Shown here in pieces: positions 1-46,213 of a stretch of DNA of 46,213 bases. Under the pieces are notes generated by a model. It did not search any database. It saw only the letters and a list, made by a program, of their open reading frames with translations, and had not been told where the DNA came from. Positions within the stretch are counted from its first letter, which is position 1. Every line of letters starts with the position of its first letter. The position numbers and the translations under genes were made by a program. Origin of the DNA: Candidatus Babeliales bacterium (lineage in GTDB: Bacteria > Patescibacteriota > Saccharimonadia > Saccharimonadales > UBA10212); assembly GCA_035479215.1 (NCBI GenBank), contig DATIIZ010000030.1:1-46213 (forward strand). The letters are read 5' to 3'.

Positions 1-1
1 T

Positions 2-166
2 GATGAGCTAGTGATAATCAACTTTGAAGAACCCCAAACTGGAATCAGAATTAAGGATGCAGCCATTGCAGACTCATTTAAACAGCTGTGGAGCGCTTTT
101 GATGAAAACCTGCGGGCCAATCCCTCATACAAAAAACTCCCTCAAAAAGCCCGCCGGCAGGTCTAG
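2..166 (+). CDS. 3' end of a CDS entering from upstream of the window; possible paralog of the TrmB-like regulator at 27293..28060
   Basis: The frame is open from the window edge to TAG at 164-166. DELVIINFEEPQTGIRIKDAAIADSFKQLWSAF resembles by eye DKVSLISFGEEAIGTIIESPQIAQALRQVFEMA at the C-terminus of the 255-aa HTH protein. Confidence 0.4.
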   Translation, partial: DELVIINFEEPQTGIRIKDAAIADSFKQLWSAFDENLRANPSYKKLPQKARRQV

Positions 167-198
167 CCAATCTCTTAGAAACCGCAAAATCGTATAGT

Positions 199-783
199 TT
201 AGGATGTAAATCGTTGGATATCAAAAGATGGGTCTTTAGCTAGTGCCAGTTTTGAGAGTAGCTCAAATAGTCTAGATAATTGAATGTCCCTTTCTGTTAG
301 TAAGTCAATTGGGAATTTGCCGAGTTTTCTTTCCTCTAGGCTTTTACCAATAATCTCCATGGAAAGAGTAAAAAGACTTGTATTCATATTCTCCGCCTCA
401 TTAAAGAGCTCTAAGATATCGTCATCAACTTGATATACGGGTTCACTGTCGTAAATTGGAGCATCTGGGTTTATAGCTAGCTCTATTTTCCGCGCTTTTA
501 ATGCCTTGGCGGCCCATAGTTTATGGAATAAGTTATTTGTTTCGTGGGCCAGAATTATTTTACCGCCGTACTGTAGTTTTCTAGGAGGCTTCCCGCTGTT
601 ATAAAGTGGCTCTCCCGAATATGCATCATCCTTGAAAGATATCTCACTATAATTCCAACCTTTGCTTGGGTATACGGCTTCAATAATTGCTCTCGCAGAG
701 CGGTCTCTTTTTGCTCCAACTGTCCTTAACTCAGATTGAACAGATTCTCCTAAATGCGAAGGACCATTTTTTCTATCCATCAT
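199..783 (-). CDS. hypothetical protein (194 aa)
   Basis: Long ORF with native-like composition, last gene of the minus-strand dnaG-sigma cluster. No motif recognised. Confidence 0.55.
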   Translation of the reverse strand: MMDRKNGPSHLGESVQSELRTVGAKRDRSARAIIEAVYPSKGWNYSEISFKDDAYSGEPLYNSGKPPRKLQYGGKIILAHETNNLFHKLWAAKALKARKIELAINPDAPIYDSEPVYQVDDDILELFNEAENMNTSLFTLSMEIIGKSLEERKLGKFPIDLLTERDIQLSRLFELLSKLALAKDPSFDIQRFTS

Positions 784-823
784 AATATTCTACAATAAAT
801 TGCTAATTTTTACAAGGCTTAGT

Positions 824-1390
824 TCAGAGGTTTAGTGCTTTTTTGGCAGCTGTTTTGAAATCCTCGAAGTTATTATTATCGTTAGTTATGAAAATATCGG
901 CCATGGCCTTAACGGCAGCCATATTTAGTGTGGCTTCATCGCCACCGTGATGGTGCATTTCTTCGTATTCCTCTCTCTGGAACTGCTCGAAAGTCTTGTT
1001 ATCTTCGGCACTGCGCTGGCGTGAATATATTCTGTCGTAACGAAGCTTGGGATCGGCATCGACCCACACTAATTTGCCGCCTAAATCTTTTATGTGCTGG
1101 GCCTCGCCGGGATTACGCATTGGTATAGCCACCAGCCCGGTGTATTTGTTGCCTGATTGATTAAACAGCTCTACTGCTTTGTCTACCAAAACACCGACTC
1201 CGTAATCGCGGCGCCACTCGGCGCTAATATTGCGCAATACTTCCCTTTCGATGGGCAAGCCACGTTTTTGTGCCTCCTGGCGTAAAAACTCTGAGACCGA
1301 GACATCTAAGTAGCCATAATCATCGGCCAGAAACTTTCCCAGGCTATCCTTCCCCGACCCATTAGTACCGCTAATGCCAATAAGATTCAC
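824..1390 (-). CDS. P-loop nucleotide/nucleoside kinase-like protein (dephospho-CoA kinase / NMP kinase-like fold)
   Basis: N-terminal Walker A GISGTNGSGKDS. The GTG start overlaps the TGA stop of the upstream sigma gene (GTGA), which suggests translational coupling. Confidence 0.6.
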   Translation of the reverse strand: MNLIGISGTNGSGKDSLGKFLADDYGYLDVSVSEFLRQEAQKRGLPIEREVLRNISAEWRRDYGVGVLVDKAVELFNQSGNKYTGLVAIPMRNPGEAQHIKDLGGKLVWVDADPKLRYDRIYSRQRSAEDNKTFEQFQREEYEEMHHHGGDEATLNMAAVKAMADIFITNDNNNFEDFKTAAKKALNL

Positions 1391-2793
1391 CTGCTAACTG
1401 CCTTAAGACTTTCCATTAGGTCGTGGGCTTTTATTTTCGCTTGATTGCTCTTTTTTACACCTAACAACTTGTAAACTTCCTGGAGGGTAGTCTTTACCTG
1501 ATTATGCGGTAATCTGGTGTATGCAACAATCTCAGACACTGTGAACGCCCTTGATAGATAGGTTAATATCTCGTGTTGACGAGGGCTGAAGGTAACCTGA
1601 GCACCATCATTATTAATCGTCAGCTCGGGCAGTTCCCTGCGAGGCACGGTATCCAGGGTACCGCTAACGGCACATTTAACTTCTTCTGATTCAGATAATT
1701 TTTTTAAGGCTTCGGTTTCTATATTCAAGATTGTTTGTCTTGCTCGCCCAAACCTCTTGCACACTTGCGTTAGTGTTTCCGGCTCTTGCCCGGCTAATCC
1801 AAACCGCCTGATTATTACTTCTTTTTCACGGTCAGATAATCGGGGCATAGCTTTAATTAGGGCGTCATGTATGGTAGTTTTTACTGCCTGGTCGGCAATT
1901 TCGACTTCTTTTTGATCAGCCAATAACTGTCCGAGTTCAGCGCCATCATCACTATCGCCAATCTCTTTGTTTAATGAAGCTACGACCTTGGGGGCCCTCA
2001 TGGCCGCTTTATATTGGCCAGTCGTAAGATTTGCTTCTTCTCTGACCTCATCTGGCGTTGGCACCCTATCTAGTTCATTTCTAAGCTTTTTTTGAGCTTC
2101 TTCTATCTTTCGCTGACAATCGACGACTTCAAGCGGCAGCCGGATCAGGCGGCCGGTATTTACATTGCCCCTCTGGCAAGCTTGGCGGATCCACCAAGTG
2201 GCATAGGTGCTAAATTTGAACCCCTTTCGCCAGTCAAATTTTTCTACCGCCCTTATTAATCCAATCGTACCGTCTTGGATCAGGTCAGGGAAATCTGTTC
2301 TATAAACCATGTGGTTACTGGCGATAGAAATCACTAATCGGAGATTTGAAACTATCATATCGTCTTTAGCAGAACTATCACCTCTTTCAATCCGTTTAGC
2401 TAACATAACTACTTCTGCAGCCGAAAGCAGCTTGGCCTTACCAGCTCCTTCCTTGATATGGTCTAGAACGTCACCATATAACGGGTCTTGAGTGCCTATT
2501 GCCTGTGCTTCTAAAGTTCTAATTTCTTCATCTTCTAAATCAGTTGAATCCGGATCTTCGATCTTATCTAACAAATCTTCTACAGTGGAATAAATATTGC
2601 CATCCGTCGCTGCCTCCATGGGGTCTAGTGGTGTTGTGTCGGCTACATCACGCATTCCAAAGGGAATTACATTAGTTAAGCCCTCAATAGCCAATCCGGC
2701 CTCAGGTTCCCAGGCCGAATCTGGATAGAGGTCAAACTCTTCATCAGCCGGATCTTCACCTTCATCCGACCAGTATGCTAATGCCTCAGTCAT
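1387..2793 (-). CDS. sigma-70 family factor with an extra C-terminal LuxR/GerE-type HTH domain
   Basis: Region 2 is NLRLVISIA...[36 protein letters not shown] and region 4 is LSDREKEVIIRRFGL...ILNIETEALKKL. A linker of about 36 aa follows. The final 66 aa, SPRQHEILTYLSRAFTVSEIVAYTRLPHNQVKTTLQEVYKLLGV, fit the LuxR C-terminal HTH pattern. Confidence 0.85.
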   Translation of the reverse strand: MTEALAYWSDEGEDPADEEFDLYPDSAWEPEAGLAIEGLTNVIPFGMRDVADTTPLDPMEAATDGNIYSTVEDLLDKIEDPDSTDLEDEEIRTLEAQAIGTQDPLYGDVLDHIKEGAGKAKLLSAAEVVMLAKRIERGDSSAKDDMIVSNLRLVISIASNHMVYRTDFPDLIQDGTIGLIRAVEKFDWRKGFKFSTYATWWIRQACQRGNVNTGRLIRLPLEVVDCQRKIEEAQKKLRNELDRVPTPDEVREEANLTTGQYKAAMRAPKVVASLNKEIGDSDDGAELGQLLADQKEVEIADQAVKTTIHDALIKAMPRLSDREKEVIIRRFGLAGQEPETLTQVCKRFGRARQTILNIETEALKKLSESEEVKCAVSGTLDTVPRRELPELTINNDGAQVTFSPRQHEILTYLSRAFTVSEIVAYTRLPHNQVKTTLQEVYKLLGVKKSNQAKIKAHDLMESLKAVSR

Positions 2794-2881
2794 TCACTAT
2801 GATTATAAAGTTTATCCATCAGGAAAAAAAAGTGGTTATTGCGCATCAGATTTGCCAGACACGGCGGGTGGCTTTTTATTT

Positions 2882-3985
2882 TCATATATTTAGCAAAACG
2901 TCCTCTAGCCCGTGTCCGGCACCGAGAGCTCTTAGTTTTTCTAATGATTCATTTTCAATCTGTCCAATGAGAGATCTGTCGACGCCAATGTTAGCGGCAA
3001 CCTCCTTCTGGGTCCTGGGTAGCTCACCGTCCAGACCATGTCTTTGAACCAGAATTTGTACCTCCCTATCGGGTAGTTTAGCAAGCAGTAACCCAAGCGC
3101 TTGACGCCTGATAATACGTCTGTCAATTTCATCAGTAGTTAATGTAAAAGGATCTTCTATAATTTCACCGAGCTCTGCTGCACCGTCTTTTTGCATATGC
3201 CCGTTTTTCATTGGTTTGTTTAGGGAGACTGGCTGATCATCAAAAGCCCCTACCGTGTCTAGATATTGCCTAAGTGTCAGCCCTGCCGCTGTAGCAACCT
3301 CTTTGTCAGTCGGTTCTCTGTCCAACTCTAGCTTCAAAGATCTGCGCTTAGCATTAATTAAACTGAGTCTTTCATACTGGTGTTTGGGAACGCGTATGGC
3401 TTTTGATTTATCTACAACGCTTATCCTAACTGCCTGACGGATCCACCAAGTCGCGTACGTGCTAAATTTCTTTCCACGGCGGTAGTCAAATCTATCTACA
3501 GCCGTAATAAGGCCAGTAACTCCCTCATGAATTAAATCTATAAGTTCTATCTCCCTACCCTGGTACTTTCTAGCGATAGAAATCACCAAACGTAAGTTAT
3601 GGTTAATCATCGTCTCTCTGGCCTGGTCTGCGGTGACCGAATCCCCTTCTTGTATAGCCCTACCAAGCCTGATTTCATCTGAGTGTTCCAATAAAGGAAA
3701 TCTATCCGCATACATCCTGAATTGGGTTAAGGGGTCTAAGTTTACCGTTTCGGGGGCCTCGACTGGCGGTTTTTTTGTTCCGGTAAGTTCAGGCGGATCG
3801 CTATCAACCTCAGATATCGGTTCGGCGAATACCTCTATGCCAACACCTGGCTCATCATAGTCAAAATCCTCAGTAGGATCGCCGTCAGCCCAGCCTGCAA
3901 TGAGTTCGAGGACTCTGGGGCCACTGACTTCAGCCAATACTTCACCCGCCCACGAGTCGTCAGATTGAGTGGCTAGTTCGCTCAT
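2882..3985 (-). CDS. sigma-70 family factor (second paralog, acidic N-terminus)
   Basis: [56 protein letters not shown], plus region 4 LPDREVQILVQRHGL...IGQIENESLEKLR. Confidence 0.85.
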   Translation of the reverse strand: MSELATQSDDSWAGEVLAEVSGPRVLELIAGWADGDPTEDFDYDEPGVGIEVFAEPISEVDSDPPELTGTKKPPVEAPETVNLDPLTQFRMYADRFPLLEHSDEIRLGRAIQEGDSVTADQARETMINHNLRLVISIARKYQGREIELIDLIHEGVTGLITAVDRFDYRRGKKFSTYATWWIRQAVRISVVDKSKAIRVPKHQYERLSLINAKRRSLKLELDREPTDKEVATAAGLTLRQYLDTVGAFDDQPVSLNKPMKNGHMQKDGAAELGEIIEDPFTLTTDEIDRRIIRRQALGLLLAKLPDREVQILVQRHGLDGELPRTQKEVAANIGVDRSLIGQIENESLEKLRALGAGHGLEDVLLNI

Positions 3986-3991
3986 ATTTGT

Positions 3992-5140
3992 CTACTGCAG
4001 ATATTCGTGCAGCCGGCGGGTGTCCTTATGTTTGCGGAGTTTAGCTAAGGCTTTGGCTTCTATCTGCCGGATACGCTCGCGGGTAACTGAAAACTCTTGT
4101 CCGACTTCTTCTAGAGTATGGCTTTTGCCGTCTTCTAGACCGAATCTTAGTTTAAGAATCTTCTGTTCGCGTTCGGTAAGTGTGCCTAGGATTTGTTTGA
4201 CCTGTTCTTTAAGTAATTGCTCTGAGGCTGATTCGGTAGGTGTTTTGGCATCTTCGTCTTCGATAAAGTCGCCCAGTACGCTGTCTTCTTCATCATCACG
4301 CACGGAGGCATCCAGGCTGGAAATGTCCTGTTTGATTTTCATGATATGCTCTACCTTATCGACGTCCATCTCCATGGCGGCGGCAATCTCTTCGTTGGTC
4401 GGTTCGCGGTTGAGCTCTTGGGTCAGGCGGCGTTGGGTACGGAGCAGTTTATTGATGGTTTCTACCATGTGAACCGGAATTCGGATGGTTCGGGCCTGGT
4501 CGGCAATCGCCCGTGTGATAGCCTGGCGAATCCACCAAGTGGCATAGGTGCTGAACTTGAAACCGCGGTCGGGGTCGAACTTTTCGACGGCTCGTAGCAG
4601 GCCGGTATTGCCTTCTTGAATAAGGTCCAGTAGGTCCAGTCCGCGCCCCACGTAGCGCTTGGCAATACTGACGACCAAACGCATATTGGCCTCGGCCATC
4701 TGGTCTTTGGCCCGCTTATCGCCGGACTTAACTTTTTTGGCCAATGCTAATTCTTCCTCGGCTGTTAACAGAGGGATTTTACCGATTTCACGCAGGTATA
4801 AACGCACGCTGTCGTCGGCGATATCGTCCAGGTAAGCAGTATCGGCCGGTAGAGTTTCTTCTGCCTCCTCTTCAGCTGCCCAAGCATCGCTGACCTGGGC
4901 AGCTACTGGCTCGGGGGCTGGTATAAGATCGATGTCTTCTTCGGTCATCTCGGCATAGAGCAAATCCAAAACATCCATGTTACCGGGTAAATCAGGTATA
5001 AGTTCAAAAATATCTGGCTGTTCGAGCTTGCCTTCTTTGCGGCCACGCTCTAAAAGTTGCTGGATTTCTTTTTCATAAGACTTGGCTGTGGCGCGTTTGA
5101 CGGCTGTAACACCATCGTCATTCTTCTTTCTTCTAGGCAT
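3992..5140 (-). CDS. rpoD: primary RNA polymerase sigma factor RpoD
   Basis: Near-canonical region 2-3: [81 protein letters not shown]. Region 4.2 is [18 protein letters not shown]. It sits directly downstream of dnaG. Confidence 0.92.
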
Positions 5141-5192
5141 AGGCTATAAATTCTCCCCGACCATTAAATTAATAATCAACCCGTTCACCAAA

Positions 5193-6935
5193 CTACTTAA
5201 TCAATAAGTTAAGTTTATCGACCTTAGTTATCAGCTGCTGCATTTCATCTTCATCTTTGGCCTGGTGCATCGCATCGACCAAATCGTGTTTCTGTATTTT
5301 GACGTACCTGTCTATCAGACGGTGTTTGAGTTGGTTTGCCTGGTCTTCTAGATCAGAAAACGGCAAATCCTGATATATTTCCTCAAACTGTAACATTACA
5401 ATTTTAACATAATCACCGTCCTGCTGCAATTGTGCGGCTATCTTAGGGTCACCCTTGAAGTCCGGATTTTCCTTGATAAATTCAAATAGCCGGCGCCGGG
5501 GGCCGTCGGTGAAGAACTCTGCCTTACAGCTTTTGACCAAATCTCTTAACTTAGGCTGCATCAGCAGCATTGCTAGGAGATGGTCCTGGAGCCGTTGGTA
5601 TTCCACCTGGGCCTTATCTACCGGGCTATTAGTTAGCTTAGGTCTTTTTAGAACAGTCTGTAGCGTAGGGGCATTACTGAACTTAGATTGAACCGCCCCA
5701 AAACTGGTTTCGGTCAGCTTAGCGATTTGTTTCAGGTAATGTTCTTGTTCTATCGGGTCGCGCAGCCGCCGGATTGTGCTTAAAAGCGCATCGGTGAAAG
5801 CTTTTTTGCCGGCTGCAGTTTTTAGATCCACCTCATTCTTGTAGCGTTCAATTAGCCAGTCAGGCGCGGATTCAGCCTGTTGGATTGCCTGGCTCCAAAA
5901 ATGGACATCTTTCCTGATGAGCTCATCGGGATCTTTGGCATCGTTAATCGTGATAATTTTGAGTGAGACTTCGGCTTTTTGGGCCAGGGGTATCACGCGT
6001 TCGGTAGCGGCAATGCCGGCGCTGTCGGCATCGAAGCTTAGTCTTATATCACTAGTAAATCTTTTTAGGGCTTTTAGATGCTGTTCGGTCATGGCCGTGC
6101 CGGCACTGGCAACCACGTTGGCGATTCCGGCCTGGTGGCTGGCTATGACATCCATATTGCCTTCTACCACCACCACAAAACCTTCCTTACGGATTGTCTC
6201 TTTGGCTAAGTGCAGGCCAAAGACCTGGCGGCTCTTATCATAGTTAATTGTCTGTGGCGTATTGATGTACTTAGGTGCGTCCGGCTCATCTGCCAGCAAG
6301 CGGGCGGTAAAACCGACTATTTGGCCGGATTGGTCTGTCAGCGGAATCATAATGCGCCCCCGAAACATGTCCGATGAATGCCGGGCTCGCTGGATTGAAA
6401 CACCGGCGCGTTTCATCTCATCTGTGGTAAACCCCTGTTTTGTTAGGAAATTTGTCAGCGCAAAGCCGGTGTTCGGCGCATACCCGAGCCGCCAGGCAAG
6501 CAGTGTTTCCCTGCTGAAACCTCGGTCTTTAACTAAATACTCCAGGGCGGTTTTGTTTACCGTCAGTTGTCTTTGGTAAAATTTGGTACTAAGTTCCAGC
6601 ACCTCCAGAGCCCGATTTTTCAACTCGGCACTGACTCCGGGCTTGGATGATTTAAACTGGTCAAGGTCCACTCCGGCTTTACGGGCCAAAAGCTCAAGTG
6701 TCCCCTTAAAATCCAGGCCTTCCATCTCCATGACAAAGCTGAACATATCGCCGCCCTTGCCGGATGAAAAATCGTGCCAGATCTGCTTTTCGGGGCTGAC
6801 TATAAAGCTGGCAGTTTTTTCATTAGTCCAGGGGCTTAAGCCTTTGAAATTTCGCCCAGTGCGCTTAAGTTGGACGTATTCGCTGATAACATCCTCAATA
6901 TTAAGCCGGCTTTTTACCTCACTCACCGCATCCAT
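5193..6935 (-). CDS. dnaG: DNA primase DnaG
   Basis: Primase N-terminal motif NEKTASF, Toprim motifs VVVVEGNMDVIA and SFDADSAG. I prefer the ATG at 6935 (MDAVSEV) over the GTG at 6956 in the ORF track, because the extra codons fall inside an element repeated upstream of murE. Confidence 0.9.
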   Translation of the reverse strand: MDAVSEVKSRLNIEDVISEYVQLKRTGRNFKGLSPWTNEKTASFIVSPEKQIWHDFSSGKGGDMFSFVMEMEGLDFKGTLELLARKAGVDLDQFKSSKPGVSAELKNRALEVLELSTKFYQRQLTVNKTALEYLVKDRGFSRETLLAWRLGYAPNTGFALTNFLTKQGFTTDEMKRAGVSIQRARHSSDMFRGRIMIPLTDQSGQIVGFTARLLADEPDAPKYINTPQTINYDKSRQVFGLHLAKETIRKEGFVVVVEGNMDVIASHQAGIANVVASAGTAMTEQHLKALKRFTSDIRLSFDADSAGIAATERVIPLAQKAEVSLKIITINDAKDPDELIRKDVHFWSQAIQQAESAPDWLIERYKNEVDLKTAAGKKAFTDALLSTIRRLRDPIEQEHYLKQIAKLTETSFGAVQSKFSNAPTLQTVLKRPKLTNSPVDKAQVEYQRLQDHLLAMLLMQPKLRDLVKSCKAEFFTDGPRRRLFEFIKENPDFKGDPKIAAQLQQDGDYVKIVMLQFEEIYQDLPFSDLEDQANQLKHRLIDRYVKIQKHDLVDAMHQAKDEDEMQQLITKVDKLNLLIK

Positions 6936-6941
6936 AGCCAC

Positions 6942-6983
6942 AGTTTCGCACCGCACAGGGCCTGCTGTCCAGCATAGTCGGAC
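6942..6983 (-). promoter_or_regulatory. conserved ~40-nt 5'-leader element, copy 1 (upstream of dnaG)
   Basis: AGTTTCGCACCGCACAGGGCCTGCTGTCCAGCATAGTCGGAC is almost identical to 23304..23344 upstream of murE. On the minus strand it folds as CUGGACAG-loop-CUGUG(C/U)GG. Confidence 0.55.
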
Positions 6984-6998
6984 GGACCTGTCTATGTT

Positions 6999-7007
6999 TG
7001 CTAAGAT
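6999..7007 (+). promoter_or_regulatory. extended -10 promoter (TGcTAAGAT) 6 nt from the ATG at 7014
   Basis: The TGnTAnnAT motif is seen directly. There is no room for a Shine-Dalgarno site, which implies a leaderless mRNA. Confidence 0.5.
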
Positions 7008-7013
7008 TAGGCA

Positions 7014-7616
7014 ATGAGTAAATATAGAGTTGCTCTTGTGGATGTGGATGGGGTCCTATTGTTAGTCCCGAAGTATTTTTCACATGTCTATGCTGAAGAA
7101 AAAGGCTTGGATAAAAACAGGTTTGATAAGTTCTTTGCAGCCTATAGAGATGATGTCGCGAAAGGTAAAACAGATTACCGGCAGCTAATTATTGAACACA
7201 ATGATGTCTGGGAATGGGACAAAGGCCCTGACGAACTTTTGGATAAATGGTTCAAGTATGAGAACTTTCCCAACAACAAGCTTATTAAGATCTTCCAACA
7301 AGCTCGCAAAACTGGACTAAAGGTTTATTTAGCGAGTGACCAAGACAAATACCGAGCTAAATACCTGAAAGAAAATATGTTTAACGATTTGATTGACGGC
7401 GCATTCATTTCTTCGGAGCTCAAACACAATAAGATTGAGCCTGAATTCTTCAAATTAGCACTGGCAAAATTACGCCTTACCAATAAGGATTTAAAACCTT
7501 CCGAAGTAATCTATCTTGACGATTCCCAGCACAATATCGATAGCGCCAAACAGTCGGGAATAGCCGCCTTTATATATAAATCTCCCGAGCAAGTTAAGAG
7601 TTATTTGGAAATTTAG
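7014..7616 (+). CDS. HAD-superfamily hydrolase
   Basis: Motif I VALVDVDGVLL (DxDG) and a C-terminal YLDDSQHNI aspartate motif. Confidence 0.75.
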   Translation: MSKYRVALVDVDGVLLLVPKYFSHVYAEEKGLDKNRFDKFFAAYRDDVAKGKTDYRQLIIEHNDVWEWDKGPDELLDKWFKYENFPNNKLIKIFQQARKTGLKVYLASDQDKYRAKYLKENMFNDLIDGAFISSELKHNKIEPEFFKLALAKLRLTNKDLKPSEVIYLDDSQHNIDSAKQSGIAAFIYKSPEQVKSYLEI

Positions 7617-7627
7617 AATATCCCTTC

Positions 7628-7636
7628 TGCTATGAT
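7628..7636 (+). promoter_or_regulatory. extended -10 promoter (TGcTATGAT) 6 nt from the ATG at 7643
   Basis: Motif seen directly; no Shine-Dalgarno site. Confidence 0.5.
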
Positions 7637-7642
7637 TTAGCC

Positions 7643-8113
7643 ATGCCGCACATCCATGAACAATACGATTTTGCCGTAAATACTTTTATAGTTTTTGAAA
7701 AAAAGATTTTATTAGTTAACCATCCCAGATATGGATTTTGGCTGGCTCCTGGGGGACATATCGAGCTTAATGAAGATCCTGACCAAGCTTTGTTTAGAGA
7801 AATCAAGGAAGAAACAGGCTTTACGAGTGAAGACATTGAAGTTTTGAGTCGGAAACCAAACCAGGTCTCTAAATCCCAAAAATTTCTGTATACACCTGAT
7901 TATGTTAATGTTCACGATGCTAACGCCCCCCATAAACACATCACACTAATGTACTTCATCAGGGCTAAGCATGATAAACACGTGAAGTCAGACGAGCATA
8001 CTGAAGCAAGATGGTTCTCGGTAAACGATTTAGATGATTCCGTATACAACATTCTTCCTGACGTTAAGTTTGCCGCTAAAGAGGCTATTAAAGCTGCTAA
8101 TGAGAAAATATAA
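7643..8113 (+). CDS. NUDIX hydrolase
   Basis: Nudix box GGHIELNEDPDQALFREIKEETG. Confidence 0.85.
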   Translation: MPHIHEQYDFAVNTFIVFEKKILLVNHPRYGFWLAPGGHIELNEDPDQALFREIKEETGFTSEDIEVLSRKPNQVSKSQKFLYTPDYVNVHDANAPHKHITLMYFIRAKHDKHVKSDEHTEARWFSVNDLDDSVYNILPDVKFAAKEAIKAANEKI

Positions 8114-8167
8114 AGCCATAATCTTAGATTTACTCGTTACTTAAGATAGTGCTTCCCTGCTATCATA

Positions 8168-8773
8168 ATGCTTATGCAGCCGCAGAGCCCGAACCCCGAT
8201 TTTGATTTCATGCTCAAAAACCAGCAGCCAGCAAAAAAGGGCATGCCATTACCTAACCTGCCTAAGCCGATTAAGATTATCTTGGCGGCTGTTTTTGGAA
8301 TTTTTATTCTTATCGTTATTCTTTCGGTGGTTTCCGGACGAAATAGCAGTGGCTCACAACCTCTTGTCGATGTATTAGGGCGAGGGCAGGAAACTTTGAG
8401 AATTACCCAGCTGACCCAACAGCAATTGCCGCTGAGTGATCCTCAGACCCAAGCATTGGCCGCAACAGCCTACACCTCGCTTTCAAGCGAGCAGGCCCAA
8501 CTTATCAGCTACATGAAAAAGAATCATTATAAATACTCCAAAGCCCAGCTGGCTGCATTCACTGATAAAACTACTGATACCACTCTGCAGACTGCTGCCC
8601 AGAATAATAATCTTGACGCTGCCTACGTCAGTTTTCTGAAAGATGCTCTGACTAAGTACAAGAATGATATCCAAACTGCTTATCAGAACTACGGGCCGAA
8701 TGGCAGGCTTATCCTACATGACGCTTTTGATAGCACCAGCACCCTTTTAGCCTCCCAACAGCTCAAATCTTAG
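8168..8773 (+). CDS. membrane-anchored hypothetical protein
   Basis: One N-terminal TM segment (IKIILAAVFGIFILIVILSVV). The TGcTATCAT -10 at 8158-8166 suggests the real, leaderless start is the third-codon ATG at 8174. Confidence 0.6.
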   Translation: MLMQPQSPNPDFDFMLKNQQPAKKGMPLPNLPKPIKIILAAVFGIFILIVILSVVSGRNSSGSQPLVDVLGRGQETLRITQLTQQQLPLSDPQTQALAATAYTSLSSEQAQLISYMKKNHYKYSKAQLAAFTDKTTDTTLQTAAQNNNLDAAYVSFLKDALTKYKNDIQTAYQNYGPNGRLILHDAFDSTSTLLASQQLKS

Positions 8774-9083
8774 CCACCAAGTCGTAGCTTAGGCGGATCA
8801 AATCCTTGATCTCTCCCCAGTTCAGCTGGCCAGTCAGGACAATCGTGTTCCAGTGCTTTTTGTTCAGATGGTAGCCAGGCATCACTGTCTCGTACTTCTG
8901 GCGAAGAGTTTCGGCTAATAGCGGGTCACACTTTAAACTGATTCTTACCGGCTCCGATTTTTCGGCAACCAGAGCGAACATCTTATCGTTTACCTTATAA
9001 ACTGCCGTATTTTCGCCAAACGGATAATCTAACTTAGCGTTTGGCATGCTTAACAGATATTCTTCAACCTCTTTGTGGGTCAT
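8763..9083 (-). CDS. MmcQ/YjbR-family protein
   Basis: The pattern YPFGENTAVYKVNDKMFALV...PGYHLNKKHWNTIVL is typical of the YjbR/MmcQ fold. Confidence 0.7.
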   Translation of the reverse strand: MTHKEVEEYLLSMPNAKLDYPFGENTAVYKVNDKMFALVAEKSEPVRISLKCDPLLAETLRQKYETVMPGYHLNKKHWNTIVLTGQLNWGEIKDLIRLSYDLVAKI

Positions 9084-9106
9084 CGAATTGATTGTAGCAA
9101 ATGTTC

Positions 9107-9514
9107 TTATTTAGATTTATCAGCTGGTTGGAAAGCTAGGCACGCCGAGTTAACACAATAGTGCTTCCCAGATGATATCGAATCATCATCGAAAACGTGT
9201 CCTAAATGTCCTCCACAATTTTTACAGTTTATCTCCACTCTGTGCATGCCGAAACTATAGTCGTCTTTGAGTTCTACGGCATCGCTTTGAGCTACTTCTG
9301 CGAAGCTAGGCCAGCCTAGTAGAGTAGGAATAGAAGACTCTTCTTTAGAATCGCTCTGGAACAAAACAGTTCCACAATTAATGCATTCATAGATGCCTTT
9401 TTCATCGTGGTTCAAGTACTTACCCGTGAACGGAACTTCAGTGCCTTGGTTAAAAAGAATTTCTTCTTGCTCTTTTGTCAGATTCGGATTAATCTTTCTA
9501 GGTTTATTCGTCAT
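9107..9514 (-). CDS. msrB: peptide-methionine (R)-S-oxide reductase MsrB
   Basis: Two CxxC pairs (CINCGTVLF, CKNCGGHLGHVFDD) and GWPSF. A TATAAG -10 lies 8 nt from the ATG. Confidence 0.9.
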   Translation of the reverse strand: MTNKPRKINPNLTKEQEEILFNQGTEVPFTGKYLNHDEKGIYECINCGTVLFQSDSKEESSIPTLLGWPSFAEVAQSDAVELKDDYSFGMHRVEINCKNCGGHLGHVFDDDSISSGKHYCVNSACLAFQPADKSK

Positions 9515-9557
9515 TCATTGTCCTTATATTCGGTAATTTTCCTTATATATTGTAAAC

Positions 9558-11177
9558 TTACATCTTTTCTGGGGCTGTGATATTTAGCAAACTCAGGCCG
9601 TTTGAAAGGACATCTTTGTAGGATTTGACCAGTTTGAGTCGCAGGGCTTCTCGCTCATCACCGATAATCCGGCTTTTTTCGTAAAAACTATTGAACGTTT
9701 GGGCTAGCTCATACAGGTAAGTGGCGATATGGTGCGGTATTAGCTCGGCGGCGGCTTTTTCGACTACCTCCTGATATTCGCTGATTTTACGGGCCAAGCT
9801 GCGTTCGTTTTCATCAAATTCGATTTGAGCATCGGTGCTCATAGTGCCAGCTGCTTTAGATAAAATACTGGCCGCCCTGGCGTGGGCATATTGTAGGTAG
9901 GGTCCACTGTTGCCTTCCAGGCTGACAGATTCTTTAACATCGAAGGTAATGTCACCACCCAGACGAGCTTTCAAGAAATCATATTTCAGAGCGGCCAGTG
10001 CTGTATCGTTATCCTGTCCAGACTCTGGAAATTGCTGTTGGACCGCCTGGTGGACCTCATTTATCAAATCTTCGGCACTGTAGACGTCACCGGTTCGGCT
10101 GCTCATCTTGCCGGAAGATAGGTTCACGAAGCCGTGGGCCAGATGAGTAGTTTTCTTAGCCAAAGCGTGGTCTATCTCGCCTAAGGCCGCTAACATCACT
10201 TTGAAATATTCAGTCTGCTCAGTTGCGGTAATAACGATAGAGCGACTGGATTGCGGGAAATCTTGATGTTTCAGCTGCACCAGTCCGAGATCTTTTGTCT
10301 CATAGGTCGGCAGGCCTTTGGAGGTTATAAAGACTCTAGTATGCAAGCCTATCTTCTTGCCATCATAGATAACTGCTCCCTGGCTTTCCTGGAAAACTTT
10401 GCCAATATTGGCTTTAACTGTCTTAAGTCCGGGTTCGATAGTCTCACTTTCCAGATAGCGCTTATCTGTAGAAATACTTAACAAGTCAAGTATTTTATCA
10501 AAATAATCGAAGGACTCTTTAACCCCAACTCGATGAAGCTCATTTATTTCCGGATCATTTCCATCGTAAACCGCTAGGTTAATAGCATCAATTCTCTCTT
10601 TAGCGGCCGGAATGCTAGCGTACTTTTCAGCGCCTAGAGCATAAGCTAACCCTAAAGTTGCTCCCTCTCCGAGTTCTAGCTGGCCATAAATGGCTCTTGC
10701 CACGTGCAAGCCTACGTCACCGTGGTAGCTCAGCCGCCTTACGGTAGCGCCACTAACCTCAAATAGCCTCGAAATCGCAGCGCCGACAATGTAGCTATAA
10801 AGGTGGCCGATGTGCATCTGCTTGAAGGGATTTGGATCACCAAATTCGACTAGGATTTCCTGCCCGCTCAAAGGCTTTTCCAGATTTATCTCCGAGAAGG
10901 CGCCTTCAGCCAAGGCTTCGTCTGTCAGCCTGAAGTTAATAAAACCAGGACCGGCGACGGACACATCCTTTATACCCGGCAGACTTTTTAACTCCGCGGC
11001 TAACTGCTGGGCTATCTGACTGGGACTAGCGGCAGCATTCTTTGCTAGCTGCAAAGCCGCATTGGTGGCATAATCGCCGAATTTCTCATCTGGGCGGGAA
11101 ATTACCGGCTCAGTATCGGTATCAAAAATCTTCTGGCCGGCTTCTTTAACGGCTTTTTTTAACTCCTTAAGCAGCAT
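9558..11177 (-). CDS. argS: arginine--tRNA ligase
   Basis: Class I HIGH motif (MHIGHLYS), ArgRS-like anticodon-binding C-terminus ending in M, 539 aa. TGaTATTAT lies 6 nt from the ATG. Confidence 0.92.
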   Translation of the reverse strand: MLLKELKKAVKEAGQKIFDTDTEPVISRPDEKFGDYATNAALQLAKNAAASPSQIAQQLAAELKSLPGIKDVSVAGPGFINFRLTDEALAEGAFSEINLEKPLSGQEILVEFGDPNPFKQMHIGHLYSYIVGAAISRLFEVSGATVRRLSYHGDVGLHVARAIYGQLELGEGATLGLAYALGAEKYASIPAAKERIDAINLAVYDGNDPEINELHRVGVKESFDYFDKILDLLSISTDKRYLESETIEPGLKTVKANIGKVFQESQGAVIYDGKKIGLHTRVFITSKGLPTYETKDLGLVQLKHQDFPQSSRSIVITATEQTEYFKVMLAALGEIDHALAKKTTHLAHGFVNLSSGKMSSRTGDVYSAEDLINEVHQAVQQQFPESGQDNDTALAALKYDFLKARLGGDITFDVKESVSLEGNSGPYLQYAHARAASILSKAAGTMSTDAQIEFDENERSLARKISEYQEVVEKAAAELIPHHIATYLYELAQTFNSFYEKSRIIGDEREALRLKLVKSYKDVLSNGLSLLNITAPEKM

Positions 11178-11213
11178 ATGTTAATAATATCAGTTCTTAA
11201 GCCTGATTAGATC

Positions 11214-11885
11214 TTAGGAGTAGAAAACCAGCCATTGCGGGCTGGAAATTATATTCTGGACCCTAAACTGGACATCCTTTAGTATTTTCTCGCGGTCTTC
11301 AGCGCTAGTACCGACCACATTTAAAGCTACCAGTGGCTCGTGGACGTTAAAACCGCAAAAAGCCAGCGTCGTGTGATTTATCGGGTAAAGTAACTGGTTA
11401 GCGGTTGCCCGGTGTCGCCCCTGCTGCTGGAAATAACTCTCCGGCTGGCCGGCGGCAGCGAACAGCATGGCCTGCTTACCCCTTAATAATCCATTTTCAT
11501 AGATATTTTCGTTATCCCAGGCCACACCCATAGCCAAGACTCTATCGAACCAGCCTTTCAATATGGCCGGAACGCTCATCCACCATAAAGGCGTGAAAAA
11601 GAGGACCAAATCCGCGGCTTTTACTTTCTGAATTTCACCGAGGATATCCGGGGAAAAGGACATCTCCAGGTTGGCGGCATGTTTTTGCTCAGTCATATAG
11701 TTAAAATGCCCGCCACTGATAGTTACGAAATCCCATTTCTGGGCCACAGCGCTGAAGCCTTGGGCGTATAAGTCACTGACAACCACTGAATGGTTCGCGG
11801 CTTCCAGAGTCTGTAGGGCCACGTTCTTCATGGCCGTAGTAAAACTACTCGGCTCATGATGCGCGTAAACAATAAGTATATTCAC
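11214..11885 (-). CDS. flavodoxin-like fold NAD(P)H dehydrogenase (quinone)-type protein
   Basis: MNILIVYAHHEPSSFT...ADLVLFFTPLWWMSVPAILKGWFDRV matches the NQO1/Flavodoxin_2 pattern. Confidence 0.7.
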   Translation of the reverse strand: MNILIVYAHHEPSSFTTAMKNVALQTLEAANHSVVVSDLYAQGFSAVAQKWDFVTISGGHFNYMTEQKHAANLEMSFSPDILGEIQKVKAADLVLFFTPLWWMSVPAILKGWFDRVLAMGVAWDNENIYENGLLRGKQAMLFAAAGQPESYFQQQGRHRATANQLLYPINHTTLAFCGFNVHEPLVALNVVGTSAEDREKILKDVQFRVQNIISSPQWLVFYS

Positions 11886-11952
11886 CCAGCCCCCTAATGC
11901 TTAGGCTAATTGTAGCTTAAAGCTAGAGCTATACTCAAGTTGTGCTTCGTCT

Positions 11953-12399
11953 TTAAACGCCGATTGGTCGAACGGCTTGGTCCTGTAGGCGAAAAATCAT
12001 CTGGCTAATCTTCCAGGTGCCAGTACTGGTTTTGACTAAGATGTAGTCTATAGTGCCACGGACTGTCCAAACATAACGGTCGCCGCGATCAGCGACATAA
12101 TGCAGGTGCTCTACAGAAGTGCTTACCTTGGCCCGGCGTGAACTTACCATGCGGACAGCCACCCTTTTGATGAAGTGCCTGGTGGCGTAAAAATAACTGC
12201 CAATTTCGCGTCTCCAACCATCAATAAGCCGCTTTTTAGGAATAACTGAGGGCATCTCGCCACTCAATGCTTTATTATCAACAAAGGGTTTTTTTACAAA
12301 ATAATCCTCTAGTCGTTCCCACTGTTTTAAATCCTGAAGCTGGGAAACACTAGCAACAATCTCTTTAATCAGTTCTTTGTCGTTGGTGACTTCGCTCAT
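11953..12399 (-). CDS. SnoaL/NTF2-like fold protein (tentative)
   Basis: 148 aa, called from size and pattern only. Confidence 0.45.
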   Translation of the reverse strand: MSEVTNDKELIKEIVASVSQLQDLKQWERLEDYFVKKPFVDNKALSGEMPSVIPKKRLIDGWRREIGSYFYATRHFIKRVAVRMVSSRRAKVSTSVEHLHYVADRGDRYVWTVRGTIDYILVKTSTGTWKISQMIFRLQDQAVRPIGV

Positions 12400-12566
12400 A
12401 GTGGAACTCCTTATTTAGTTTTGGTATTGGCGCAAAATTATTGTCGCAAGCCTACCTGAAAAATAGCTAAGAACTTGGACTTTGGCGGTAAGATTTTTTA
12501 CTGTTTATGTTTTTTCCTGCCGCTCTATTAATTATACACCCAGCTAAAAGCACCAAGCCAAAAGGC

Positions 12567-13298
12567 TTATTTTGTTGAGATACTTTGGCCGGCATCGACA
12601 ACAATTTCCGCCCCAGTGATTGCGTCAGTCAAGTGCGTAAGAAAGTGGCATGCTGCCGCCACATCCTCTGGCTTTGCAAAGCGCTCCAAGAGAGTTTCTC
12701 TTTTAAGAGAATCAAAATCCTTTGGCTCTTTTTTTGTTCGAGGCGTTTCAATTGTCCCCGGCAATATCGCGTTAACTCGTATCCCAGGAGATAGGCTTCC
12801 CGCGAGTTCACGAGTTAGGCCTAGTAGTCCTGCTTTGGCGGCGCTATAGACGGTAAGATGATAGCTTTTTAGTGCGTTGATTGAAGAAACAAAAACTATA
12901 CTCCTGTCCGTTGTTATATCTTCCGGCCGCATTAAATATTTTGTCAATAGGATGTGACTCACCAGGTTTAGCTTAATAGAATCTTCGATTGTTTGATCAG
13001 GTATTAGTTCGAGTTTTGACCATTCGTTGTGGAGCGCCCCTCCCGCAAGACTAATAAGATGGCTGAAATGAACATCTCTTGATTGGAAACCTTCTGCGGC
13101 TGAGATTATTTCACTAACTTTAGTAACATCTATTTGTATTAGCTCGACATTTTCTGCTAGAGATTCATTAGCTAACGGTTTTTGATCGATAACAACGACA
13201 CTGGTGTTTGGTAATTTTGCATACTGGTTTACAATAGCAGCACCTATCCCACCAGACCCCCCAACTATGCATATGTATTGCTGTTCCATCACCCTCAT
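12567..13298 (-). CDS. short-chain dehydrogenase/reductase (SDR)
   Basis: Glycine-rich IVGGSGGIGAAI and catalytic YSAAK. Confidence 0.8.
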   Translation of the reverse strand: MRVMEQQYICIVGGSGGIGAAIVNQYAKLPNTSVVVIDQKPLANESLAENVELIQIDVTKVSEIISAAEGFQSRDVHFSHLISLAGGALHNEWSKLELIPDQTIEDSIKLNLVSHILLTKYLMRPEDITTDRSIVFVSSINALKSYHLTVYSAAKAGLLGLTRELAGSLSPGIRVNAILPGTIETPRTKKEPKDFDSLKRETLLERFAKPEDVAAACHFLTHLTDAITGAEIVVDAGQSISTK

Positions 13299-13344
13299 AT
13301 TCTACTCCTCTCAGTAGATACTTTTGCACAAAGCCTCTTTTCAA

Positions 13345-13435
13345 TGGCGGAGGGACAGGGATTCGAACCCTGGATACCCTTGCGGGTAAACCGCCTTTCC
13401 AAGGCGGCGCCATAGACCAACTAGGCGACCCCTCC
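13345..13435 (-). tRNA. tRNA-Ser (anticodon GGA), CCA encoded
   Basis: The reverse complement is GGAGGGGTCGCCTAGTTGGTCTATGGCGCCGCCTTGGAAAGGCGGTTTACCCGCAAGGGTATCCAGGGTTCGAATCCCTGTCCCTCCGCCA. The anticodon loop is UUGGAAA, with a long variable arm and a GGTTCGAATCC T-loop. Confidence 0.9.
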
Positions 13436-13626
13436 GTGCAAGGTTATTTTAACAGATTAGTACCTCTGATTTTTTTACAACCTTTTTTCTTTGCTCTGCA
13501 ACATATCAGAAGCGTAGACTAAAGGAATAGAGACTGTGGGGTTTTTTGGGATGTTTCTCACGAGAAGGGTGTGGGTTAGTTTAGGTGACCCGCGGCGCTT
13601 TATAAAATTAAACAAGAGGAAAATAA

Positions 13627-14502
13627 GTGGCACTAATCGAACTTGATGAAGTATCAAAACTCTACGGCTTTGGCGATGCCACAACTTTGGCGCTTGATGA
13701 AGTAGCCCTATCTGTAGAAAAAGGTGAATTCGTGGCGGTGATGGGCCCCTCCGGCAGTGGAAAGACTACTCTGATGAATGTTATCGGACTATTGGATAAG
13801 CCGACTCATGGTAACTACCATCTTGATAAACGACTCGCATCGCGTTTAAGTGCCAACCAACAGGCCAAACTTAGGCGGGATTATATCGGCTTTGTGTTCC
13901 AATTTTATAACCTCCTGCCAAGGTTGAATGTATTGGATAACGTTTCCCTCCCCTTGGCCTATAAAGGCATGACTCCAGTCAGGCGGGCTAAACGGGCTAG
14001 CGATATTCTGGAATTGGTCGGAATGCGGGACCGTGAATATTTTTACCCCGGCCAGCTATCCGGCGGACAAGCTCAAAGGGCTGCCATTGCTCGGGCCCTG
14101 ATTAACAAACCTAGTATCATAATTGCCGACGAACCGACCGGCAACCTAGATAGCCACGACAGCCGGGTGGTGATGGAGCTTTTAGCCGAAATCCATCGCC
14201 AAGGCAACACCATCCTGTTAGTGACCCACAACCCTGAACTGACTCGTTATGCCAGCCGAGTGATTTATATGTATGACGGAACGATTGTCGGTGATGAGAA
14301 AACGGCCATCGGGCACATGGCCAAACACGCCAAACGGATCTTTTTCAGAAAACCCCGGACGACCGAAAACGATATCGCTGCCGGAGTGTCAGCCTTGCTC
14401 AAAGACGTACCCGGCCGGGAGGTGACGGATAGAGGGCAGAAAAGAAAAGCAACCGGTAAAAAGAAAAACCTGGCCAAAAGAGTCAGAAGAGGCCGCCAGT
14501 AA
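13627..14502 (+). CDS. ABC transporter ATP-binding protein (MacB/LolD-like) with a Lys/Arg-rich C-terminal tail
   Basis: Walker A GPSGSGKTT, signature LSGGQAQR, Walker B IIIADEPT, GTG start. The tail is RGQKRKATGKKKNLAKRVRRGRQ. Confidence 0.9.
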   Translation: MALIELDEVSKLYGFGDATTLALDEVALSVEKGEFVAVMGPSGSGKTTLMNVIGLLDKPTHGNYHLDKRLASRLSANQQAKLRRDYIGFVFQFYNLLPRLNVLDNVSLPLAYKGMTPVRRAKRASDILELVGMRDREYFYPGQLSGGQAQRAAIARALINKPSIIIADEPTGNLDSHDSRVVMELLAEIHRQGNTILLVTHNPELTRYASRVIYMYDGTIVGDEKTAIGHMAKHAKRIFFRKPRTTENDIAAGVSALLKDVPGREVTDRGQKRKATGKKKNLAKRVRRGRQ

Positions 14503-15713
14503 TGCTAAATGGCAACCTCAAAACAGCGTTTTCCAGTTTACGTCAGAGCCGCTGGCGCACAACTTTCACTATGATGGGCATAATCATCGGCATCAGTTCG
14601 GTAGTAACTATCGTCAGCCTAGGAGAAGGTTTAAAGCACCAAATATCCGGACAGATTAACCAGCTTGGCGGTAATGTAATAACAGTCAGACCGGGAAAGC
14701 TGAGCACCAAAAGCGGGATAAGTCTGTATTCATTCCTGGCTCCGAGTACCTTGACTATGAAGGACGTTAATTCGATTTCCGCCAATCAGTCTATTGAAGA
14801 TACTGCTCCAATCGAGTTTGTAACTAGTTCTGTGAGGGCAGATAACGCAGAACTTAATAATGTTTTTGTAGCTGGCAGCAGCCCGAAGCTAGGGAAGATA
14901 CTCCACCAAAAAATAGATTATGGAGACTTTTTTTCTGATGATGACACCACCAATAAGGTCGCAGTGATCGGCAGCGGCATAGCGTCCAAGCTATTCAATC
15001 TGATAAATCCAGTCGGAGAGACATTGAATATTAACGGCCAGGACTTCATAGTCCACGGCGTGATGGCTCCCAACGAAAGCAGTATGCTGTCGGTTTATCA
15101 GGCTGATTTAAATACCGCTATATTTATACCAACTGGCGCCGCAGAAGATCTAGGTTCCGGACACACTAATATCTTGCAGATCTTAGTTAAGCTGAAGCCA
15201 GGTAGTGATGTCGATAAGGCCACAAACGGTATACACCAAACTATTTTAAAGAACCATGGGGGAGCCGATGACTTTACGGTATTGAAACAAAATCAGCTGC
15301 AAGCCGTCTCCAGCGAGGTTGTCAGCACGGCCACCAGCTTTATTTCGGCTATCGCCGCCATTTCTTTGATTGTCGGCGGTATCGGGATTATGAACATCAT
15401 GCTGGTGAGCGTAACTGAGCGAACCCGCGAAATCGGTATACGCAAAGCTGTGGGCGCCACCAACCGGCAGATTCTAAACCAGTTCTTAGTGGAAGGGCTA
15501 GTGCTCAGCTTAGGCGGCGGAGCAATCGGCCTAGCATTGTCCTATCTGATTAATTTGCTGCTAAGGCTATATAGCGACTGGAAGCCGGTAATTTCCGTAC
15601 CGGTGTTACTGTTGGCACTCGCCGTTTCCGTGCTAACCGGAGTCTTATTTAGCCTGGCACCAGCCCTCAAAGCTGCCCGCAAAGATCCAATCGCCGCCCT
15701 CCGCGGCGAGTAG
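14502..15713 (+). CDS. ABC transporter permease (MacB/FtsX-like)
   Basis: The N-terminal TM, large periplasmic domain and C-terminal FtsX region (ERTREIGIRKAVGAT) fit the family. Its start overlaps the upstream stop. Confidence 0.88.
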   Translation: MLNGNLKTAFSSLRQSRWRTTFTMMGIIIGISSVVTIVSLGEGLKHQISGQINQLGGNVITVRPGKLSTKSGISLYSFLAPSTLTMKDVNSISANQSIEDTAPIEFVTSSVRADNAELNNVFVAGSSPKLGKILHQKIDYGDFFSDDDTTNKVAVIGSGIASKLFNLINPVGETLNINGQDFIVHGVMAPNESSMLSVYQADLNTAIFIPTGAAEDLGSGHTNILQILVKLKPGSDVDKATNGIHQTILKNHGGADDFTVLKQNQLQAVSSEVVSTATSFISAIAAISLIVGGIGIMNIMLVSVTERTREIGIRKAVGATNRQILNQFLVEGLVLSLGGGAIGLALSYLINLLLRLYSDWKPVISVPVLLLALAVSVLTGVLFSLAPALKAARKDPIAALRGE

Positions 15714-15714
15714 G

Positions 15715-16524
15715 TTAGATGGCTTTATTCGTACGGTAAGTCTTTTCTTTTGGTTTATAGCGAAAGCCTTTTAGGTAGTGCTGGGAATAATACGGTTCTT
15801 TTCCTATGGCATTCAGTACATCCTGGTAAGTATCGATAGCAAAGTGTTCTTCGCCGAAACGATTGCCGTCTACATCGTGCAGAATCAACAGCGATAAAAC
15901 CGCCGCACTTGAAAGTAAGACGGCCACTAAAGATGATTCCAACCCTGGGCCTCTTAGCACAAAAAGTGAAGCTACGATAATCGTAGACAGTGTGTACAAC
16001 AAAGCTGACGAGATATGATTCACGATACTTGCTCCGACTATGGTCGTTTCCCTGCGGGCTTGGGCGATGTAGTACATTGCCTCCGCGATATAATTGATGG
16101 CCGCACTTTCTCCGTCGGACTTACCCTTCGCGCCTTTTAGGACATCGAAAATCTCAAAAAACTCTTTGGTAGTCGGTTCGGGGTAATCCTTAACCTCATA
16201 ATCAAAGCGTTTAATAATGTACTTATCAATCCGTTCACGAGTCTCATCCAATTTCGCTGGGATAGAAAGTTTAACTATATGGTAAATGGCTATCAAAGCG
16301 CCTGTTTCAGTTGCCACCAGTGTTTTTAACCTTGATAAATTACTCATCGCACTAGATATATAAAAGCCTATCAATATGGAATAGAAGATTGCTGTAGCTC
16401 CCAGGACGTTTGATACATCCGGTCCCGCCTGTCGGATAGGTAATAGCCAGGCAACCAGACAAAAAGCGGCAAAAACAATCAAACCTTTCCACGCCGGATG
16501 CAAGTGGCGCAGCCAATATTCCAT
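15715..16524 (-). CDS. multi-pass membrane protein, function unknown
   Basis: Several hydrophobic segments; no motif recognised. Confidence 0.55.
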   Translation of the reverse strand: MEYWLRHLHPAWKGLIVFAAFCLVAWLLPIRQAGPDVSNVLGATAIFYSILIGFYISSAMSNLSRLKTLVATETGALIAIYHIVKLSIPAKLDETRERIDKYIIKRFDYEVKDYPEPTTKEFFEIFDVLKGAKGKSDGESAAINYIAEAMYYIAQARRETTIVGASIVNHISSALLYTLSTIIVASLFVLRGPGLESSLVAVLLSSAAVLSLLILHDVDGNRFGEEHFAIDTYQDVLNAIGKEPYYSQHYLKGFRYKPKEKTYRTNKAI

Positions 16525-16556
16525 GCCTGGATTATAGCACTAGCGTTTTAAGAAAG

Positions 16557-17585
16557 TTATCCGAGTTCTTTTTTGAATTTTTCAACTAACTCGACGGGTG
16601 CCGGGTTGACACCATTCAGCAAACCTAAATATATTGTGACGAAATCGCCAAAGGCTACGGTCCATAATAGCTGCTCCAGGATGTTTTTACCTTGGGCTTG
16701 GACCACATGGGCGGCGGGCCGCTTACCGGATAAAAGTTTATCGGACAGCTCAAAACGTTGTTGTATCCTGGGATGCTCTAAATTGGAGCGAAGATCGACT
16801 ACTTTGTATGGCTTTTGGATGGGGTGGCTGCTCCAACCGATGAACTCATTATGGTTGAATTCTGGGTACTCATTCCACCAGGCTACATTTTTAGCATTTT
16901 CATTAAAATTTATTTTCCATTTGTAGGCAGCTGGGGCCAACAGCGGCCCAGCATAAATAACCGGCGAGCTGCCAGCCATTTCCATTGCCAATTTTTTGGC
17001 AGGGCTTTTTTCGGTTGGAACAGTTGCAACCCAACCCTTAACGGACTCCTTTAAAAAATCACTTGTTTGGGTTAACTGCCTGGGCGTGTCTTGCTCGTTA
17101 AGTAATCCGGCTTCTTCCAAAATCGCCATATGGGCTCCCAACATGTAAAAAACTGCGTAGCGCGGCTGTTCGGCTTTAGGAATCTTCAGAAAGTGATAGT
17201 TTTTTTCGGTAGCGATTTCTTCAAGTTTACCGCCGCCGGCTATTATAGCAATCACTGCACCTTTGTCTTCGGCTTCAGACAACGCTGACAGCGTTTCTTC
17301 CGTGTTACCTGAATAGCTCGAAGCCACAAATAGTGTCTTAGGCCCCACGTACGCTGGTACATGGTACTGACGACAAACTTCAAACGGAAGATTATAACCC
17401 GGCCAAGTCCGGCTTAAAATCGCCGGTAGAGCTGAGCCGCCCATAGCCGCAAAGACGATATTTTCAAACTGGCCCTCAATTTTCGGGGTTTCAAATTCGT
17501 GTTCTAACTGCCGGGCTTGGCGCTCGGCAATTCCTAGGGCATCTTGCCCGTCACGCTGATGGATATATTTCAGATCATCAAGCAT
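16557..17585 (-). CDS. SIS-domain bifunctional phosphoglucose/phosphomannose isomerase-type protein
   Basis: MGGSALPA and SYSGNTEE SIS motifs; 342 aa is typical of the PGI/PMI family. Confidence 0.7.
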   Translation of the reverse strand: MLDDLKYIHQRDGQDALGIAERQARQLEHEFETPKIEGQFENIVFAAMGGSALPAILSRTWPGYNLPFEVCRQYHVPAYVGPKTLFVASSYSGNTEETLSALSEAEDKGAVIAIIAGGGKLEEIATEKNYHFLKIPKAEQPRYAVFYMLGAHMAILEEAGLLNEQDTPRQLTQTSDFLKESVKGWVATVPTEKSPAKKLAMEMAGSSPVIYAGPLLAPAAYKWKINFNENAKNVAWWNEYPEFNHNEFIGWSSHPIQKPYKVVDLRSNLEHPRIQQRFELSDKLLSGKRPAAHVVQAQGKNILEQLLWTVAFGDFVTIYLGLLNGVNPAPVELVEKFKKELG

Positions 17586-17641
17586 TAGCTTATTTGATTA
17601 CCTTTCCCTGCATGTCTATAATTGTAAATGATTTACAGTAA

Positions 17642-18157
17642 ATGGACTCAATAAAACCTAAAAAAGAGGGTGGCATGTTCGGTATCAACGATAACAATAC
17701 ACAAGCTGACAATGCGAACGACCCAAAACCGGTCAGTGCACCCAGTGAAACGCCTCAGAATCCGTTCGGAGACAGTCCAGATATGGTTCCACCCCCACCA
17801 CCTCCAACACTCCAGCCGAGTGCACCAGTTCCGGCTCCTGTGCCAAGCCCATCAGCGACTTTCACCCCGGCACCCACTTCTCCATCAGCTGACGATTCGC
17901 TATTGGATTTAAAAGAACAAGCTTTAAAAAATCTTCAGCCGCTGGTCAGCCATCTGGACCAGACGCCGGAAGAGAAGTTCAAAACTACCATGATGCTTAT
18001 CCAAGCATCTGATGATTCTTCACTGGTCGGACAAGCTTACGAAGCGGCCAATGCCATCCCGGATGAGAAAGCCCGCGCCCAGGCATTGCTGGACGTAGTA
18101 AACGAAATAAATTATTTCACGCACAAGAATAACGGCGATACCGAAGCTAAATCCTAG
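17642..18157 (+). CDS. proline-rich hypothetical protein
   Basis: Contains PPPPPPTLQPSAPVPAPVPSPS. An alternative start at 17675 (MFGIN) has the better SD (AGAGGGTGG). Confidence 0.5.
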   Translation: MDSIKPKKEGGMFGINDNNTQADNANDPKPVSAPSETPQNPFGDSPDMVPPPPPPTLQPSAPVPAPVPSPSATFTPAPTSPSADDSLLDLKEQALKNLQPLVSHLDQTPEEKFKTTMMLIQASDDSSLVGQAYEAANAIPDEKARAQALLDVVNEINYFTHKNNGDTEAKS

Positions 18158-18161
18158 GCTT

Positions 18162-18617
18162 TTAAGCCTTACTGAATCTCCTGACTTTAATCAGGTAGTG
18201 CAGGCCACCGGCCGCTAGACTGGCGCCAACAAAAACTGCGGCGACATCACCGGGGCCGTTATTGGGTAAGGTATTGTTGGTTTTCGTGCCAGAAGATCCG
18301 GTTGTCGGATTGTTGGGGCTAGTAGGAGCATTAACATTTCCGCTCGATTGAGTATTTTGCTGACTCTGAGTCGATTGCTCTTTGGAAACATTAGGCGATA
18401 GCGTCGTTTGGCCACTAGATGTAGTCGTCGGGTTTTTTCCGCTATCTTGGACAGAGTGGTAAATCCAACGGGCTAACAAGACGAATAAAATTACGATCAC
18501 CACTGCCAGTAAGAAAAATAAAATCATGCGTAGCAATGACGGCCTGTTACTGATACTTACCTCTCGTACAGGAACAGTGTCAGTCTCAACCTCATCTGAT
18601 TCAATCAGCTTGTCCAA
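18162..18617 (-). CDS. Ser/Thr/Asn/Gln-rich surface protein with a sortase-like C-terminal sorting signal
   Basis: TTG start 5 nt after AAGGGAGG, with an N-terminal TM. The C-terminus is LPNNG followed by the hydrophobic stretch VAAVFVGASLAAGGLHYLI and the basic tail KVRRFSKA. Confidence 0.55.
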   Translation of the reverse strand: MDKLIESDEVETDTVPVREVSISNRPSLLRMILFFLLAVVIVILFVLLARWIYHSVQDSGKNPTTTSSGQTTLSPNVSKEQSTQSQQNTQSSGNVNAPTSPNNPTTGSSGTKTNNTLPNNGPGDVAAVFVGASLAAGGLHYLIKVRRFSKA

Positions 18618-18672
18618 AAGTACCTCCCTTCGTCATCAAAACTTATATCATAAAATTGCTATATGGGCTAAT

Positions 18673-18700
18673 AAAAATCCCACTTATTAGTGGGATTTTT
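18673..18700 (-). terminator. intrinsic terminator downstream of groEL (symmetric A-run/T-run)
   Basis: AAAAATCCCAC-TTATTA-GTGGGATTTTT. Confidence 0.75.
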
Positions 18701-18761
18701 ACGAACCAGTCTGCTATTTTTGTGGGGTGAGTAAGAAACCCCGAAGGGGTGTCTTATCTTT

Positions 18762-20435
18762 TTACATCATACCCATGCCGCCGCCCATGTCGGGCATCGG
18801 CGCGACTGGTGTCTTTTCCGGTACTTCAACCACCAGGGCACCCATGGTCATACTGGTACCGGCAATAGATACGGCGTTTTGAATCGCTTCTTTTGTGACT
18901 CGGGTCGGGTCAACGATGCCAGCGGCCTTTAGGTCTACCAGCTTTTCTGGGTTGTTGACATCCACGCCCATGCCGCCCTTGCCTTTTTTAACTTGTGGCA
19001 GCCATTCATCGGCATTTAGGCCAGAGGTCGTCAGAAGAATCCTAAATGGTTGCTCTAACGCACCAATCAGCAGATTTACACCGGCGGCCTGCGATTGGTT
19101 CTTACCACCCAGCTTTTGGACTTTTTCCTCATGCCTCTTATTAAGTTCAGCGCTTAGATTAACCAGCGTTACACCGCCACCGGGGACGATTCCTTCGTCC
19201 ATGGCGGCTTTGACAGCGTTAACAGCATCATCGACACGGAATTTCTTCTCTTCTATCTCGGTTTCGGTAGCACCGCCTACTTTGATTACGGCAACCTTGC
19301 CAGACAAAGCCGCCCGTCGTTTTTCCAGGTTCTCTTTATCGTATTCGGTGCTTGCTGACTCTACTTGCTTATTGATCTGGTCAATCCGGGCCCGGACAGC
19401 GGCTGCTGAACCAGCCCCTTCGATAATGGTGGTTTCGTCTTTGGTGACAATCACTTTACGGGCCGTGCCTACAACTGATATATCAGCATTTTCAAATGTG
19501 ACTCCCAATTCTTCACTGATTACTTCTCCGCCGGTTAAGATGGCGATGTCCTCAAGGATCTCCTTACGTCGGTCGCCAAACGCCGGAGCCTTAACGGCAA
19601 CCGTATTGAATACACCCTTTAGTCGGTTGAGTATCAGCGTTCCCAAAGCTTCGCCTTCGACATCCTCGGCAACTAACACCAAGTCTTTCTTACCGGCTTG
19701 GGCTAGTTTTTCTAGCATCGGCAAGAATTCTTGGATTGAACTGATTTTTTGGTCGGTAATCAAAATAGCCGGCTTTTCGTAGACTGCCTCCATACGGGCA
19801 GTATCGGTCACCATGTAGGGACTGACGTAGCCGCGGTCCATGGTAAAGCCCTCTACGACTTCACTTTCCATGGTAAGCCCTTGGCCTTCCTCTACAGTTA
19901 CCACACCGTCCTTACCAACTTTATCCATGACATCGGCAATCAAATTACCGATTTCTGAATCGCCAGCGCTGATGGTGGCCACTTCTGCCACCCGGTTTTT
20001 CTTTCCTTGAATATCTTCACTGTGGGAGCCAAGTTGCTTAATGACATCATGAGCGGCAGCTTCTAAGCCTTTGCGTAGCAGCATCGGGTTGTGTCCGGCA
20101 GCTATCAGCTTGTTGGCTTCGTTCAAGATGTGATAAGTCAAAACAGTTACAGTGGTTGTACCATCGCCGGCCACATCGTTCATCTTGCTGGCGGCTTGCT
20201 TGATAAGCTCAGCGCCGACTTTGTAGCCCAAAGTCTCATCGTCGACATCATCAATCTCTACGCCCTTAGCAACAGTTACGCCGTCGTGAGTAACCGTGGG
20301 GTTACCGTAACTTTTGCTTATCACCACGTTGCGGCCCTTGGGGCCCATAGTGGTTTTTACGGCATCGTACAAAATCTGTGCCCCACCTAATACCCGGCGG
20401 CGGGCATCGTCATCATAAAATACTTTCTTGGCCAT
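18762..20435 (-). CDS. groL: chaperonin GroEL
   Basis: AKKVFYDDDARRRVLGGAQIL..., GDGTTT, C-terminal GGMGMM repeat. Confidence 0.96.
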   Translation of the reverse strand: MAKKVFYDDDARRRVLGGAQILYDAVKTTMGPKGRNVVISKSYGNPTVTHDGVTVAKGVEIDDVDDETLGYKVGAELIKQAASKMNDVAGDGTTTVTVLTYHILNEANKLIAAGHNPMLLRKGLEAAAHDVIKQLGSHSEDIQGKKNRVAEVATISAGDSEIGNLIADVMDKVGKDGVVTVEEGQGLTMESEVVEGFTMDRGYVSPYMVTDTARMEAVYEKPAILITDQKISSIQEFLPMLEKLAQAGKKDLVLVAEDVEGEALGTLILNRLKGVFNTVAVKAPAFGDRRKEILEDIAILTGGEVISEELGVTFENADISVVGTARKVIVTKDETTIIEGAGSAAAVRARIDQINKQVESASTEYDKENLEKRRAALSGKVAVIKVGGATETEIEEKKFRVDDAVNAVKAAMDEGIVPGGGVTLVNLSAELNKRHEEKVQKLGGKNQSQAAGVNLLIGALEQPFRILLTTSGLNADEWLPQVKKGKGGMGVDVNNPEKLVDLKAAGIVDPTRVTKEAIQNAVSIAGTSMTMGALVVEVPEKTPVAPMPDMGGGMGMM

Positions 20436-20444
20436 CTAGTCCTC

Positions 20445-20708
20445 CTACTTAACTGTCGCTAATATATCCTCTTCTTTAACGAGGATATATTCTTTATTGT
20501 TAACTTTTACTTCGGTAGTGCTGTAGCTTTTGTAGACTATCCGGTCACCGGCTTTGATCTCTTTAACGCTCTTCCCTACTTTAGTTACTTTTGCGATTTT
20601 GGGCTTTTCGGCCGCTTTGTCGGGCAAGTACAGGCCGCTGGCTGTTTTAGTAACGGCTTCTTCTTGCTCGGCAACCACCCAATCTGCCAATGGATTCAAT
20701 CCAGCCAT
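20445..20708 (-). CDS. groS: co-chaperonin GroES
   Basis: 87 aa, immediately upstream of groEL, with SD GGGAGG. Confidence 0.93.
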   Translation of the reverse strand: MAGLNPLADWVVAEQEEAVTKTASGLYLPDKAAEKPKIAKVTKVGKSVKEIKAGDRIVYKSYSTTEVKVNNKEYILVKEEDILATVK

Positions 20709-20765
20709 AAGTAATAAACCTCCCTTATATTTAACCTCTTAAGATTGTCCGATTTACACCGGACG

Positions 20766-20792
20766 CTAGCACTCATAATACCCGAGTGCTAA
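20766..20792 (-). promoter_or_regulatory. CIRCE operator (HrcA binding site)
   Basis: CTAGCACTC-N9-GAGTGCTAA against the consensus TTAGCACTC-N9-GAGTGCTAA, in the groES leader. Confidence 0.85.
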
Positions 20793-20804
20793 AAAGTAAG
20801 TCAA
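20775..20804 (-). promoter_or_regulatory. groES promoter
   Basis: On the minus strand: TTGACT-N18-TATTAT, with the -10 inside CIRCE. Confidence 0.6.
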
Positions 20805-20840
20805 GGGCATTTAGTTAAAGTTGCAAAAAATACAAAACGA

Positions 20841-20870
20841 TTGACTGGTGTCGGGCATAAGCTTTATACT
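20841..20870 (+). promoter_or_regulatory. promoter P1 of GC-rich island 1
   Basis: TTGACT-N18-TATACT. The 29-nt upstream module at 20819-20847 matches 21394-21422 at 23 of 29 positions. Confidence 0.55.
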
Positions 20871-20904
20871 CCGGTTATCCAGTCCCGTCGAGGAAAGGAC
20901 GCTT

Positions 20905-21255
20905 GTGAGAGCGAAAGTTGAGAAAGGCTCTAAAGGTCGCTGGTGGGTGACACCCATCGTCGATCGGCCGCTTCGGCCGAATGAGATGGGCGGCCTCGCG
21001 CGCGCGTTGCTAGGCATCGAAGGTGTCAAGCACACAAAGGTCCGTTTGCAGGACAGGAATGTGTTCCTGCGCGTGAATGAGAGCATCGAAGGGCTCTACG
21101 AAGAGATCCGCGAGACGGCGAACAAGTTCCTGGGACGGCTAGCCGCCAAGGTTTCCCGCCGCGGGGCAAAGCCTGGTGTGGTCAAGCGCATGCCGCCGAA
21201 GGCGGTGAAGCGTAGAAGGCGCCGTGGAGCGCAGGCACCAGTCTTCGGCTGGTAA
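20905..21255 (+). CDS. orphan GC-rich ORF A (116 aa) with an Arg/Lys-rich C-terminal tail
   Basis: GTG start 5 nt after GAGGAAAGGA. Third codon positions are mostly G/C. The tail is KRMPPKAVKRRRRRGAQAPVFGW. No family recognised. Confidence 0.55.
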   Translation: MRAKVEKGSKGRWWVTPIVDRPLRPNEMGGLARALLGIEGVKHTKVRLQDRNVFLRVNESIEGLYEEIRETANKFLGRLAAKVSRRGAKPGVVKRMPPKAVKRRRRRGAQAPVFGW

Positions 21256-21266
21256 GGACTGGAATC

Positions 21267-21308
21267 CGGGGCTCGGGATGGGCGAAACTCCAAACTCATC
21301 CCGAGCCC
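21267..21308 (+). terminator. 13-bp GC hairpin after ORF A (no U-tract)
   Basis: GGGGCTCGGGATG-N16-CATCCCGAGCCCC. Confidence 0.45.
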
Positions 21309-21415
21309 CAAGGGGCAAAATCCAAACACTTTTAGCCCCATTTTCGCCGCGCTGCCCTTCCCCGGGCGCGCGGCTTCGTTCTTTAGATTGATTAGTTGCA
21401 AAAGCATAAAAACTA

Positions 21416-21444
21416 TTGACTGATATGTATAAGGGGTCTATAAT
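21416..21444 (+). promoter_or_regulatory. promoter P2 of GC-rich island 1
   Basis: Consensus-grade TTGACT-N17-TATAAT, preceded by the AGTTGCAAAA module. Confidence 0.6.
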
Positions 21445-21484
21445 ACTCACATTCTCGCACTTTCCCCCGATGAAAGGAGCTGGC

Positions 21485-21832
21485 ATGTCCGATACGGTGG
21501 GTGTTATCCACTCGTCGTACAAGCTCGAGCAGGCTTGGGACAGGCACGCCCGTGGAGAAATCCTGGGTCTCCGCCTGCACTTCGAGAATCCCGACTTCAG
21601 AATCTGTCGAGGGATTCGCCGTCGTATGAAGAGCTATGCGCGCCCTCTGGGTCTGTGCGTCTGTTTCGACAACCCGATCCTGGGAGATAGGGCTGTCCTC
21701 CTCACGGAGAACGTGAAGAACAAGACGGACGGTCCGCTTGAGGAACGTGCTGAACGCTTCGCGAAGCACTTCGCCCATGGCGGCGTGCGGCGCGAGGACA
21801 CAGCTCTCGCTGCGATCGTGCTGGCCGCCTAG
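21485..21832 (+). CDS. orphan GC-rich ORF B (115 aa)
   Basis: ATG 5 nt after AAAGGAG; GC-rich third positions; no family recognised. Confidence 0.55.
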   Translation: MSDTVGVIHSSYKLEQAWDRHARGEILGLRLHFENPDFRICRGIRRRMKSYARPLGLCVCFDNPILGDRAVLLTENVKNKTDGPLEERAERFAKHFAHGGVRREDTALAAIVLAA

Positions 21833-21854
21833 GTCACACCACTCGCAAGTTTCA

Positions 21855-21880
21855 GGGTCCGGGACGTTCGTCCCGGACCC
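21855..21880 (+). terminator. 11-bp GC hairpin after ORF B
   Basis: GGGTCCGGGAC-GTTC-GTCCCGGACCC. Confidence 0.5.
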
Positions 21881-22013
21881 TCGCTCGGGGAAGTAGCGGA
21901 TTATTGTAAAGGATTAGAGCTAGAGCTCTATATGCTACCAAGCATCCTTTTACATATTAGCCGCGTGTTTCTGAATCTCCACAATCAGGAACCCGCGGCG
22001 TTTTCAGACCTGA

Positions 22014-23297
22014 TTATTTTATAAGTTTCTTAACGATTTCGATTTCGTCCCAAGCCTGCTCTTTGCCCCCCATATTGCGGGTAGTCAGATGACCCATACC
22101 TGTTAAAATCACCGTATCGCCCTTTTTCGCGGTTTCTAAGGCTGTCTTTATGGCATCTAAACGATCTTCTACTATCGTCGTTTTATTCTGGCCGCCAGCG
22201 GCCTCTATTCCTTTATAGACCGCCTTAATGATGGCGGCCGGGTCTTCAGTATAGGTTTCGTCGTCGGTCAGGAAAATCTGGTCGGCATTTTTTACAGCCA
22301 CCCCACCCATAATCGGCCGCTTCAGTTTATCCCTATCGCCGGTGGCGCCAAACACCAGGATTATTTTGCCTTTCGTCAGTTCGCGCGAAGCGGTCAAAAC
22401 GTTTTCAAGCGCATCAGGTGTGACGGCAAAGTCCACAATCACACTGAACCCGCTTTTACTCGACAGGCTAGTCATACGGCCCGCTACAGCCTCAAGTGAA
22501 GCTATTCCCTGCTCAATCTGGTGCTTGTTCAATCCCATCACCCTGCCAACCTGTATTGCCGCCAAGGAGTTATAAACATTAAAGCGCCCGGGTATCCGGC
22601 ATCTGATGTCATAAGTCTCCTCATCTGTCGTTGCTTTATACGCCACCCCGGCGGCAGATAGCTCAATATTTTTAGCTTGTAAATCGCCGGACCTGATGCC
22701 GTAAGTTTTAGAATTTTTTATGGCTGAAATGAATTTATTAGCAGTTTTGTCATCAGCGTTAATCACCCCTGTCTTAGTCCCCTTGGCATTCTTGTTTGTC
22801 AATCGGAACAACTTCACCTTGGCATTGATATAGTTTTCCATCGTCTTGTGATAATCCAAGTGGTCTTGGCTGATATTTGTCATAACCGCAATCTGAAACG
22901 GCACTCCCCAAACTCTATTTTGGGCTAGTGCCATACTCGTAACCTCCATAACTAGCCACTCAGCCCCGCCGTCCTTAATTTCTTTAAGCCGTCTCATCAT
23001 TAAAGGGGCTGGAACGTTGGTGTAGTGGTCTGGCGGAATCTTGAGCTTGTCACCTGCCCCATAAGCGACAGTTGTCATTAACCCAACCTTGTAGCCGGCC
23101 TCATGCAGCATTTTATGGATCAAAAATGCCGTCGTAGTTTTGCCATTTGTACCTGTTACACCGATAACTTTGAATTTGCGCCCCGGGAAAGAATTCAGGG
23201 AGTTAAAGAGTATTGATTCTCCAAGGTGTCCGACAGGTTCGATTTTACGGAATAAACTCCTGGGGATAAAAGCTTTGACGATTTTTCGAAAATTCAC
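22014..23297 (-). CDS. murE: Mur ligase, MurE-like (UDP-MurNAc-tripeptide synthetase)
   Basis: P-loop VIGVTGTNGKTTT with Mur central and C-terminal domains. DDETYTEDP occupies the position of the DNPR motif. GTG start after GAGGGG. At 427 aa it is shorter than a typical MurE. Confidence 0.7.
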   Translation of the reverse strand: MNFRKIVKAFIPRSLFRKIEPVGHLGESILFNSLNSFPGRKFKVIGVTGTNGKTTTAFLIHKMLHEAGYKVGLMTTVAYGAGDKLKIPPDHYTNVPAPLMMRRLKEIKDGGAEWLVMEVTSMALAQNRVWGVPFQIAVMTNISQDHLDYHKTMENYINAKVKLFRLTNKNAKGTKTGVINADDKTANKFISAIKNSKTYGIRSGDLQAKNIELSAAGVAYKATTDEETYDIRCRIPGRFNVYNSLAAIQVGRVMGLNKHQIEQGIASLEAVAGRMTSLSSKSGFSVIVDFAVTPDALENVLTASRELTKGKIILVFGATGDRDKLKRPIMGGVAVKNADQIFLTDDETYTEDPAAIIKAVYKGIEAAGGQNKTTIVEDRLDAIKTALETAKKGDTVILTGMGHLTTRNMGGKEQAWDEIEIVKKLIK

Positions 23298-23303
23298 CCC
23301 TCA

Positions 23304-23344
23304 AGTTTCGCACCACACAGGCCTGCTGTCCAGCATTGCGGGAC
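23304..23344 (-). promoter_or_regulatory. conserved ~40-nt 5'-leader element, copy 2 (upstream of murE)
   Basis: AGTTTCGCACCACACAGGCCTGCTGTCCAGCATTGCGGGAC; compare copy 1 at 6942..6983. Confidence 0.55.
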
Positions 23345-23490
23345 ACTCCGACTGTGTTCTTGGCGAATCGCTACGTTGCGGGCTGCGGTACTCCTTCACT
23401 GTATTTAAATACAGCTCAGTACGTTCCTCATCCGCGCCTTGCGCTACATCCAAGTGCGAACCTTGAGAAGTAGAAGTATACTTATAACTG

Positions 23491-24537
23491 ATGAAAATTT
23501 TAGGGATTGAAAGTAGTGCCGACGAGACAGTAGCTGGCGTAGTAGAAGATGGCTATAAGATGCTTTCTAACTCCGTTGCGACGAGTATTGATCTGACCAA
23601 GGCCTTCGGCGGAATAGTCCCTGAGATAGCCGCCCGCAGCCATGTGGAGGTCATCATTCCCGTCATTGACCAGGCCTTATCAGATGCCGGAACAGATTGG
23701 GATGATATTGATGCTATCGCTGTAACTAACCGGCCAGGGCTAATCGGTAGCCTTTTGATAGGTGTTCTAACCGCCCGCACCCTGGCTATCACTAAAAACA
23801 AACCGCTCTATGGGGTAAACCACGTTCTGGCCCACACTTATGCAAATTTCATTACAGATACGAGCGTGAAGGGCTATCAGCTTAATACGGAGGCTCCTGA
23901 CTTCCCTGCCCTAGGACTTATCGTATCTGGTGGCCATACCCAGTTAATGCTTTATAAATCTCATGAGGATTATAAAATCTTGGGCCAGACCAGGGATGAT
24001 GCCGTAGGGGAAGCGTTTGATAAGGTGGCCAAAATCCTAGGGCTCCCCTACCCCGGTGGTCCCTCTATAGATAAGGAAGCAAAAAAAGGGGACGGTACCG
24101 CAGTCAAGCTGCCAAAAGCCCGACTGGAAAGCCCCTATGACTTCAGCTTTTCAGGACTAAAAACGGCTGTTTTGCGGGCTGCCCAACAACTGGCCGCCAA
24201 AGACTTCACCTTCCCTTCTACCGAGCTGCCTAACTCCTTAAACGAGGCTCAAAAGGCCGATTTAGCCGCCAGTTTCCAAGCTACAGCCGTCGATACACTG
24301 GCCGATGCTGTACTGGCAGCCGAAGATGAGTTTCGCCCAAAGTCTGTACTTTTAGCTGGCGGGGTAGCCGCTAACCAACAACTTCGCCACGAGCTGCAAA
24401 AGAGGGTAAAAACACCCCTATTCTGCCCGGATATCAAGCTGTGTACGGACAATGCCGCGATGATTGCATCGACCGCATATTACCAGCACCAACCGGCGGA
24501 TAACCCCTATAAACTATCAGTTATCCCCAGCCTTTAG
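23491..24537 (+). CDS. tsaD: tRNA N6-adenosine threonylcarbamoyltransferase TsaD
   Basis: ILGIESSADET, VNHVLAH, GGVAAN motifs; 348 aa. Confidence 0.9.
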   Translation: MKILGIESSADETVAGVVEDGYKMLSNSVATSIDLTKAFGGIVPEIAARSHVEVIIPVIDQALSDAGTDWDDIDAIAVTNRPGLIGSLLIGVLTARTLAITKNKPLYGVNHVLAHTYANFITDTSVKGYQLNTEAPDFPALGLIVSGGHTQLMLYKSHEDYKILGQTRDDAVGEAFDKVAKILGLPYPGGPSIDKEAKKGDGTAVKLPKARLESPYDFSFSGLKTAVLRAAQQLAAKDFTFPSTELPNSLNEAQKADLAASFQATAVDTLADAVLAAEDEFRPKSVLLAGGVAANQQLRHELQKRVKTPLFCPDIKLCTDNAAMIASTAYYQHQPADNPYKLSVIPSL

Positions 24538-24733
24538 CATCAAAAAGCCTTGCCGCGTACAACCTTACTTGTTATGCTAAACCCGAAAACAAACAGGTGC
24601 TAAACTCAACCAATCAGGCATTATTGACTCGCTTTTACGTCGCCGTTGTTCGTAAAAGCATTGAGTGATAATGCCTGATTTCATGTGAAAATACTTTCTA
24701 CGCCTCTGTTATAACTTATTAACACCTCTGTTA

Positions 24734-24742
24734 TGCTAGAAT
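24734..24742 (+). promoter_or_regulatory. extended -10 promoter (TGcTAGAAT) 7 nt from the valS ATG
   Basis: Motif seen directly; no Shine-Dalgarno site. Confidence 0.5.
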
Positions 24743-24749
24743 TTGAACT

Positions 24750-27296
24750 ATGAACCTACCGAGCGTTTACGAGCCGGGGAAGTATGAGGAGGATATCTAT
24801 AAGCTCTGGGAAGAGAGCAAGGTATTCACTCCAAAAAGAACTAATTCCGAGGAAAGCTATTCGATAATGATGCCGTTGCCGAACGCCAATGGCCGGCTTC
24901 ATATCGGCAGTGTTTTGTTTGTTACGCTTCAAGATATTGTATCCCGGTACCAGCGCATGAAAGGGAAGCAGGTTCTTTGGCTGCCGGGTGCCGACCATGC
25001 CGGTTTCGAAACTTGGGTGGTTTATGAAAAGAAGTTAAATAAAGAAGGCAGATCTCGGTTTGACTACAGCCGGGAAGAGCTATACAAGCAAGTTTGGGAC
25101 TTTGTAGCCAGCAATCGGAAGGTATTTGAGCAGCAATTTAGAGAACTCGGCGCCAGTGTAGACTGGACTCGCTTTACTTTCTCGCTTGATGAAAAAATCG
25201 TAAATCAAGTCTATAAGACTTTTAAAAAGATGTGGGATGATGGGCTTGTTTACAGGGGTGAGAGAATAGTCAATTATTGTACCTATCATGGCACTAGTTT
25301 CGCTGATATCGAGGTCGAATATAAAGATGTGGACAGCCATCTTTGGCACATAGCCTATCCCTTAACAGATGCTAGCGGGGAAGTGGTGGTGGCTACGACC
25401 AGGCCGGAAACAATGCTGGGCGATGTGGCCGTGGCAGTCAATCCATCAGATGACAGATATAAGAAATATATCGGTAAAACAGTTAAATTACCTCTGACCA
25501 ACAGGGAAATTCCGATAATCGCTGATGAATTTGTCGATTCCAATTTCGGGACAGGTGCAGTAAAGCTTACTCCGGCCCACGACCCGGTAGACTTTGAAGC
25601 AGGACAGAGGCACGACCTGCCCATGATATCCGTTATAGACCATGAGGGGAATATGACTCATCATGCCCCGGAACCCTACCGAGGACTTGCGGCTGAAGAA
25701 GCCCGGAAAAAAGTGGTAGACGATCTAGAAAAAGCCGGCCTTATCAAGAAGATAGAAGAATATAGCCACAGCGTCGGGCACTGTTATAAATGCGGGAATG
25801 TAATCCAGCCGCTCTTGCTGGAGCAATGGTTTGTCGATATGAAACCGCTAGCAGCTCGAGCCATTGATTCTCTAAAAGAAAAGAAGATAAAGTTTTACCC
25901 CGACAGCAAACGTACCCAACTTATCAGATACCTAGACGGGCTTAAAGATTGGAATATAAGTCGCCAGATCGCCTGGGGGATACCGATACCGGCCTTTCGT
26001 AATGTTAATGATGACCAAGACTGGATCTACGACGAAAGGGTAGGGGAAGAAGAAATATCGGTAGACGGTAAAACTTATGTCCGTGATCCTGATGTATTTG
26101 ACACTTGGTTTTCTTCAGGGCAGTGGCCGTTTGCCGCCTTAGGTCTGGATAGCCAAGATCTTGAACAATTCTATCCTACAAGTCTTATGGAAACTGGGGG
26201 AGAAATCCTATATCCGTGGGTGTCGCGGATGATTATGCTCGGGCTGTACATGACCGACGAGGTTCCTTTCGAAGATGTTTATATTCACGGCTATGTACTG
26301 GCAGCTGACGGGGCCAAGATGAGCAAAAGCTTGGGCAATATTATCGATCCCGATGGTCTGCGTATAAAATATGGCGCCGATGCCTTAAGACTAGGGATCA
26401 TCGATGGCCGCGCGCCAGCAATTAATCGACCATTCGATGAGACTAAAGCCAAGGCCGGGCGAAACTTCTGCAATAAGCTTTGGAATATTTCCAGATATAT
26501 TGAAGGAGCAGCAGGACAGGGAGATAGTTCTAGCCCTAAGCCAAACAGCCCAGCGGACCACTGGATACTTAACAAGTTAAGTAATTTAACAGAAGGGTTA
26601 GACGCAGATTTGAGTAAATATCGTTTTGGTGATGCTTATCTAAAACTTTATCACTTCGTATGGGATGATCTGGCCGATTGGTACATCGAGGCTTCTAAAA
26701 CCGAACTTAATCCAGGCCTTCTAAAATACGTCCTGGAATCAACCTTAATTGTCGCCCATCCTTTCGCCCCATTCATTACAGAGGTAATTTGGCAGAATTT
26801 AGGGCACAAAGAACTTTTAGCAACTCAGCTATTGCCCAAAATTTCCGAATCAGATAAATCCGAAGCCGGTAAATTCAAAGGAATTAAAGAACTAATAGCG
26901 GAAATCCGAATGTGGAATGCCACAACTTCTACTAAAGCCCAGGACTTCTACTATGGGAGTACGAACTGGGTAGATGAGCAGCGAGACATATTGGAAAAAT
27001 TGGCTCGCTTAGAGAATATCAGCCATTCAGAAGCGAAACCGTCTGGCACTATCCCGCTGACATCTGTTGACGGCGACTTTTGGCTAAGAATTGACCGCGA
27101 TGCAGCAAAACCGAACCTAGAAAAACTGCTGGCTAATTATCGGCAAAGTGAAAAGTTACTCAAACGGCGATTAGATAGTCCGGGCTATAAAGATAAAGCT
27201 CCACAAGAAATTGTTGCTCAAACTGAAAAAGAACTAGTTGAAACCAGTGCGCTGGCAAGTGTGGTGGAAAAACAGTTGAAGTCTTTAGAAGACTAG
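24750..27296 (+). CDS. valS: valine--tRNA ligase
   Basis: A HIGH-like motif (NGRLHIGS), KMSKS (KMSKSLGN) and a C-terminal coiled coil; 848 aa. Confidence 0.93.
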   Translation: MNLPSVYEPGKYEEDIYKLWEESKVFTPKRTNSEESYSIMMPLPNANGRLHIGSVLFVTLQDIVSRYQRMKGKQVLWLPGADHAGFETWVVYEKKLNKEGRSRFDYSREELYKQVWDFVASNRKVFEQQFRELGASVDWTRFTFSLDEKIVNQVYKTFKKMWDDGLVYRGERIVNYCTYHGTSFADIEVEYKDVDSHLWHIAYPLTDASGEVVVATTRPETMLGDVAVAVNPSDDRYKKYIGKTVKLPLTNREIPIIADEFVDSNFGTGAVKLTPAHDPVDFEAGQRHDLPMISVIDHEGNMTHHAPEPYRGLAAEEARKKVVDDLEKAGLIKKIEEYSHSVGHCYKCGNVIQPLLLEQWFVDMKPLAARAIDSLKEKKIKFYPDSKRTQLIRYLDGLKDWNISRQIAWGIPIPAFRNVNDDQDWIYDERVGEEEISVDGKTYVRDPDVFDTWFSSGQWPFAALGLDSQDLEQFYPTSLMETGGEILYPWVSRMIMLGLYMTDEVPFEDVYIHGYVLAADGAKMSKSLGNIIDPDGLRIKYGADALRLGIIDGRAPAINRPFDETKAKAGRNFCNKLWNISRYIEGAAGQGDSSSPKPNSPADHWILNKLSNLTEGLDADLSKYRFGDAYLKLYHFVWDDLADWYIEASKTELNPGLLKYVLESTLIVAHPFAPFITEVIWQNLGHKELLATQLLPKISESDKSEAGKFKGIKELIAEIRMWNATTSTKAQDFYYGSTNWVDEQRDILEKLARLENISHSEAKPSGTIPLTSVDGDFWLRIDRDAAKPNLEKLLANYRQSEKLLKRRLDSPGYKDKAPQEIVAQTEKELVETSALASVVEKQLKSLED

Positions 27297-28060
27297 GCCT
27301 TCTGAGCTATTAATTGCTTGGCTCCGACTTTAGCCATCTCGAAAACTTGTCTTAGGGCTTGGGCGATCTGTGGGCTTTCTATGATAGTGCCGATGGCTTC
27401 CTCGCCGAAAGATATTAAGGATACCTTATCTCCGTAAATTGATATCTCAACAGGAGCGGTATAAGATTTAGGCGGATACCAGGCCATATCTCTTTTTAAC
27501 TCCGTATCATTTTGTTTAGCCCAATCGATAGCTGAAGGAAAGGCCGGTGCTAACCCGTGGGCATTAATACCTGCTTTAGACCGCTTCTGCATATATTTGT
27601 ATAGAACGTCGCCGAAGTATTCCTCGTCTGCTGGGGTGCGGATAAAGTAAACATCTTTGCCAGTTCTTAAATGATCTTCGTAGATTTTGGTTAAACCTTC
27701 CTTGCCTTGATAGAACCTAACGCCGGGTTCGCCCCTGTTGCTGTAATAATAAGTCAGTAACTGAGGCAGGGAACTGCGGTAAAGATCTTCGGCTGACGAA
27801 ACTTCTTTTCGCTTTTGGGCGATGAATTTTTCCAATGCGGAAGGGTTGGCTGGGGAGTAAGTCGCTTTCTTGGCATCACCTTCTTTTGTTGCCAGGCCGA
27901 TTTCTTCTAATTTGGCCAGGGACATGTAAGCCGCCGTCCGTGATTCCTTTATACGACCCGCCAATTGCGGCGGGGTTAGACTACCAGCTTTTATGAGTGC
28001 AATGTAGCTTTTGGCCTGGGAGTTGGTCAAACCGAATTGCTTGAGTGTTTCAGCATTCAC
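27293..28060 (-). CDS. TrmB-like winged-HTH transcriptional regulator
   Basis: N-terminal LTNSQAKSYIALIKAGSLTPPQLAGRIKESRTAAYMSLAKLEEIGL. GTG start. It is divergent from GC-rich island 2. Confidence 0.65.
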   Translation of the reverse strand: MNAETLKQFGLTNSQAKSYIALIKAGSLTPPQLAGRIKESRTAAYMSLAKLEEIGLATKEGDAKKATYSPANPSALEKFIAQKRKEVSSAEDLYRSSLPQLLTYYYSNRGEPGVRFYQGKEGLTKIYEDHLRTGKDVYFIRTPADEEYFGDVLYKYMQKRSKAGINAHGLAPAFPSAIDWAKQNDTELKRDMAWYPPKSYTAPVEISIYGDKVSLISFGEEAIGTIIESPQIAQALRQVFEMAKVGAKQLIAQKA

Positions 28061-28148
28061 TATCCGATATTATCAATAGTTTCATACTTTGTAAAGTTAT
28101 AAATTGACAAAAATAACACTTTAAACAGATATAAAATTAAGCTTATAA

Positions 28149-28177
28149 TTGACATTATAATGTAATTAAGTCATAAT
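28149..28177 (+). promoter_or_regulatory. promoter of island 2
   Basis: TTGACA-N17-CATAAT. A second TTGACA lies at 28104-28109 within a repeated TTATAA(A)TTGACA motif. Confidence 0.55.
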
Positions 28178-28227
28178 ATCGCCGTCAGTTTGCATAAGCA
28201 AGTTGACGCACATTACAAGGAGAAGCC

Positions 28228-28656
28228 ATGGATGAGGAAACTGCCTATCAGAAAGCTAATGAACTCGTATGTCAGCTTTACGGCGTGGGTAGCCCGGTCT
28301 CCGACGAAGAGGTTCGAGTTCTGATAGCCGGCAGGAGGCGCCAACGAATTACTTTGGCTCTTCAGCTTGTCGGGATATCAGAGCTATCTGGGTTTAGTCC
28401 CACGGAGCTCGTGGAGATGCTGGATTTCGATCTTCGTGCACCACATGCCTACGTAGAGTATGCCCGCTACTTCAAGCGAGCCTGCAAAGTCTTCTGTAAG
28501 AAGGGCTATGGGTCTGAGATTCAGCGAGTTCTGACAACCGACGGGATGTTTGGGAGGCAGGGCAACGAGCCCTTTTTGTCTCCAGCCTCGTTGATTAGGT
28601 CAAGGGACGTTAGCGGTCTTGACGACCTGATCTTCAACCTTCCACCAAAGGAGTAG
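28228..28656 (+). CDS. orphan GC-rich ORF C (142 aa)
   Basis: ATG 5 nt after AAGGAG; higher GC than the flanking genes; no family recognised. Confidence 0.55.
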   Translation: MDEETAYQKANELVCQLYGVGSPVSDEEVRVLIAGRRRQRITLALQLVGISELSGFSPTELVEMLDFDLRAPHAYVEYARYFKRACKVFCKKGYGSEIQRVLTTDGMFGRQGNEPFLSPASLIRSRDVSGLDDLIFNLPPKE

Positions 28657-28935
28657 GAGTTCGGAGCCAAGAGAACCCTCCCCACGACGAGGGCGGGCAA
28701 GAGTGGAGCAGGGTGGAGCGCTTCGGTGCTCATCCTAAGGATCTGCAACCTGTCGAAAGGCAGGAAAACTTCTCTCCGCAACGAGGGAGAAGTAGCAGTC
28801 AGAGGTAACTCACTTGGCTTAATAGCGACGCAGCCTCCTCTGATGTCTGGCTTGAAAAACCAGGTACCTTCCAGGGCGGTCGCTCCTTTGGGGGTGTGAG
28901 CTCGGGACATTTGTCCTTGAGCTCCACCCCCTTAA
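28657..28935 (+). ncRNA. unclassified highly structured GC-rich RNA region
   Basis: No ORF of 60 aa or more on the + strand. Hairpins include GAGCGC-UUCG-GUGCUC (28716-28731), CCUGUC-GAAA-GGCAGG (28749-28764) and CUUCUCUC-N8-GGGAGAAG (28769-28792). A composite hairpin of 17 paired bases spans 28890-28931. The tetraloops are canonical only on the + strand. Confidence 0.45.
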
Positions 28936-29007
28936 AACGTAGGCAGATGTGTATCTGCCCTGATGAGGCCAACCCGCCAAGAGGCGGGCAAAGAAGGCCG
29001 AAACGTT
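28936..29007 (+). ncRNA. type III hammerhead self-cleaving ribozyme (predicted cleavage between 28941 and 28942)
   Basis: AACGUA|GGCAGAU-GUGU-AUCUGCC-CUGAUGA-GGCC[...CCCGCC-AAGA-GGCGGG...]GGCC-GAAA-CGUU. All invariant core nucleotides, the G10.1-C11.1 pair, the A15.1-U16.1 pair and the GUA cleavage triplet are present. Confidence 0.78.
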
Positions 29008-29024
29008 AATTAATCAAGGAATAT

Positions 29025-29849
29025 ATGAACGAAACTTTAGATAATCAAATTCAAGATCCTGAGAAGGCTCATGCAATGGCTTTGGCCGGTGATGGATTTA
29101 GAACTGAGGCTGTTCAAAAACGCCAGAAAGCTGCCGCAATCCAGTTAGCTAAATTAGCCTATGAAGACACGACCGATCAAGACACTCGCAAGAAAATATT
29201 AAATGGTGCTTTTACAGAGGTGGGTGTAAATGATTTTTGGAGTCGGCCAGATATAGTTGGGAGGCGACCAGGATCATTTAGAAGCCGGAATTTAGGGAAC
29301 AATTCTTCGCAAGATGACATTAATGCACGGCGAGATAGGCAGATTGCGAGTTTTCTCGGGTCGCATACCAGATATGAGGATCGGGCTCAAGAATTAGAAA
29401 GCTTAGCCGAAGAAAAAGAATCGTGGGCCGAACTAATATTTGACAATCCTGCTGTCGAACATTACAAAAAAATTCACCCTGAACTTAACATTGAAGACCA
29501 ATGGCGGCTGGAATGCATAGTAAATCAGGCTAGGGCATATTATGAAGGCCATCTTAGTGATATGCCGAGGTACAGAGAGGTCCTCCAAGACGGTAAATAT
29601 GTGCCGGGAGGGTTGCTCCAGCACCTATTTCCGAATAGTTTTTCTGAAGAAGATGAGGAAGAGTTTGAACCTAACTCCGAATTGCTGAAACTTTTAAATA
29701 ACGGTGGCACGACCGTTGACCAGCTACGTGAATTCCTACTGCGCCAGGAAGAGATAAAACTTGAAGCGGAGAAAAAGCGAGCTGAAGATCTTACGCAAAT
29801 GCTCGCTGATATTAAAAAAAGACAGCTTAGTGCGAACTTGGAAAATTAG
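29025..29849 (+). CDS. hypothetical protein (274 aa, charged, coiled-coil-like C-terminus)
   Basis: Native-like composition, SD AAGGA, starts 18 nt after the ribozyme. Confidence 0.6.
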   Translation: MNETLDNQIQDPEKAHAMALAGDGFRTEAVQKRQKAAAIQLAKLAYEDTTDQDTRKKILNGAFTEVGVNDFWSRPDIVGRRPGSFRSRNLGNNSSQDDINARRDRQIASFLGSHTRYEDRAQELESLAEEKESWAELIFDNPAVEHYKKIHPELNIEDQWRLECIVNQARAYYEGHLSDMPRYREVLQDGKYVPGGLLQHLFPNSFSEEDEEEFEPNSELLKLLNNGGTTVDQLREFLLRQEEIKLEAEKKRAEDLTQMLADIKKRQLSANLEN

Positions 29850-30712
29850 AACTCTAGTGCGGTTTTGACGCGGGCGATGCTGTCTTCGGGGTTGAGTTCG
29901 TCGAACCAGACCACCTGCCAACCTTGTTTGTCGGCGGCTGTCAGGTAAGGGCGCTCATTATCTACTAGCAAGATTTCGTTGGGCTCCATGGCGGCCAGTT
30001 CCTGGGCGGTCTGATAAATCTTGGGGTCCGGTTTAACGGCGCCGGCTTTAGATGAATCGACGGCTACTTTGTAGTTTAAATCTGGGATAAGTTTCTTTTG
30101 CAGCAGCTCGTCAACGAAACCGGGCATGCTGTTGGAAAGCAGACCGATCTCGTAATTTTCTGCTACCCAGTCCAACAGAGGCACAATGCCCGGGATGGGC
30201 TCCACACTAGCCATGTAATATTTGTGCCAGTCGAACCCGGGCACGTCCAGCTCTTGGCCCATCAGTTTATTGAACTCTTCGCCACTCATATTACCGGTCG
30301 CACCCGTATCATTGCGGCGCCAAAAAAGGGCTTCGCCCATATCGACAGGTTTATTAACATCTTGCGCGACCATCGTAAAAGCCCGGTGGAAAAAGTGCAC
30401 CAGCGTACCGTTAACATCAAAGAATACAAATCGTACGCCGGTTTTGGAACGTTTCTTAGTGTTTATCGGAGCGGTAGACTCGATGCCGCGGCTTTGTAGC
30501 TCTAATAAATCTTCAAGCTTGGCACCCGTTACCGAAGCGATATTAGCGACAGTAAAAACAGATGGTGAGCGGATAGCACCACGTTCTATCTTTGCCAAAG
30601 TCGAATAACTTAGTCCGGCTTTTTGGCACAGCTCCTGCTGGGTCATGCCGGCGCGTTTGCGCGCTAACTGTAAACGATTGCCAAGAGCTTTTTCATCCAT
30701 AGCAATGCCCAC
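29846..30712 (-). CDS. XRE-family HTH fused to a HAD-like hydrolase domain
   Basis: The N-terminus LGNRLQLARKRAGMTQQELCQKAGLSYSTLAKIERG is followed by FVFFDVNGTLVHF (DxxGT motif I) and a C-terminal LLVDNE. The start could instead be the ATG at 30700. Confidence 0.7.
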   Translation of the reverse strand: MGIAMDEKALGNRLQLARKRAGMTQQELCQKAGLSYSTLAKIERGAIRSPSVFTVANIASVTGAKLEDLLELQSRGIESTAPINTKKRSKTGVRFVFFDVNGTLVHFFHRAFTMVAQDVNKPVDMGEALFWRRNDTGATGNMSGEEFNKLMGQELDVPGFDWHKYYMASVEPIPGIVPLLDWVAENYEIGLLSNSMPGFVDELLQKKLIPDLNYKVAVDSSKAGAVKPDPKIYQTAQELAAMEPNEILLVDNERPYLTAADKQGWQVVWFDELNPEDSIARVKTALEF

Positions 30713-30782
30713 AACTCTGCCTCATATAGCCATATAGTATCAAGTAAACGAACTTTTCATCAAGAAAATTGGTATTAAATGG

Positions 30783-31181
30783 CTAGAAAGCCAGTTTTTT
30801 GGCTATGTCGGCCAGTTCTTGATGATTTAGTTCATCTGAATGCTCAGGGACAGACCGGTACTCGCTGGCGGTGCTAAATGGAAAAACTTTTATATGAGCG
30901 TGGTCGCCGACATCCAAGCCTTCAATCATTACTCCCACACGCTTCTTGTCTGGAAAGACTTCACGCATCCGCCGCCCAACTTTTTGGACGGTGTCCATAA
31001 GCTTGTGATAATCGTCGCTATTCATATCCCACACGAAGCCAACCTGTTTTTTGGGGACAATCAAGACTTGCCCCGGCTGTATGGGGTGGATGTCCAGAAA
31101 AGTCAGAGTGTCATCATCTTCATGAATTTTGTACGATGGAATTTCGCCTTTGATGATTTTAGTGAAGATACTGTCAGCCAT
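30783..31181 (-). CDS. HIT-family (histidine triad) protein
   Basis: FTKIIKGEIPS plus the histidine triad DHAHIKVFP. I prefer the start MADSIF at 31181. Confidence 0.85.
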   Translation of the reverse strand: MADSIFTKIIKGEIPSYKIHEDDDTLTFLDIHPIQPGQVLIVPKKQVGFVWDMNSDDYHKLMDTVQKVGRRMREVFPDKKRVGVMIEGLDVGDHAHIKVFPFSTASEYRSVPEHSDELNHQELADIAKKLAF

Positions 31182-31353
31182 TTTTGAAAAGTGTCCGTAA
31201 AATTGTATACGACACAAAGAATATAATCAGGGCAGAGACTGCCGTGCCTATCACCGATTGCTTAGTATTATTACCACTGTAACGCTGGAACTTCGTAAAG
31301 ATCCAGGTCCCAATCCCCAACGCGAACAGCAGGCTAACCCAGAATGCACTCAT
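31174..31353 (-). CDS. small 59-aa two-TM membrane protein (absent from the supplied ORF track)
   Basis: MSAFWVSLLFALGIGTWIFTKFQRYSGNNTKQSVIGTAVSALIIFFVSYTILRTLFKNG. Its TGA overlaps the HIT gene start (ATGGCTGA). Confidence 0.4.
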   Translation of the reverse strand: MSAFWVSLLFALGIGTWIFTKFQRYSGNNTKQSVIGTAVSALIIFFVSYTILRTLFKNG

Positions 31354-31406
31354 AGGCTTATGATATCAGAGCCTAGGTAAAAGTAGGATATAATTACCTC
31401 TGTTAT

Positions 31407-31496
31407 GGAGGAGTGGCCGAGCGGTTGAAGGCGCTGCTCTCGAAAAGCAGTATATGGGAAACCGTATCGCGAGTTCGAATCTCGCCTCCTCCGCCA
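31407..31496 (+). tRNA. tRNA-Ser (anticodon CGA), CCA encoded
   Basis: GGAGGAGTGGCCGAGCGGTTGAAGGCGCTGCTCTCGAAAAGCAG...GAGTTCGAATCTCGCCTCCTCCGCCA. The anticodon loop is CUCGAAA, with a long variable arm. Confidence 0.9.
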
Positions 31497-31769
31497 AATT
31501 GGGTTCGGTGAAGCGAAGAGACGCGCAGAAGCTTGCTTCGAGCATATCTGAGCGGAAAAGGCCGAAGGCCGCTATCCCACCCCTTCCACCACGCATATGT
31601 AAGTAAAATTGACAATATTTTTCAGTAGTTGGTTAAACTTAAGGATTTTAGAGGACTTGCATTGGGTTTTTGGCGGGCATAAAATGCACTTGTATTTAAT
31701 TCGCGGTATGACTGACACCTCGTGATAAGCCGCGGCAAGGAGGACCAATGACGCAACCAGAATTTTAGG

Positions 31770-31793
31770 CCAACCAGGACGGTTGGTTTTTTT
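31770..31793 (+). terminator. intrinsic terminator ending an untranslated ~150-nt segment
   Basis: CCAACC-AGGAC-GGTTGG followed by TTTTTTT. Confidence 0.7.
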
Positions 31794-31845
31794 GTTTTTG
31801 TAAATATCAATTGAATTTAGGCACAAAAGTGCCAAGGAGTTAAGT

Positions 31846-32202
31846 ATGAGTTTAATCAAGGATGCACCAAAAGTTAACGCAGTTAAAGTTCTGCCTTGGG
31901 GCGAAGAGATTTATCTGGAGATTGCACTAAATAAAAAATCGGCCAATAAATTTTATGCCCGGCATGGCCGGACCAGCGAGGGCAGGGACTATATTGAGTT
32001 TTCTAAGTTTGGGCCGAAGCCCAATACCGAAAATGAAACATATAGCCAAAAACTGCGGATTTTCAGCCCGGCCCAGTGGGCGACTATCAAACACCATGTC
32101 GAGGCTGAGTTAGCCGGCTCGGCAGGCTGGAATCTGGAAGAAGGCCAGAAAGAGTTTGAAGCATCTTTGACGGCAAAAGAAGAGCTGACCGAAGAGAAAT
32201 AG
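31846..32202 (+). CDS. hypothetical protein (118 aa)
   Basis: SD AAGGAG 7 nt upstream; no motif recognised. Confidence 0.6.
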   Translation: MSLIKDAPKVNAVKVLPWGEEIYLEIALNKKSANKFYARHGRTSEGRDYIEFSKFGPKPNTENETYSQKLRIFSPAQWATIKHHVEAELAGSAGWNLEEGQKEFEASLTAKEELTEEK

Positions 32203-32211
32203 GCTTTGAAG

Positions 32212-32248
32212 GCGGGAGAGCTGTGGGATTAGTACTCCCGCTTTTTTT
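32212..32248 (+). terminator. intrinsic terminator
   Basis: GCGGGAG-N16-CTCCCGC followed by TTTTTTT. Confidence 0.75.
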
Positions 32249-32445
32249 GGTAAGGAATGCTTAACTTGTTAAGTATTTTTATAATGAACGAAAGTTATAG
32301 ATTAACTAGGAAATAGAATCTAAGCATAAGCAATTGCTTTTTACCCCTGTTAGTGGTATGAATTAGACAGCATCAAGGCACTACCCGTTTGGGCCCGTCT
32401 TGGGCCGCACATTCCGACTACGAGTTCGCTCGTGAGGGGAGACCC

Positions 32446-32943
32446 ATGTCTCGTAAGCATGGAGCGCTGTTGATTGCAGCGCTCGCCGTTATGGCTTTGG
32501 CGACGACCGCGAGTGGCTCGAATGCTGCTCCTGCGTCGGCAAAGATCAAGTGCGAGTCGACTAGGACCCAGATCCGAATCACGATTTGCGGTCCGACAAT
32601 CGTCGATCCGACCACCACAACGCCGTTTTCGGTGAGGGTGAGCTACCCTCGTGGCAAGCCGATCAGCAAGATCGTCATCAACATCGGCCCGAGCGACTAC
32701 GTCGTGACGCCCGCCAGCGCCCAAGGTCACACCACATACGACCAGTCGTACAAGATTCAGGCGGTCACCTGGACCGTCAAGCACTTCCGTGCTGGTACTG
32801 GAATCACCAAGAGATTGGGATTCCAGTTCCCACCGGAGAACACGTACGGCTCGAGCCTCTTCGTGCATGTCGGGGCCTATGGGCCCTACTACAAGGCCGG
32901 GCTGATGAGATTCGTCACCTACCGGCAAGTCCAAGGCGGCTAG
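32446..32943 (+). CDS. orphan GC-rich secreted protein D (165 aa)
   Basis: ATG after GAGGGGAG. The signal peptide is MSRKHGALLIAALAVMALATTASGSNAAPASA. The body is beta-rich with two Cys, and third codon positions are strongly G/C. Confidence 0.6.
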   Translation: MSRKHGALLIAALAVMALATTASGSNAAPASAKIKCESTRTQIRITICGPTIVDPTTTTPFSVRVSYPRGKPISKIVINIGPSDYVVTPASAQGHTTYDQSYKIQAVTWTVKHFRAGTGITKRLGFQFPPENTYGSSLFVHVGAYGPYYKAGLMRFVTYRQVQGG

Positions 32944-32968
32944 CTCGCCGCACGCGCAGCAGTAACGC

Positions 32969-32992
32969 GGCCCCCGTGGAGACACGGGGGCC
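32969..32992 (+). terminator. 10-bp GC hairpin after ORF D
   Basis: GGCCCCCGTG-GAGA-CACGGGGGCC. Confidence 0.5.
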
Positions 32993-33010
32993 GAGAAATA
33001 CCAAATCACA

Positions 33011-33039
33011 TTGCACGCTTATGTTTATATAACTATAAT
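33011..33039 (+). promoter_or_regulatory. promoter of the pilus-associated operon
   Basis: TTGCAC-N17-TATAAT, 9 nt before the ATG at 33049. Confidence 0.5.
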
Positions 33040-33048
33040 GCCTACTAT

Positions 33049-33570
33049 ATGGCGGACGCCAAAAGAATTATTGGTGTAGTTAAGGCAAAAACTTCTTGGC
33101 TAAAAGAATCAACGCGAACTATCTTGAGTCTCTTCCTCATATGTTCATTGGTAATAGGAGCAATTATTTTATGGAAATACATACGAAGCGATCATAGGCA
33201 TTTTGTTGCTGAGTCTGCAGCACCTCCAACGGTTGCACAGTTTGAGAAGCAACAGCAGAATAATACAAGCAGCTATCTTAAAGACAAGAACTACATTAAC
33301 TACCAAAGGACTCAGCAAGACTTGGCAATTGAGTATATGGCCAATAAAGACTACACCAGCGCCGAAAGAGTAATGAATGATGTATTTAAAAATACTCCAA
33401 CAAATAAAATGAACTCCGAAAGTTATATGGTTATGATAGAAGTAGAAAAAAATAAAGGCAATACATCTGAGTATAAGAAGTACCTTAAACTTGCTATAGA
33501 TAAATTGAACGCCGAAGGAGATAAAAAAACCGCAGCATTGTATCAGGATGAGCTGAAGGGTATACAATAA
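33049..33570 (+). CDS. membrane-anchored TPR-like protein
   Basis: An N-terminal TM with helical repeats (EYMANKDYTSAERVMNDVFK). Its stop overlaps the next start (TAATG). Confidence 0.55.
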   Translation: MADAKRIIGVVKAKTSWLKESTRTILSLFLICSLVIGAIILWKYIRSDHRHFVAESAAPPTVAQFEKQQQNNTSSYLKDKNYINYQRTQQDLAIEYMANKDYTSAERVMNDVFKNTPTNKMNSESYMVMIEVEKNKGNTSEYKKYLKLAIDKLNAEGDKKTAALYQDELKGIQ

Positions 33571-36500
33571 TGCAAAATTCCTTACACAGAATTATTAATA
33601 TCCATCATTTTCTGGTAATTTTTGCCATAGCGTTATTAAGCTTATTGACTATATCTATATTCGGCTTGCCAAAAAAAGCTTTTGCGGCTGTTCCTCAGAT
33701 TAGCAATGTTGCTCCAGTTGATGGTTCGGGCTGTGTAACAGGTAGTAACTGTGGTACGTCTACTCACCCCTGGTTTGCTGTAGGCACAGGTGGATACGAC
33801 GGAAAATTTTCCTATGCCAAGATATATGTGCCTTCGGGCCAAAGTACCACCCTAACCGTTCATCAAGGTTATGGAGTTTGTGCGGTAGATCTTGGGAGTC
33901 CGAAAGTTAACTATCGGTTATATCTTTTAGGTCCTGATGAGGGGATGGGTGGATCTCAACCACCACTTCCTTTCCAACCGAGTAATACTGATAGGTCGTG
34001 CGGAACTGATATGGTCTTTAACTCTGGTAATAACAGCCTATTAAAGTGTAACGCGAAAGATACTTCAACAGTATTTGCACATAGTGACTTTTGCGTCTTT
34101 TATTTTAAAGCGACAATTACTCCTATGCCGGGTGCAAATGAAAAAAACTTCAGGCTAAGAGTGGATAGCGGCAGTTATGTTGGTGTATCAAAACCAGTGG
34201 AGGACTTAGGAACATCACCTTGGTTTGGGATTTATCAACACGACCTACCTTCTGCCTATGGAGGGGCATCTAACTGGAACTGGAGTGTGCAGTATGGACC
34301 AACATGCTTGGAAGATCCACAAGTTACAAATAGATACGTATTTATATATGACATTGATTGGCAGAAATACAATCAGCCGGTCTTGAGGGCATTTATCCAA
34401 AAAGATGCCAGGGATGACAATACCTTTAACTGGCAAGCGGCTAACTACACAACTAATGGTAATGTCGTCCGTCAGAATGCACCTTCGCCGTTTGATGAAA
34501 GCGTAACCTCAGGCAGTGGTTATGTGCCTAGCCCTAATGACAGTACGTTCGGTCCGGCCAGGGGTTATGACCATAACCCCATCAACTTTAATTCTGGAAG
34601 CCACCGTCGGGATGACCTGGCGTTCAACTCGGTCGGGACCAACCGGTACAGGTTATTCTTTCAGGACATCAATTACATTAATACGATTCAGGTAAGGTTA
34701 CCCTTTGACCAAATCGACGGTACATCATTAATCGATTGTGCTTCTCAGAATAACGGTGGTGGTGGCAAGGCGCCTACATATGGAGCATTATGTAAAGTCT
34801 CTGCAAGCGGCCAAGCATACTCGTCGCAGGTAACAGTTGGCAATCTATCGCCCAACCAAAACGTGAATGCATCATACAAGGTCACAAACAACGGCACGAA
34901 TCTCACTTGGGATACTTCTAATGTCGAGATTGTCAAAACAGTTACTAACAACGGCGTACCGGACCCCGCCCAAACTCAGGTAGGGACTATATCTACCAAC
35001 GGTGGGGTCTCAAGCCTAGCGCCTAATGACACACTTTCATTTAGCAGGACACACACGGCCCCCTCGGCTGTCCCTGGAACCAAGGTAATTACATATACTA
35101 TGCGGCGAACGGACACGGGTGCCAGTTTTGGGACACCTTGTAAACTGACATTAAAAGTTGCTCAAGGGGCCTGTAGTGGTACGTGTGTAAGTGGCTCAAT
35201 TGCCGCCGCATGTGGGAGCACTGAGATTACAGGAGTTAAATCATCGGCAAAATATTTAGATATTAAGACAGGTTCGATCAGAACAATACCAGACGTTCCC
35301 GTTAAAATAGTGATAGAAGTACTAACCGGGCCCGGGGCCGGAACTACAAATGACTTTATTGTCCAAGGCGGGGTCCCTAATGCTTCTGCTGATGTCGGCG
35401 GTAATGGGTATCTGAAAATTAATAATACATTTGGAATGTGGGGCGGCATGTGGCCGCATGGTACCTATAGATTACATTTGTTCGTCCAATATACAGATCC
35501 TAATAGCTTCACATCCAACTCATATGGTACCCAGTTCAATAACAATTCCTGGACTGATGGCGGAGGCGTAACATTCTTTAATCCGAATGAAACGGATACT
35601 TCGGATGTTGGTGATTGCTTACATACAGATTGTGGTACGACAACGGTACCGGATGTAGAACCAGGCGAGACAACCAAACTTAATGCCGGAGTAATTTTCC
35701 ATAACCAAACTGAAACATCATATGATACCAACTCTACAGGTGGCTATTATTTCCATATTGATATCCAACCTGGTATTTTCGGTAATTCGGTTGATCCTGC
35801 TCTGACGGATCCCCCAAACAGTAAGATCTTACCCGGTGACCCTACGGTAAGCGCTAGTTTTAATGGCAGGGTAGATTACAGGGGAAAGTATTCCGTAACT
35901 CTGTATTTCCAGGGTAAACCCCTAGACATAAGTTCAAATGGATCAGGACCGACCTGTACTTCGCCGAATATTACGCCGGCAACCCGTCCCTACTTACAGG
36001 TTTGGGGCGGTGATATAAACACCGGAGGAGGGTTCTTTAAACAAGATGCAGTCGATGGTTCATATTATTGCCCAGGTACATATCCGGATTATGTCAGCCC
36101 GCCGTCGGCGGCTTCCGCCGGTAAGAATATACCGGCTAACTTCGGAGGCATTAAGACCTATGGGGCGGGTAATGGAACTTATGGTTCGTTGACTGATTTT
36201 GGCGCCGTGGCCCTGGGGCTGATCGCTAAGAAGCCCCTGAATGCCAGTAATGACCCCCCGAGGATAAATTTTGGGGCTCAACCGACCTTTGCAAATGTCT
36301 CCAGCCCATACTATGGTCAGCTTAACGCTACACAGGACTACTGCGCACCTGACTTCTATGATCAATACAAGAAGAATCCTGCACCTTTGGCGATAGCTCC
36401 GCCAACGAGCCTCTCGGACCTAGTCGGGTCAATTACCGGCCAATATGAGGTTACCCAGGACGTACCTAATTTTGCCGGCACCGGTCAAATCATAGTACCA

Positions 36501-36968
36501 ACCGGTACCAAGGTAACACTCTATGTTACGGGAAATGTAACTATAAATAATAATATTATTTATGACAGCAGCTGGAATGTTGACGATCCTGACACTGCGC
36601 CCTCATTCACTTTAGTGGTTAAAGGTAATATTAATATTTCCAAGAACGTCACCAGGGTGGACGGGCTGTATGTTGCACAGCCTACCAACGGGAACGATGG
36701 GGAATTAAATACTTGCGCTACTAATGATGGCAACCAGTTCTGTAGCAGCCAATTAGTCATGAACGGCGCTGTAGTGGCCAGGAGAATCTTGCCTCTACGG
36801 TCTTCTGGAACTGTCTATCCACTCGCCAATCCTGCATTTAACCCACCTCCTGGCCATCAAGCCGCAGAAATATTCAACTTTGTACCTTCTATGGTGGTTA
36901 GTAACCCTAACTTTGCTCCAATAAATAATCCTAACCAGGGATTCTTTAGCCTACCGCCAGTATTTTAA
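33570..36968 (+). CDS. large secreted Cys-containing surface protein (1132 aa), possible CARDB/Ig-like segment
   Basis: The signal peptide ends at KKAFA|AV. The body is rich in N/T/G/S. VGNLSPNQNVNASYKVTNNGTN resembles a CARDB-type strand pattern (tentative). Confidence 0.7.
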   Translation: MQNSLHRIINIHHFLVIFAIALLSLLTISIFGLPKKAFAAVPQISNVAPVDGSGCVTGSNCGTSTHPWFAVGTGGYDGKFSYAKIYVPSGQSTTLTVHQGYGVCAVDLGSPKVNYRLYLLGPDEGMGGSQPPLPFQPSNTDRSCGTDMVFNSGNNSLLKCNAKDTSTVFAHSDFCVFYFKATITPMPGANEKNFRLRVDSGSYVGVSKPVEDLGTSPWFGIYQHDLPSAYGGASNWNWSVQYGPTCLEDPQVTNRYVFIYDIDWQKYNQPVLRAFIQKDARDDNTFNWQAANYTTNGNVVRQNAPSPFDESVTSGSGYVPSPNDSTFGPARGYDHNPINFNSGSHRRDDLAFNSVGTNRYRLFFQDINYINTIQVRLPFDQIDGTSLIDCASQNNGGGGKAPTYGALCKVSASGQAYSSQVTVGNLSPNQNVNASYKVTNNGTNLTWDTSNVEIVKTVTNNGVPDPAQTQVGTISTNGGVSSLAPNDTLSFSRTHTAPSAVPGTKVITYTMRRTDTGASFGTPCKLTLKVAQGACSGTCVSGSIAAACGSTEITGVKSSAKYLDIKTGSIRTIPDVPVKIVIEVLTGPGAGTTNDFIVQGGVPNASADVGGNGYLKINNTFGMWGGMWPHGTYRLHLFVQYTDPNSFTSNSYGTQFNNNSWTDGGGVTFFNPNETDTSDVGDCLHTDCGTTTVPDVEPGETTKLNAGVIFHNQTETSYDTNSTGGYYFHIDIQPGIFGNSVDPALTDPPNSKILPGDPTVSASFNGRVDYRGKYSVTLYFQGKPLDISSNGSGPTCTSPNITPATRPYLQVWGGDINTGGGFFKQDAVDGSYYCPGTYPDYVSPPSAASAGKNIPANFGGIKTYGAGNGTYGSLTDFGAVALGLIAKKPLNASNDPPRINFGAQPTFANVSSPYYGQLNATQDYCAPDFYDQYKKNPAPLAIAPPTSLSDLVGSITGQYEVTQDVPNFAGTGQIIVPTGTKVTLYVTGNVTINNNIIYDSSWNVDDPDTAPSFTLVVKGNINISKNVTRVDGLYVAQPTNGNDGELNTCATNDGNQFCSSQLVMNGAVVARRILPLRSSGTVYPLANPAFNPPPGHQAAEIFNFVPSMVVSNPNFAPINNPNQGFFSLPPVF

Positions 36969-36992
36969 AATGGGTTTACCAGATAGTTCTTA

Positions 36993-37001
36993 TGCTATAA
37001 T
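36993..37001 (+). promoter_or_regulatory. extended -10 promoter (TGcTATAAT) upstream of pilM
   Basis: Motif seen directly. Unlike most others it leaves a 37-nt leader. Confidence 0.5.
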
Positions 37002-37038
37002 CAAGGCAATTGGATATTAAGAAAAGAATGAAATAAAC

Positions 37039-38079
37039 ATGGATATACTGAGTGGGGTATCAGAATTTTTCGGTCTAGACATCGGCACAACCTCTATTAG
37101 AGTAGTGCAGCTTAGAGGCGGTGGGCCGATCAAAGCGCTTGATCGCTATGGCTCTATGCCCGTAGATGGCAATATTTCAGTTAGTGACTCAAAGGCCGAT
37201 CAAACTAAAGTAGCCCAAGCTGTAGCCCAGCTTGTTAAACAAGTCGGAATAACAACCAGGAATGTGGCAGTTGGGGTGCCATCGAACAAAGTCTTTACCA
37301 CTGTTGTTGATATGGAAAAGTTGTCCCAATCAGAACTTGCAAAGACAATACGCTACCAGGCGGACTCTTTCATCCCAACTCCCCTAGCGGAATCCAAGAT
37401 TGACTGGGCTCTTTTGGGTGACTCGCCAAAAGATTCCTCCAAGTCAGAGGTACTGTTATCTAGTGTGAGTAATTCTTACGTCGAAGGAAAACTGGATATG
37501 ATGGAGAGCATAGGGTTCAATGTCATAGCCTTCGAACCCGATACTTTTGCGGTTATGAGATCAATAATCGCTCCAGACGCAACAGTACCCCAGATGGTAT
37601 TGGATGTTGGAGCGCGTTCTACTGACCTGGTAATTGCTCTAAACGGTGCGCCAAGACTAACACGCTCAATACCGGTCGGCTCCGAAGCAATCATCCGCTC
37701 GGCCATTGCCGGTCTGGGGGTCGATGCCGCCCAAGCCACCCAGTTTGTCTATAAATTCGGTCTAAGCAAAGATAAATTAGAAGGCCGGGTTCATGGAGCA
37801 ATTATCGGCGTGGTAGATAATCTCATTTCTGAAGTCGAAAAGTCTATCAAGTTCTTTCAATCCCGCTATCCGACACTTAAACTAGAACGAATCATAGTGA
37901 CTGGCGGAGCCTCTACATTACCGGAATTCCCGCTCTATGTTGCGAACAGATTCGGCGTCAATGTCGAAATAGGCAACGCCTGGCGGAATGTATCATTCCC
38001 GGCCAGCCGCCAGAATGAACTTATGAGCATTTCGAATCACTTCTCAGTAGCCTGCGGTTTAGCGGAGAGGCAAGCATGA
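37039..38079 (+). CDS. pilM: type IV pilus assembly protein PilM (actin-like ATPase fold)
   Basis: FGLDIGTTSIRVVQL phosphate-1 motif, IIVTGGAS; followed by pilN and pilO. Confidence 0.85.
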   Translation: MDILSGVSEFFGLDIGTTSIRVVQLRGGGPIKALDRYGSMPVDGNISVSDSKADQTKVAQAVAQLVKQVGITTRNVAVGVPSNKVFTTVVDMEKLSQSELAKTIRYQADSFIPTPLAESKIDWALLGDSPKDSSKSEVLLSSVSNSYVEGKLDMMESIGFNVIAFEPDTFAVMRSIIAPDATVPQMVLDVGARSTDLVIALNGAPRLTRSIPVGSEAIIRSAIAGLGVDAAQATQFVYKFGLSKDKLEGRVHGAIIGVVDNLISEVEKSIKFFQSRYPTLKLERIIVTGGASTLPEFPLYVANRFGVNVEIGNAWRNVSFPASRQNELMSISNHFSVACGLAERQA

Positions 38080-38807
38080 GTTTTGTGCAGTTCAATTTAT
38101 TACCCGATGTTAAGCTGGAATTCAACCGGGCCGAGCACGCTAAAAAAGTAGTATACACACTGTCTGCTCTGGTAACTGGAATAGCCTTAGCAGTTTTAAT
38201 TATAAGTTTCTTTACTGTGGGGATACTGCAGAAAAAACTATTAAATGATGCCAATAGTGACATTAATAAGTACAGCAAACAATTAAAATCTGTTCCAGAC
38301 CTCGATAAAGTATTAACAATCCAAAACCAACTAACCTCTTTACCTGCACTGCATAGCCAGAAACATATTACTTCGAGAATATATGGCTATTTACCTCAAA
38401 TCACACCGGTCCAGGCCCACATTGGCCAAATTACATTAGATATGAATGCCAATACGATAACTTTAAATGGCCAGGCGGATAGTGTTAAAACCGTTAATGC
38501 TTTCGTCGATACTTTGAAATTCACTAATTATGCTATCGGTAGTTCGCAACCGGACACAGACACAAGGGATAGCCAAAAGCCGGCTTTTTCAAATGTCGTT
38601 TTAACCAGCGTTGCTCGTAGTGATAAGGGTGCGAACTATACGATAAGTGCAAACTTTGACCCCGCCTTATTTGATGGCTCACAGAGTGTAACTCTCGTGG
38701 TACCAAACCAAGTTACAACTCGCTCAGTTATTAATACGCCTGACATCAATAACCTTTTATTCAATGGGGAGACAGATAAGTCGTCAAACCAACAAGGAGG
38801 GCAATAA
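38076..38807 (+). CDS. pilN: PilN-like pilus assembly protein
   Basis: N-terminal FNLLP motif followed by one TM; overlaps the pilM stop. Confidence 0.72.
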   Translation: MSFVQFNLLPDVKLEFNRAEHAKKVVYTLSALVTGIALAVLIISFFTVGILQKKLLNDANSDINKYSKQLKSVPDLDKVLTIQNQLTSLPALHSQKHITSRIYGYLPQITPVQAHIGQITLDMNANTITLNGQADSVKTVNAFVDTLKFTNYAIGSSQPDTDTRDSQKPAFSNVVLTSVARSDKGANYTISANFDPALFDGSQSVTLVVPNQVTTRSVINTPDINNLLFNGETDKSSNQQGGQ

Positions 38808-39481
38808 TGGCCCAGAAAAAAACATCTATTAAGCATATTCAAATAGATAAGAGTCAGACCTCGATACTGATAGTGATAGCTTTGGCGACAGCTGTAACAA
38901 TCTTCTGCCTATTTGGAACAAAAGCACTGATTTCAAAGGGACTCTACCAGCGTCGAGCGCTGCATGCCCGGCGGGAGGCCGTGGACCAGCTTAAATCGAA
39001 CTACGAATCAGCGAAAAAACTGTTTAATCAATATAAAGTATTCGCTGATGCAGACCCGAATGTCTTGGGTGGTTCCAAATCAGGTAGCGCTAACAATGAT
39101 GGCAACAACTCACGAATCGTCCTTGACTCACTTCCGAGTAAATATGACGCTCCAGCTTTGGCGACCAGCCTAGAGAAAATAATGACTATGCAGAATGTCA
39201 CCATCAGCTCGCTAAATATAACTGATGATCCCGCTGGTAATTCCGATCAAGCACAAGCTAGTCCGCAACCAAAGGTAATAGCCTTTTCTTTTGCCGCCGG
39301 TACAAACTTAAATGGAGCCGTGCAGTTGTTACAGAAGTTCGAGCAGTCAATACGACCATTTGATATTTATAATATTCAAATCTCGGGGTCGGATAACGCA
39401 ATGACCTTAACTGCCCAAGCCAATACTTATTTCCAGCCTGCTAAAAACCTCGACTTGAGCGCGACTAAGGAGGTTAAGTAA
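38807..39481 (+). CDS. pilO: PilO-like pilus assembly protein
   Basis: Position, a single TM and a coiled coil; the start overlaps the pilN stop. Confidence 0.55.
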   Translation: MAQKKTSIKHIQIDKSQTSILIVIALATAVTIFCLFGTKALISKGLYQRRALHARREAVDQLKSNYESAKKLFNQYKVFADADPNVLGGSKSGSANNDGNNSRIVLDSLPSKYDAPALATSLEKIMTMQNVTISSLNITDDPAGNSDQAQASPQPKVIAFSFAAGTNLNGAVQLLQKFEQSIRPFDIYNIQISGSDNAMTLTAQANTYFQPAKNLDLSATKEVK

Positions 39482-39483
39482 CG

Positions 39484-39747
39484 ATGAAGCGAAAAGAATG
39501 GCTAGTGATAATTGCCGTTGGCGGAATAAGCGCATTAATATCGATATTAATATCCGGTGCACTTTTTGGCTCGCCCAAAAAGAACCCCATAAAGGTTCCG
39601 GTCGTTCAAAAAATCAGTGCGGATTTTCCATTGCCGCAGACTGATGAGAACTACCAGAAGTTCTTTAATAGTAAGGCTTTTGATCCAACCCAGCTTATTC
39701 AAATTGGGAACAGTAACAATACCGAGCCTTTCCAGACGGAGCGGTAA
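39484..39747 (+). CDS. small single-TM protein in the pilus operon
   Basis: 87 aa with TM LVIIAVGGISALISILISGALF; called from position only. Confidence 0.5.
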   Translation: MKRKEWLVIIAVGGISALISILISGALFGSPKKNPIKVPVVQKISADFPLPQTDENYQKFFNSKAFDPTQLIQIGNSNNTEPFQTER

Positions 39748-39758
39748 ACGAAGGTTAA

Positions 39759-41576
39759 ATGAGTGTTCTACTCTCGGAAAATACACAGCACCAGATTGAG
39801 GAAGAGCTTCTTAAAGAGAAGCTGATTACTGAAGAAGAGTTAGAGTTATTTAAGGCCCAAGCAAAAAAAGCTAGCCTGCCGCTTTTTAGCATACTTATTA
39901 AAGAGGGAGCGATAACTGACGAGGAATTTACTAGGGCGAGTGCTCTTATAAATAAGATCCCTTATGTAAATCTGACCCAGGCTCCACCAATTTCACAAAA
40001 TATATTGGATTTATTAAGTAAGGAAACAGCCAATTATTACATGGCTATCCCCCTTGGTACCATGGGGGACATGCTCGTGGTAGCTATGCTTGATGCAGCC
40101 AATGTCCAAGCGGTCGATTTCTTGAGCGAAAAAATCGGAAAACGGCTTAAAGTTTATGCCGCCAGTGAATCGGGAATTAGGCGGATGCTCAAACAGTATG
40201 ATCGCAATATCCAAAAGGGGATCAGCTCGATGCTATCCGGTGTAGATGAACTTGAAAAAGAGAAGGATAAAGAAAAAGGCCAAGATAAACCAAAAGGCGA
40301 GGTGAAACCTGGCGATAAAAAAGTTCAAGTCATAGTAGAAGACTCGCCAATCAGTAAAGCGCTTTCGGCAATTATGGAATATGCGGCCAAAAACAGAGCC
40401 AGCGATATCCATATCGAACCATTAGAAAAAGAACTCAGAATTCGCGTTAGAATTGATGGTGTTTTGCGAGAAATAATGAAACTGCCCAAAAGCACCGAAC
40501 CGGCGATCATCAGTCGTGTCAAGATTCTATCCAATCTGAAGATTGATGAGCATCGGACTCCACAGGACGGTCAATTCAGTATCAAAGTGGAAGATATGAT
40601 AATCGACCTACGTATTGCCATCAGTCCGACTGTATGGGGTGAGCAGGTAATTATTAGGCTTTTGGATAAGACTGGGACCAGCCTACAGCTGGAAGCCATG
40701 GGCTATACCGGCCGGGCTCTGAGGACTATCCGACAGGGGTTAAAACAGCCCTACGGAATGATTTTAACTTCTGGCCCGACTGGGTCAGGCAAGTCTACCA
40801 GTATGTACGCCATGATCCAGGAGATAATAAGTGATTCTATTAATATCGTTACTCTTGAAGACCCGGTTGAATATAAGATTGATGGCGTGAACCAAATCCA
40901 AGTCAATCCGGATGTCGGCCTGACTTTCGCCACAGGTTTAAGGTCTATTCTCCGCCAAGACCCAAATGTAATCATGATAGGAGAAATCCGAGATAAGGAA
41001 ACTGCTAATTTGGCGGTTCAGGCTGCACTTACCGGCCACTTGGTATTTTCCACCCTACATACAAATAGTGCCGCCGGAATTTTGCCGCGGCTGCTAGATA
41101 TGGAAATCGAACCCTTCTTGATTGCTTCCACTGTCCATACTGTTATCGGCCAAAGATTAGTCCGCAGGCTAGTCCCAGAAGGTGAATCCTACCGCTCAAA
41201 TAAGGTTGAAACCGAAGCAATCCACAGTATAGTTGGCGGGTTATTGCCCAAGAACGCGCCAGAAACAACCAAAGTAGCAAACGACCTAGGCTATAAGACC
41301 TTGCCTCTGGCTACCCAAAACGCTTATACTTTGCTTAAGGGTAAAGTTACACCCGACAATCCATCAGGTTACTCTGGTCGAATGGGTTTGTACGAAGTTT
41401 TTGAAGTAACTGAAGCTATTCAGGAGTTGGTCATCAAACATGCAACCAGCTCTGTTATACAGAAGAAAGCTCAGGAACAGGGTATGGTAACCATGCGCCA
41501 GGATGGATATTTAAAATCGCTAGCTGGGTTAACTACTTTGCTAGAAGTTGATAGAGTAGCATCCTCGGATGCTTAA
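39759..41576 (+). CDS. pilB: type IV pilus assembly ATPase PilB (GspE family)
   Basis: An N-terminal GspE-N-like domain, Walker A SGPTGSGKST and the Asp/His boxes (LRQDPNVIMIGEIRD, TGHLVFSTLHTN). Confidence 0.92.
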   Translation: MSVLLSENTQHQIEEELLKEKLITEEELELFKAQAKKASLPLFSILIKEGAITDEEFTRASALINKIPYVNLTQAPPISQNILDLLSKETANYYMAIPLGTMGDMLVVAMLDAANVQAVDFLSEKIGKRLKVYAASESGIRRMLKQYDRNIQKGISSMLSGVDELEKEKDKEKGQDKPKGEVKPGDKKVQVIVEDSPISKALSAIMEYAAKNRASDIHIEPLEKELRIRVRIDGVLREIMKLPKSTEPAIISRVKILSNLKIDEHRTPQDGQFSIKVEDMIIDLRIAISPTVWGEQVIIRLLDKTGTSLQLEAMGYTGRALRTIRQGLKQPYGMILTSGPTGSGKSTSMYAMIQEIISDSINIVTLEDPVEYKIDGVNQIQVNPDVGLTFATGLRSILRQDPNVIMIGEIRDKETANLAVQAALTGHLVFSTLHTNSAAGILPRLLDMEIEPFLIASTVHTVIGQRLVRRLVPEGESYRSNKVETEAIHSIVGGLLPKNAPETTKVANDLGYKTLPLATQNAYTLLKGKVTPDNPSGYSGRMGLYEVFEVTEAIQELVIKHATSSVIQKKAQEQGMVTMRQDGYLKSLAGLTTLLEVDRVASSDA

Positions 41577-41602
41577 AATAAGGGCACCAATAAGGGTAAA
41601 AA

Positions 41603-42694
41603 ATGCAACCATCACAAAATAAAACTCAAAGCTCGCAAACTCCTAAAATCGAACTTCTGCTCGAAGAAGTCGTGAAGAAAGACGCTTCGGACCTTCATCT
41701 GCAAGTCGGCATGCCGCCCATGCTTAGGATAGATGGCGGTTTGATTGCCCACGGCCAGACACCTTTAGATGAGAAAGCTCTTGAAGAACTTGTATTTAGC
41801 TTGCTAGACCAAGACCAGAAGCAAGTATTACTGCGTGATAAGGAATTTGACTTCAGTTTTGCTTTTGGCGATTTAGGCCGTTTCCGGGTTAATGCTTTCC
41901 ATGAACGTGGAAACTTGGCAGCTGCCCTGCGTTTAATCCCTAACCAGATACGGACAGTTGAAGACCTTGGCCTACCGCCAGTGGTTAATAAGTTTACTGA
42001 GTATCCCAGAGGATTAGTATTAGTTACCGGGCCGACTGGTTCGGGTAAATCTACATCGCTTGCTGCAATGGTAGATAAGATCAACCGGGAGCAAGCCAGG
42101 CATATTATTACTGTAGAAGACCCGATTGAATACACACATAAATCTAAAAGATCCTTAGTCGTACAACGTGAAGTGCACTATGACACCTTCAGCTTCTCCG
42201 CCGCACTGCGCTCGGCCTTGCGCGAAGACCCGGACGTCGTCCTAATCGGAGAAATGCGCGACCTGGAAACCATTGCCGCAGCTATTACCATAGCCGAAAC
42301 CGGCCACCTCGTCCTAGCTACCTTGCACACCAACAGTGCTAGCCAAAGTGTCGACCGTATGATAGATGTTTTCCCGCCTCACCAGCAGCCGCAGGTTAGG
42401 GCACAGCTTGGGAACATGCTAATGGCCATTGCCTCGCAACGTTTAATACCAAAACTTGGTGGCGGCAGGGTAGCAGCCGCCGAGATACTCGTCGCAACCC
42501 CGGCTGTACGTAATATCATCCGTGAAGGAAAAAGCTACCAGCTGGAGGCTGTCATCCAGACGGGGGCTGAATACGGCATGCAAAGCATGGATCGGACTCT
42601 TGTAAACCTGATTCACACCGGTATTATCAGCTACGACGAAGCCAGAAATTACGCAGTCGATATGGAAGAGCTTGACCGTCTGATGAGGAGCTAG
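41603..42694 (+). CDS. pilT: twitching-motility retraction ATPase PilT
   Basis: 363 aa with GPTGSGKSTS, LREDPDVVLIGEMRD, TGHLVLATLHTN and AVRNIIREGK. Confidence 0.92.
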   Translation: MQPSQNKTQSSQTPKIELLLEEVVKKDASDLHLQVGMPPMLRIDGGLIAHGQTPLDEKALEELVFSLLDQDQKQVLLRDKEFDFSFAFGDLGRFRVNAFHERGNLAAALRLIPNQIRTVEDLGLPPVVNKFTEYPRGLVLVTGPTGSGKSTSLAAMVDKINREQARHIITVEDPIEYTHKSKRSLVVQREVHYDTFSFSAALRSALREDPDVVLIGEMRDLETIAAAITIAETGHLVLATLHTNSASQSVDRMIDVFPPHQQPQVRAQLGNMLMAIASQRLIPKLGGGRVAAAEILVATPAVRNIIREGKSYQLEAVIQTGAEYGMQSMDRTLVNLIHTGIISYDEARNYAVDMEELDRLMRS

Positions 42695-42699
42695 TACAG

Positions 42700-43914
42700 A
42701 TGTTGACATATCAATTTATCGCCCGCGACCCGGCATCCGGCCAGAGGATTACTTCGCAAGTCCAAGCTGAAAACGAAAAAGCAGCCGCCAAAGCGATTAA
42801 AGAACAAGGTTATGCACCGCTTGAGATTACATTAGCCGGAGGTGAAGGCAGGTTCGGAAATCTGCTAAAACACATTAAGACAAAAGACAAGGTAATATTC
42901 TCACGCCAACTTTCCACCCTTATAAATGCCGGCTTACCTCTAGTACAGGCCCTTCGTATAGTTGAAGGACAAATTAATAACCAATCGTTCAAGATTGTGA
43001 TTCAAAAAGTGATTGCGGATGTAGAGGCCGGTTCGGCTTTCAACGTTGCTTTGGCAGCCTACCCCAAGGTGTTTAACCGTGTATTTACTAGCTTAGTGGA
43101 AGCTGGCGAAGCCTCAGGCACGCTGGACAAAGCGCTGGAGCGCCTGGCTAATCAGCAGGAAAAAGATGCCGAAATCATATCCAAAGTCCGTGGCGCATTG
43201 ATATACCCACTTATAGTCATACTGGTCATGATAGCTGTGGTAACTTTTATGGTTGTCTCAGTTTTGCCGCACGTTCAAGAAGTTTACACAGGAATTCCGG
43301 GCGCCAAACTTCCCCTCATTACTGTCTTCCTGCTGTTCATATCCCATATTATCAGTCATTTTTGGTGGCTGCTCATCATCTTATTAATTGTTGGAGTTTT
43401 CTTGACAACTCGCTGGGCAAGATCGGGACCTGGTAAAGAGGTTGTGGATAAGTTAAAGATGAGGGCCTGGCCGATTGATAGACTTTTTATGAAGGTTTAT
43501 ATGGCCAGAATCGCCCGTACTGGCGAGACCCTAGTAGCCAGCGGAGTACCACTATTGCAAGTAATGAACATAATTGCTGAGGCTGTGAATAATGTTCACA
43601 TCAGCCGGTCTTTGGCCGCTGCGGCAGAAAAAGTTAAGGGCGGTAAAGCCCTTTCCGAAGCCCTGGAAGGCGACCCTAACTTCTTAGAATTGCTGCCTAA
43701 TATGATCAAGGTCGGTGAACAATCAGGCTCGCTAGAGAATATGCTTGGCAAGACAGCCGACTATTATGAAAAGGAAGTCGATAATGAAATAAAGGCCGTA
43801 TCGACTATTATCGAACCGGTTTTAATGATAATGCTGGGCATCTTCGCTTTAATAATTGTGGCGGCCGTATTATTGCCGATTTACGGTTTGGCAGGCAAGA
43901 TAAATGTCCGCTAA
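42700..43914 (+). CDS. pilC: type IV pilus platform protein PilC (GspF family)
   Basis: Two GspF repeats with three TM regions; 404 aa. Confidence 0.9.
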   Translation: MLTYQFIARDPASGQRITSQVQAENEKAAAKAIKEQGYAPLEITLAGGEGRFGNLLKHIKTKDKVIFSRQLSTLINAGLPLVQALRIVEGQINNQSFKIVIQKVIADVEAGSAFNVALAAYPKVFNRVFTSLVEAGEASGTLDKALERLANQQEKDAEIISKVRGALIYPLIVILVMIAVVTFMVVSVLPHVQEVYTGIPGAKLPLITVFLLFISHIISHFWWLLIILLIVGVFLTTRWARSGPGKEVVDKLKMRAWPIDRLFMKVYMARIARTGETLVASGVPLLQVMNIIAEAVNNVHISRSLAAAAEKVKGGKALSEALEGDPNFLELLPNMIKVGEQSGSLENMLGKTADYYEKEVDNEIKAVSTIIEPVLMIMLGIFALIIVAAVLLPIYGLAGKINVR

Positions 43915-44003
43915 TCGCTATTGCTTTTTTCTCATTATAAGTCTATCATCGGCGTATAAGCATAACCATAATAACATTTGCAAAGGGGGCATTTGCTTAG
44001 ACC

Positions 44004-44624
44004 ATGAAAAACGCATATAAACAAAAAAGGGAAGCCGGCTTCACAATTATCGAAGTCTTGATAGTACTGGCTATCGCTGCGCTTATCCTTTTAATAGTTT
44101 TCTTAGCTGTCCCAGCCTTACAGCGAAACGCGCGGAACACTCAACGTAAGAGTGATGCTGCAAACATTGGTTCGGCAATATCTAATTTCGAAGGAAATAA
44201 TAGCGGCGCTTTACCTACAGCTTACGGCTATTCTGACCAAGATCAAGTTACCATGCTACTACACTGTACAGGTGCTACCCCTGCAGTTACCGGGTCATAT
44301 CAAGCAGGTACTGACTTAGGCGCGCCAAACAAATTCGGCTGCTTAACTAGCAACAAAAATTTTGATTCTGCAAAATTGGGTTACTATAAGCCAGCAGATA
44401 CCAAGGTATTCTTTAATAATGCAGCACTTGGTGCATTAGGTCCATCAGCTCCAGGTAGTGAGTCCAATAGCAATATCAGTACTAACAGTCTCATAATCAA
44501 CTTAGGCTACACCTGTAATTCAACCAATACAGGAATTGGTTCAGCAAGTAGTCGCTCGGTCGCAATTCTATACGTCGCAGAGTCAAGTACCGGTGACGGT
44601 AATCTGCAATGCGTACAGTCTTAA
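44004..44624 (+). CDS. pilA: major type IV pilin
   Basis: Class III signal KREAG|FTIIEVLIVLAIAALILL with E at +5 and a C-terminal Cys pair. Confidence 0.85.
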   Translation: MKNAYKQKREAGFTIIEVLIVLAIAALILLIVFLAVPALQRNARNTQRKSDAANIGSAISNFEGNNSGALPTAYGYSDQDQVTMLLHCTGATPAVTGSYQAGTDLGAPNKFGCLTSNKNFDSAKLGYYKPADTKVFFNNAALGALGPSAPGSESNSNISTNSLIINLGYTCNSTNTGIGSASSRSVAILYVAESSTGDGNLQCVQS

Positions 44625-44647
44625 AATAGAAGCACTAAGACTAAAAA

Positions 44648-44676
44648 AGACGGCTTAAACAAGCCGTCTTTTTTTA
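44648..44676 (+). terminator. intrinsic terminator after the pilin gene
   Basis: AGACGGCTT-AAAC-AAGCCGTCT followed by TTTTTTT. Confidence 0.8.
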
Positions 44677-44686
44677 TGCTACGATA

Positions 44687-45508
44687 ATGCCAATGCTTAT
44701 TGCTATAACTCTGTTTATCATTGGTCTGGCTCTCGGCAGCTTTGTAAATGCACTAGTTTGGCGCCTACACGAGCAGAAAAAGGGCAAAACAGGGCTTTCG
44801 ATTCTGAACGGACGCTCCATCTGCCCCAATTGCAAGCATAAACTAGCTTGGTACCATCTTGTCCCAGTTATCAGCTGGTTGACACTAAGTGGCAAGTGTC
44901 GCTACTGCCAGAAATCAATCTCAAAGCAATACCCGATAGTTGAGATAATTAGCGGAGTCGTCTTTGCTGGAAGCTATTTTTTTTGGCCAGAAACAGTTAA
45001 TGCCAACGGCCAGTGGATATTGCTGGCCACCTGGCTGATATGCTCGGTTGGACTACTTGCATTAGCTGTCTATGACTTAAAATGGATGCTTCTACCCAAT
45101 AAAATTATCTATCCGACCCTGTTAGCAGCCTTTTCAGGCAGGCTAATATACTTATTATTCTTCGAATCGAATCCTGGTCACGCTGTTTTTTTATGGATAT
45201 TATCAATCCTAATATCTAGCGGAGTTTTTTATGCGCTTTATGTTATATCGAATGGTAAGTGGATAGGTTTTGGCGATGTACGCCTGGGCTTAATCACCGG
45301 AACACTCCTGGCCGATCCCCAGAAAGCCGTAGCGATGATTTTCATAGCTTCTCTCATCGGAACAATAATAATTATCCCTGGCCTGATTAAAAGAGATAAA
45401 AACCTGACCAGCCGTTTGCCCTTCGGGCCATTCCTAATCATTGCAACGGCTATTATGGTCATTTTTGGTGACTCCTTACTCAATTGGTATAAAGGCCTAA
45501 TTCTCTAA
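44687..45508 (+). CDS. pilD: prepilin peptidase / N-methyltransferase PilD (A24 family)
   Basis: CPNCKHKL...CRYCQKSI zinc motif, a multi-TM body and a GFGDVRLG catalytic Asp motif. TGcTACGAT at 44677-44685 suggests a leaderless start at the ATG at 44693. Confidence 0.88.
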   Translation: MPMLIAITLFIIGLALGSFVNALVWRLHEQKKGKTGLSILNGRSICPNCKHKLAWYHLVPVISWLTLSGKCRYCQKSISKQYPIVEIISGVVFAGSYFFWPETVNANGQWILLATWLICSVGLLALAVYDLKWMLLPNKIIYPTLLAAFSGRLIYLLFFESNPGHAVFLWILSILISSGVFYALYVISNGKWIGFGDVRLGLITGTLLADPQKAVAMIFIASLIGTIIIIPGLIKRDKNLTSRLPFGPFLIIATAIMVIFGDSLLNWYKGLIL

Positions 45509-45543
45509 AGGGTTAGACTAGTTAACTATCTCTATAAAGCTTA

Positions 45544-45552
45544 TGCTATACT
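45544..45552 (+). promoter_or_regulatory. extended -10 promoter (TGcTATACT) 7 nt from the ATG at 45560
   Basis: Motif seen directly. Confidence 0.5.
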
Positions 45553-45559
45553 GAGGGCT

Positions 45560-46213
45560 ATGCGGCGTGTGTCGGACGGATACACCATAATAGAGGTAAT
45601 TATCTTTTTAGGAATCACAATGTTTCTTCTAACCGCCACAATAGGTTTTTTAAACGGCAACGAAGGGCATAATCGGTTCTCTCAAAGCATGCGAGACATG
45701 CAATCGAAGATACAAGACTGGATTAACGACGTCCCAACCGGTTTTGCTGGGGGCCAAACCGATGCTTCAAGCTTAAACTGTCAGTTGCATGGCAGTGGAA
45801 ATAATGCCGAACCCAGGATTTTTGATAACGGCGGCGGGAATGATAAACCGAACTGTATTTTTCTGGGCAAGGTTATCCAATTTACGGATAGCAACACTAC
45901 TAATACCGGACAGGACTCTTTAGTTTATGCTTATACGGTATTTGGAATACGAACCTATACTCCCAGTGGACAAGAAGAAAGGCCTGTTGCTAGTCTTGAT
46001 GAAGCCAACCCTGTAGCTGCGGTTGGCAAACCGCCGTACTCAGGCACAGCAGACCTTACAGAGACATACCCAATATTCGGTGGAGCTAAGGTTAAGAAAA
46101 TAATCAAATCGAGCGGAGTCGCAGGTGAAGATAGCCACATAGCCGGCTTTTTCTTAAGCTTCAATGGGTTAAACGGAGCACTTAGTAGTGGTTCGTCAAG
46201 TGTTACAGCCTAC
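45560..46213 (+). CDS. minor pilin / pseudopilin-like protein, 5' partial (runs off the window end)
   Basis: MRRVSDG|YTIIEVIIFLGITMFLL prepilin signal. The frame stays open for 218 codons to the window edge. It is not in the ORF track because it has no stop. Confidence 0.7.
   Translation, partial: MRRVSDGYTIIEVIIFLGITMFLLTATIGFLNGNEGHNRFSQSMRDMQSKIQDWINDVPTGFAGGQTDASSLNCQLHGSGNNAEPRIFDNGGGNDKPNCIFLGKVIQFTDSNTTNTGQDSLVYAYTVFGIRTYTPSGQEERPVASLDEANPVAAVGKPPYSGTADLTETYPIFGGAKVKKIIKSSGVAGEDSHIAGFFLSFNGLNGALSSGSSSVTAY

Follow-up and report, generated by a model that had tools for sequence, protein, structure and literature searches.

How a stretch of about 1 kb that is far richer in GC than its surroundings came to lie between groES and murE of a Saccharimonadales bacterium, and what the two open reading frames in it (ORF A and ORF B) encode, are the questions raised by this locus. 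The window is the whole stretch of DNA that was analysed, 46,213 nt in length. The interpretation favoured here, and considered probable, is that the stretch is a resident, clade-wide groES-murE slot of soil and groundwater Saccharimonadales that holds at least one self-contained expression cassette. A cassette would begin with an A-rich upstream element and a near-consensus sigma-70 promoter, with a short leader next to it that contains a strong Shine-Dalgarno site. The GC-rich ORF, some 100-170 codons long, would be followed first by a GC hairpin with a perfect stem of 12-15 bp and then, at some distance, by a U-tract terminator. The promoter of the first cassette would adjoin the CIRCE-controlled promoter of groESL in back-to-back orientation, and the window would contain two cassettes. 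Gain, loss, reordering and swapping of cassettes would take place by homologous recombination, with the promoter repeats, 20-30 nt in length, and the conserved terminators as sites of exchange, a mechanism that the positions of the breakpoints suggest.

Base composition and integrity of the locus

The GC content of 20905-21895 is 59.0%, compared with 46.4 ± 3.0% across 1-kb windows (z = 4.2, the window maximum), and the tetranucleotide L1 distance of the same segment is also the top value in the window (z = 5.8). The 500-nt windows within 21001-22000 have 57-58% GC and the whole window 46%, and 100-nt windows in the GC-rich stretch peak at 69%. The sole other segment at 57% GC over 400 nt is 32321-33061. 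By sliding-window GC and tetranucleotide deviation, the GC-rich kilobase that the original prediction had seen between groES and murE is real, and so is the mosaic described there, in which AT-rich near-consensus promoters stand ahead of GC-rich coding sequence. The GC content at the three codon positions (GC1/2/3) is 0.66/0.47/0.72 in ORF A and 0.66/0.43/0.71 in ORF B, with a GC3 of 0.46-0.53 in the housekeeping neighbours.

A chimeric assembly is unlikely because the same junctions recur in independent contigs of other samples. The groES-P1 and ORF B-murE junctions are present in L001-L005, and both gene families are found in L166-L171.

Table 1. Positions of genes and predicted signals in the groES-murE slot
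Feature	Position	Strand	Description
CIRCE operator CTAGCACTC-N9-GAGTGCTAA	20766..20792		overlaps -10 of groES promoter; read from sequence
groES promoter	-35 20804-20799, -10 20780-20775	-	promoter scan
P1 (cassette 1)	20819..20870	+	TTGACT 20841-20846, 18-nt spacer, TATACT 20865-20870
Shine-Dalgarno of ORF A GAGGAAAGGA	20890..20899	+	5 nt upstream of GTG; read from sequence
ORF A	20905..21255	+	GTG start, 116 aa
GC hairpin after ORF A	21268..21309	+	perfect 13-bp stem, 15 pairs counting G-U, no U tract
Hairpin GGGGC..GCCCC	21312-21339	+	ATTTTC next
Hairpin GCCGCGC..GCGCGGC	21346-21374	+	TTCGTTCTTT next
P2 (cassette 2)	21394..21444	+	AGTTGCAAAAGCATAAAAACTA, TTGACT 21416-21421, 17-nt spacer, TATAAT 21439-21444
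Shine-Dalgarno of ORF B AAAGGAG	21474..21480	+	4 nt upstream of ATG; read from sequence
ORF B	21485..21832	+	ATG start, 115 aa, C-terminus ...AIVLAA
GC hairpin after ORF B AGGGTCCGGGACG-TT-CGTCCCGGACCCT	21854..21881	+	perfect 13-bp stem, no U tract
Terminator GCCGCG-TGTTTCTGA-ATCTCCACAA-TCAGGAACC-CGCGGC, then GTTTTC	21960..22005	+	read from sequence

Predicted expression signals of the two cassettes

The sequence and the promoter scan bear out that each ORF has its own promoter and Shine-Dalgarno site and is followed by a GC hairpin (Table 1). The scan gave five promoter-like sites compared with 1.3 expected from shuffles. P1 is placed back to back with the CIRCE-controlled groES promoter, the two -35 boxes being 36 nt apart, where about 37 had been claimed. 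The CIRCE/groES promoter region is 96-98% identical to that of the closest relative, L001, and the dS of the neighbouring genes is there 0.7-0.9.

In P1 the A-rich upstream element AGTTGCAAAAAATACAAAACGA precedes the -35 box and the conserved leader CTCCGGTTAT follows the -10 box. P2 matches the consensus at 11 of 12 positions and is identical in L001 from -35 to -10, spacer included. The two promoters are copies of one repeated element, with 79% identity over 29 nt and 0 chance matches expected. This element, TTGCAAAAGCATAAAAA(1-3)ATTGACTGATA...TATACTCCGGTTAT, was found in 32 copies in related loci, ahead of different ORF families, and in every case with groES on the contig the copies lie in the gap upstream of groES. 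The promoter of every cassette unit has TTGCAAAAGCATAAAAA..ATTGACT in common. A palindromic operator upstream of -35 was considered and rejected, the left arm TGCTT being found in some copies only; the region is instead described as A-rich, UP-like sequence.

The hairpins had been reported to lack a U-tract, which is correct for the 13-bp stems but not for the U-tract terminators that lie further 3', at 21346-21374 and 21960-21999. The stem of the ORF A hairpin is kept in L001 and L093 while the loop varies, and one A-to-G change retains a G-U pair. The next two hairpins, in 21312..21384, are likely the terminator of cassette 1; the terminator scan is positive, and both are kept in L001 and L093, where they follow another ORF. 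Folding of 21256-21394 gave -69.1 kcal/mol (z = -6.06). The hairpin after ORF B is kept in L001 with another loop, and a similar hairpin, GAGGGTCGGGAA..TTCCCGACCCTC, is located 3' of the ORF B homologue in L166. The last terminator lies 14 nt from the stop codon of murE (22014-22016, minus strand), and cassettes in L155, L095, L131, L129 and L166 close with the same terminator, CCGCGGTTTCTGA-tcgtCTCCACgac-TCAGAAACCGCGG-TTTT. Promoters and terminators are predicted from consensus matches that are strongly conserved. Stabilisation of mRNA 3' ends is the probable role of the GC hairpins.

ORF A and ORF B as protein-coding genes

The substitution patterns show ORF A and ORF B to be real genes under purifying selection, with an estimated dN/dS of about 0.25. 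The differences at the three codon positions are 12/12/30 in the ORF A family (L155 compared with L166, dN/dS 0.25) and 12/12/34 between ORF B and its homologue P0003, where an in-frame 3-nt indel is also found and dN/dS is 0.26.

The locus defines a previously undescribed protein family, that of ORF A, which has a clear sequence signature (M+A+V..KKGR..V....EL..LA..LR.I.GVKRA.VR...IYLRVN.....F.) and a fixed genomic address beside groESL. The GTG start of ORF A agrees with the family N-termini MKARI/MRAQV. A profile search of 1.84 billion sequences gave 12 representatives at E <= 1e-3. Eleven of these, the entry of ORF A itself included, are full-length matches of 102-120 aa, and the twelfth is a 1328-aa repeat protein. 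ORF B homologues are known from two related lineages, L001-005 and L166-171; the identity is 78-79% to P0003 and 42-44% to the L166 copy. The two proteins had been called orphans, which is refuted by the homologues that each of them has in related Saccharimonadales.

A common origin of ORF A and ORF B is at most suggested by their equal predicted topology, the ORF B model having a pLDDT of 66. By sequence, BLASTP gave no match between the two and hhalign P = 0.16.

Content of the slot in related genomes

The murE-gap-groES synteny is found throughout Saccharimonadales. Within the gap the cassettes are arranged A-B in the window, B-A in L166-171, A alone in L155 and X-B in L001. Relatives of ORF A are directly divergent from groES in L155, L173/174 and L176-178, are separated from groES by one gene in L179 and form the second cassette in L166-171. 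Of these, L173/174, L176-178 and L179 are three of five further members that were looked up; the other two (L172 and L175) are on contigs too short for context. In every case with sufficient context the family is thus located in the groES-murE gap.

The closest relative, with a MurE 90% identical, has an unalignable sequence in place of the ORF A body, between flanks that are 96-98% identical; the content of the locus does turn over between relatives. Comparison of ORF A with the L001 cassette ORFs on either strand gave no similarity beyond the last residues (PVFG and PAFG), and the same 3' hairpins follow ORF A in the window and ORF X in L001 and L093. In L001 the coding signature of ORF X is weak (GC1/2/3 0.68/0.53/0.57), and the gene may be decaying. 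The alignment of L155 and L166 begins exactly at TTGCAAAAGCATAAAAA and stops at the shared terminator.

The promoter element precedes at least six ORF families, among which hhalign found no significant relationship. The families are either one superfamily that has diverged beyond recognition or unrelated genes on one platform. These comparisons show that the families are lineage-specific and kept at the locus, that their order, number and content vary, and that the breakpoints are at repeated promoter and terminator sequences.

Predicted structure and function of the products

The AlphaFold model of ORF A, built from four sequences only, has a folded ββαββα domain at residues 1-87 and a disordered Arg/Lys tail at residues 88-116. 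The pLDDT is 85-90 at residues 1-80 and below 50 from residue 87 on, where the helix ends. The extremely basic tail pointed out in the original prediction is recovered as a disordered segment. ORF B was modelled with modest confidence (mean pLDDT 66) as a ββαββα domain, with the same order of elements as in ORF A, and a C-terminal helix. The first-position ORFs of the slot have a pI of 10-12 and Arg/Lys tails. An ssrA-like C-terminal degron was considered from the endings IVLAA (ORF B), GGLAA (L095) and TLVAA (L124, L159), which are suggestive, but was set aside as inconsistent across families.

Neither ORF matched any Pfam or PADLOC model (both E <= 10), models of defence, toxin or antitoxin components included, and the only PHROG obtained for either has no known function (E = 0.035). 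Sequence-profile searches of PDB with both families gave nothing or noise, and no NCBIfam match was above threshold. Foldseek found no match with E < 1e-3 in PDB (both models) or BFVD (ORF A). The best matches of both ORFs are weak ones to RNA polymerase subunit L/Rpb11, with E = 6.9e-3 for ORF A (TM 0.36-0.47 on the query, 0.38-0.57 on the target) and E = 0.28 for ORF B. An HMA domain, a βαββαβ fold with a GMxCxxC loop for metal binding, was rejected for ORF A, which is without any cysteine and has weak Foldseek values (E = 0.017-0.06) and another order of elements. The models suggest that the products are abundant small proteins with a ββαββα interaction or dimerisation domain. For the disordered Arg/Lys tail of ORF A and most first-position ORFs, a putative binding of nucleic acid (RNA, ribosome or DNA) is the most likely role.

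[quoted passage not shown] This is considered rather unlikely. The fast evolution and replacement at a fixed platform, the strong predicted expression signals and the positively charged disordered C-termini of most first-position ORFs agree with such a function, but the dN/dS of 0.25 is purifying overall and not positive, the basic tail is absent from ORF B, no T4SS gene is linked in the window or the loci examined, no signal peptide is apparent by reading the sequences and no effector domain was detected. In its favour, the T4SS genes of Saccharimonadia are reported as essential for epibiotic growth and as mostly without relaxase, which suggests co-option for a different role (PMC12102498). 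In a more far-reaching version, which is improbable, the groES slot would be a dedicated diversification platform of epibiotic Saccharimonadales. Recombination would there swap, duplicate and reorder effector genes within the strong promoter/terminator frame, the tails would be T4SS signals, and the high GC, similar to that of an actinobacterial host, would be a by-product of biased gene conversion driven by recombination or an adaptation to act on host nucleic acids.

Another unlikely possibility is that ORF A encodes a highly diverged translation factor of the SUI1/YciH type, an inhibitor of initiation in the stress response that is placed beside the heat-shock operon. Three closely related members give weak NCBIfam matches to YciH (PRK09019, E = 0.035-0.095), which run collinearly along the entire domain (in P0004 from residues 8-68 to positions 41-99 of the 108 in the profile), and there is one further match to Sui1. 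The eIF1 fold has ββαββαβ topology with a five-stranded mixed sheet; the ββαββα order resembles its first six elements, hhalign places β2-α1-β3 in the same register (P = 0.016), and the conserved KKGR is located in the β1-β2 loop, where eIF1/YciH carry GRK(G). The scores are, however, 12.8 bits compared with an NCBIfam cut-off of 142 and a hhalign probability of 2.8%, and Pfam SUI1 (PF01253) was matched neither by ORF A at E <= 10 nor by 13 members at E <= 1. PDB includes structures of eIF1, aIF1 and YciH, but the 50 Foldseek matches listed contain no such entry, the best of them being RpoL/Rpb11 and HMA. The ORF A model has a long α2 and is without β5, and translation factors normally do not vary in presence or become replaced between sister species.

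Persistence of the high GC content

In six lineages the A-family genes have a GC content of 0.60-0.65 and a GC3 of 0.66-0.83, and the adjoining groES genes 0.44-0.49 and 0.42-0.62, respectively. The high GC3 is common to all A-family members, even at 25% protein identity; cassette proteins evolve much faster than the neighbouring ones, being about 25% identical where MurE keeps about 70%. The dS is 0.46-0.47 in the cassettes, compared with 0.7-1.5 in murE, tsaD and groEL, while for groES, a short gene, the two pairs gave values of 0.30 and 1.56. High GC3 in all members, together with a cassette dS below that of the flanks, indicates that the high GC is maintained and not inherited from a donor. 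The excess would then be under active maintenance, the cause being either selection that acts on synonymous sites and mRNA or GC-biased gene conversion at a hot spot of recombination. The lower dS of the cassettes could be due to recent exchange between lineages rather than constraint. A family whose GC content has stayed about 15 points over that of its genome through deep divergence is a natural test case for telling synonymous-site selection from GC-biased gene conversion in bacteria.

The alternative proposed in the original prediction was a recent insertion, with an actinobacterial host as an attractive source. In its general form, an island of two genes would have been taken up between groES and murE from a donor with high GC (an actinobacterial host, a phage of that host or a plasmid) and would still be unameliorated. 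Such a recent acquisition is very unlikely. The compositional deviation is strong and the content of the locus differs between close relatives, and the genome shows signs of gene replacement elsewhere, its ValRS being only 42% identical to the ValRS of relatives. The proposal nevertheless fails on three points: homologues are present at the same locus in diverged relatives, the searches gave no homologue in a donor, and the GC3 of 0.66-0.83 persists at 25% identity, for which time a foreign relic is not expected to survive. A search of 5.8 billion proteins gave no homologue away from this locus of Saccharimonadales, and in the 1.84 billion representatives the ORF A profile had no recognisable match beyond the clade apart from the 1328-aa repeat protein. 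Neither ORF had a blastn or tblastn match in 50,697 phage genomes and 72,556 plasmids, and neither the ORF B profile nor the promoter pattern matched IMG/VR viral contigs. The locus has no integrase, tRNA or flanking target duplication. Direct repeats are limited to the one formed by the promoters inside it, the nearest tRNAs are at positions 13.3 and 31.4 kb of the window, and the flanking genes called are groES/groEL, murE, tsaD and valS. For genome scans this is a caution that a sharp GC island alone is not evidence for recent transfer.

Possible RNA genes and site-specific cassettes

It is extremely unlikely that the ORFs are spurious and the GC-rich units structured non-coding RNA genes, each between a promoter and a terminator of its own. 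Islands of high GC in genomes richer in AT frequently are RNAs, and long ORFs arise by chance in GC-rich DNA; here ORFs overlap in several frames and on both strands, the gene caller picked an antisense ORF in L001, and promoter and hairpins are better conserved than the body. The bias towards third-position substitutions and the low dN/dS in both families are evidence against it, as are protein homology with conserved motifs down to 25% identity, the confident AlphaFold prediction, the correct Shine-Dalgarno spacing and the periodicity GC1 > GC2 < GC3, which counts for coding. The ORF bodies were rejected as structured RNAs, their folding relative to shuffles reaching only z = -1.6 and -2.1. 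Rfam gave only two tRNAs in the whole window at the gathering threshold, and the best sub-threshold match in 20700-22050 (E <= 10) is sX13 with 24 bits, compared with 50.

Tandem single-ORF units of variable order and content, each ending in an inverted repeat, also recall an integron-like site-specific system with the GC hairpins as attC-type recombination sites, but this is just as improbable, since no integrase is adjacent (the genes called beside the slot encode Cpn10/Cpn60, Mur ligase, TsaD and ValRS), a promoter precedes each unit whereas the cassettes of integrons have none, the stems of the hairpins are perfect and show no bulges of the attC type, no GTTRRRY core is found at the unit boundaries (the sole match is ATTTAAC at 20729, beside groES), and the breakpoints fall in long direct promoter repeats, as expected for homologous recombination. 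No recombinase is among the Pfam-annotated genes called within ±6 kb of the slot in L001 and L166.

Comparison with known systems

Saccharibacteria and other Patescibacteria depend on host bacteria. Very few molecules are known to mediate or regulate this way of life, and the small genes specific to their lineages are mostly without annotation. If the slot is a resident modular platform, with a content that differs even between sister species, its genes are candidates for adaptive and possibly host-related functions.

With about 85 residues, the predicted ββαββα domain resembles the two-layer alpha/beta sandwiches of RBP11-like (RpoL/Rpb11) and HMA proteins. The sequence identity to these is 7-21%, the slot proteins are without CxxC, and the basic disordered tail is foreign to both families. 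ORF A is comparable to SUI1/eIF1/YciH in size, has the order β-β-α-β-β-α, carries a basic motif of the G-R-K type in the loop of the first β-hairpin and is located beside stress genes, but the slot genes are dispensable and replaceable between sister species and all scores are far under the family thresholds. Disordered Lys/Arg tails are found in the actinobacterial HupB/HupS and in chlamydial Hc1. Small basic nucleoid- or RNA-associated proteins of this kind resemble the slot proteins in small size, a pI of 10-12, an Arg/Lys/Pro/Ala-rich disordered tail on a compact domain and strong expression signals. The slot proteins are unrelated to HU or H1-like proteins by sequence or fold, and their rapid divergence and turnover are atypical of nucleoid proteins.

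As in a transferred genomic islet, the GC and k-mer deviation is sharp over about 1 kb, the genes are without annotated function and the content is variable between close relatives. Unlike such an islet, the slot is without mobility genes, tRNA, target duplications or donor homologues, it has homologues at the same locus across a deep clade, and its GC signature is long-lasting. Integron arrays are alike in having a fixed chromosomal platform and tandem single-ORF units that end in inverted repeats and vary in number, order and content. They differ in that the slot has no integrase, attI, attC architecture or core sites, while each of its units has a strong promoter and a terminator. Rearrangements of the slot have their breakpoints in repeated promoter sequence, and this points to homologous recombination rather than to a site-specific process.

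Composition and parts of the groES-murE gap

The gap between groES and murE is a fixed site for small, real genes that evolve fast. They are driven by a conserved pair of regulatory frames and stand back to back with the groESL promoter, which CIRCE controls. The number, order and content of the units vary between lineages and their GC excess is family-wide. The feature is real and unusual, yet different from what the original prediction proposed. The segment 20905-21895 has 59.0% GC (window average 46.3%), with 100-nt windows of up to 69%. It is the window maximum (z = 4.2; the 1-kb windows together have a mean of 46.4% and an sd of 3.0%) and has the most deviant tetranucleotide profile (z = 5.8). 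The two predicted ORFs, with Shine-Dalgarno sites, high GC at third codon positions (GC3) and GC hairpins, were found as described. GC at codon positions 1/2/3 is 0.66/0.47/0.72 in ORF A and 0.66/0.43/0.71 in ORF B, with coding-type periodicity in both; the GC3 of the neighbours groEL, groES, murE and tsaD is 0.46-0.53. Each ORF has its own promoter, as had been claimed, but P1 and P2 are the same repeated element in two copies, A-rich upstream parts included. The reported lack of a U tract holds for the 13-bp GC stems, but U-tract terminators are present further downstream.

Coordinates of features in and around the gap (in the window unless contig L001 is named)
Feature	Position	Strand	Description
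Regulator indel	about 18620-18760; L001:1490-2329		~890 nt
CIRCE, groES operator	20766-20792		overlaps groES -10 box; from sequence
groES promoter	20804-20775	opposite	promoter scan
P1, promoter of ORF A	20841-20870	+	TTGACT-18-TATACT; promoter scan
ORF A	20905-21255	+	GTG start, 116 aa, GAGGAAAGGA upstream
Hairpin after ORF A	21268-21309		perfect 13-bp GC stem
P2, promoter of ORF B	21416-21444	+	TTGACT-17-TATAAT; promoter scan
ORF B	21485-21832	+	ATG start, 115 aa, AAAGGAG upstream
C-terminus of ORF B	21815-21832		IVLAA
Hairpin after ORF B	21854-21881		perfect 13-bp GC stem
Conserved terminator	21960-22005		window copy
murE-tsaD insert	23298-23475		~170 nt
valS	24750-27296	+
Second GC-rich gene	32446-32943	+	165 aa, 61% GC
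Hairpin after second GC-rich gene	about 32965-32993		GC stem, no U tract
Antisense gene call in L001	L001:4496-4876	-	126 aa

Relatives and neighbouring genes

A search with MurE assigns the window to the Saccharimonadales (Saccharibacteria), the closest species representatives being just 59% identical. The order murE-gap-groES-groEL is kept throughout the Saccharimonadales, with gaps of ~120 nt to >5 kb. An ORF B homologue, 78-79% identical, has the same neighbours on the JGI contigs L001-L005. The L001 organism (MurE 90% identical; dS 0.7-0.9 for groEL, murE and tsaD) is, judged from these genes, a sister species.

A single-sequence search with ORF A matched only itself. Local comparison related it to the first ORF after groES in contig L155 (27% identity, full length), and a two-sequence profile led to the homologous proteins P0004-P0006. 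The four-sequence profile, compared with 1.84 billion representatives, gave 12 matches at E <= 1e-3; 11 are full-length (102-120 aa, ORF A's own entry among them) and the remaining one, of 1328 aa, is matched in eight short stretches. Family members share the signature M+A+V..KKGR..V....EL..LA..LR.I.GVKRA.VR...IYLRVN......F and, behind it, a basic tail. Three of the five new members looked up lie beside groES, directly divergent from it (L173/174 and L176-178) or with one gene between (L179); the other two (L172, L175) are on contigs too short for neighbours. A is a new, uncharacterised protein family and B a companion family, so that neither protein is the orphan it had been called. In the searches run, both families were recognised only at this kind of locus. 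Neither ORF A nor ORF B had a relative in phage genomes or plasmids, and a scan of viral contigs for ORF B and the promoter pattern found neither.

The surrounding genes differ in other respects. ValRS of the window is just 42% identical to the same-position ValRS of L001 and of L166, against 90% and 71% for MurE and 98% and 87% for GroEL. Nucleotide identity across valS falls to about 50-60%, and the gene looks as if swapped in place for a distant version. The murE-tsaD insert, missing from L001, ends in an inverted repeat (CTCAAGTTTCGCAC ... GTGCGAACCTTGAG; folding z = -2.4) and matches nothing in Rfam; it may be a structured small RNA or a miniature mobile element. L001 carries a GerE/LuxR-type regulator gene (279 aa), not found in the window, between groEL and a 151-aa ORF. 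A conserved ~265-aa amidinotransferase-like gene (DDAH/arginine deiminase type; MSKKILMCPPTYFDIEYEINVWMH...GGGVKCLTL) lies between the small ORF and murE in L102, L103, L113, L123, L142, L147, L161 and L179, and is absent from the window, L001 and L166.

Predicted structures and possible functions

The AlphaFold model of ORF A (four sequences) is confidently folded over residues 1-87 (block-mean pLDDT 85-90 over 1-80), with the elements β(2-7), β(12-18), α(25-36), β(41-47), β(52-57) and α(64-87) before a disordered tail ...RRGAKPGVVKRMPPKAVKRRRRRGAQAPVFGW. The ORF B model (mean pLDDT 66) has the same order of elements and a low-confidence C-terminal helix; because the two proteins have no detectable sequence similarity, a common fold is a prediction only. 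Foldseek gave no significant match for either model, and nothing among viral structures. The best matches of both were archaeal RNA polymerase subunit L and Rpb11, none significant (E = 7e-3 and TM up to 0.57 on the target for ORF A, E = 0.28 for ORF B), with HMA domains next for ORF A. Most first-position ORFs of the gap have a pI of 10-12 and tails rich in Arg/Lys. The structural and evolutionary account of the cassette slot is probably correct; given that account, nucleic-acid binding is a tentative and somewhat doubtful candidate for the biochemical activity.

Host-directed effectors, possibly T4SS-delivered, are an unlikely identity for the slot proteins, suggested by the report that Saccharimonadia T4SS genes are essential for epibiotic growth and mostly without relaxases (PMC12102498). 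That ORF A is a divergent YciH/SUI1-like factor is a lead only, and a long shot. Three closely related A members have sub-threshold NCBIfam YciH matches, collinear over the domain, hhalign gives the same register (P = 0.016, but probability 2.8%), and the KKGR conserved in family A occupies the loop of the first β-hairpin, the place of GRK in eIF1/YciH; none of the 50 Foldseek matches listed is, however, a YciH/SUI1 protein, and the ORF A model is without the last strand.

Several slot proteins have small, non-polar, ssrA-tag-like C-termini: besides ORF B, such ends (GGLAA, TLVAA, CEAA, AAAA) were read in ORFs of L095, L124, L159, L155 and L144. They could mark slot proteins for rapid proteolysis; the pattern is inconsistent across families.

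GC excess and coding capacity

In six lineages with groES also available, A-family genes have GC 0.60-0.65 and GC3 0.72-0.83, against 0.44-0.49 and 0.42-0.62 for the adjacent groES. GC3 is 0.66-0.83 over all eight A-family genes measured, 0.71-0.83 in the B family and 0.67-0.86 in first-position ORFs of other families. High GC holds down to ~25% protein identity, a divergence over which a foreign signature is expected to decay, and the excess is a family trait. Recent transfer from a high-GC donor, the originally suggested host included, is very improbable given this persistence, the homologues beside groES in relatives and the restriction of recognised relatives to this kind of locus.

Cassette genes have a dS of 0.46-0.47, lower than their long neighbours. 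Between the window and L001, dS is 0.72-0.94 for groEL, murE and tsaD, and 0.30 for groES (87 codons); between L155 and L166, murE and groES have dS ~1.5. Cassette non-synonymous divergence is at least that of the neighbours, which together with the low dS implies that something acts on synonymous sites. Candidates are selection on codon choice or on the stability or structure of the mRNA, GC-biased gene conversion in a locus prone to recombination, and more recent inter-lineage exchange.

The second GC-rich gene lies in the only other window segment with >57% GC in 400 nt. It has the Shine-Dalgarno sequence GAGGGGAG and an N-terminal signal-peptide-like segment, and Pfam has no match for its protein; small GC-rich genes without known function thus recur in this genome.

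Because the GC-rich units have their own promoter and terminator, a structured RNA was possible and was tested first. The Rfam matches in the window are two tRNAs, and the GC-rich region yielded nothing above noise. Folding of the ORF bodies is only slightly stronger than that of shuffles (z = -1.6 and -2.1); a strong structure with three hairpins (z = -6.1) occupies the 139-nt 3' region of cassette 1. ORF B and its homologue P0003 differ at codon positions 1/2/3 by 12/12/34 (dN/dS 0.26, with an in-frame 3-nt indel), and the ORF A homologues of L155 and L166 by 12/12/30 (dN/dS 0.25), which is direct evidence that ORF A and ORF B are protein-coding. Together with the confident ORF A fold, this leaves hardly any chance that the units are non-coding RNAs. 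In L001 the source-database gene caller chose an ORF antisense to the promoter-driven strand of the cassette, and the same caller placed the start of ORF A too late by 14 codons (P0001, 102 aa); gene calls made automatically in these units are unreliable.

Modular organization of the slot

The window has A followed by B, L166-L171 have B followed by A (MurE 71% identical to the window), L155 has A only (68%, partial MurE) and L001 has an ORF X followed by B (90%). ORF X cannot be aligned with ORF A; the non-coding DNA flanking it is 96-98% identical to the window, above the conservation of synonymous sites in neighbouring genes. Every unit opens with the promoter element TTGCAAAAGCATAAAAA(1-3 nt)ATTGACTGATA...TATACTCCGGTTAT, found 32 times in the collected loci, pointing away from groES wherever groES is on the contig, and standing before at least six ORF families among which profile comparison finds no relation. 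Units are closed by a perfect 12-15-bp GC hairpin and many have the conserved terminator CCGCGG-TTTCTGA-tcgtCTCCACgac-TCAGAAAC-CGCGG-TTTT. The 3' hairpin set behind ORF A in the window is found in L001 and L093 behind ORF X, which is unrelated.

The terminator hairpin (window, L155, L095, L131, L129, L166) keeps its stem and the loop TTTCTGA-tcgtCTCCACgac-TCAGAAA across lineages in which the synonymous sites of coding sequences have reached saturation, which suggests a role beyond termination.

The aligned part of L155 and L166 extends from the promoter element, where it starts exactly, to the conserved terminator, so that the additional B cassette of L166 lies between two promoter copies with an identical 20-nt stretch in common. 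These breakpoints, like the 3' hairpin set shared by different ORFs, point to homologous recombination through repeated regulatory sequences. An integron-like site-specific system is scarcely credible, as there is no adjacent integrase, every unit is driven by a promoter of its own, the stems of the hairpins are perfect, unlike attC, and core sites are missing at the unit boundaries.

The promoters would be strong and probably constitutive, with an UP-like A-tract, the hairpins would stabilise and terminate the mRNAs, and the repeats would promote recombination that reshuffles the units. The products would be small, abundant proteins built on a domain for interaction or dimerisation, to which ORF A may add a nucleic-acid-binding tail. 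We know of no described counterpart of this modular cassette slot; it resembles variable accessory loci of known kinds.

Follow-up and report, generated by a model that had tools for sequence, protein, structure and literature searches.

Clusters of hammerhead ribozymes have been described from prophages, in which they flank variable genes and cleave both in vitro and in E. coli (Perreault et al. 2011, PMC3088659). They were proposed to process polycistronic RNA (PMC3088659; reviewed in PMC6765202), and what bacterial hammerheads do biologically is for the most part still to be settled (PMC6765202). The locus described here extends such arrays to Saccharibacteria; in the searchable literature we found no report of hammerheads in Saccharibacteria, Patescibacteria or the candidate phyla radiation. 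It lies in a stretch of 46,213 nt from a Saccharibacteria (Saccharimonadales) genome, analysed in full, which is called the window below and to which all coordinates refer. With the arrays of Perreault et al. (2011) (PMC3088659) it shares a type III hammerhead with the consensus core, situated between cistrons of an operon just before the next ribosome-binding site, as well as flanked genes that are variable and mostly of unknown function; two sister loci (L007 and L031; related loci are numbered with L) also resemble them in having several hammerheads per array. Unlike those arrays, it is not part of a recognisable prophage and occupies the 5' leader of a conserved chromosomal pair of TrmB and ORF274-family genes, and one of its units carries a 280-nt structured RNA, which replaces or joins a protein gene. 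As in clustered hammerheads generally, the ribozyme stands between co-oriented genes and flanks variable ones, but proximity to a prophage or integrase is missing. The same hammerhead subtype (approx. 60 bits) occurs in ten IMG/VR viral contigs, arranged as stop codon, GC hairpin, hammerhead, ribosome-binding site and ATG. Phages already provide examples of the cutting layout; the folded RNA is a new one.

When the sequence was checked, every feature that an earlier note on this DNA had described was found where the note had placed it. The divergently transcribed gene read there as a TrmB-like regulator (27293-28060, minus strand) does encode a TrmB-type HTH protein (Pfam TrmB, E 4.4e-10; NCBIfam TrmBL2-like HTH) and is a conserved divergent neighbour, the protein being 76-85% identical in close relatives and 54-65% identical in GTDB Saccharimonadales MAGs. 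Both of the reported TTGACA boxes were located on the plus strand. The second (28149-28154) is the -35 element of the sigma-70-type promoter TTGACA-N17-CATAAT (28149-28177), which has 11 of the 12 consensus positions and is conserved in relatives. The upstream box (28104-28109) lies approximately 45-50 nt 5' of that element in the window, L001, L008, L016, L018, L022 and L033, and may have a regulatory role as an operator or a second -35 element. Next comes a 5' leader hairpin, CGTCAG-N14-TTGACG (28183-28208, plus strand), the sequence of which is kept in L008, L018, L020, L022 and L033, with differing DNA 3' of it. Besides this promoter, no promoter-like site was detected on the plus strand between 28178 and 29025, and terminator-like sites between the promoter and ORF274 were no more frequent than in shuffled sequences, both of which count for a single transcript.

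The hammerhead (28934-29009, plus strand) is of type III, with a predicted cut between A28941 and G28942 and an extra hairpin inserted in stem II. Judged by helix and core-pair criteria taken from PMC3088659, it has the elements CUGAUGA (28960-28966) and GAA (29000-29002), aligned to the core of the RF00008 model, stems I (GGCAGAU/AUCUGCC) and II (GGCC/GGCC plus the inserted hairpin), and a stem III (AACGU/ACGUU) that is open, in accordance with the type III topology; the cleavage triplet is GUA, and the A15.1-U16.1 pair and the core-adjacent pairs are intact. When the whole region of 368 nt is folded, the minimum-energy structure contains the three-way junction. In a 1-kb search, the Rfam model RF00008 gave 32.8 bits (E 6e-5), less than its gathering score of 48.5 because of a 24-nt insertion in stem II; sister hammerheads reach 23-42 bits against the same model, and at the gathering threshold Rfam detected only two tRNAs in the whole window. 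A local family model, built from seven sister hammerheads of related contigs with the window copy excluded, scored the window hammerhead at 59.4 bits (E 1e-14), which together with the consensus core confirms the ribozyme first read from the letters. Among these seven, 94.9% of the alignment cells are paired versus 30-38% in slid controls, and compensatory changes were seen in 10 of the 14 pairs. The window contains exactly one hammerhead. A 19-nt direct repeat (28999-29017 and 29030-29048) was considered as a target-site duplication and rejected; it is probably a chance match, since it is not conserved in L031 and similar two-copy repeats occur in the same 1.1-kb region.

Upstream of the ribozyme lies a conserved structured RNA of approximately 275-280 nt (28659-28931), recognised by conservation, covariation and fold, and assigned to the plus strand on the grounds of conserved G-U pairs and the orientation of the hammerhead. 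A closing helix, GGAGCCAAG / CUUGGCUU, surrounds a multi-hairpin domain, after which come a second domain and a terminal hairpin of 19 bp (28890-28931). The earlier suggestion of a structured RNA holds well: positions 28657-28933 fold at -120 kcal/mol (z = -3.5 versus shuffles), and the RNA is conserved with covariation in four lineages, i.e. the window and three beyond it (L008, L022 and L032). The copies in the window and L008 are approx. 76% identical, with different flanking ORFs. In the alignment, 96.8% of the cells are paired, with 21 compensatory pairs versus 0-7 in slid controls, and many blocks of invariant unpaired bases are present. Searched against Rfam 15, the RNA (28659-28931) gave no match at E<=10 beyond the hammerhead and chance-level matches, and permissive scans of the region and of related loci matched only hammerheads. 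BLAST of the RNA with the hammerhead against GenBank phages gave no match, and four RNA-derived patterns applied to viral contigs yielded either nothing (two patterns) or chance matches in coding regions (two patterns; sequences read, nhmmer). Identification as RNase P, tmRNA or a group I or II intron was rejected, with no model match and the hallmark motifs absent by eye, as was that of the terminal hairpin as an intrinsic terminator, no variant having a U-tract. A spurious ORF across the RNA was dropped as a proxy for protein searches, as indels shift its frame and only one 6-residue word is common. The folded RNA of approximately 280 nt is a previously undescribed, well-supported new structured RNA motif.

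The two plus-strand ORFs on either side matched no known family either. ORF C (28228-28656; 142 aa), an optional accessory cistron, had been described as GC-rich with a good Shine-Dalgarno sequence; the ORF and its AAGGAG, 6 bases before the ATG, are present, but the GC excess is modest (52% versus 46% in the window) and, with 51% in the neighbouring HTH-HAD gene, does not mark ORF C as clearly foreign. Its family is very small (2 clusters among 5.8 billion proteins and 7 representatives among 1.84 billion), with dN/dS of 0.2-0.5 where estimable, and its AlphaFold model is all-helical (pLDDT 68). ORF274 (29025-29849) was correctly placed close behind the hammerhead, starting 15-18 nt past it; the ribosome-binding site, AAGGAA (29016-29021, plus strand), was read from the sequence 7 nt past the ribozyme. 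It belongs to a Saccharibacteria-specific family of helical proteins with an N-terminal (I/V)QDPEKAHAMALAGD motif (AlphaFold model all-helical, pLDDT 70), and a search of GTDB genomes with it gave no match. Neither ORF matched anything in Pfam, PHROGs, PADLOC, NCBIfam, PDB sequences or PDB folds, nor did Foldseek of the AlphaFold models against the PDB at E<=0.001; profile searches of PDB sequences produced only a marginal match to the helical-repeat protein Stu2. ORF C had no BLAST match in GenBank phages, and no protein at the locus matched the PADLOC defence-system models. Sequence, profile and Foldseek searches alike thus bear out that no known family is recognisable in either ORF.

Comparison with relatives shows that one clade of Saccharimonadales (Saccharibacteria) has a hypervariable slot, or operon leader, at this place, and that the locus represents one of its states. 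The comparison draws on three full and one partial RNA variants and eight hammerheads from a single narrow clade, mostly on short metagenomic contigs; TrmB-based searches yielded five loci from genomes and only four from metagenomes. The slot is flanked by valS, TrmB, HTH-HAD, HIT and tRNA-Ser genes, and its conserved right border is the convergent gene of an HTH(XRE)-HAD hydrolase (29846-30712, minus strand; Pfam HTH_3 and HAD), which has the same position in L001, L008, L022 and L031. Around the slot, neither the window nor its relatives showed an integrase or a phage gene. In the distant relative L016 the same two-box promoter stands directly before the ORF divergent from TrmB, with no insert, and this ORF is a distant member of the ORF274 family (hhalign probability 86%, E 5e-6); insert and hammerhead are both absent from L012-L015 and L021. 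The comparison shows an ancestral state in which a conserved two-box promoter region serves two divergent genes, one for a TrmB-type regulator and one of the ORF274 family. The ORF274-family gene is the ancestral gene driven by this promoter, and the slot contents represent an insertion into this older gene pair. The state of the clade is marked by extra material between the promoter and the ORF274-family gene, namely optional cistrons (the ORF C family, membrane ORFs of 49-63 aa and others) and the RNA of approximately 280 nt.

At the 3' end of most units in the slot stand a GC-rich hairpin and then a type III hammerhead of the phage type, approximately 15 nt before the next ribosome-binding site, and the contents of the units differ widely. 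L001 has an ORF C homolog alone; L008-L010 carry a 49-aa membrane ORF and the RNA; L022 has the RNA and a hammerhead with no ORF upstream; and in L007 an unrelated 144-aa ORF lies between two hammerheads. The order in L031 is hammerhead, ORF C homolog, hammerhead and an unrelated 162-aa ORF, that in L032 is ORF C homolog, hammerhead, small membrane ORF and RNA, and L033 has one hammerhead 3' of its ORF C homolog. The ending of the unit in a ribozyme, claimed from the window, is therefore a recurrent one, with a hammerhead 3' of the ORF C-family gene in four of five lineages (the window, L031, L032 and L033); ORF C homologs and the RNA are not consistently linked. The hammerhead is a generic boundary between cistrons: the ORFs that it flanks in L007 and L031 are unrelated, and viral contigs show it in the same layout. 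Nor is it indispensable: in L008 the RNA is present and the ORF274 homolog has no hammerhead before it, and two A-C mismatches occur in the copy of L022.

The reading that we favour, with moderate confidence, is that the ribozyme would process a polycistronic transcript into separately stabilised RNAs; we infer the activity, the transcript and the stabilisation from sequence. A single transcript from the promoter (28149-28177) would comprise the leader, ORF C, the RNA, the hammerhead and ORF274, and the hammerhead would cleave itself at A28941|G28942. The upstream product would be the ORF C message, the 3' part of which is the structured RNA, ending in the 19-bp hairpin and a 2',3'-cyclic phosphate, and the downstream product would be the ORF274 message, of which the 5' end would be a hydroxyl followed by the folded body of the ribozyme, with the start codon 16 nt further on. 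Both ends made by cleavage would be poor substrates for exonucleases, so that the accessory part and the conserved gene would obtain separate stabilities and translation, and the expression of ORF274 would thereby be insulated from whatever lies upstream. RiboJ-type insulators consist of a hammerhead-type ribozyme and a hairpin between promoter and ribosome-binding site and trim a variable 5' leader; as would be the case here, cleavage leaves the downstream message with one and the same structured 5'-OH end irrespective of the upstream sequence. The present element differs from them in being natural and in having a hairpin 5' of the cut, which would stabilise the upstream fragment, the insulation being what we infer. 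The relatives offer a clean natural comparison, in which one promoter and one downstream gene family are combined with several insert states (none; RNA only; RNA and hammerhead; one to three hammerhead-bounded cistrons), and this series makes the hypothesis of processing and insulation testable with reporters.

Ribozyme processing gives the RNA no role of its own, and its invariant unpaired bases suggest that it is more than a passive 3' end. It could instead be a functional non-coding RNA with a 3' end matured by the hammerhead, acting as a partner of the ORF274-family protein encoded next to it or as a sensor that, in the manner of a riboswitch or an allosteric ribozyme leader, would control ribozyme cleavage or the expression of what lies downstream; we regard this as possible but doubtful. 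An ORF274-family gene, not ORF C, directly follows the RNA in all three complete copies (the window, L008 and L022), and the RNA is approx. 70-76% identical while ORF274-family proteins are 25-28% and TrmB 78% identical. In L022, which has no upstream ORF, the RNA would amount to a long non-coding transcript ending at the ribozyme; the invariant unpaired blocks and the 21 compensatory pairs fit such a function as well. Yet ORF274-family genes occur without the RNA in L007, L016, L023, L027, L029 and L030, the ribozyme is absent from L008, and no ligand, binding motif or expression platform could be identified; the terminal hairpin, besides being without a U-tract, leaves the ribosome-binding site uncovered, and ORF274 has no recognisable RNA-binding fold. 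In a wider form, which we also hold to be rather unlikely, a new class of functional RNA would be released by the hammerhead and would either form an RNP with the fast-evolving ORF274-family (DPEKAHAMA-motif) proteins or gate cleavage as a sensor, and the hammerhead-bounded units, coding and non-coding, would be cassettes exchanged between Saccharibacteria and phages. A sensor gating cleavage, if true, would be a natural allosteric hammerhead leader.

Mobility of the hammerhead-bounded units as such, either by retrozyme-like re-entry through an RNA or cDNA intermediate, after circularisation of RNA cut at two flanking hammerheads (5'-OH and cyclic phosphate ends), or by DNA recombination with the hairpin and hammerhead as an attC-like site, is improbable. 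Close relatives (TrmB 76-85% identical) do have different cassettes in the slot, the 28-nt junction GGCCGAAACGTTAATTAATCAAGGAATA is identical in the window and L031 and is followed by different ORFs, and the hammerhead subtype is common to viral contigs. As in retrozymes and viroid-like circular RNAs (PMC4918200), near-identical type III hammerheads flank a short unit, a single ORF, in L031 and L007, so that double cleavage would give ligatable ends. Unlike those elements, the units are DNA-encoded bacterial cistrons with ribosome-binding sites, and neither long terminal repeats nor primer-binding sites nor evidence of circles was seen; the single hammerhead of the window permits no circle there. 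The likeness to integron cassettes consists in promoterless variable cistrons 3' of a fixed promoter, each with a conserved structured end, but there is no integron integrase and no attC consensus, no recombinase being present in the slot or its flanks, and the cassettes end in a hairpin and a hammerhead, the latter functioning as RNA. Neither a reverse transcriptase nor an integrase was found close to the slot of the window or in the related loci, and the shuffling would be explained by ordinary homologous recombination between the repeated 60-nt hammerhead/hairpin modules or by phage transfer.

The earlier note had also read ORF C and the RNA together as a cognate pair of protein and RNA, comparable to type III toxin-antitoxin or to RNA-scaffolded or RNA-guided effectors, with an RNA end defined by the ribozyme. 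Two lineages, the window and L032, do have both in one operon, and the 3' end of the RNA would indeed be set by the ribozyme, but ORF C occurs without the RNA (L001-L006 and L031) and the RNA without ORF C (L008-L010 and L022), and in L032 they stand apart, with a hammerhead and a membrane ORF in between. In type III toxin-antitoxin systems the antitoxin RNA consists of directly repeated units encoded upstream of the toxin gene in tandem, and the toxin itself cuts it. The present locus is like ToxIN in combining a protein gene and a processed non-coding RNA in one operon, but its RNA is a single complex fold 3' of the ORF, would be cut by a ribozyme and is inconsistently linked to ORF C; no tandem repeats were found in 28000-29900 at a TRF score of >=30. 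Neither ORF C nor ORF274 matched a ToxN/AbiQ-type endoribonuclease in PADLOC, Pfam, NCBIfam or the PDB. The claim of a cognate system is highly improbable on these grounds, and ORF C and the RNA appear to be independent modules. It is extremely unlikely that the segment of higher GC arose by chimeric assembly or is unreal in some other way: GC climbs from approximately 31-37% (intergenic) to 52-57% across 28200-29000, but this is a modest increase to values that host genes also have (HTH-HAD, 51%), a structured RNA is expected to exceed the DNA around it in GC, and independent assemblies of other runs and samples share the leader, RNA, hammerhead and ORF junctions, including the 28-nt junction identical to that of L031.

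The locus adds to the described elements a structured RNA motif with an end that a ribozyme would define, and natural hammerheads with an altered core pair. Among the natural hammerheads of the comparison, the conserved A15.1-U16.1 pair is swapped in some.

All elements listed in the earlier note were found in the window sequence. Two TTGACA boxes were read on the + strand (28104-28109 and 28149-28154), the second forming a TTGACA-N17-CATAAT promoter-like site, and are followed by a leader hairpin, ORF C (28228-28656, +; 142 aa, with a strong ribosome-binding site), a structured RNA, a hammerhead and ORF274 (+, start at 29025). No other + strand promoter-like site was found between this promoter and ORF274, and terminator-like sites before ORF274 were not in excess. 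The unit lies in a slot bounded on the left by the divergent TrmB-type gene (27293-28060, -); a search of GTDB representatives with the TrmB-like protein matched no MAGs other than those with a Saccharibacteria, Saccharimonadales or Patescibacteria label, which places the window in the Saccharibacteria (Saccharimonadales). The conserved right neighbour, also present in relatives, encodes an XRE-type HTH fused to a HAD-family hydrolase (29846-30712, -) and is convergent with ORF274, overlapping its stop codon by 4 nt. The GC content of the insert, described earlier as GC-rich, is raised, but only modestly (52% in ORF C and 57% in the RNA vs 46% over the window as a whole and 51% in the HTH-HAD gene).

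Based on an Rfam match and a reading of the core, the ribozyme was assigned to the type III hammerheads (28934-29009, +). It scored 32.8 bits against a gathering threshold of 48.5, because stem II holds a 24-nt inserted hairpin. Read directly, the core (CUGAUGA ... GAA), the A15.1-U16.1 pair, the GUA cleavage triplet and the core-adjacent pairs are intact, these being the features on which Perreault et al. 2011 accepted hammerheads (PMC3088659), and the three-way junction appears in the minimum-energy structure predicted for the full 368 nt. Related contigs yielded seven sister hammerheads (two each in L007 and L031, one each in L032, L033 and L022); in their alignment 94.9% of cells were paired vs 30-38% with slid partners, with compensatory change in 10 of the 14 pairs. 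A local covariance model built from these sisters, the window copy being left out, found the window hammerhead at 59.4 bits (E 1e-14) and no second one in the window. The window copy is a consensus hammerhead under selection, and its cut site is predicted from the sequence to lie between A28941 and G28942. In two natural hammerheads (L032:883-941 and L033:1621-1680) the otherwise conserved A15.1-U16.1 pair is swapped to U15.1-A16.1, GAAUCGC replacing GAAACGC and the triplet being GAC; this double change preserves pairing, and all remaining core positions read as intact.

The 'ribozyme-terminated cassette' label was apt, and the arrangement recurs in relatives, where the slot varies even between close ones (TrmB 76-85% identical). 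The same leader as in the window precedes an ORF C homolog, a GC hairpin and a hammerhead at the contig end in L033, and yet another ORF in L018. L008-L010 carry the leader, a 49-aa membrane ORF, the RNA and ORF262, without a hammerhead; in L022 the leader is followed by approx. 175 nt without a credible ORF, the RNA, a hammerhead with two A-C mismatches and a 278-aa ORF. L001-L006 have another structured leader, an ORF C homolog and a hairpin, and nothing more. In L031 a partial upstream ORF, hairpin and hammerhead precede the ORF C homolog, after which come a hairpin, a second hammerhead, whose junction has its last 28 nt identical to the window's, and an unrelated 162-aa ORF. L032 runs from an ORF C homolog through hairpin, hammerhead, 57-aa membrane ORF and spacer to the RNA at the contig end, and L007 (TrmB 33% identical) from a 63-aa membrane ORF through hairpin, hammerhead, 144-aa ORF and second hammerhead to ORF261. 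The slot holds no insert in more distant Saccharimonadales: in L016 the same two-box promoter lies approx. 70 nt upstream of a distant ORF274-family ORF (hhalign probability 86%, E 5e-6), and in L012-L015 and L021 a single ORF without a hammerhead likewise occupies the position. From this comparison of relatives it follows that TrmB has the ORF274 family as its old partner, and that the 5' leader of this family has gained lineage-specific additions (ORF C, membrane ORFs, the RNA and hammerheads), which behave as mutually independent modules.

The ORF274 family is helical, restricted to Saccharibacteria and marked by an N-terminal signature, (I/V)QDPEKAHAMALAGD..R, present in two or three copies in some members; no Pfam or NCBIfam entry was found for the motif and no structural match for ORF274. 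The L022 278-aa ORF has the motif in common at an overall identity of only 25-28%. Family proteins P0006, P0008, P0009 and P0010 (L023-L028) carry two or three (I/V)(Q/E)DPEKAHAMALAGD..R copies with acidic linkers between them.

In IMG/VR, 13 contigs matched the stem II core, and 10 of them scored approx. 60 bits with the local model, equal to the window copy. Six distinct contexts among them run from a stop codon through a short GC hairpin and the hammerhead to 15-25 nt with a ribosome-binding site and an ATG, in one case that of a small membrane protein. The hairpin-hammerhead module is of phage type, and the viral layout matches the prophage arrays in which multiple hammerheads flank individual, non-constant genes and cleave in vitro and in E. 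coli (Perreault et al. 2011, PMC3088659). Those authors proposed that long transcripts are processed into gene-length mRNAs (PMC3088659), a proposal still given as unproven in a 2019 review (PMC6765202). The arrangement is known, but its setting here, a chromosomal operon leader in Saccharibacteria, is new; our literature search found no paper that mentions hammerheads alongside this group.

A conserved hairpin lies immediately upstream of the predicted cut and a ribosome-binding site immediately downstream. One transcript would be cut at 28941|28942 into an upstream product of leader, ORF C and structured RNA, with a 19-bp hairpin and a terminal 2',3'-cyclic phosphate at its 3' end, and a downstream product with a 5'-OH and a compact ribozyme fold 16 nt ahead of the ORF274 start codon. 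Going by what is generally known of bacterial RNA decay, such termini would be protective. In effect this would be a naturally occurring equivalent of synthetic ribozyme insulators. The hammerhead is missing in L008 and weakened in L022, and is therefore useful, not essential.

The RNA (28657-28933) folds strongly (-120 kcal/mol, z -3.5). The copy in L008-L010 is 76% identical to that of the window despite an unrelated upstream ORF, and L022 and L032 carry more diverged ones. In a 73-pair structure, derived from the same three full-length variants on which pairing was scored, 96.8% of cells were paired, with 21 compensatory pairs vs 0-7 in slid controls. Variants differ by substitutions and 1-5-nt indels without codon periodicity, the reading frame not being preserved; the RNA is assigned to the + strand from its conserved G-U pairs, the direction of the hammerhead and a fold slightly better on that strand. 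Rfam 15 gave no family at E<=10, and no copies were found in IMG/VR or GenBank phages; the 280-nt RNA is new, undescribed in Rfam 15. It could be a distinct RNA with its own function, or a ribozyme-linked sensor: it is better conserved than the protein gene downstream, an ORF274-family gene comes next after every complete copy, and in L022 it appears from the sequence to be a stand-alone non-coding transcript with its 3' end at the ribozyme. Even so, we consider this unlikely beside the insulator-like processing, and mobility of the cassettes via RNA circles or hammerhead-DNA recombination less likely still.

ORF C has very few relatives, its family comprising 2 clusters among 5.8 billion proteins and 7 representatives among 1.84 billion. 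It is predicted to be all-helical and matched no protein family, defence-system model or fold; its dN/dS of 0.2-0.5, where synonymous change is unsaturated, shows purifying selection. In most cases a hammerhead lies downstream of its homologs, but they show no linkage to the RNA, which by the earlier note's own standard partly refutes a cognate ORF C-RNA system. Nor did a type III toxin-antitoxin hold up, as neither a repeat-array RNA, a ToxN-type nuclease nor consistent co-occurrence was found. An assembly chimera is very unlikely, the same junctions being carried by independent assemblies.

Several minor features should be noted. A second conserved structured 5' leader (a CUCCGUC...GCGGAG hairpin followed by GCUGGU..CGAAAG and a GC hairpin) precedes ORF C homologs in two lineages (L001:1822-1945 and L032:243-400), in place of the window's short CGTCAG...TTGACG leader; with two sequences, covariation is weak. 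Twelve nucleotides in the last ORF C codons (28642-28653, CCACCAAAGGAG) are 92% complementary to a conserved RNA segment (28883-28894, CUCCUUUGGGGG), a pairing not conserved in L008 and L022 when compared by eye, and the RNA holds three conserved anti-Shine-Dalgarno-like pyrimidine blocks (CUCCUCU, CCUUCC and UCCUUU). A 19-nt direct repeat (28999-29017 and 29030-29048, 84% identical) joins the hammerhead 3' end and spacer (CGAAACGTTAATTAATCAA) to ORF274 codons 2-8 (CGAAACTTTAGATAATCAA), and MSE(T/I)L opens the downstream ORFs of several loci, even otherwise unrelated ones (e.g. the L031 162-aa ORF); together these may mark a recombination boundary, or reflect chance. Small hydrophobic ORFs (49-77 aa across all four loci) recur as cistrons beside hammerheads, three of them in Saccharibacteria arrays (L008:990-1139, L032:948-1121 and L007:708-899) and a fourth in a viral contig whose hammerhead is of the same subtype (L043:646-879).

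Two further GC-rich stretches were observed. Approx. 1.2 kb at 56-58% GC (20800-22000; window mean 46%), between groES and a Mur-ligase-like gene, holds only short overlapping ORFs without a Pfam match, no local-family hammerhead and no Rfam family (best sX13, 24 bits, E 0.045), and could be a further structured RNA or foreign insert. A 59-60% GC island (32350-33010), with overlapping opposite-strand ORFs of 184 aa (+) and 219 aa (-) without a Pfam match, lies downstream of tRNA-Ser(cga) (31407-31496) and may be an insert beside the tRNA gene.

What the first reader, a model, noticed from the sequence alone, without database searches (positions are those of the whole stretch)
28657..28935. About 280 nt of densely structured GC-rich non-coding RNA of unknown class upstream of the ribozyme
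There is no plausible + strand ORF here, yet the stretch is packed with hairpins capped by canonical stable tetraloops that only read correctly on the + strand. These include GAGCGC-UUCG-GUGCUC, CCUGUC-GAAA-GGCAGG and CUUCUCUC-(CGCAACGA)-GGGAGAAG. CAGAGG...CCUCUG closes a larger domain. A composite hairpin of 17 paired bases (28890-28931, GGGGGUG-U-GAGCUC-G-GGAC-AUUU-GUCC-UU-GAGCUC-CACCCCC) ends 10 nt before the cleavage site. After cleavage this hairpin would protect the new 3' end. I could not match the region to RNase P, tmRNA, SRP, 6S, twister or cobalamin motifs. It may be a new RNA class or a divergent member of a large ncRNA family.
Basis: seen in the sequence. Interest (0 to 1): 0.72.

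Follow-up and report, generated by a model that had tools for sequence, protein, structure and literature searches.

The report
New structured RNA beside a hammerhead
A roughly 270-base stretch between two genes of an uncultured Saccharibacteria-like bacterium folds into a conserved, multi-helix RNA that matches no known RNA family and ends just before a self-cleaving hammerhead ribozyme; it appears to be a new, narrowly distributed non-coding RNA whose job is still unknown.

Summary
Window 28661-28931 (+) is non-coding, G+C-rich (0.56 against about 0.45 around it) and folds better than all 200 shuffles (z -3.6). The P9 hairpin ends 10 nt before the hammerhead cleavage site (28941/28942).

I found two further diverged homologues at the same locus in related Candidatus Saccharimonadales metagenome contigs (L002-type, L063). 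On a structure-guided three-sequence alignment, 97.5% of cells pair across 86 pairs in 11 helices. Twenty-five pairs changed on both sides (0-7 in slid controls; 0 of 500 shuffles). Frame-breaking indels exclude coding.

None of the 4227 Rfam families matches any of the three copies, even at E<=10. Phage, plasmid, IMG/VR, GTDB-representative and JGI metagenome collections gave no true copy.

The RNA sits in a hypervariable slot, always upstream of an orphan acidic all-helical protein family (ORF274). That family usually carries the same hammerhead before its ribosome-binding site.

Best reading (inferred): a self-contained ncRNA co-transcribed with the operon, its 3' end cut by the hammerhead. 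A cis-regulatory leader is the main rival. It is a new RNA family, but with only three lineages and no known function.

The parts
28149..28177 (+). Sigma-70-like promoter (TTGACA, 17 nt, CATAAT) that most likely drives the whole ORF142-RNA-hammerhead-ORF274 transcript
   Evidence: 11 of 12 matches, the best site in 27900-30000. No promoter-like site lies directly upstream of the RNA. A TTGACA...(C/T)ATAAT-type promoter is readable at the same place in L002, L063, L001 and L071.
28183..28208 (+). 5' leader hairpin (11 bp, AUAA loop) just after the predicted transcription start
   Evidence: Read from the sequence. Hairpins with ACAA or GUAA loops sit at the same place in L002 and L063. Not examined further.
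28228..28656 (+). ORF142, the variable first cistron (orphan protein)
   Evidence: It is 34% identical (E 9e-12) to the lone 151-aa ORF at the same slot in L069. It is replaced by a 49-aa hydrophobic peptide ORF in L002 and by a leader with no called ORF in L063.
28664..28820 (+). RNA domain 1, a multi-branch domain closed by P1 (28664-71 with 28813-20). It contains P2 (28676-97), the invariant junction GAGUGGAG (within 28698-28709), P3 with a UUCG loop (28710-36), P4 (28740-46 with 28795-800), P5 with a GAAA loop (28749-64), the variable hairpin P6 (28768-93) and the short P7 (28802-11).
   Evidence: Coordinates. Pair counts: 1 pair with a change on both sides in P1, 3 in P2, 9 of 12 in P3, 3 of 6 in P5. 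Each hairpin segment folds alone in all three homologues.
28824..28884 (+). RNA domain 2 (P8), a long irregular hairpin with invariant internal loops CCUCU (5' side) and UUCCA (3' side) and an apical UGAAAA
   Evidence: 6 pairs with changes on both sides, 100% of cells paired. The covariance model R1 finds it only in the three known lineages.
28890..28931 (+). P9, the terminal 18-bp G+C-rich hairpin. The basal 13 bp are invariant and the distal part covaries.
   Evidence: 19 aligned pairs, 3 with changes on both sides. Folding energy is -30 to -33 kcal/mol when folded alone. It is not followed by a U-tract, and the scan does not call it a terminator.
28934..29009 (+). Type III hammerhead ribozyme. 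Predicted cleavage is between A28941 and G28942. Stem II carries an extra hairpin at about 28969-28995.
   Evidence: Rfam RF00008: 32.8 bits (gathering score 48.5), E 3.5e-5 in the local scan. The canonical three-stem fold is the minimum-free-energy structure. Seven related copies have an invariant CUGAUGAG core and differ in stems I and III.
29025..29849 (+). ORF274, an orphan acidic all-alpha protein. The RNA and/or the hammerhead precede members of this family.
   Evidence: no family match. AlphaFold2 mean pLDDT 85, all helical. No Foldseek match with E below 1. pI 4.97.

Best explanation
Window 28661-28931 (+) encodes a genuine, independently folding structured RNA of about 270 nt. It belongs to a previously undescribed family restricted, so far, to one hypervariable locus of Candidatus Saccharimonadales.

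Shown:
- It is non-coding.
- It is conserved in three diverged lineages, with compensatory base changes.
- It has two domains plus a terminal hairpin.
- It matches no Rfam family.

Inferred:
- It is transcribed from the sigma-70-like promoter at 28149-28177 as part of the ORF142-RNA-hammerhead-ORF274 transcript.
- The type III hammerhead immediately downstream cuts between 28941 and 28942.
- The cut separates the RNA from the ORF274 message. The RNA is left with the very stable P9 hairpin plus a 10-nt tail ending in a 2',3'-cyclic phosphate. The ORF274 mRNA is left with a 5'-OH, ribozyme-capped leader.

The RNA therefore most likely acts as a self-contained, ribozyme-matured ncRNA working in trans, not as a leader that must stay attached to ORF274. 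Its molecular target is unknown.
For: Structure and conservation:
- Homologues are in L002-L005 and L064-L066 (one sequence; nhmmer E 3e-98) and in L063 (E 1e-31).
- On the structure-guided alignment A9, 97.5% of 244 cells pair and 25 of 86 pairs changed on both sides. Controls with the partner slid give 0-7, and 0 of 500 shuffles reach the observed value.
- Each hairpin folds on its own in all three copies. z-scores are -3.6, -4.0 and -4.0.
- Invariant junctions and internal loops sit among variable helices.

Not known, not coding:
- No Rfam hit in any copy.
- No conserved frame; many frame-breaking indels.

Modular and cut off:
- In the 406-nt transcript model the RNA helices and all three hammerhead stems coexist.
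- The cleavage site is 10 nt after P9 in the window and similarly placed in L063.
- The same hammerhead precedes ORF274-family genes that lack the RNA. There, other G+C hairpins precede the cut. So the ancestral context cleaves off whatever lies upstream.

Independence from neighbours:
- The upstream cistron differs in every lineage.
- The L063 protein is only 23% identical to ORF274, while nhmmer still detects the L063 RNA at E 1e-31 over nearly the full model.
- The ORF274 family is acidic (pI 4.7-5.2), which is unlike a dedicated RNA-binding partner.

Precedents:
- Self-cleaving ribozymes placed at the 3' end of structured RNAs (theta ribozymes next to phage tRNAs, PMC10879173).
- Hammerheads cutting bacterial polycistronic RNAs into gene-length pieces (PMC3088659).
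Against: - Only three lineages are known, all at one syntenic locus. The linkage to ORF274 and to the hammerhead may reflect descent, not function.
- The alignment used for pair counts was built by hand to fit the structure, which inflates the percentage paired. Three sequences give no R-scape-type power.
- No transcript data exist. Promoter use, cleavage in vivo, RNA stability and the 5' end are all inferred.
- The L002 lineage keeps the RNA but has lost the hammerhead, so the RNA stays joined to the ORF262 message 20 nt before its ribosome-binding site. That arrangement fits a cis-acting leader.
- No trans target, partner protein or catalytic activity can be named.
Confidence: 0.42

Rival explanations
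1. Cis-regulatory leader (riboswitch-like or attenuator). Domains 1 and 2 sense a ligand or factor. P9 with the anti-SD-like J8/9 (CUCCUUU) is the expression platform that controls read-through or translation of the ORF274-family gene.
For: - The RNA is always directly upstream of, and on the same strand as, an ORF274-family gene.
- In L002 it abuts the ribosome-binding site with no ribozyme between them.
- The invariant J2/3 GUGGAG(C) is complementary to the invariant 3' strand of P9 (GCUCCAC) in all three copies. This would allow a P9 versus anti-P9 switch.
- In minimum-free-energy models of the uncleaved window and L002 transcripts, the Shine-Dalgarno sequence pairs with J8/9.
- The invariant junctions are typical of binding pockets.
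Against: - In two of three lineages a hammerhead would sever the sensor from the message.
- P9 has no U-tract and is not called a terminator.
- The Shine-Dalgarno pairing is weak (unpaired probability about 0.33-0.49) and is not predicted in L063.
- The proposed alternative pairings show no covariation.
- The downstream protein is a fast-evolving orphan with no metabolic or transport signature.
- Expression platforms are usually less conserved than aptamers. Here the P9 base is the most invariant helix.
Confidence: 0.28
2. Passive structural module: a 3' UTR, stabiliser or insulator. The folded RNA and P9 only protect the upstream cistron's message from 3' exonucleases after hammerhead cleavage, with no specific function of their own.
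For: - Unrelated stable hairpins precede the cleavage site in loci that lack the RNA.
- P9 is extremely stable (-30 to -33 kcal/mol).
- Known hammerheads cut polycistronic RNAs into gene-length pieces (PMC3088659).
Against: - A simple hairpin suffices elsewhere, so 230 extra nucleotides with invariant loops and compensatory changes across 11 helices would be unexplained.
- The upstream cistron is different or absent in each lineage while the RNA is kept.
- The RNA is retained where the hammerhead is lost.
Confidence: 0.1
3. Allosteric partner of the ribozyme. The RNA is a sensor domain that tunes hammerhead cleavage, and so the fate of the ORF274 mRNA, in response to a signal.
For: - A complex conserved RNA lies immediately next to a self-cleaving ribozyme in the window and in L063.
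- The L063 hammerhead has one mismatch each in stems I and III, as read from the sequence, and a lower Rfam score of 23.1 bits. It could therefore depend on context.
- Regulated hammerheads have been proposed for bacterial and phage contexts (PMC3088659, discussion).
Against: - Predicted folds of the RNA and the ribozyme are independent, with no competing pairing in the minimum-free-energy structure.
- I saw no conserved complementarity between the RNA's invariant segments and the hammerhead strands (by eye).
- L002 keeps the RNA without any ribozyme.
- The same hammerhead works in loci without the RNA.
Confidence: 0.07
4. Nothing special: a chance G+C-rich spacer, a decayed gene fragment, or a very divergent member of a known RNA family.
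For: - The family is tiny and confined to one locus.
- Covariance models can miss extreme divergence.
- G+C-rich sequence folds well on both strands (z -3.1 on the minus strand).
Against: - There are 25 compensated pairs, against 0-7 in slid controls.
- The RNA is still detected (nhmmer E 1e-31) next to a protein that is only 23% identical.
- No consistent weak Rfam hit is shared by the three copies.
- tblastn finds no remnants of neighbouring ORFs.
Confidence: 0.04

Closest known systems
Theta (minimal HDV-like) ribozymes placed at the 3' end of phage tRNAs (PMC10879173)
   Same: A small self-cleaving ribozyme sits directly downstream of a structured non-coding RNA. Its cleavage site defines that RNA's 3' end, and the ribozyme body stays on the downstream fragment (window geometry).
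   Different: Here the ribozyme is a type III hammerhead and the upstream RNA is not a tRNA. The context is a cellular Saccharimonadales operon, with no match in the phage collections searched. One lineage lacks the ribozyme.
Hammerheads that flank genes in bacterial or prophage polycistronic transcripts (Perreault et al. 2011, PMC3088659)
   Same: Hammerheads lie between cistrons and are inferred to cut long transcripts into gene-length RNAs. L001 even has two hammerheads flanking one ORF.
   Different: That work describes the ribozymes, not an associated 270-nt conserved RNA. The element examined here is the upstream RNA, which has its own conserved architecture.
Large orphan bacterial ncRNAs found as G+C-rich structured intergenic regions (OLE, GOLLD, ROOL, HEARO, raiA; comparison from general knowledge plus the Rfam test)
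   Same: It is a G+C-rich island in an A+T-richer genome. It has many helices, with invariant junctions and covarying stems, and a narrow phylogenetic range. Function cannot be deduced from sequence.
   Different: No sequence or structure match to any of them. From general knowledge it is smaller than GOLLD, ROOL and OLE. It is embedded in an operon and followed by a ribozyme.
Riboswitches and other 5' leader regulators; the glmS ribozyme as a leader that cleaves upstream of its ORF (general knowledge)
   Same: Its position is upstream of and co-oriented with a coding gene. It has conserved junctions. Cleavage leaves a 5'-OH on the downstream mRNA, as in glmS.
   Different: No recognisable expression platform. 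The cleaving element is a separate constitutive-type hammerhead that also occurs without the RNA. The downstream gene is a fast-evolving orphan.

Membership tests
Any Rfam 15 family (4227 covariance models, including RNase P, tmRNA, SRP, 6S, T-box, cobalamin, twister, OLE, GOLLD, ROOL, HEARO, raiA) | Covariance-model score at or above the family's gathering threshold, or at least a consistent sub-threshold hit in all homologues | tested here: not met
   whole window; 28500-29100, E<=10; L063, E<=10; L002, E<=10. Only chance-level hits appear, they differ in each copy, and none is near its threshold.
tRNA / tmRNA | ARAGORN-detectable cloverleaf or tmRNA with tag peptide | tested here: not met
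   0 genes in 28400-29100.
Protein-coding sequence | An open reading frame kept in homologues; indels in multiples of three | tested here: not met
   every frame has stops in at least one copy. Indel runs are mostly of 1, 2, 4, 5 or 7 nt; no tblastn remnants.
Hammerhead ribozyme type III (the adjacent element 28934-29009, not the RNA itself) | Core CUGAUGA...GAAA, three stems with stem III open, cleavage triplet NUH | tested here: met
   (core, GUA triplet, three-stem minimum-free-energy fold). (7 copies, invariant CUGAUGAG core, differing stem sequences). The Rfam score is below the gathering threshold (32.8 against 48.5), most likely because of an insertion in stem II.
Hammerhead ribozyme type III (the adjacent element) | Self-cleavage activity | not testable with these tools
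   Needs in vitro transcription or in vivo end mapping.
Intrinsic (Rho-independent) terminator, considered for P9 | G+C-rich hairpin immediately followed by a U-tract | tested here: not met
   One search does not call P9. Its tails are UUAAAA (window), UUCACAAU (L002) and UUUAAAA (L063).
Riboswitch / cis-regulatory leader | Recurrent position upstream of homologous genes | tested here: met
   Three of three lineages. All are at one syntenic locus, so the observations are not independent.
Riboswitch / cis-regulatory leader | Expression platform (terminator or SD-sequestering helix) mutually exclusive with the aptamer fold | tested here: inconclusive
   Candidate pairings are J2/3 with the P9 3' strand, and J8/9 with the Shine-Dalgarno sequence. 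There is no covariation, and the predicted occupancy is weak.
Riboswitch / cis-regulatory leader | Specific ligand binding | not testable with these tools
   Needs in-line probing or ITC.
Reverse-transcriptase-associated ncRNAs (retron msr-msd, DRT-type) | Adjacent reverse transcriptase gene | tested here: not met
   Neighbouring proteins have no RT or other Pfam, NCBIfam or PADLOC domain. ORF274 is all-alpha.
Type III toxin-antitoxin RNA | Tandem direct repeats upstream of an endoribonuclease toxin | tested here: not met
   no tandem or direct repeats within the RNA.
Ribozyme-matured ncRNA (theta-ribozyme/tRNA-like arrangement) | Self-cleaving ribozyme whose cleavage site lies within a few nucleotides of the 3' end of a structured RNA | tested here: met
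   Window: 10 nt between P9 and the cut. L063: same layout. Not met in L002, where the hammerhead is absent.

The most novel reading that the evidence does not exclude
The RNA is a sensor or catalytic domain that works together with the adjacent ribozyme. That would make it a natural allosteric hammerhead, in which a large aptamer-like domain gates self-cleavage and so the fate of the downstream message. Alternatively, it is itself a new large ribozyme or RNP core specific to ultrasmall episymbiotic Patescibacteria.
Probability: 0.1. Interest if true: 0.85.

Novelty: categorically new. Interest (0 to 1): 0.6.

Why it matters
Candidate Phyla Radiation bacteria such as Saccharibacteria have tiny genomes. 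Full-text literature searches here returned no report of structured RNAs or hammerheads from them.

A 270-nt RNA with 11 supported helices and invariant loops, kept while the flanking genes are swapped or diverge to 23% identity, implies selection on the RNA itself. This occurs in a hypervariable genomic slot of an obligate episymbiont.

The recurring pairing of a conserved hammerhead with the ribosome-binding site of one orphan protein family is also a clean natural example of ribozyme-based transcript insulation or processing in a cellular operon. If the RNA proves to be ribozyme-matured, or to modulate the ribozyme, it would extend the known biological uses of hammerheads in bacteria. It would also provide a new RNA fold for structural study.

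Tried and rejected
Searches for more copies that found nothing real:
- blastn (distant mode) against phage and plasmid records: no match.
- IMG/VR pattern scans with four RNA-derived patterns. nhmmer showed the matches to be seeds only; two searches found nothing.
- GTDB representative genomes, two-block pattern: one chance hit inside a Lachnospiraceae coding region.
- JGI metagenomes, a strict two-block pattern: 0 matches.
- JGI metagenomes, protein-guided scan: three distant ORF274 relatives with no RNA and no convincing hammerhead.
- IMG/VR with the protein profile and with a hammerhead pattern: nothing.
- nhmmer and a covariance model of domain 2 plus P9 over the held sequence (nhmmer: all loci; model: window and 13 selected loci): no extra copies, and only one copy in the window.

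Function of the neighbouring proteins: Pfam, PHROGs, PADLOC, NCBIfam, a profile search of 1.8 billion representatives, and AlphaFold2 plus Foldseek (PDB, BFVD) all came back empty.

Ideas rejected:
- Known family (Rfam).
- Coding region.
- Terminator.
- Tandem-repeat antitoxin.
- RT-associated ncRNA (no RT gene).
- RNP with ORF274 as a dedicated RNA-binding partner (the protein is acidic).
- Remnant of ORF142 upstream of the L063 copy.

DNA of two promising JGI contigs could not be served. They are 3300048101, with a 366-nt gap before a 274-aa ORF, and 3300050046.

Full report
**1. What is at the coordinates.**
The finding lies in a 368-nt gap between two + strand ORFs: ORF142 (28228-28656) and ORF274 (29025-29849). 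G+C is 0.55-0.57 here against roughly 0.40-0.50 in most of the surrounding sequence.
- The terminal hairpin (28890-28931) ends 10 nt before the GUA cleavage triplet of a type III hammerhead.
- That hammerhead is Rfam RF00008 at 32.8 bits, below the gathering score of 48.5, with E 3.5e-5 in a local scan. Its canonical three-stem fold is the minimum-free-energy structure.
- The 279-nt stretch folds at -120.1 kcal/mol against -100.9 +/- 5.3 for dinucleotide shuffles (z -3.6). The reverse strand also folds well (z -3.1), so thermodynamics alone does not give the strand.

**2. Genomic setting.**
The window is cellular, not viral. It carries valyl-tRNA synthetase, TsaD, a Mur ligase, a HIT protein and tRNAs. 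Names attached to close homologues of the neighbouring TrmB-like regulator place it in Candidatus Saccharimonadales (Saccharibacteria/TM7, Patescibacteria).

The best promoter-like site in 27900-30000 is TTGACA-17-CATAAT at 28149-28177, upstream of ORF142. Nothing promoter-like lies directly before the RNA, and P9 is not terminator-like. I therefore infer one transcript: leader, ORF142, RNA, hammerhead, ORF274.

**3. Homologues.**
ORF274 has only three close protein clusters among 5.8 billion proteins. Fetching their contigs, and contigs of TrmB homologues, gave two further RNA lineages.
- One sequence is shared by L002-L005 and L064-L066 (nhmmer E 3e-98).
- A more diverged copy is in L063 (E 1e-31).
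- All lie at the same slot, between the TrmB-like gene and an HTH-HAD gene.
- That slot is hypervariable. Other relatives with 80-85% identical TrmB carry unrelated small ORFs there and no RNA.

The contexts differ.
- Window: ORF142, RNA, hammerhead, ORF274.
- L063: a roughly 190-nt leader without a called ORF, RNA, hammerhead (with one mismatch each in stems I and III), then a 278-aa protein.
- L002 type: a 49-aa hydrophobic peptide ORF, then the RNA, then directly the ribosome-binding site of a 262-aa protein, with no hammerhead.
- L001, L070 and L071 carry ORF274-family genes preceded by a near-identical hammerhead but lack the RNA. A different G+C hairpin sits 5-23 nt before the cut instead.

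No copy was found in phage or plasmid records, IMG/VR, GTDB representative genomes or JGI metagenomes with the patterns I could afford.

**4. Structure.**
MAFFT misaligns one helix of L063, so I built a structure-guided alignment of the three sequences. It is stored as A9, with N standing for a gap.

The model has two domains and a terminal hairpin.
- Domain 1 is closed by P1 (GAGCCAAG/CUUGGCUU). It contains P2, P3 (UUCG or UAUA loop), P4 branching into P5 (GAAA, GAGA or CGAGAU loop) and a variable P6, and a short P7.
- Domain 2 is a long irregular hairpin (P8) with invariant internal loops CCUCU and UUCCA and an apical UGAAAA.
- P9 is a 17-19-bp terminal hairpin.

Counting on A9:
- 86 pairs in 11 helices, with 97.5% of 244 cells paired.
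- 25 pairs have changes on both sides.
- Sliding the partners by 1-3 columns gives 37-46% paired and 0-7 such pairs. None of 500 shuffles reaches the observed values.
- P3 is almost entirely re-written in L063 yet keeps a 12-bp hairpin.
- P1 has one A-U to G-C swap. The distal part of P9 covaries while its basal 13 bp are invariant.
- P6 was left unpaired in the count because its alignment is ambiguous, although it folds as a hairpin in the window and L002 and weakly in L063.

Twenty-three G-U cells would be A-C on the opposite strand, so + is the RNA strand.

Caveats: the alignment was fitted to the structure, three sequences give no formal statistical power, and all are orthologous.

**5. 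Not coding, not a known family.**
No reading frame is open in all three copies, and the copies differ by many indels that are not multiples of three. The full Rfam 15 library gives nothing at gathering thresholds. At E<=10 it gives only scattered chance hits that differ among the three copies. ARAGORN finds nothing. There are no internal repeats. The neighbouring proteins include no reverse transcriptase, nuclease or other recognisable domain.

**6. The protein partner.**
ORF274 belongs to a small orphan family. A profile search of 1.8 billion representatives found 46 remote relatives. It models confidently (mean pLDDT 85) as an all-helical protein with no Foldseek match in the PDB or BFVD. 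The family is acidic (pI 4.7-5.2).

The L063 protein is only 23% identical to ORF274, yet nhmmer still detects the L063 RNA at E 1e-31 over nearly the full model. The RNA is therefore conserved independently of the protein, and the protein does not look like a dedicated RNA binder.

**7. How it most likely works.**
Shown: a conserved, complex, independently folding RNA, with a hammerhead whose cut would fall 10 nt after P9. In a 406-nt transcript model both modules fold without interfering.

Inferred: the ancestral arrangement of this gene family places a hammerhead just before the ribosome-binding site (five loci). Anything upstream would therefore be severed from the ORF274 message. An RNA that arose and persisted in that position is more easily explained as a self-contained product than as a leader that must remain attached. 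Its 3' end would be set by the ribozyme and capped by P9.

There are precedents. Theta ribozymes are proposed to mature phage tRNA 3' ends (PMC10879173). Hammerheads have been shown to dissect polycistronic bacterial and prophage RNAs (PMC3088659). I give this reading about 0.4.

The main rival, at about 0.3, is a cis-regulatory leader. It has three points in its favour.
- The L002 lineage keeps the RNA fused to the message.
- The invariant J2/3 GUGGAG(C) is complementary to the invariant 3' strand of P9.
- J8/9 (CUCCUUU) pairs with the Shine-Dalgarno sequence in two minimum-free-energy models.

None of these pairings shows covariation. P9 lacks a U-tract. The predicted SD occlusion is weak.

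Lesser options are a purely protective 3' module (about 0.1), an allosteric controller of the hammerhead (about 0.07), and an artefact or unrecognised known family (about 0.04).

**8. Comparison and novelty.**
In layout the RNA works like ribozyme-matured ncRNAs and like hammerhead-segmented operons. In form it resembles the orphan G+C-rich structured ncRNAs of bacteria. It is a member of none of the curated families tested.

I rate it a new RNA family with no assignable class. Three facts temper this: only three lineages from a single locus are known, no expression data exist, and its function is unknown.

Literature searches found no report of hammerheads or structured ncRNAs in Saccharibacteria or the Candidate Phyla Radiation.

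**9. Verdict.**
The exception is the proposed CAGAGG/CCUCUG closing helix, which remains an untested possible pseudoknot.
- Interest is 0.6. It is a real and unusual RNA in a poorly explored phylum, coupled to a ribozyme, but narrowly distributed and of unknown function.

Noticed in passing
L001 916-970 and 1602-1656 (+): Two same-strand type III hammerheads flank a 144-aa ORF plus about 110 nt. Double cleavage would release a unit of about 686 nt with 5'-OH and 2',3'-cyclic phosphate ends. That could be a single-gene mRNA or a circularisable RNA.
   Followed up: partly
window 28934-29009; L063 4359-4413 (-); L070 about 125-180; L071 about 2930-2985; L001 1602-1656: A nearly identical hammerhead (GGCAGAUGUG..UCUGCC CUGAUGAG GCC..GGC CGAAACG) sits immediately upstream of the ribosome-binding site of ORF274-family genes in five loci. 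It looks like a conserved natural 'insulator' for this orphan protein family.
   Followed up: partly
L069 about 150-215 (+): Another hammerhead, with different stems, lies upstream of a HIT-family gene in a related Saccharimonadales contig. Hammerheads may be a general transcript-processing device in this lineage.
   Followed up: no
window 28060-29849 and the equivalent slots in L053, L059, L063, L064 and L069: The slot next to the TrmB-like regulator gene is hypervariable among genomes whose TrmB proteins are 78-89% identical. It lies between the TrmB-like and HTH-HAD genes in all loci except one JGI contig, where that side is rearranged. Contents seen: ORF142+RNA+HH+ORF274; 49-aa peptide+RNA+ORF262; leader+RNA+HH+ORF278; one 151-aa ORF; two ORFs of about 100-114 aa; or a five-gene block in that JGI contig.
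   Followed up: partly
window 28183-28208 (+): An 11-bp hairpin with an AUAA loop lies right after the predicted transcription start. Comparable hairpins with ACAA or GUAA loops are at the same position in L002 and L063. It may be a 5' stabiliser of the operon transcript.
   Followed up: no
window about 28969-28995 (+): Stem II of the window's hammerhead carries an extra hairpin (CCCGCC-AAGA-GGCGGG) that is absent from the other copies. This probably explains why the Rfam score falls below the gathering threshold.
   Followed up: partly
L002 990-1139 (+); L001 708-899 (+): The first cistron of the operon is a short hydrophobic peptide in some lineages (49 aa in L002, 63 aa in L001). In the window it is the soluble ORF142. 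ORF142 is 34% identical to the lone 151-aa ORF in L069.
   Followed up: partly
   Followed up: no
window 13348-13435 (-) and 31407-31493 (+): Two tRNAs with long variable arms. The antisense of the first gives a spurious sub-threshold hit to a plastid 3' UTR family (RF04351).
   Followed up: no

Follow-up and report, generated by a model that had tools for sequence, protein, structure and literature searches.

A probable type III hammerhead ribozyme in an intercistronic spacer of a Saccharibacteria chromosome

Between two same-strand open reading frames of a 46,213-nt bacterial DNA sequence, here called the window, lies a short segment (positions 28936-29007) that reads as a self-cleaving RNA. 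The locus raises two questions: whether this segment is a genuine hammerhead ribozyme kept by selection or a fortuitous arrangement of letters, and, if genuine, what cutting an RNA between these two genes would bring about.

Letters, fold and scores of the motif

The full motif reads AACGU-A / GGCAGAU-GUGU-AUCUGCC CUGAUGA GGCC-AA-[CCCGCC-AAGA-GGCGGG]-CAAAGAA-GGCC GAAA-CGUU on the + strand, the slash marking the predicted cut (Table 1). Every letter of the hammerhead elements listed in the preliminary description was found where it had placed them, and the scission that it predicted, between 28941 and 28942, is correct for hammerhead numbering. The core strand C3-U4-G5-A6-N7-G8-A9 is present, as are G12-A13-A14 and the A15.1-U16.1 pair; position 17, directly after U16.1, is occupied by a nucleotide other than G (A at 28941), and helix II begins with the G10.1-C11.1 pair, formed by G28967 and C28999. 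According to both RNAfold and a sequence descriptor, loops cap helices I and II and leave helix III as the open one, which is the type III topology. The minimum free energy structure computed by RNAfold is exactly this three-helix junction (-29.8 kcal/mol, z = -3.96, with none of 200 shuffles as stable), and the same junction also forms when the segment is folded in a 361-nt context.

Table 1. Coordinates of the features of the window and of hammerhead copies in related loci
Feature	Locus	Positions	Strand	Description or basis
Valyl-tRNA synthetase (ValRS) gene	window	24750-27296		neighbouring gene
TrmB-type regulator gene	window	27293-28060	-	divergent from the operon
Promoter-like sites	window	28120-28177	+	TTGACA-17-CATAAT at 28149-28177; second at 28120-28149
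ORF142	window	28228-28656	+	first cistron; GC-rich, AGGAG Shine-Dalgarno
Structured non-coding RNA	window	28664-28931	+	~270 nt; homologues, pair conservation, fold
Terminal hairpin of structured RNA	window	28890-28931	+	~20 bp; ends 4 nt before the hammerhead
Type III hammerhead ribozyme motif	window	28936-29007	+	motif, fold, conservation, covariation with five homologous copies
Helix III	window	28936-28940 with 29003-29007	+	AACGU / ACGUU; 5 bp, open
A17 (position 17)	window	28941	+	predicted scissile bond 28941/28942; triplet GUA
Helix I	window	28942-48 with 28953-59	+	GGCAGAU / AUCUGCC; 7 bp
Loop 1	window	28949-52	+	GUGU; 4 nt
Core strand C3-A9	window	28960-66	+	CUGAUGA
Helix II	window	28967-70 with 28996-99	+	GGCC / GGCC; 4 bp with extension
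Loop 2 insertion	window	28973-28993	+	21 nt; hairpin CCCGCC-AAGA-GGCGGG (28973-88) and CAAAG
GAAA	window	29000-03	+	core GAA at 29000-02; A29003 pairs with U28940
CGUU	window	29004-07	+	3' strand of helix III
Shine-Dalgarno of ORF274	window	29016-21	+	AAGGAA; sequence
Start codon of ORF274	window	29025-27	+	ATG; Shine-Dalgarno and ATG 9-18 nt after the ribozyme
ORF274	window	29025-29849	+	second cistron; 274 aa, fast-evolving, all-helical
HTH-HAD protein gene	window	29846-30712	-	neighbouring gene
Hammerhead copy	L010	1602-1656		directly before ORF274-family gene; 40.6 bits
Second hammerhead copy	L010	916-970		one gene further upstream; 42 bits
Hammerhead copy	L058	127-181		directly before ORF274-family gene; 37.9 bits
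Hammerhead copy	L063	2932-2986		directly before ORF274-family gene; 35.3 bits
Hammerhead copy	L015	3754-3808		directly before ORF274-family gene; 23.1 bits

The Rfam model for type III hammerheads, RF00008 (Hammerhead_3, clan CL00010), aligned to the segment end to end, over model positions 1-54, with 32.8 bits; the match had E = 6.5e-5 in a 1.1-kb scan and E = 0.0027 when the whole window was searched on both strands against all 4227 Rfam families. The check by cmsearch proposed in the preliminary description was borne out in alignment and E-value and fell short in score, since 32.8 bits lies under the gathering threshold of 48.5 bits, a curated cut-off rather than a biological feature. At gathering thresholds, the scan of the whole window returned two tRNA-Ser genes only and left the hammerhead unlisted; it surfaces in Rfam scans only under E-value thresholds. 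Most of the shortfall is due to the hairpin inserted in loop 2, which the Rfam alignment shows as an insert of [24] against 7 model positions, and part of it to the short helix III. By every sequence-level defining feature the motif would be assigned to the type III hammerheads, its sole formal failure being the Rfam bit score.

That the hammerhead consensus was matched by chance in a GC-rich stretch full of hairpins might be suspected from that sub-threshold score and from the bare core pattern CTGATGA...GAAA, which is common, at about 0.8 occurrences per shuffled window. The complete arrangement behaves otherwise. A strict type III descriptor (helix I of at least 4 bp, CUGANGA, G-C-closed helix II, GAAA, helix III, U16.1 and non-G17) found one site on the two strands of the 46-kb window and none in 200 shuffled windows, and the whole-window Rfam E-value points the same way. 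Comparison with relatives, described below, refutes coincidence outright, since four other lineages carry covarying homologous copies at the orthologous site. We consider a chance origin extremely improbable; the preliminary description had also judged it unlikely, and the predicted junction, the descriptor counts and the covarying copies uphold that judgement.

Copies in related genomes and covariation

Upstream DNA was readable for nine distinct members of the protein family encoded by ORF274, the downstream cistron (the window, L010, L011, L015, L058, L059 and L062-L064). In five of the nine, namely the window, L010, L058, L063 and L015, a hammerhead stands directly before the Shine-Dalgarno sequence, and L010 carries a further one upstream, so that six copies could be aligned. 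The proteins encoded after these ribozymes are 25-57% identical to ORF274, while the ribozyme core does not vary. Just 5' of every copy stands a stable hairpin without a U-tract, and a Shine-Dalgarno sequence follows each copy at 10-17 nt; in L010, L015, L058 and L063, as in the window, the hammerhead is followed after about 10-17 nt by the Shine-Dalgarno sequence, there AAGGAG, and then by the start codon. The five homologous copies likewise score under the RF00008 gathering threshold, at 23-42 bits, which means that default Rfam thresholds miss such hammerheads.

For the six-copy alignment, the window's insertion (28973-28993) was taken out to hold register. The 11 core nucleotides, together with the A15.1-U16.1 pair and the G10.1-C11.1 pair (GC in 6/6), are invariant, and position 17 reads A, C, C, C, U and C, never G. 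Standard pairs fill 91.7% of the helix cells, compared with 29-38% after a shift of the 3' partners by 1-3 columns. Two-sided changes that keep pairing occur in 9 of the 16 pairs (five in helix I, three in helix II and one in helix III), and none of 500 shuffles reached the observed covariation score, although independent compensatory events are few, since most of the double changes set the two L010 copies apart from the rest. The type III identification made in the preliminary description is thus sustained by the core, the topology, the homologous copies at the orthologous site and the compensatory changes, which affect each of the three helices.

The six copies were also used to build a covariance model, which scored them at 66-79 bits and detected no further site, either in the window or among 19 Saccharibacteria loci; its next best hit reached 12 bits. 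Similarly, the strict descriptor gave no site beyond these intercistronic ones in 200 kb of non-viral loci. Scans anchored on the TrmB-type gene added few new loci, with a hammerhead in none of five GTDB loci. P0008 and P0009 (L016-L020) were dropped; they gave partial matches only and have no ribozyme.

The absences are as instructive as the copies. L011, which is close to the window (TrmB 78% identical, ORF262 57%), lacks the ribozyme and has a clean gap of ~70 nt, yet retains both the gene and the structured RNA that lies upstream of the hammerhead in the window. In the L015 copy, helix I contains an A.C mismatch, helix III contains a C.A mismatch, and helix II has 3 bp. No ribozyme was found upstream of the more distant family members in L059 and L064, or in the 40 nt of upstream sequence readable in L062. 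L001 has a homologue of ORF142, the first cistron of the window, in the same slot but no structured RNA, hammerhead or ORF274; a terminator-like hairpin and a convergent HTH-HAD gene directly follow that homologue. Because it is absent in L011 and mismatched in L015, the ribozyme is dispensable in some lineages while kept in several others.

The losses bear on a second alternative, that the window copy is a relic of an active hammerhead, crippled by the 21-nt insertion in loop 2, no longer working or selected, and persisting only through youth. The insertion is confined to the window genome, the homologues having a plain AAAA or GAAA loop; loss and decay are seen in the close relatives L011 and L015; and the window copy is the lowest of the six on the lineage model (66.3 bits against 71-79). 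It might also matter for tertiary structure. Across the six copies two stretches do not vary, a U-G spanning the end of the helix I 5' strand and the start of loop 1 (alignment columns 15-16) and, in loop 2, a set of three A residues (columns 39-41), as would fit a contact between loops 1 and 2. Natural hammerheads need such a tertiary contact, or a pseudoknot, to cleave fast at cellular Mg2+, and the 21-nt hairpin, which interrupts loop 2 in the window, could disturb it.

Against a relic, the window copy retains every core position and each of the 16 helix pairs. The insertion itself forms a perfect 6-bp hairpin with the flanking A residues kept (GGCC-AA[...]AA-GGCC) and looks like a tolerated stem extension; the Rfam model allows insertions at loop 2, and long extensions of helix II are common in natural hammerheads. 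We regard a crippled copy as rather unlikely and the window hammerhead as probably active, judging from its sequence and that of its relatives. On balance, we think it likely that the segment is a real, evolutionarily maintained type III hammerhead in an intercistronic spacer, cutting the operon RNA at 28941/28942.

The operon and its chromosomal setting

The relatives of the TrmB-type protein (54-65% identity) sit in metagenome-assembled genomes of Candidatus Saccharibacteria, Saccharimonadales or Patescibacteria. On the strength of this placement, the host is assigned to the Saccharibacteria (TM7, candidate phyla radiation), and the window is cellular chromosome. The preliminary description had noted that bacterial hammerheads are known mainly from phage or mobile contexts, and such a context did not materialize here. 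The genes around the locus are housekeeping genes, no integrase or phage gene lies near the hammerhead, and there was no significant PHROG match. A phage origin was rejected on these neighbours and on the lack of any match for the ORF274 protein or the island DNA in 50,697 phage records. Further neighbours are a HIT protein and a tRNA-Ser.

The space from the TrmB gene to ORF274 was counted as 964 nt and holds, in order, AT-rich DNA, ORF142, the structured RNA, the hammerhead, 17 nt and the ATG. The distance of 18 nt from the motif to the start codon given earlier needs correcting, as 17 nt separate 29007, the last paired base, from the ATG at 29025. The promoter-like sites lie in the AT-rich spacer, which is shared divergently with the TrmB-type gene; a consensus promoter scan found 6 sites in the region against 1.4 expected, and promoter and leader sequences are conserved in L011, L026 and L015. 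We infer that 28120-28177 acts as a sigma-70-like promoter of the operon. Promoter-like sites on the + strand occur only upstream of ORF142, none being present between ORF142 and ORF274, and no convincing terminator was found between the two cistrons. For these reasons a single transcription unit from ORF142 to ORF274 is the simplest reading of the sequence. With one promoter region and no internal promoter or terminator, this anatomy fits the earlier proposal that a cut would part ORF142 and the structured RNA from the ORF274 mRNA.

The same chromosomal slot, divergent from the TrmB-type gene, is occupied in five related lineages. Its first cistron is hypervariable from one close relative to the next: the window has ORF142, L001 a homologue of ORF142, L011 a membrane-like ORF of ~49 aa, L026 an unrelated ORF, L010 ORF63 and ORF144, L063 ORF135 and L015 no ORF. 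The slot cassettes have a GC content of 51-63%, compared with 40-48% in the background, and gave no match in Pfam, PHROG, PADLOC or NCBIfam. The locus is a hypervariable GC-rich chromosomal island beside a TrmB-type gene, and no prophage.

Neither protein of the operon could be tied to a described family. ORF142, previously called an orphan, is nearly one: among 5.8 billion clusters it has a single homologue (P0002), which is syntenic and 56% identical over 139 aa without gaps. ORF274 has few close relatives (P0004, P0005 and P0007), and a full HMMER scan at E<=1e-3 yielded 131 family representatives, none of them annotated. Sequence searches of Pfam, NCBIfam, PHROGs, PADLOC and the PDB returned no match for either protein, nor did a profile scan of the genome collection for ORF274. 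A first AlphaFold model of ORF274, from 4 sequences, was poor (pLDDT 59); a second, from 30 sequences, reached pLDDT 85 and had no significant Foldseek match in the PDB or BFVD.

The GC-rich island is more than one ORF; it holds ORF142 followed by a separate, non-coding structured RNA. L011 and L015 have homologues of this RNA that are 61-73% identical, and a coding role was rejected, as their indels are mostly not multiples of three. RNAalifold placed 73 pairs in 11 helices, with 96.8% of the cells paired, against 40-53% in slid controls; two-sided changes affect 21 pairs (0 of 500 shuffles), and the fold has z = -4.05. No Rfam family matched at E<=10. The RNA was absent from viral contigs in a pattern scan, and an nhmmer search found it in neither five more distant Saccharibacteria loci nor any other locus examined. 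From three distinct sequences only, we propose 28664-28931 as a candidate new RNA motif or family. ORFs called over this RNA by public pipelines differ by genome (28521-28910 on the - strand of the window, 995-1309 in L011).

Could the selected job of the ribozyme be to mature the 3' end of this ~270-nt RNA, setting it free as a discrete and stable species, rather than to act on the downstream mRNA? In the window and in L015 it starts 4-5 nt after the terminal hairpin of the structured RNA; that hairpin has no U-tract and is no intrinsic terminator, so freeing the RNA would need processing, and cleavage would leave it with the hairpin and a 10-nt tail. The distribution across genomes argues otherwise. 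L011 has the structured RNA without a hammerhead, and L010, L058 and L063 have the reverse, whereas the constant partner of the ribozyme is the downstream ORF274-family gene with its Shine-Dalgarno sequence. Maturation as the selected function is accordingly improbable in our estimate. Since each occurs without the other, the structured RNA and the hammerhead are independent modules, and for the same reason an allosteric coupling of the RNA to the ribozyme was set aside. A wider scheme, to which we give equally little weight, would make the locus a new, lineage-specific cassette system in which GC-rich orphan ORFs and a structured RNA are exchanged at a conserved promoter beside the TrmB-type gene, and the ribozyme, by cutting them off from the ORF274-family gene, frees a non-coding RNA with a cyclic-phosphate end that acts with or on the ORF274-family protein. 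If true, it would suggest a role in, for example, epibiont-host interaction or defence.

Proposed action and comparison with known systems

Under our preferred reading, a hammerhead cutting the operon RNA, the unit comprising ORF142, the structured RNA, the hammerhead and ORF274 would be transcribed from the promoters at about 28120-28177, and the three-helix junction would fold once RNA polymerase has passed 29007. Hammerheads cleave by internal transesterification, leaving a 2',3'-cyclic phosphate and a 5'-OH end. By this established chemistry, the 2'-OH of A28941 would attack the adjacent phosphate and sever the transcript at 28941/28942. ORF142 and the structured RNA would be on the 5' product, which would end in the ~20-bp hairpin and a 10-nt tail, with the cyclic phosphate on A28941. 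The 3' product, the ORF274 mRNA, would begin with a 5'-OH on G28942, at the 7-bp helix I hairpin, with the Shine-Dalgarno sequence about 75 nt downstream.

Cleavage would in this way uncouple the fates of the two halves, in decay and possibly in translation, and would give the ORF274 gene a constant 5' end under any variable upstream cassette. An unmasking of the Shine-Dalgarno sequence by cleavage was considered and is unsupported: partition function calculations gave the segment from Shine-Dalgarno to AUG an accessibility of 0.59-0.61 in full-length, partial and cleaved RNAs, so that it is predicted to be equal before and after the cut. Whether cleavage in the cell would stabilize or destabilize the ORF274 mRNA is not readable from the sequence, because two precedents, RiboJ and glmS, point in opposite directions.

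RiboJ is a synthetic insulator which, like the window element, places a type III-derived hammerhead directly before a ribosome-binding site; its cleavage removes upstream sequence and standardizes the 5' end, as cleavage in the window would. The likeness would be one of function: among relatives of the window, the upstream sequence is hypervariable and the downstream gene constant. RiboJ is engineered and has a 23-nt hairpin after the ribozyme, whereas the window element is natural and has no such hairpin; moreover, the predicted accessibility of the ribosome-binding site in the window does not depend on cleavage. In E. coli, the mRNA cleaved by RiboJ decays more slowly than the uncleaved one, according to the statement in PMC7536230 that cites Clifton et al. 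2018.

The glmS ribozyme is, as the window element is predicted to be, a self-cleaving RNA in a bacterial gene leader, and it controls the stability of the downstream mRNA. It belongs to another ribozyme class and depends on a ligand, whereas the window hammerhead gave no sign of ligand control. In B. subtilis, RNase J1 breaks down the 5'-OH product of glmS cleavage, as stated in PMC3328962 with reference to Collins et al. 2007. Unlike in the glmS case, the 3' product here would begin with its first nucleotide already in a stable hairpin, and this is expected to hinder a 5' exonuclease.

Another parallel is with prophages, the setting from which most bacterial hammerheads have been described. 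There they flank genes in the polycistronic RNAs of prophage operons and were proposed to cut them into gene-length pieces, with cleavage in vitro shown for three operons (Perreault et al. 2011, PMC3088659). Shared with those clusters are a ribozyme between same-strand genes, one transcription unit and variable flanking genes, and L010 also has their two-ribozyme, gene-flanking arrangement. The hairpin at the end of the predicted 5' product and the layout of the 3' product would fit the role suggested by Perreault et al., namely gene-length mRNAs with protected ends. The differences are equally clear. Prophage clusters have several hammerheads and the window a single copy; the window is free of integrase, phage genes and phage-database matches; and the clusters lack constant gene identity (PMC3088659), whereas here one downstream family is conserved across lineages.

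For clustered bacterial hammerheads, excision or circularization has been raised as well (Perreault et al., PMC3088659), and one may ask whether the hammerhead belongs to such a unit, as in viroid-like RNAs or retrozymes, with a pair of ribozymes releasing an RNA that is afterwards ligated into a circle. L010 would allow it, with two same-strand hammerheads 686 nt apart flanking ORF144. In the window the hammerhead stands alone, with no other ribozyme on the two strands and hence no excisable unit, which rules the idea out there, and Perreault et al. detected no circular or spliced products (PMC3088659). We hold this explanation to be very unlikely.

The family model itself offers a last comparison. 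RF00008 has the same core (CUGAUGA, GAA, A15.1-U16.1, G10.1-C11.1 and non-G17) and the same topology; the window element stands apart by its sub-threshold score, its loop 2 insertion, its short helix III and its host, a Saccharibacteria chromosome. Plant viroid, satellite and eukaryotic sequences make up most of the material behind that model.

A search of one full-text paper library found no report of hammerheads in connection with Saccharibacteria, TM7 or Patescibacteria, so the element seems to be of a known kind in a lineage and setting where none has been reported; it would extend hammerheads to the Saccharibacteria within the candidate phyla radiation. Hammerheads are numerous in bacteria, but to our knowledge hardly any has been given a biological role, in part owing to inconstant gene neighbours. 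The present sub-family belongs to an operon that is chromosomal and non-phage, where it stands immediately ahead of the ribosome-binding site of one protein family, and its variants with the ribozyme present (window), absent (L011) and decayed (L015) form a ready comparison for the effect of an intercistronic ribozyme on its flanking genes. The two papers in that library that pair the word hammerhead with the candidate phyla radiation concern domain insertions in RNA polymerase.

Viral sequences contain hammerheads of the same design. Several viral contigs carry three each, and one contig of ~70% GC (L033) reads CCGUC/GGCGGAU-GUGU-GUCCGCC CUGAUGA GGCC...GGCC GAAACGG and scores 56.5 bits with the lineage model. 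It shares with the window the 7-bp helix I, the GUGU loop, the GGCC helix II and a gene-terminal hairpin just upstream.

Structured RNA between the variable ORF and the hammerhead

The type III hammerhead of the window (28936–29007, plus strand) is directly preceded by a conserved structured RNA, which has no Rfam family and was recovered in two related Saccharibacteria loci (Table). Across the three sequences, 21 of the 73 predicted base pairs carry changes on both sides, and the single-stranded stretches kept in all three include GAGUGGAG, CUCCUCUGA and CCUUCCA. A long-range pairing between two conserved segments, UCAGAGG and CCUCUGA, is also possible. Public ORF calls overlap this RNA, with the strand differing between genomes and the frames broken by indels between homologues; these calls are probably spurious. 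The motif GGCGGGCAA(A)GA is common to a stem of the structured RNA (window 28692–28703) and the hairpin inserted in loop 2 of the hammerhead (28983–28996); the sequence may have been duplicated locally, or the similarity may be a coincidence of high GC content.

Table. Positions of RNA elements, ORFs and GC-rich regions in the window, related loci and a viral contig
Feature	Sequence	Positions	Strand	Remark
Structured RNA, ~270 nt	Window	28664–28931	+	Directly 5' of hammerhead; conserved
Structured RNA homologue	L011	About 1148–1425		
Structured RNA homologue	L015	About 3475–3750		
Public ORF call over structured RNA, 129 aa	Window	28521–28910	-	
Public ORF call over structured RNA, 104 aa	L011	995–1309	+	
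Hammerhead	L015	3754–3808		Site orthologous to window's copy
Hammerhead pair	L010	916–970; 1602–1656		Same strand; ~80% identical
Type III hammerhead	L033	1620–1740		Viral contig, ~70% GC; 3' of gene-terminal hairpin
Hypervariable gene slot	Window	28100–28656		
Hypervariable gene slot	L001	1700–2381		
Hypervariable gene slot	L011	850–1139		
Hypervariable gene slot	L015	3200–3470		
Hypervariable gene slot	L026	1–330	-	
Hypervariable gene slot	L010	600–1492		
Hypervariable gene slot	L063	2300–2885		
Second GC-rich island	Window	32350–33000		~60% GC vs ~43% around
ORF in second island, 165 aa	Window	32446–32943		
Terminator-like hairpin	Window	About 32960–32990		GC-rich; 3' of 165-aa ORF

Hammerheads in relatives and viral contigs

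Compared with the window's copy, the L015 hammerhead has A for G at two places, producing A.C and C.A mismatches at positions 1.2–2.2 and 15.2–16.2, and its helix II comprises only 3 bp. This copy is possibly a ribozyme in decay. Identity to ORF274, the gene following the window's hammerhead, is only ~25–29% for the gene downstream of the L015 copy, although the RNA elements are 67–85% identical. In L010, the two hammerheads flank a 144-aa orphan ORF, with 686 nt between the cleavage sites. Cutting at both sites would free an RNA about as long as a gene, bearing a 5'-OH at one end and a cyclic phosphate at the other; circularisation of this RNA is conceivable. The hammerhead of viral contig L033 has the same design as that of the window, with a 7-bp helix I, a GUGU loop 1 and a GGCC helix II, and five further viral contigs (L042, L043, L044, L049 and L053) each carry three hammerheads spaced 1.6–2 kb apart.

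Protein-coding surroundings

The slot divergent from the TrmB-type regulator gene is hypervariable: among close relatives, its first ORFs are unrelated, GC-rich and unannotated, or absent, while the promoter and leader ahead of them are conserved, as if the ORFs were swapped cassettes. Because Saccharibacteria live on high-GC Actinobacteria, one idea is that these GC-rich ORFs derive from acquired DNA. In L001, a relative lacking the hammerhead, a GC-rich, hairpin-rich leader of ~120 nt (1810–1935) precedes ORF145; this type of leader has no counterpart in the window.

The ORF274 family (window 29025–29849 and relatives) evolves fast, and none of its 131 representatives is annotated. AlphaFold yielded a confident, all-helical model (pLDDT 85, pTM 0.74), for which neither PDB nor BFVD gave a significant hit, and the family may adopt a new helical-bundle fold. 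Further downstream, the 165-aa ORF of the second GC-rich island has no Pfam match and begins with a signal-peptide-like N-terminus.
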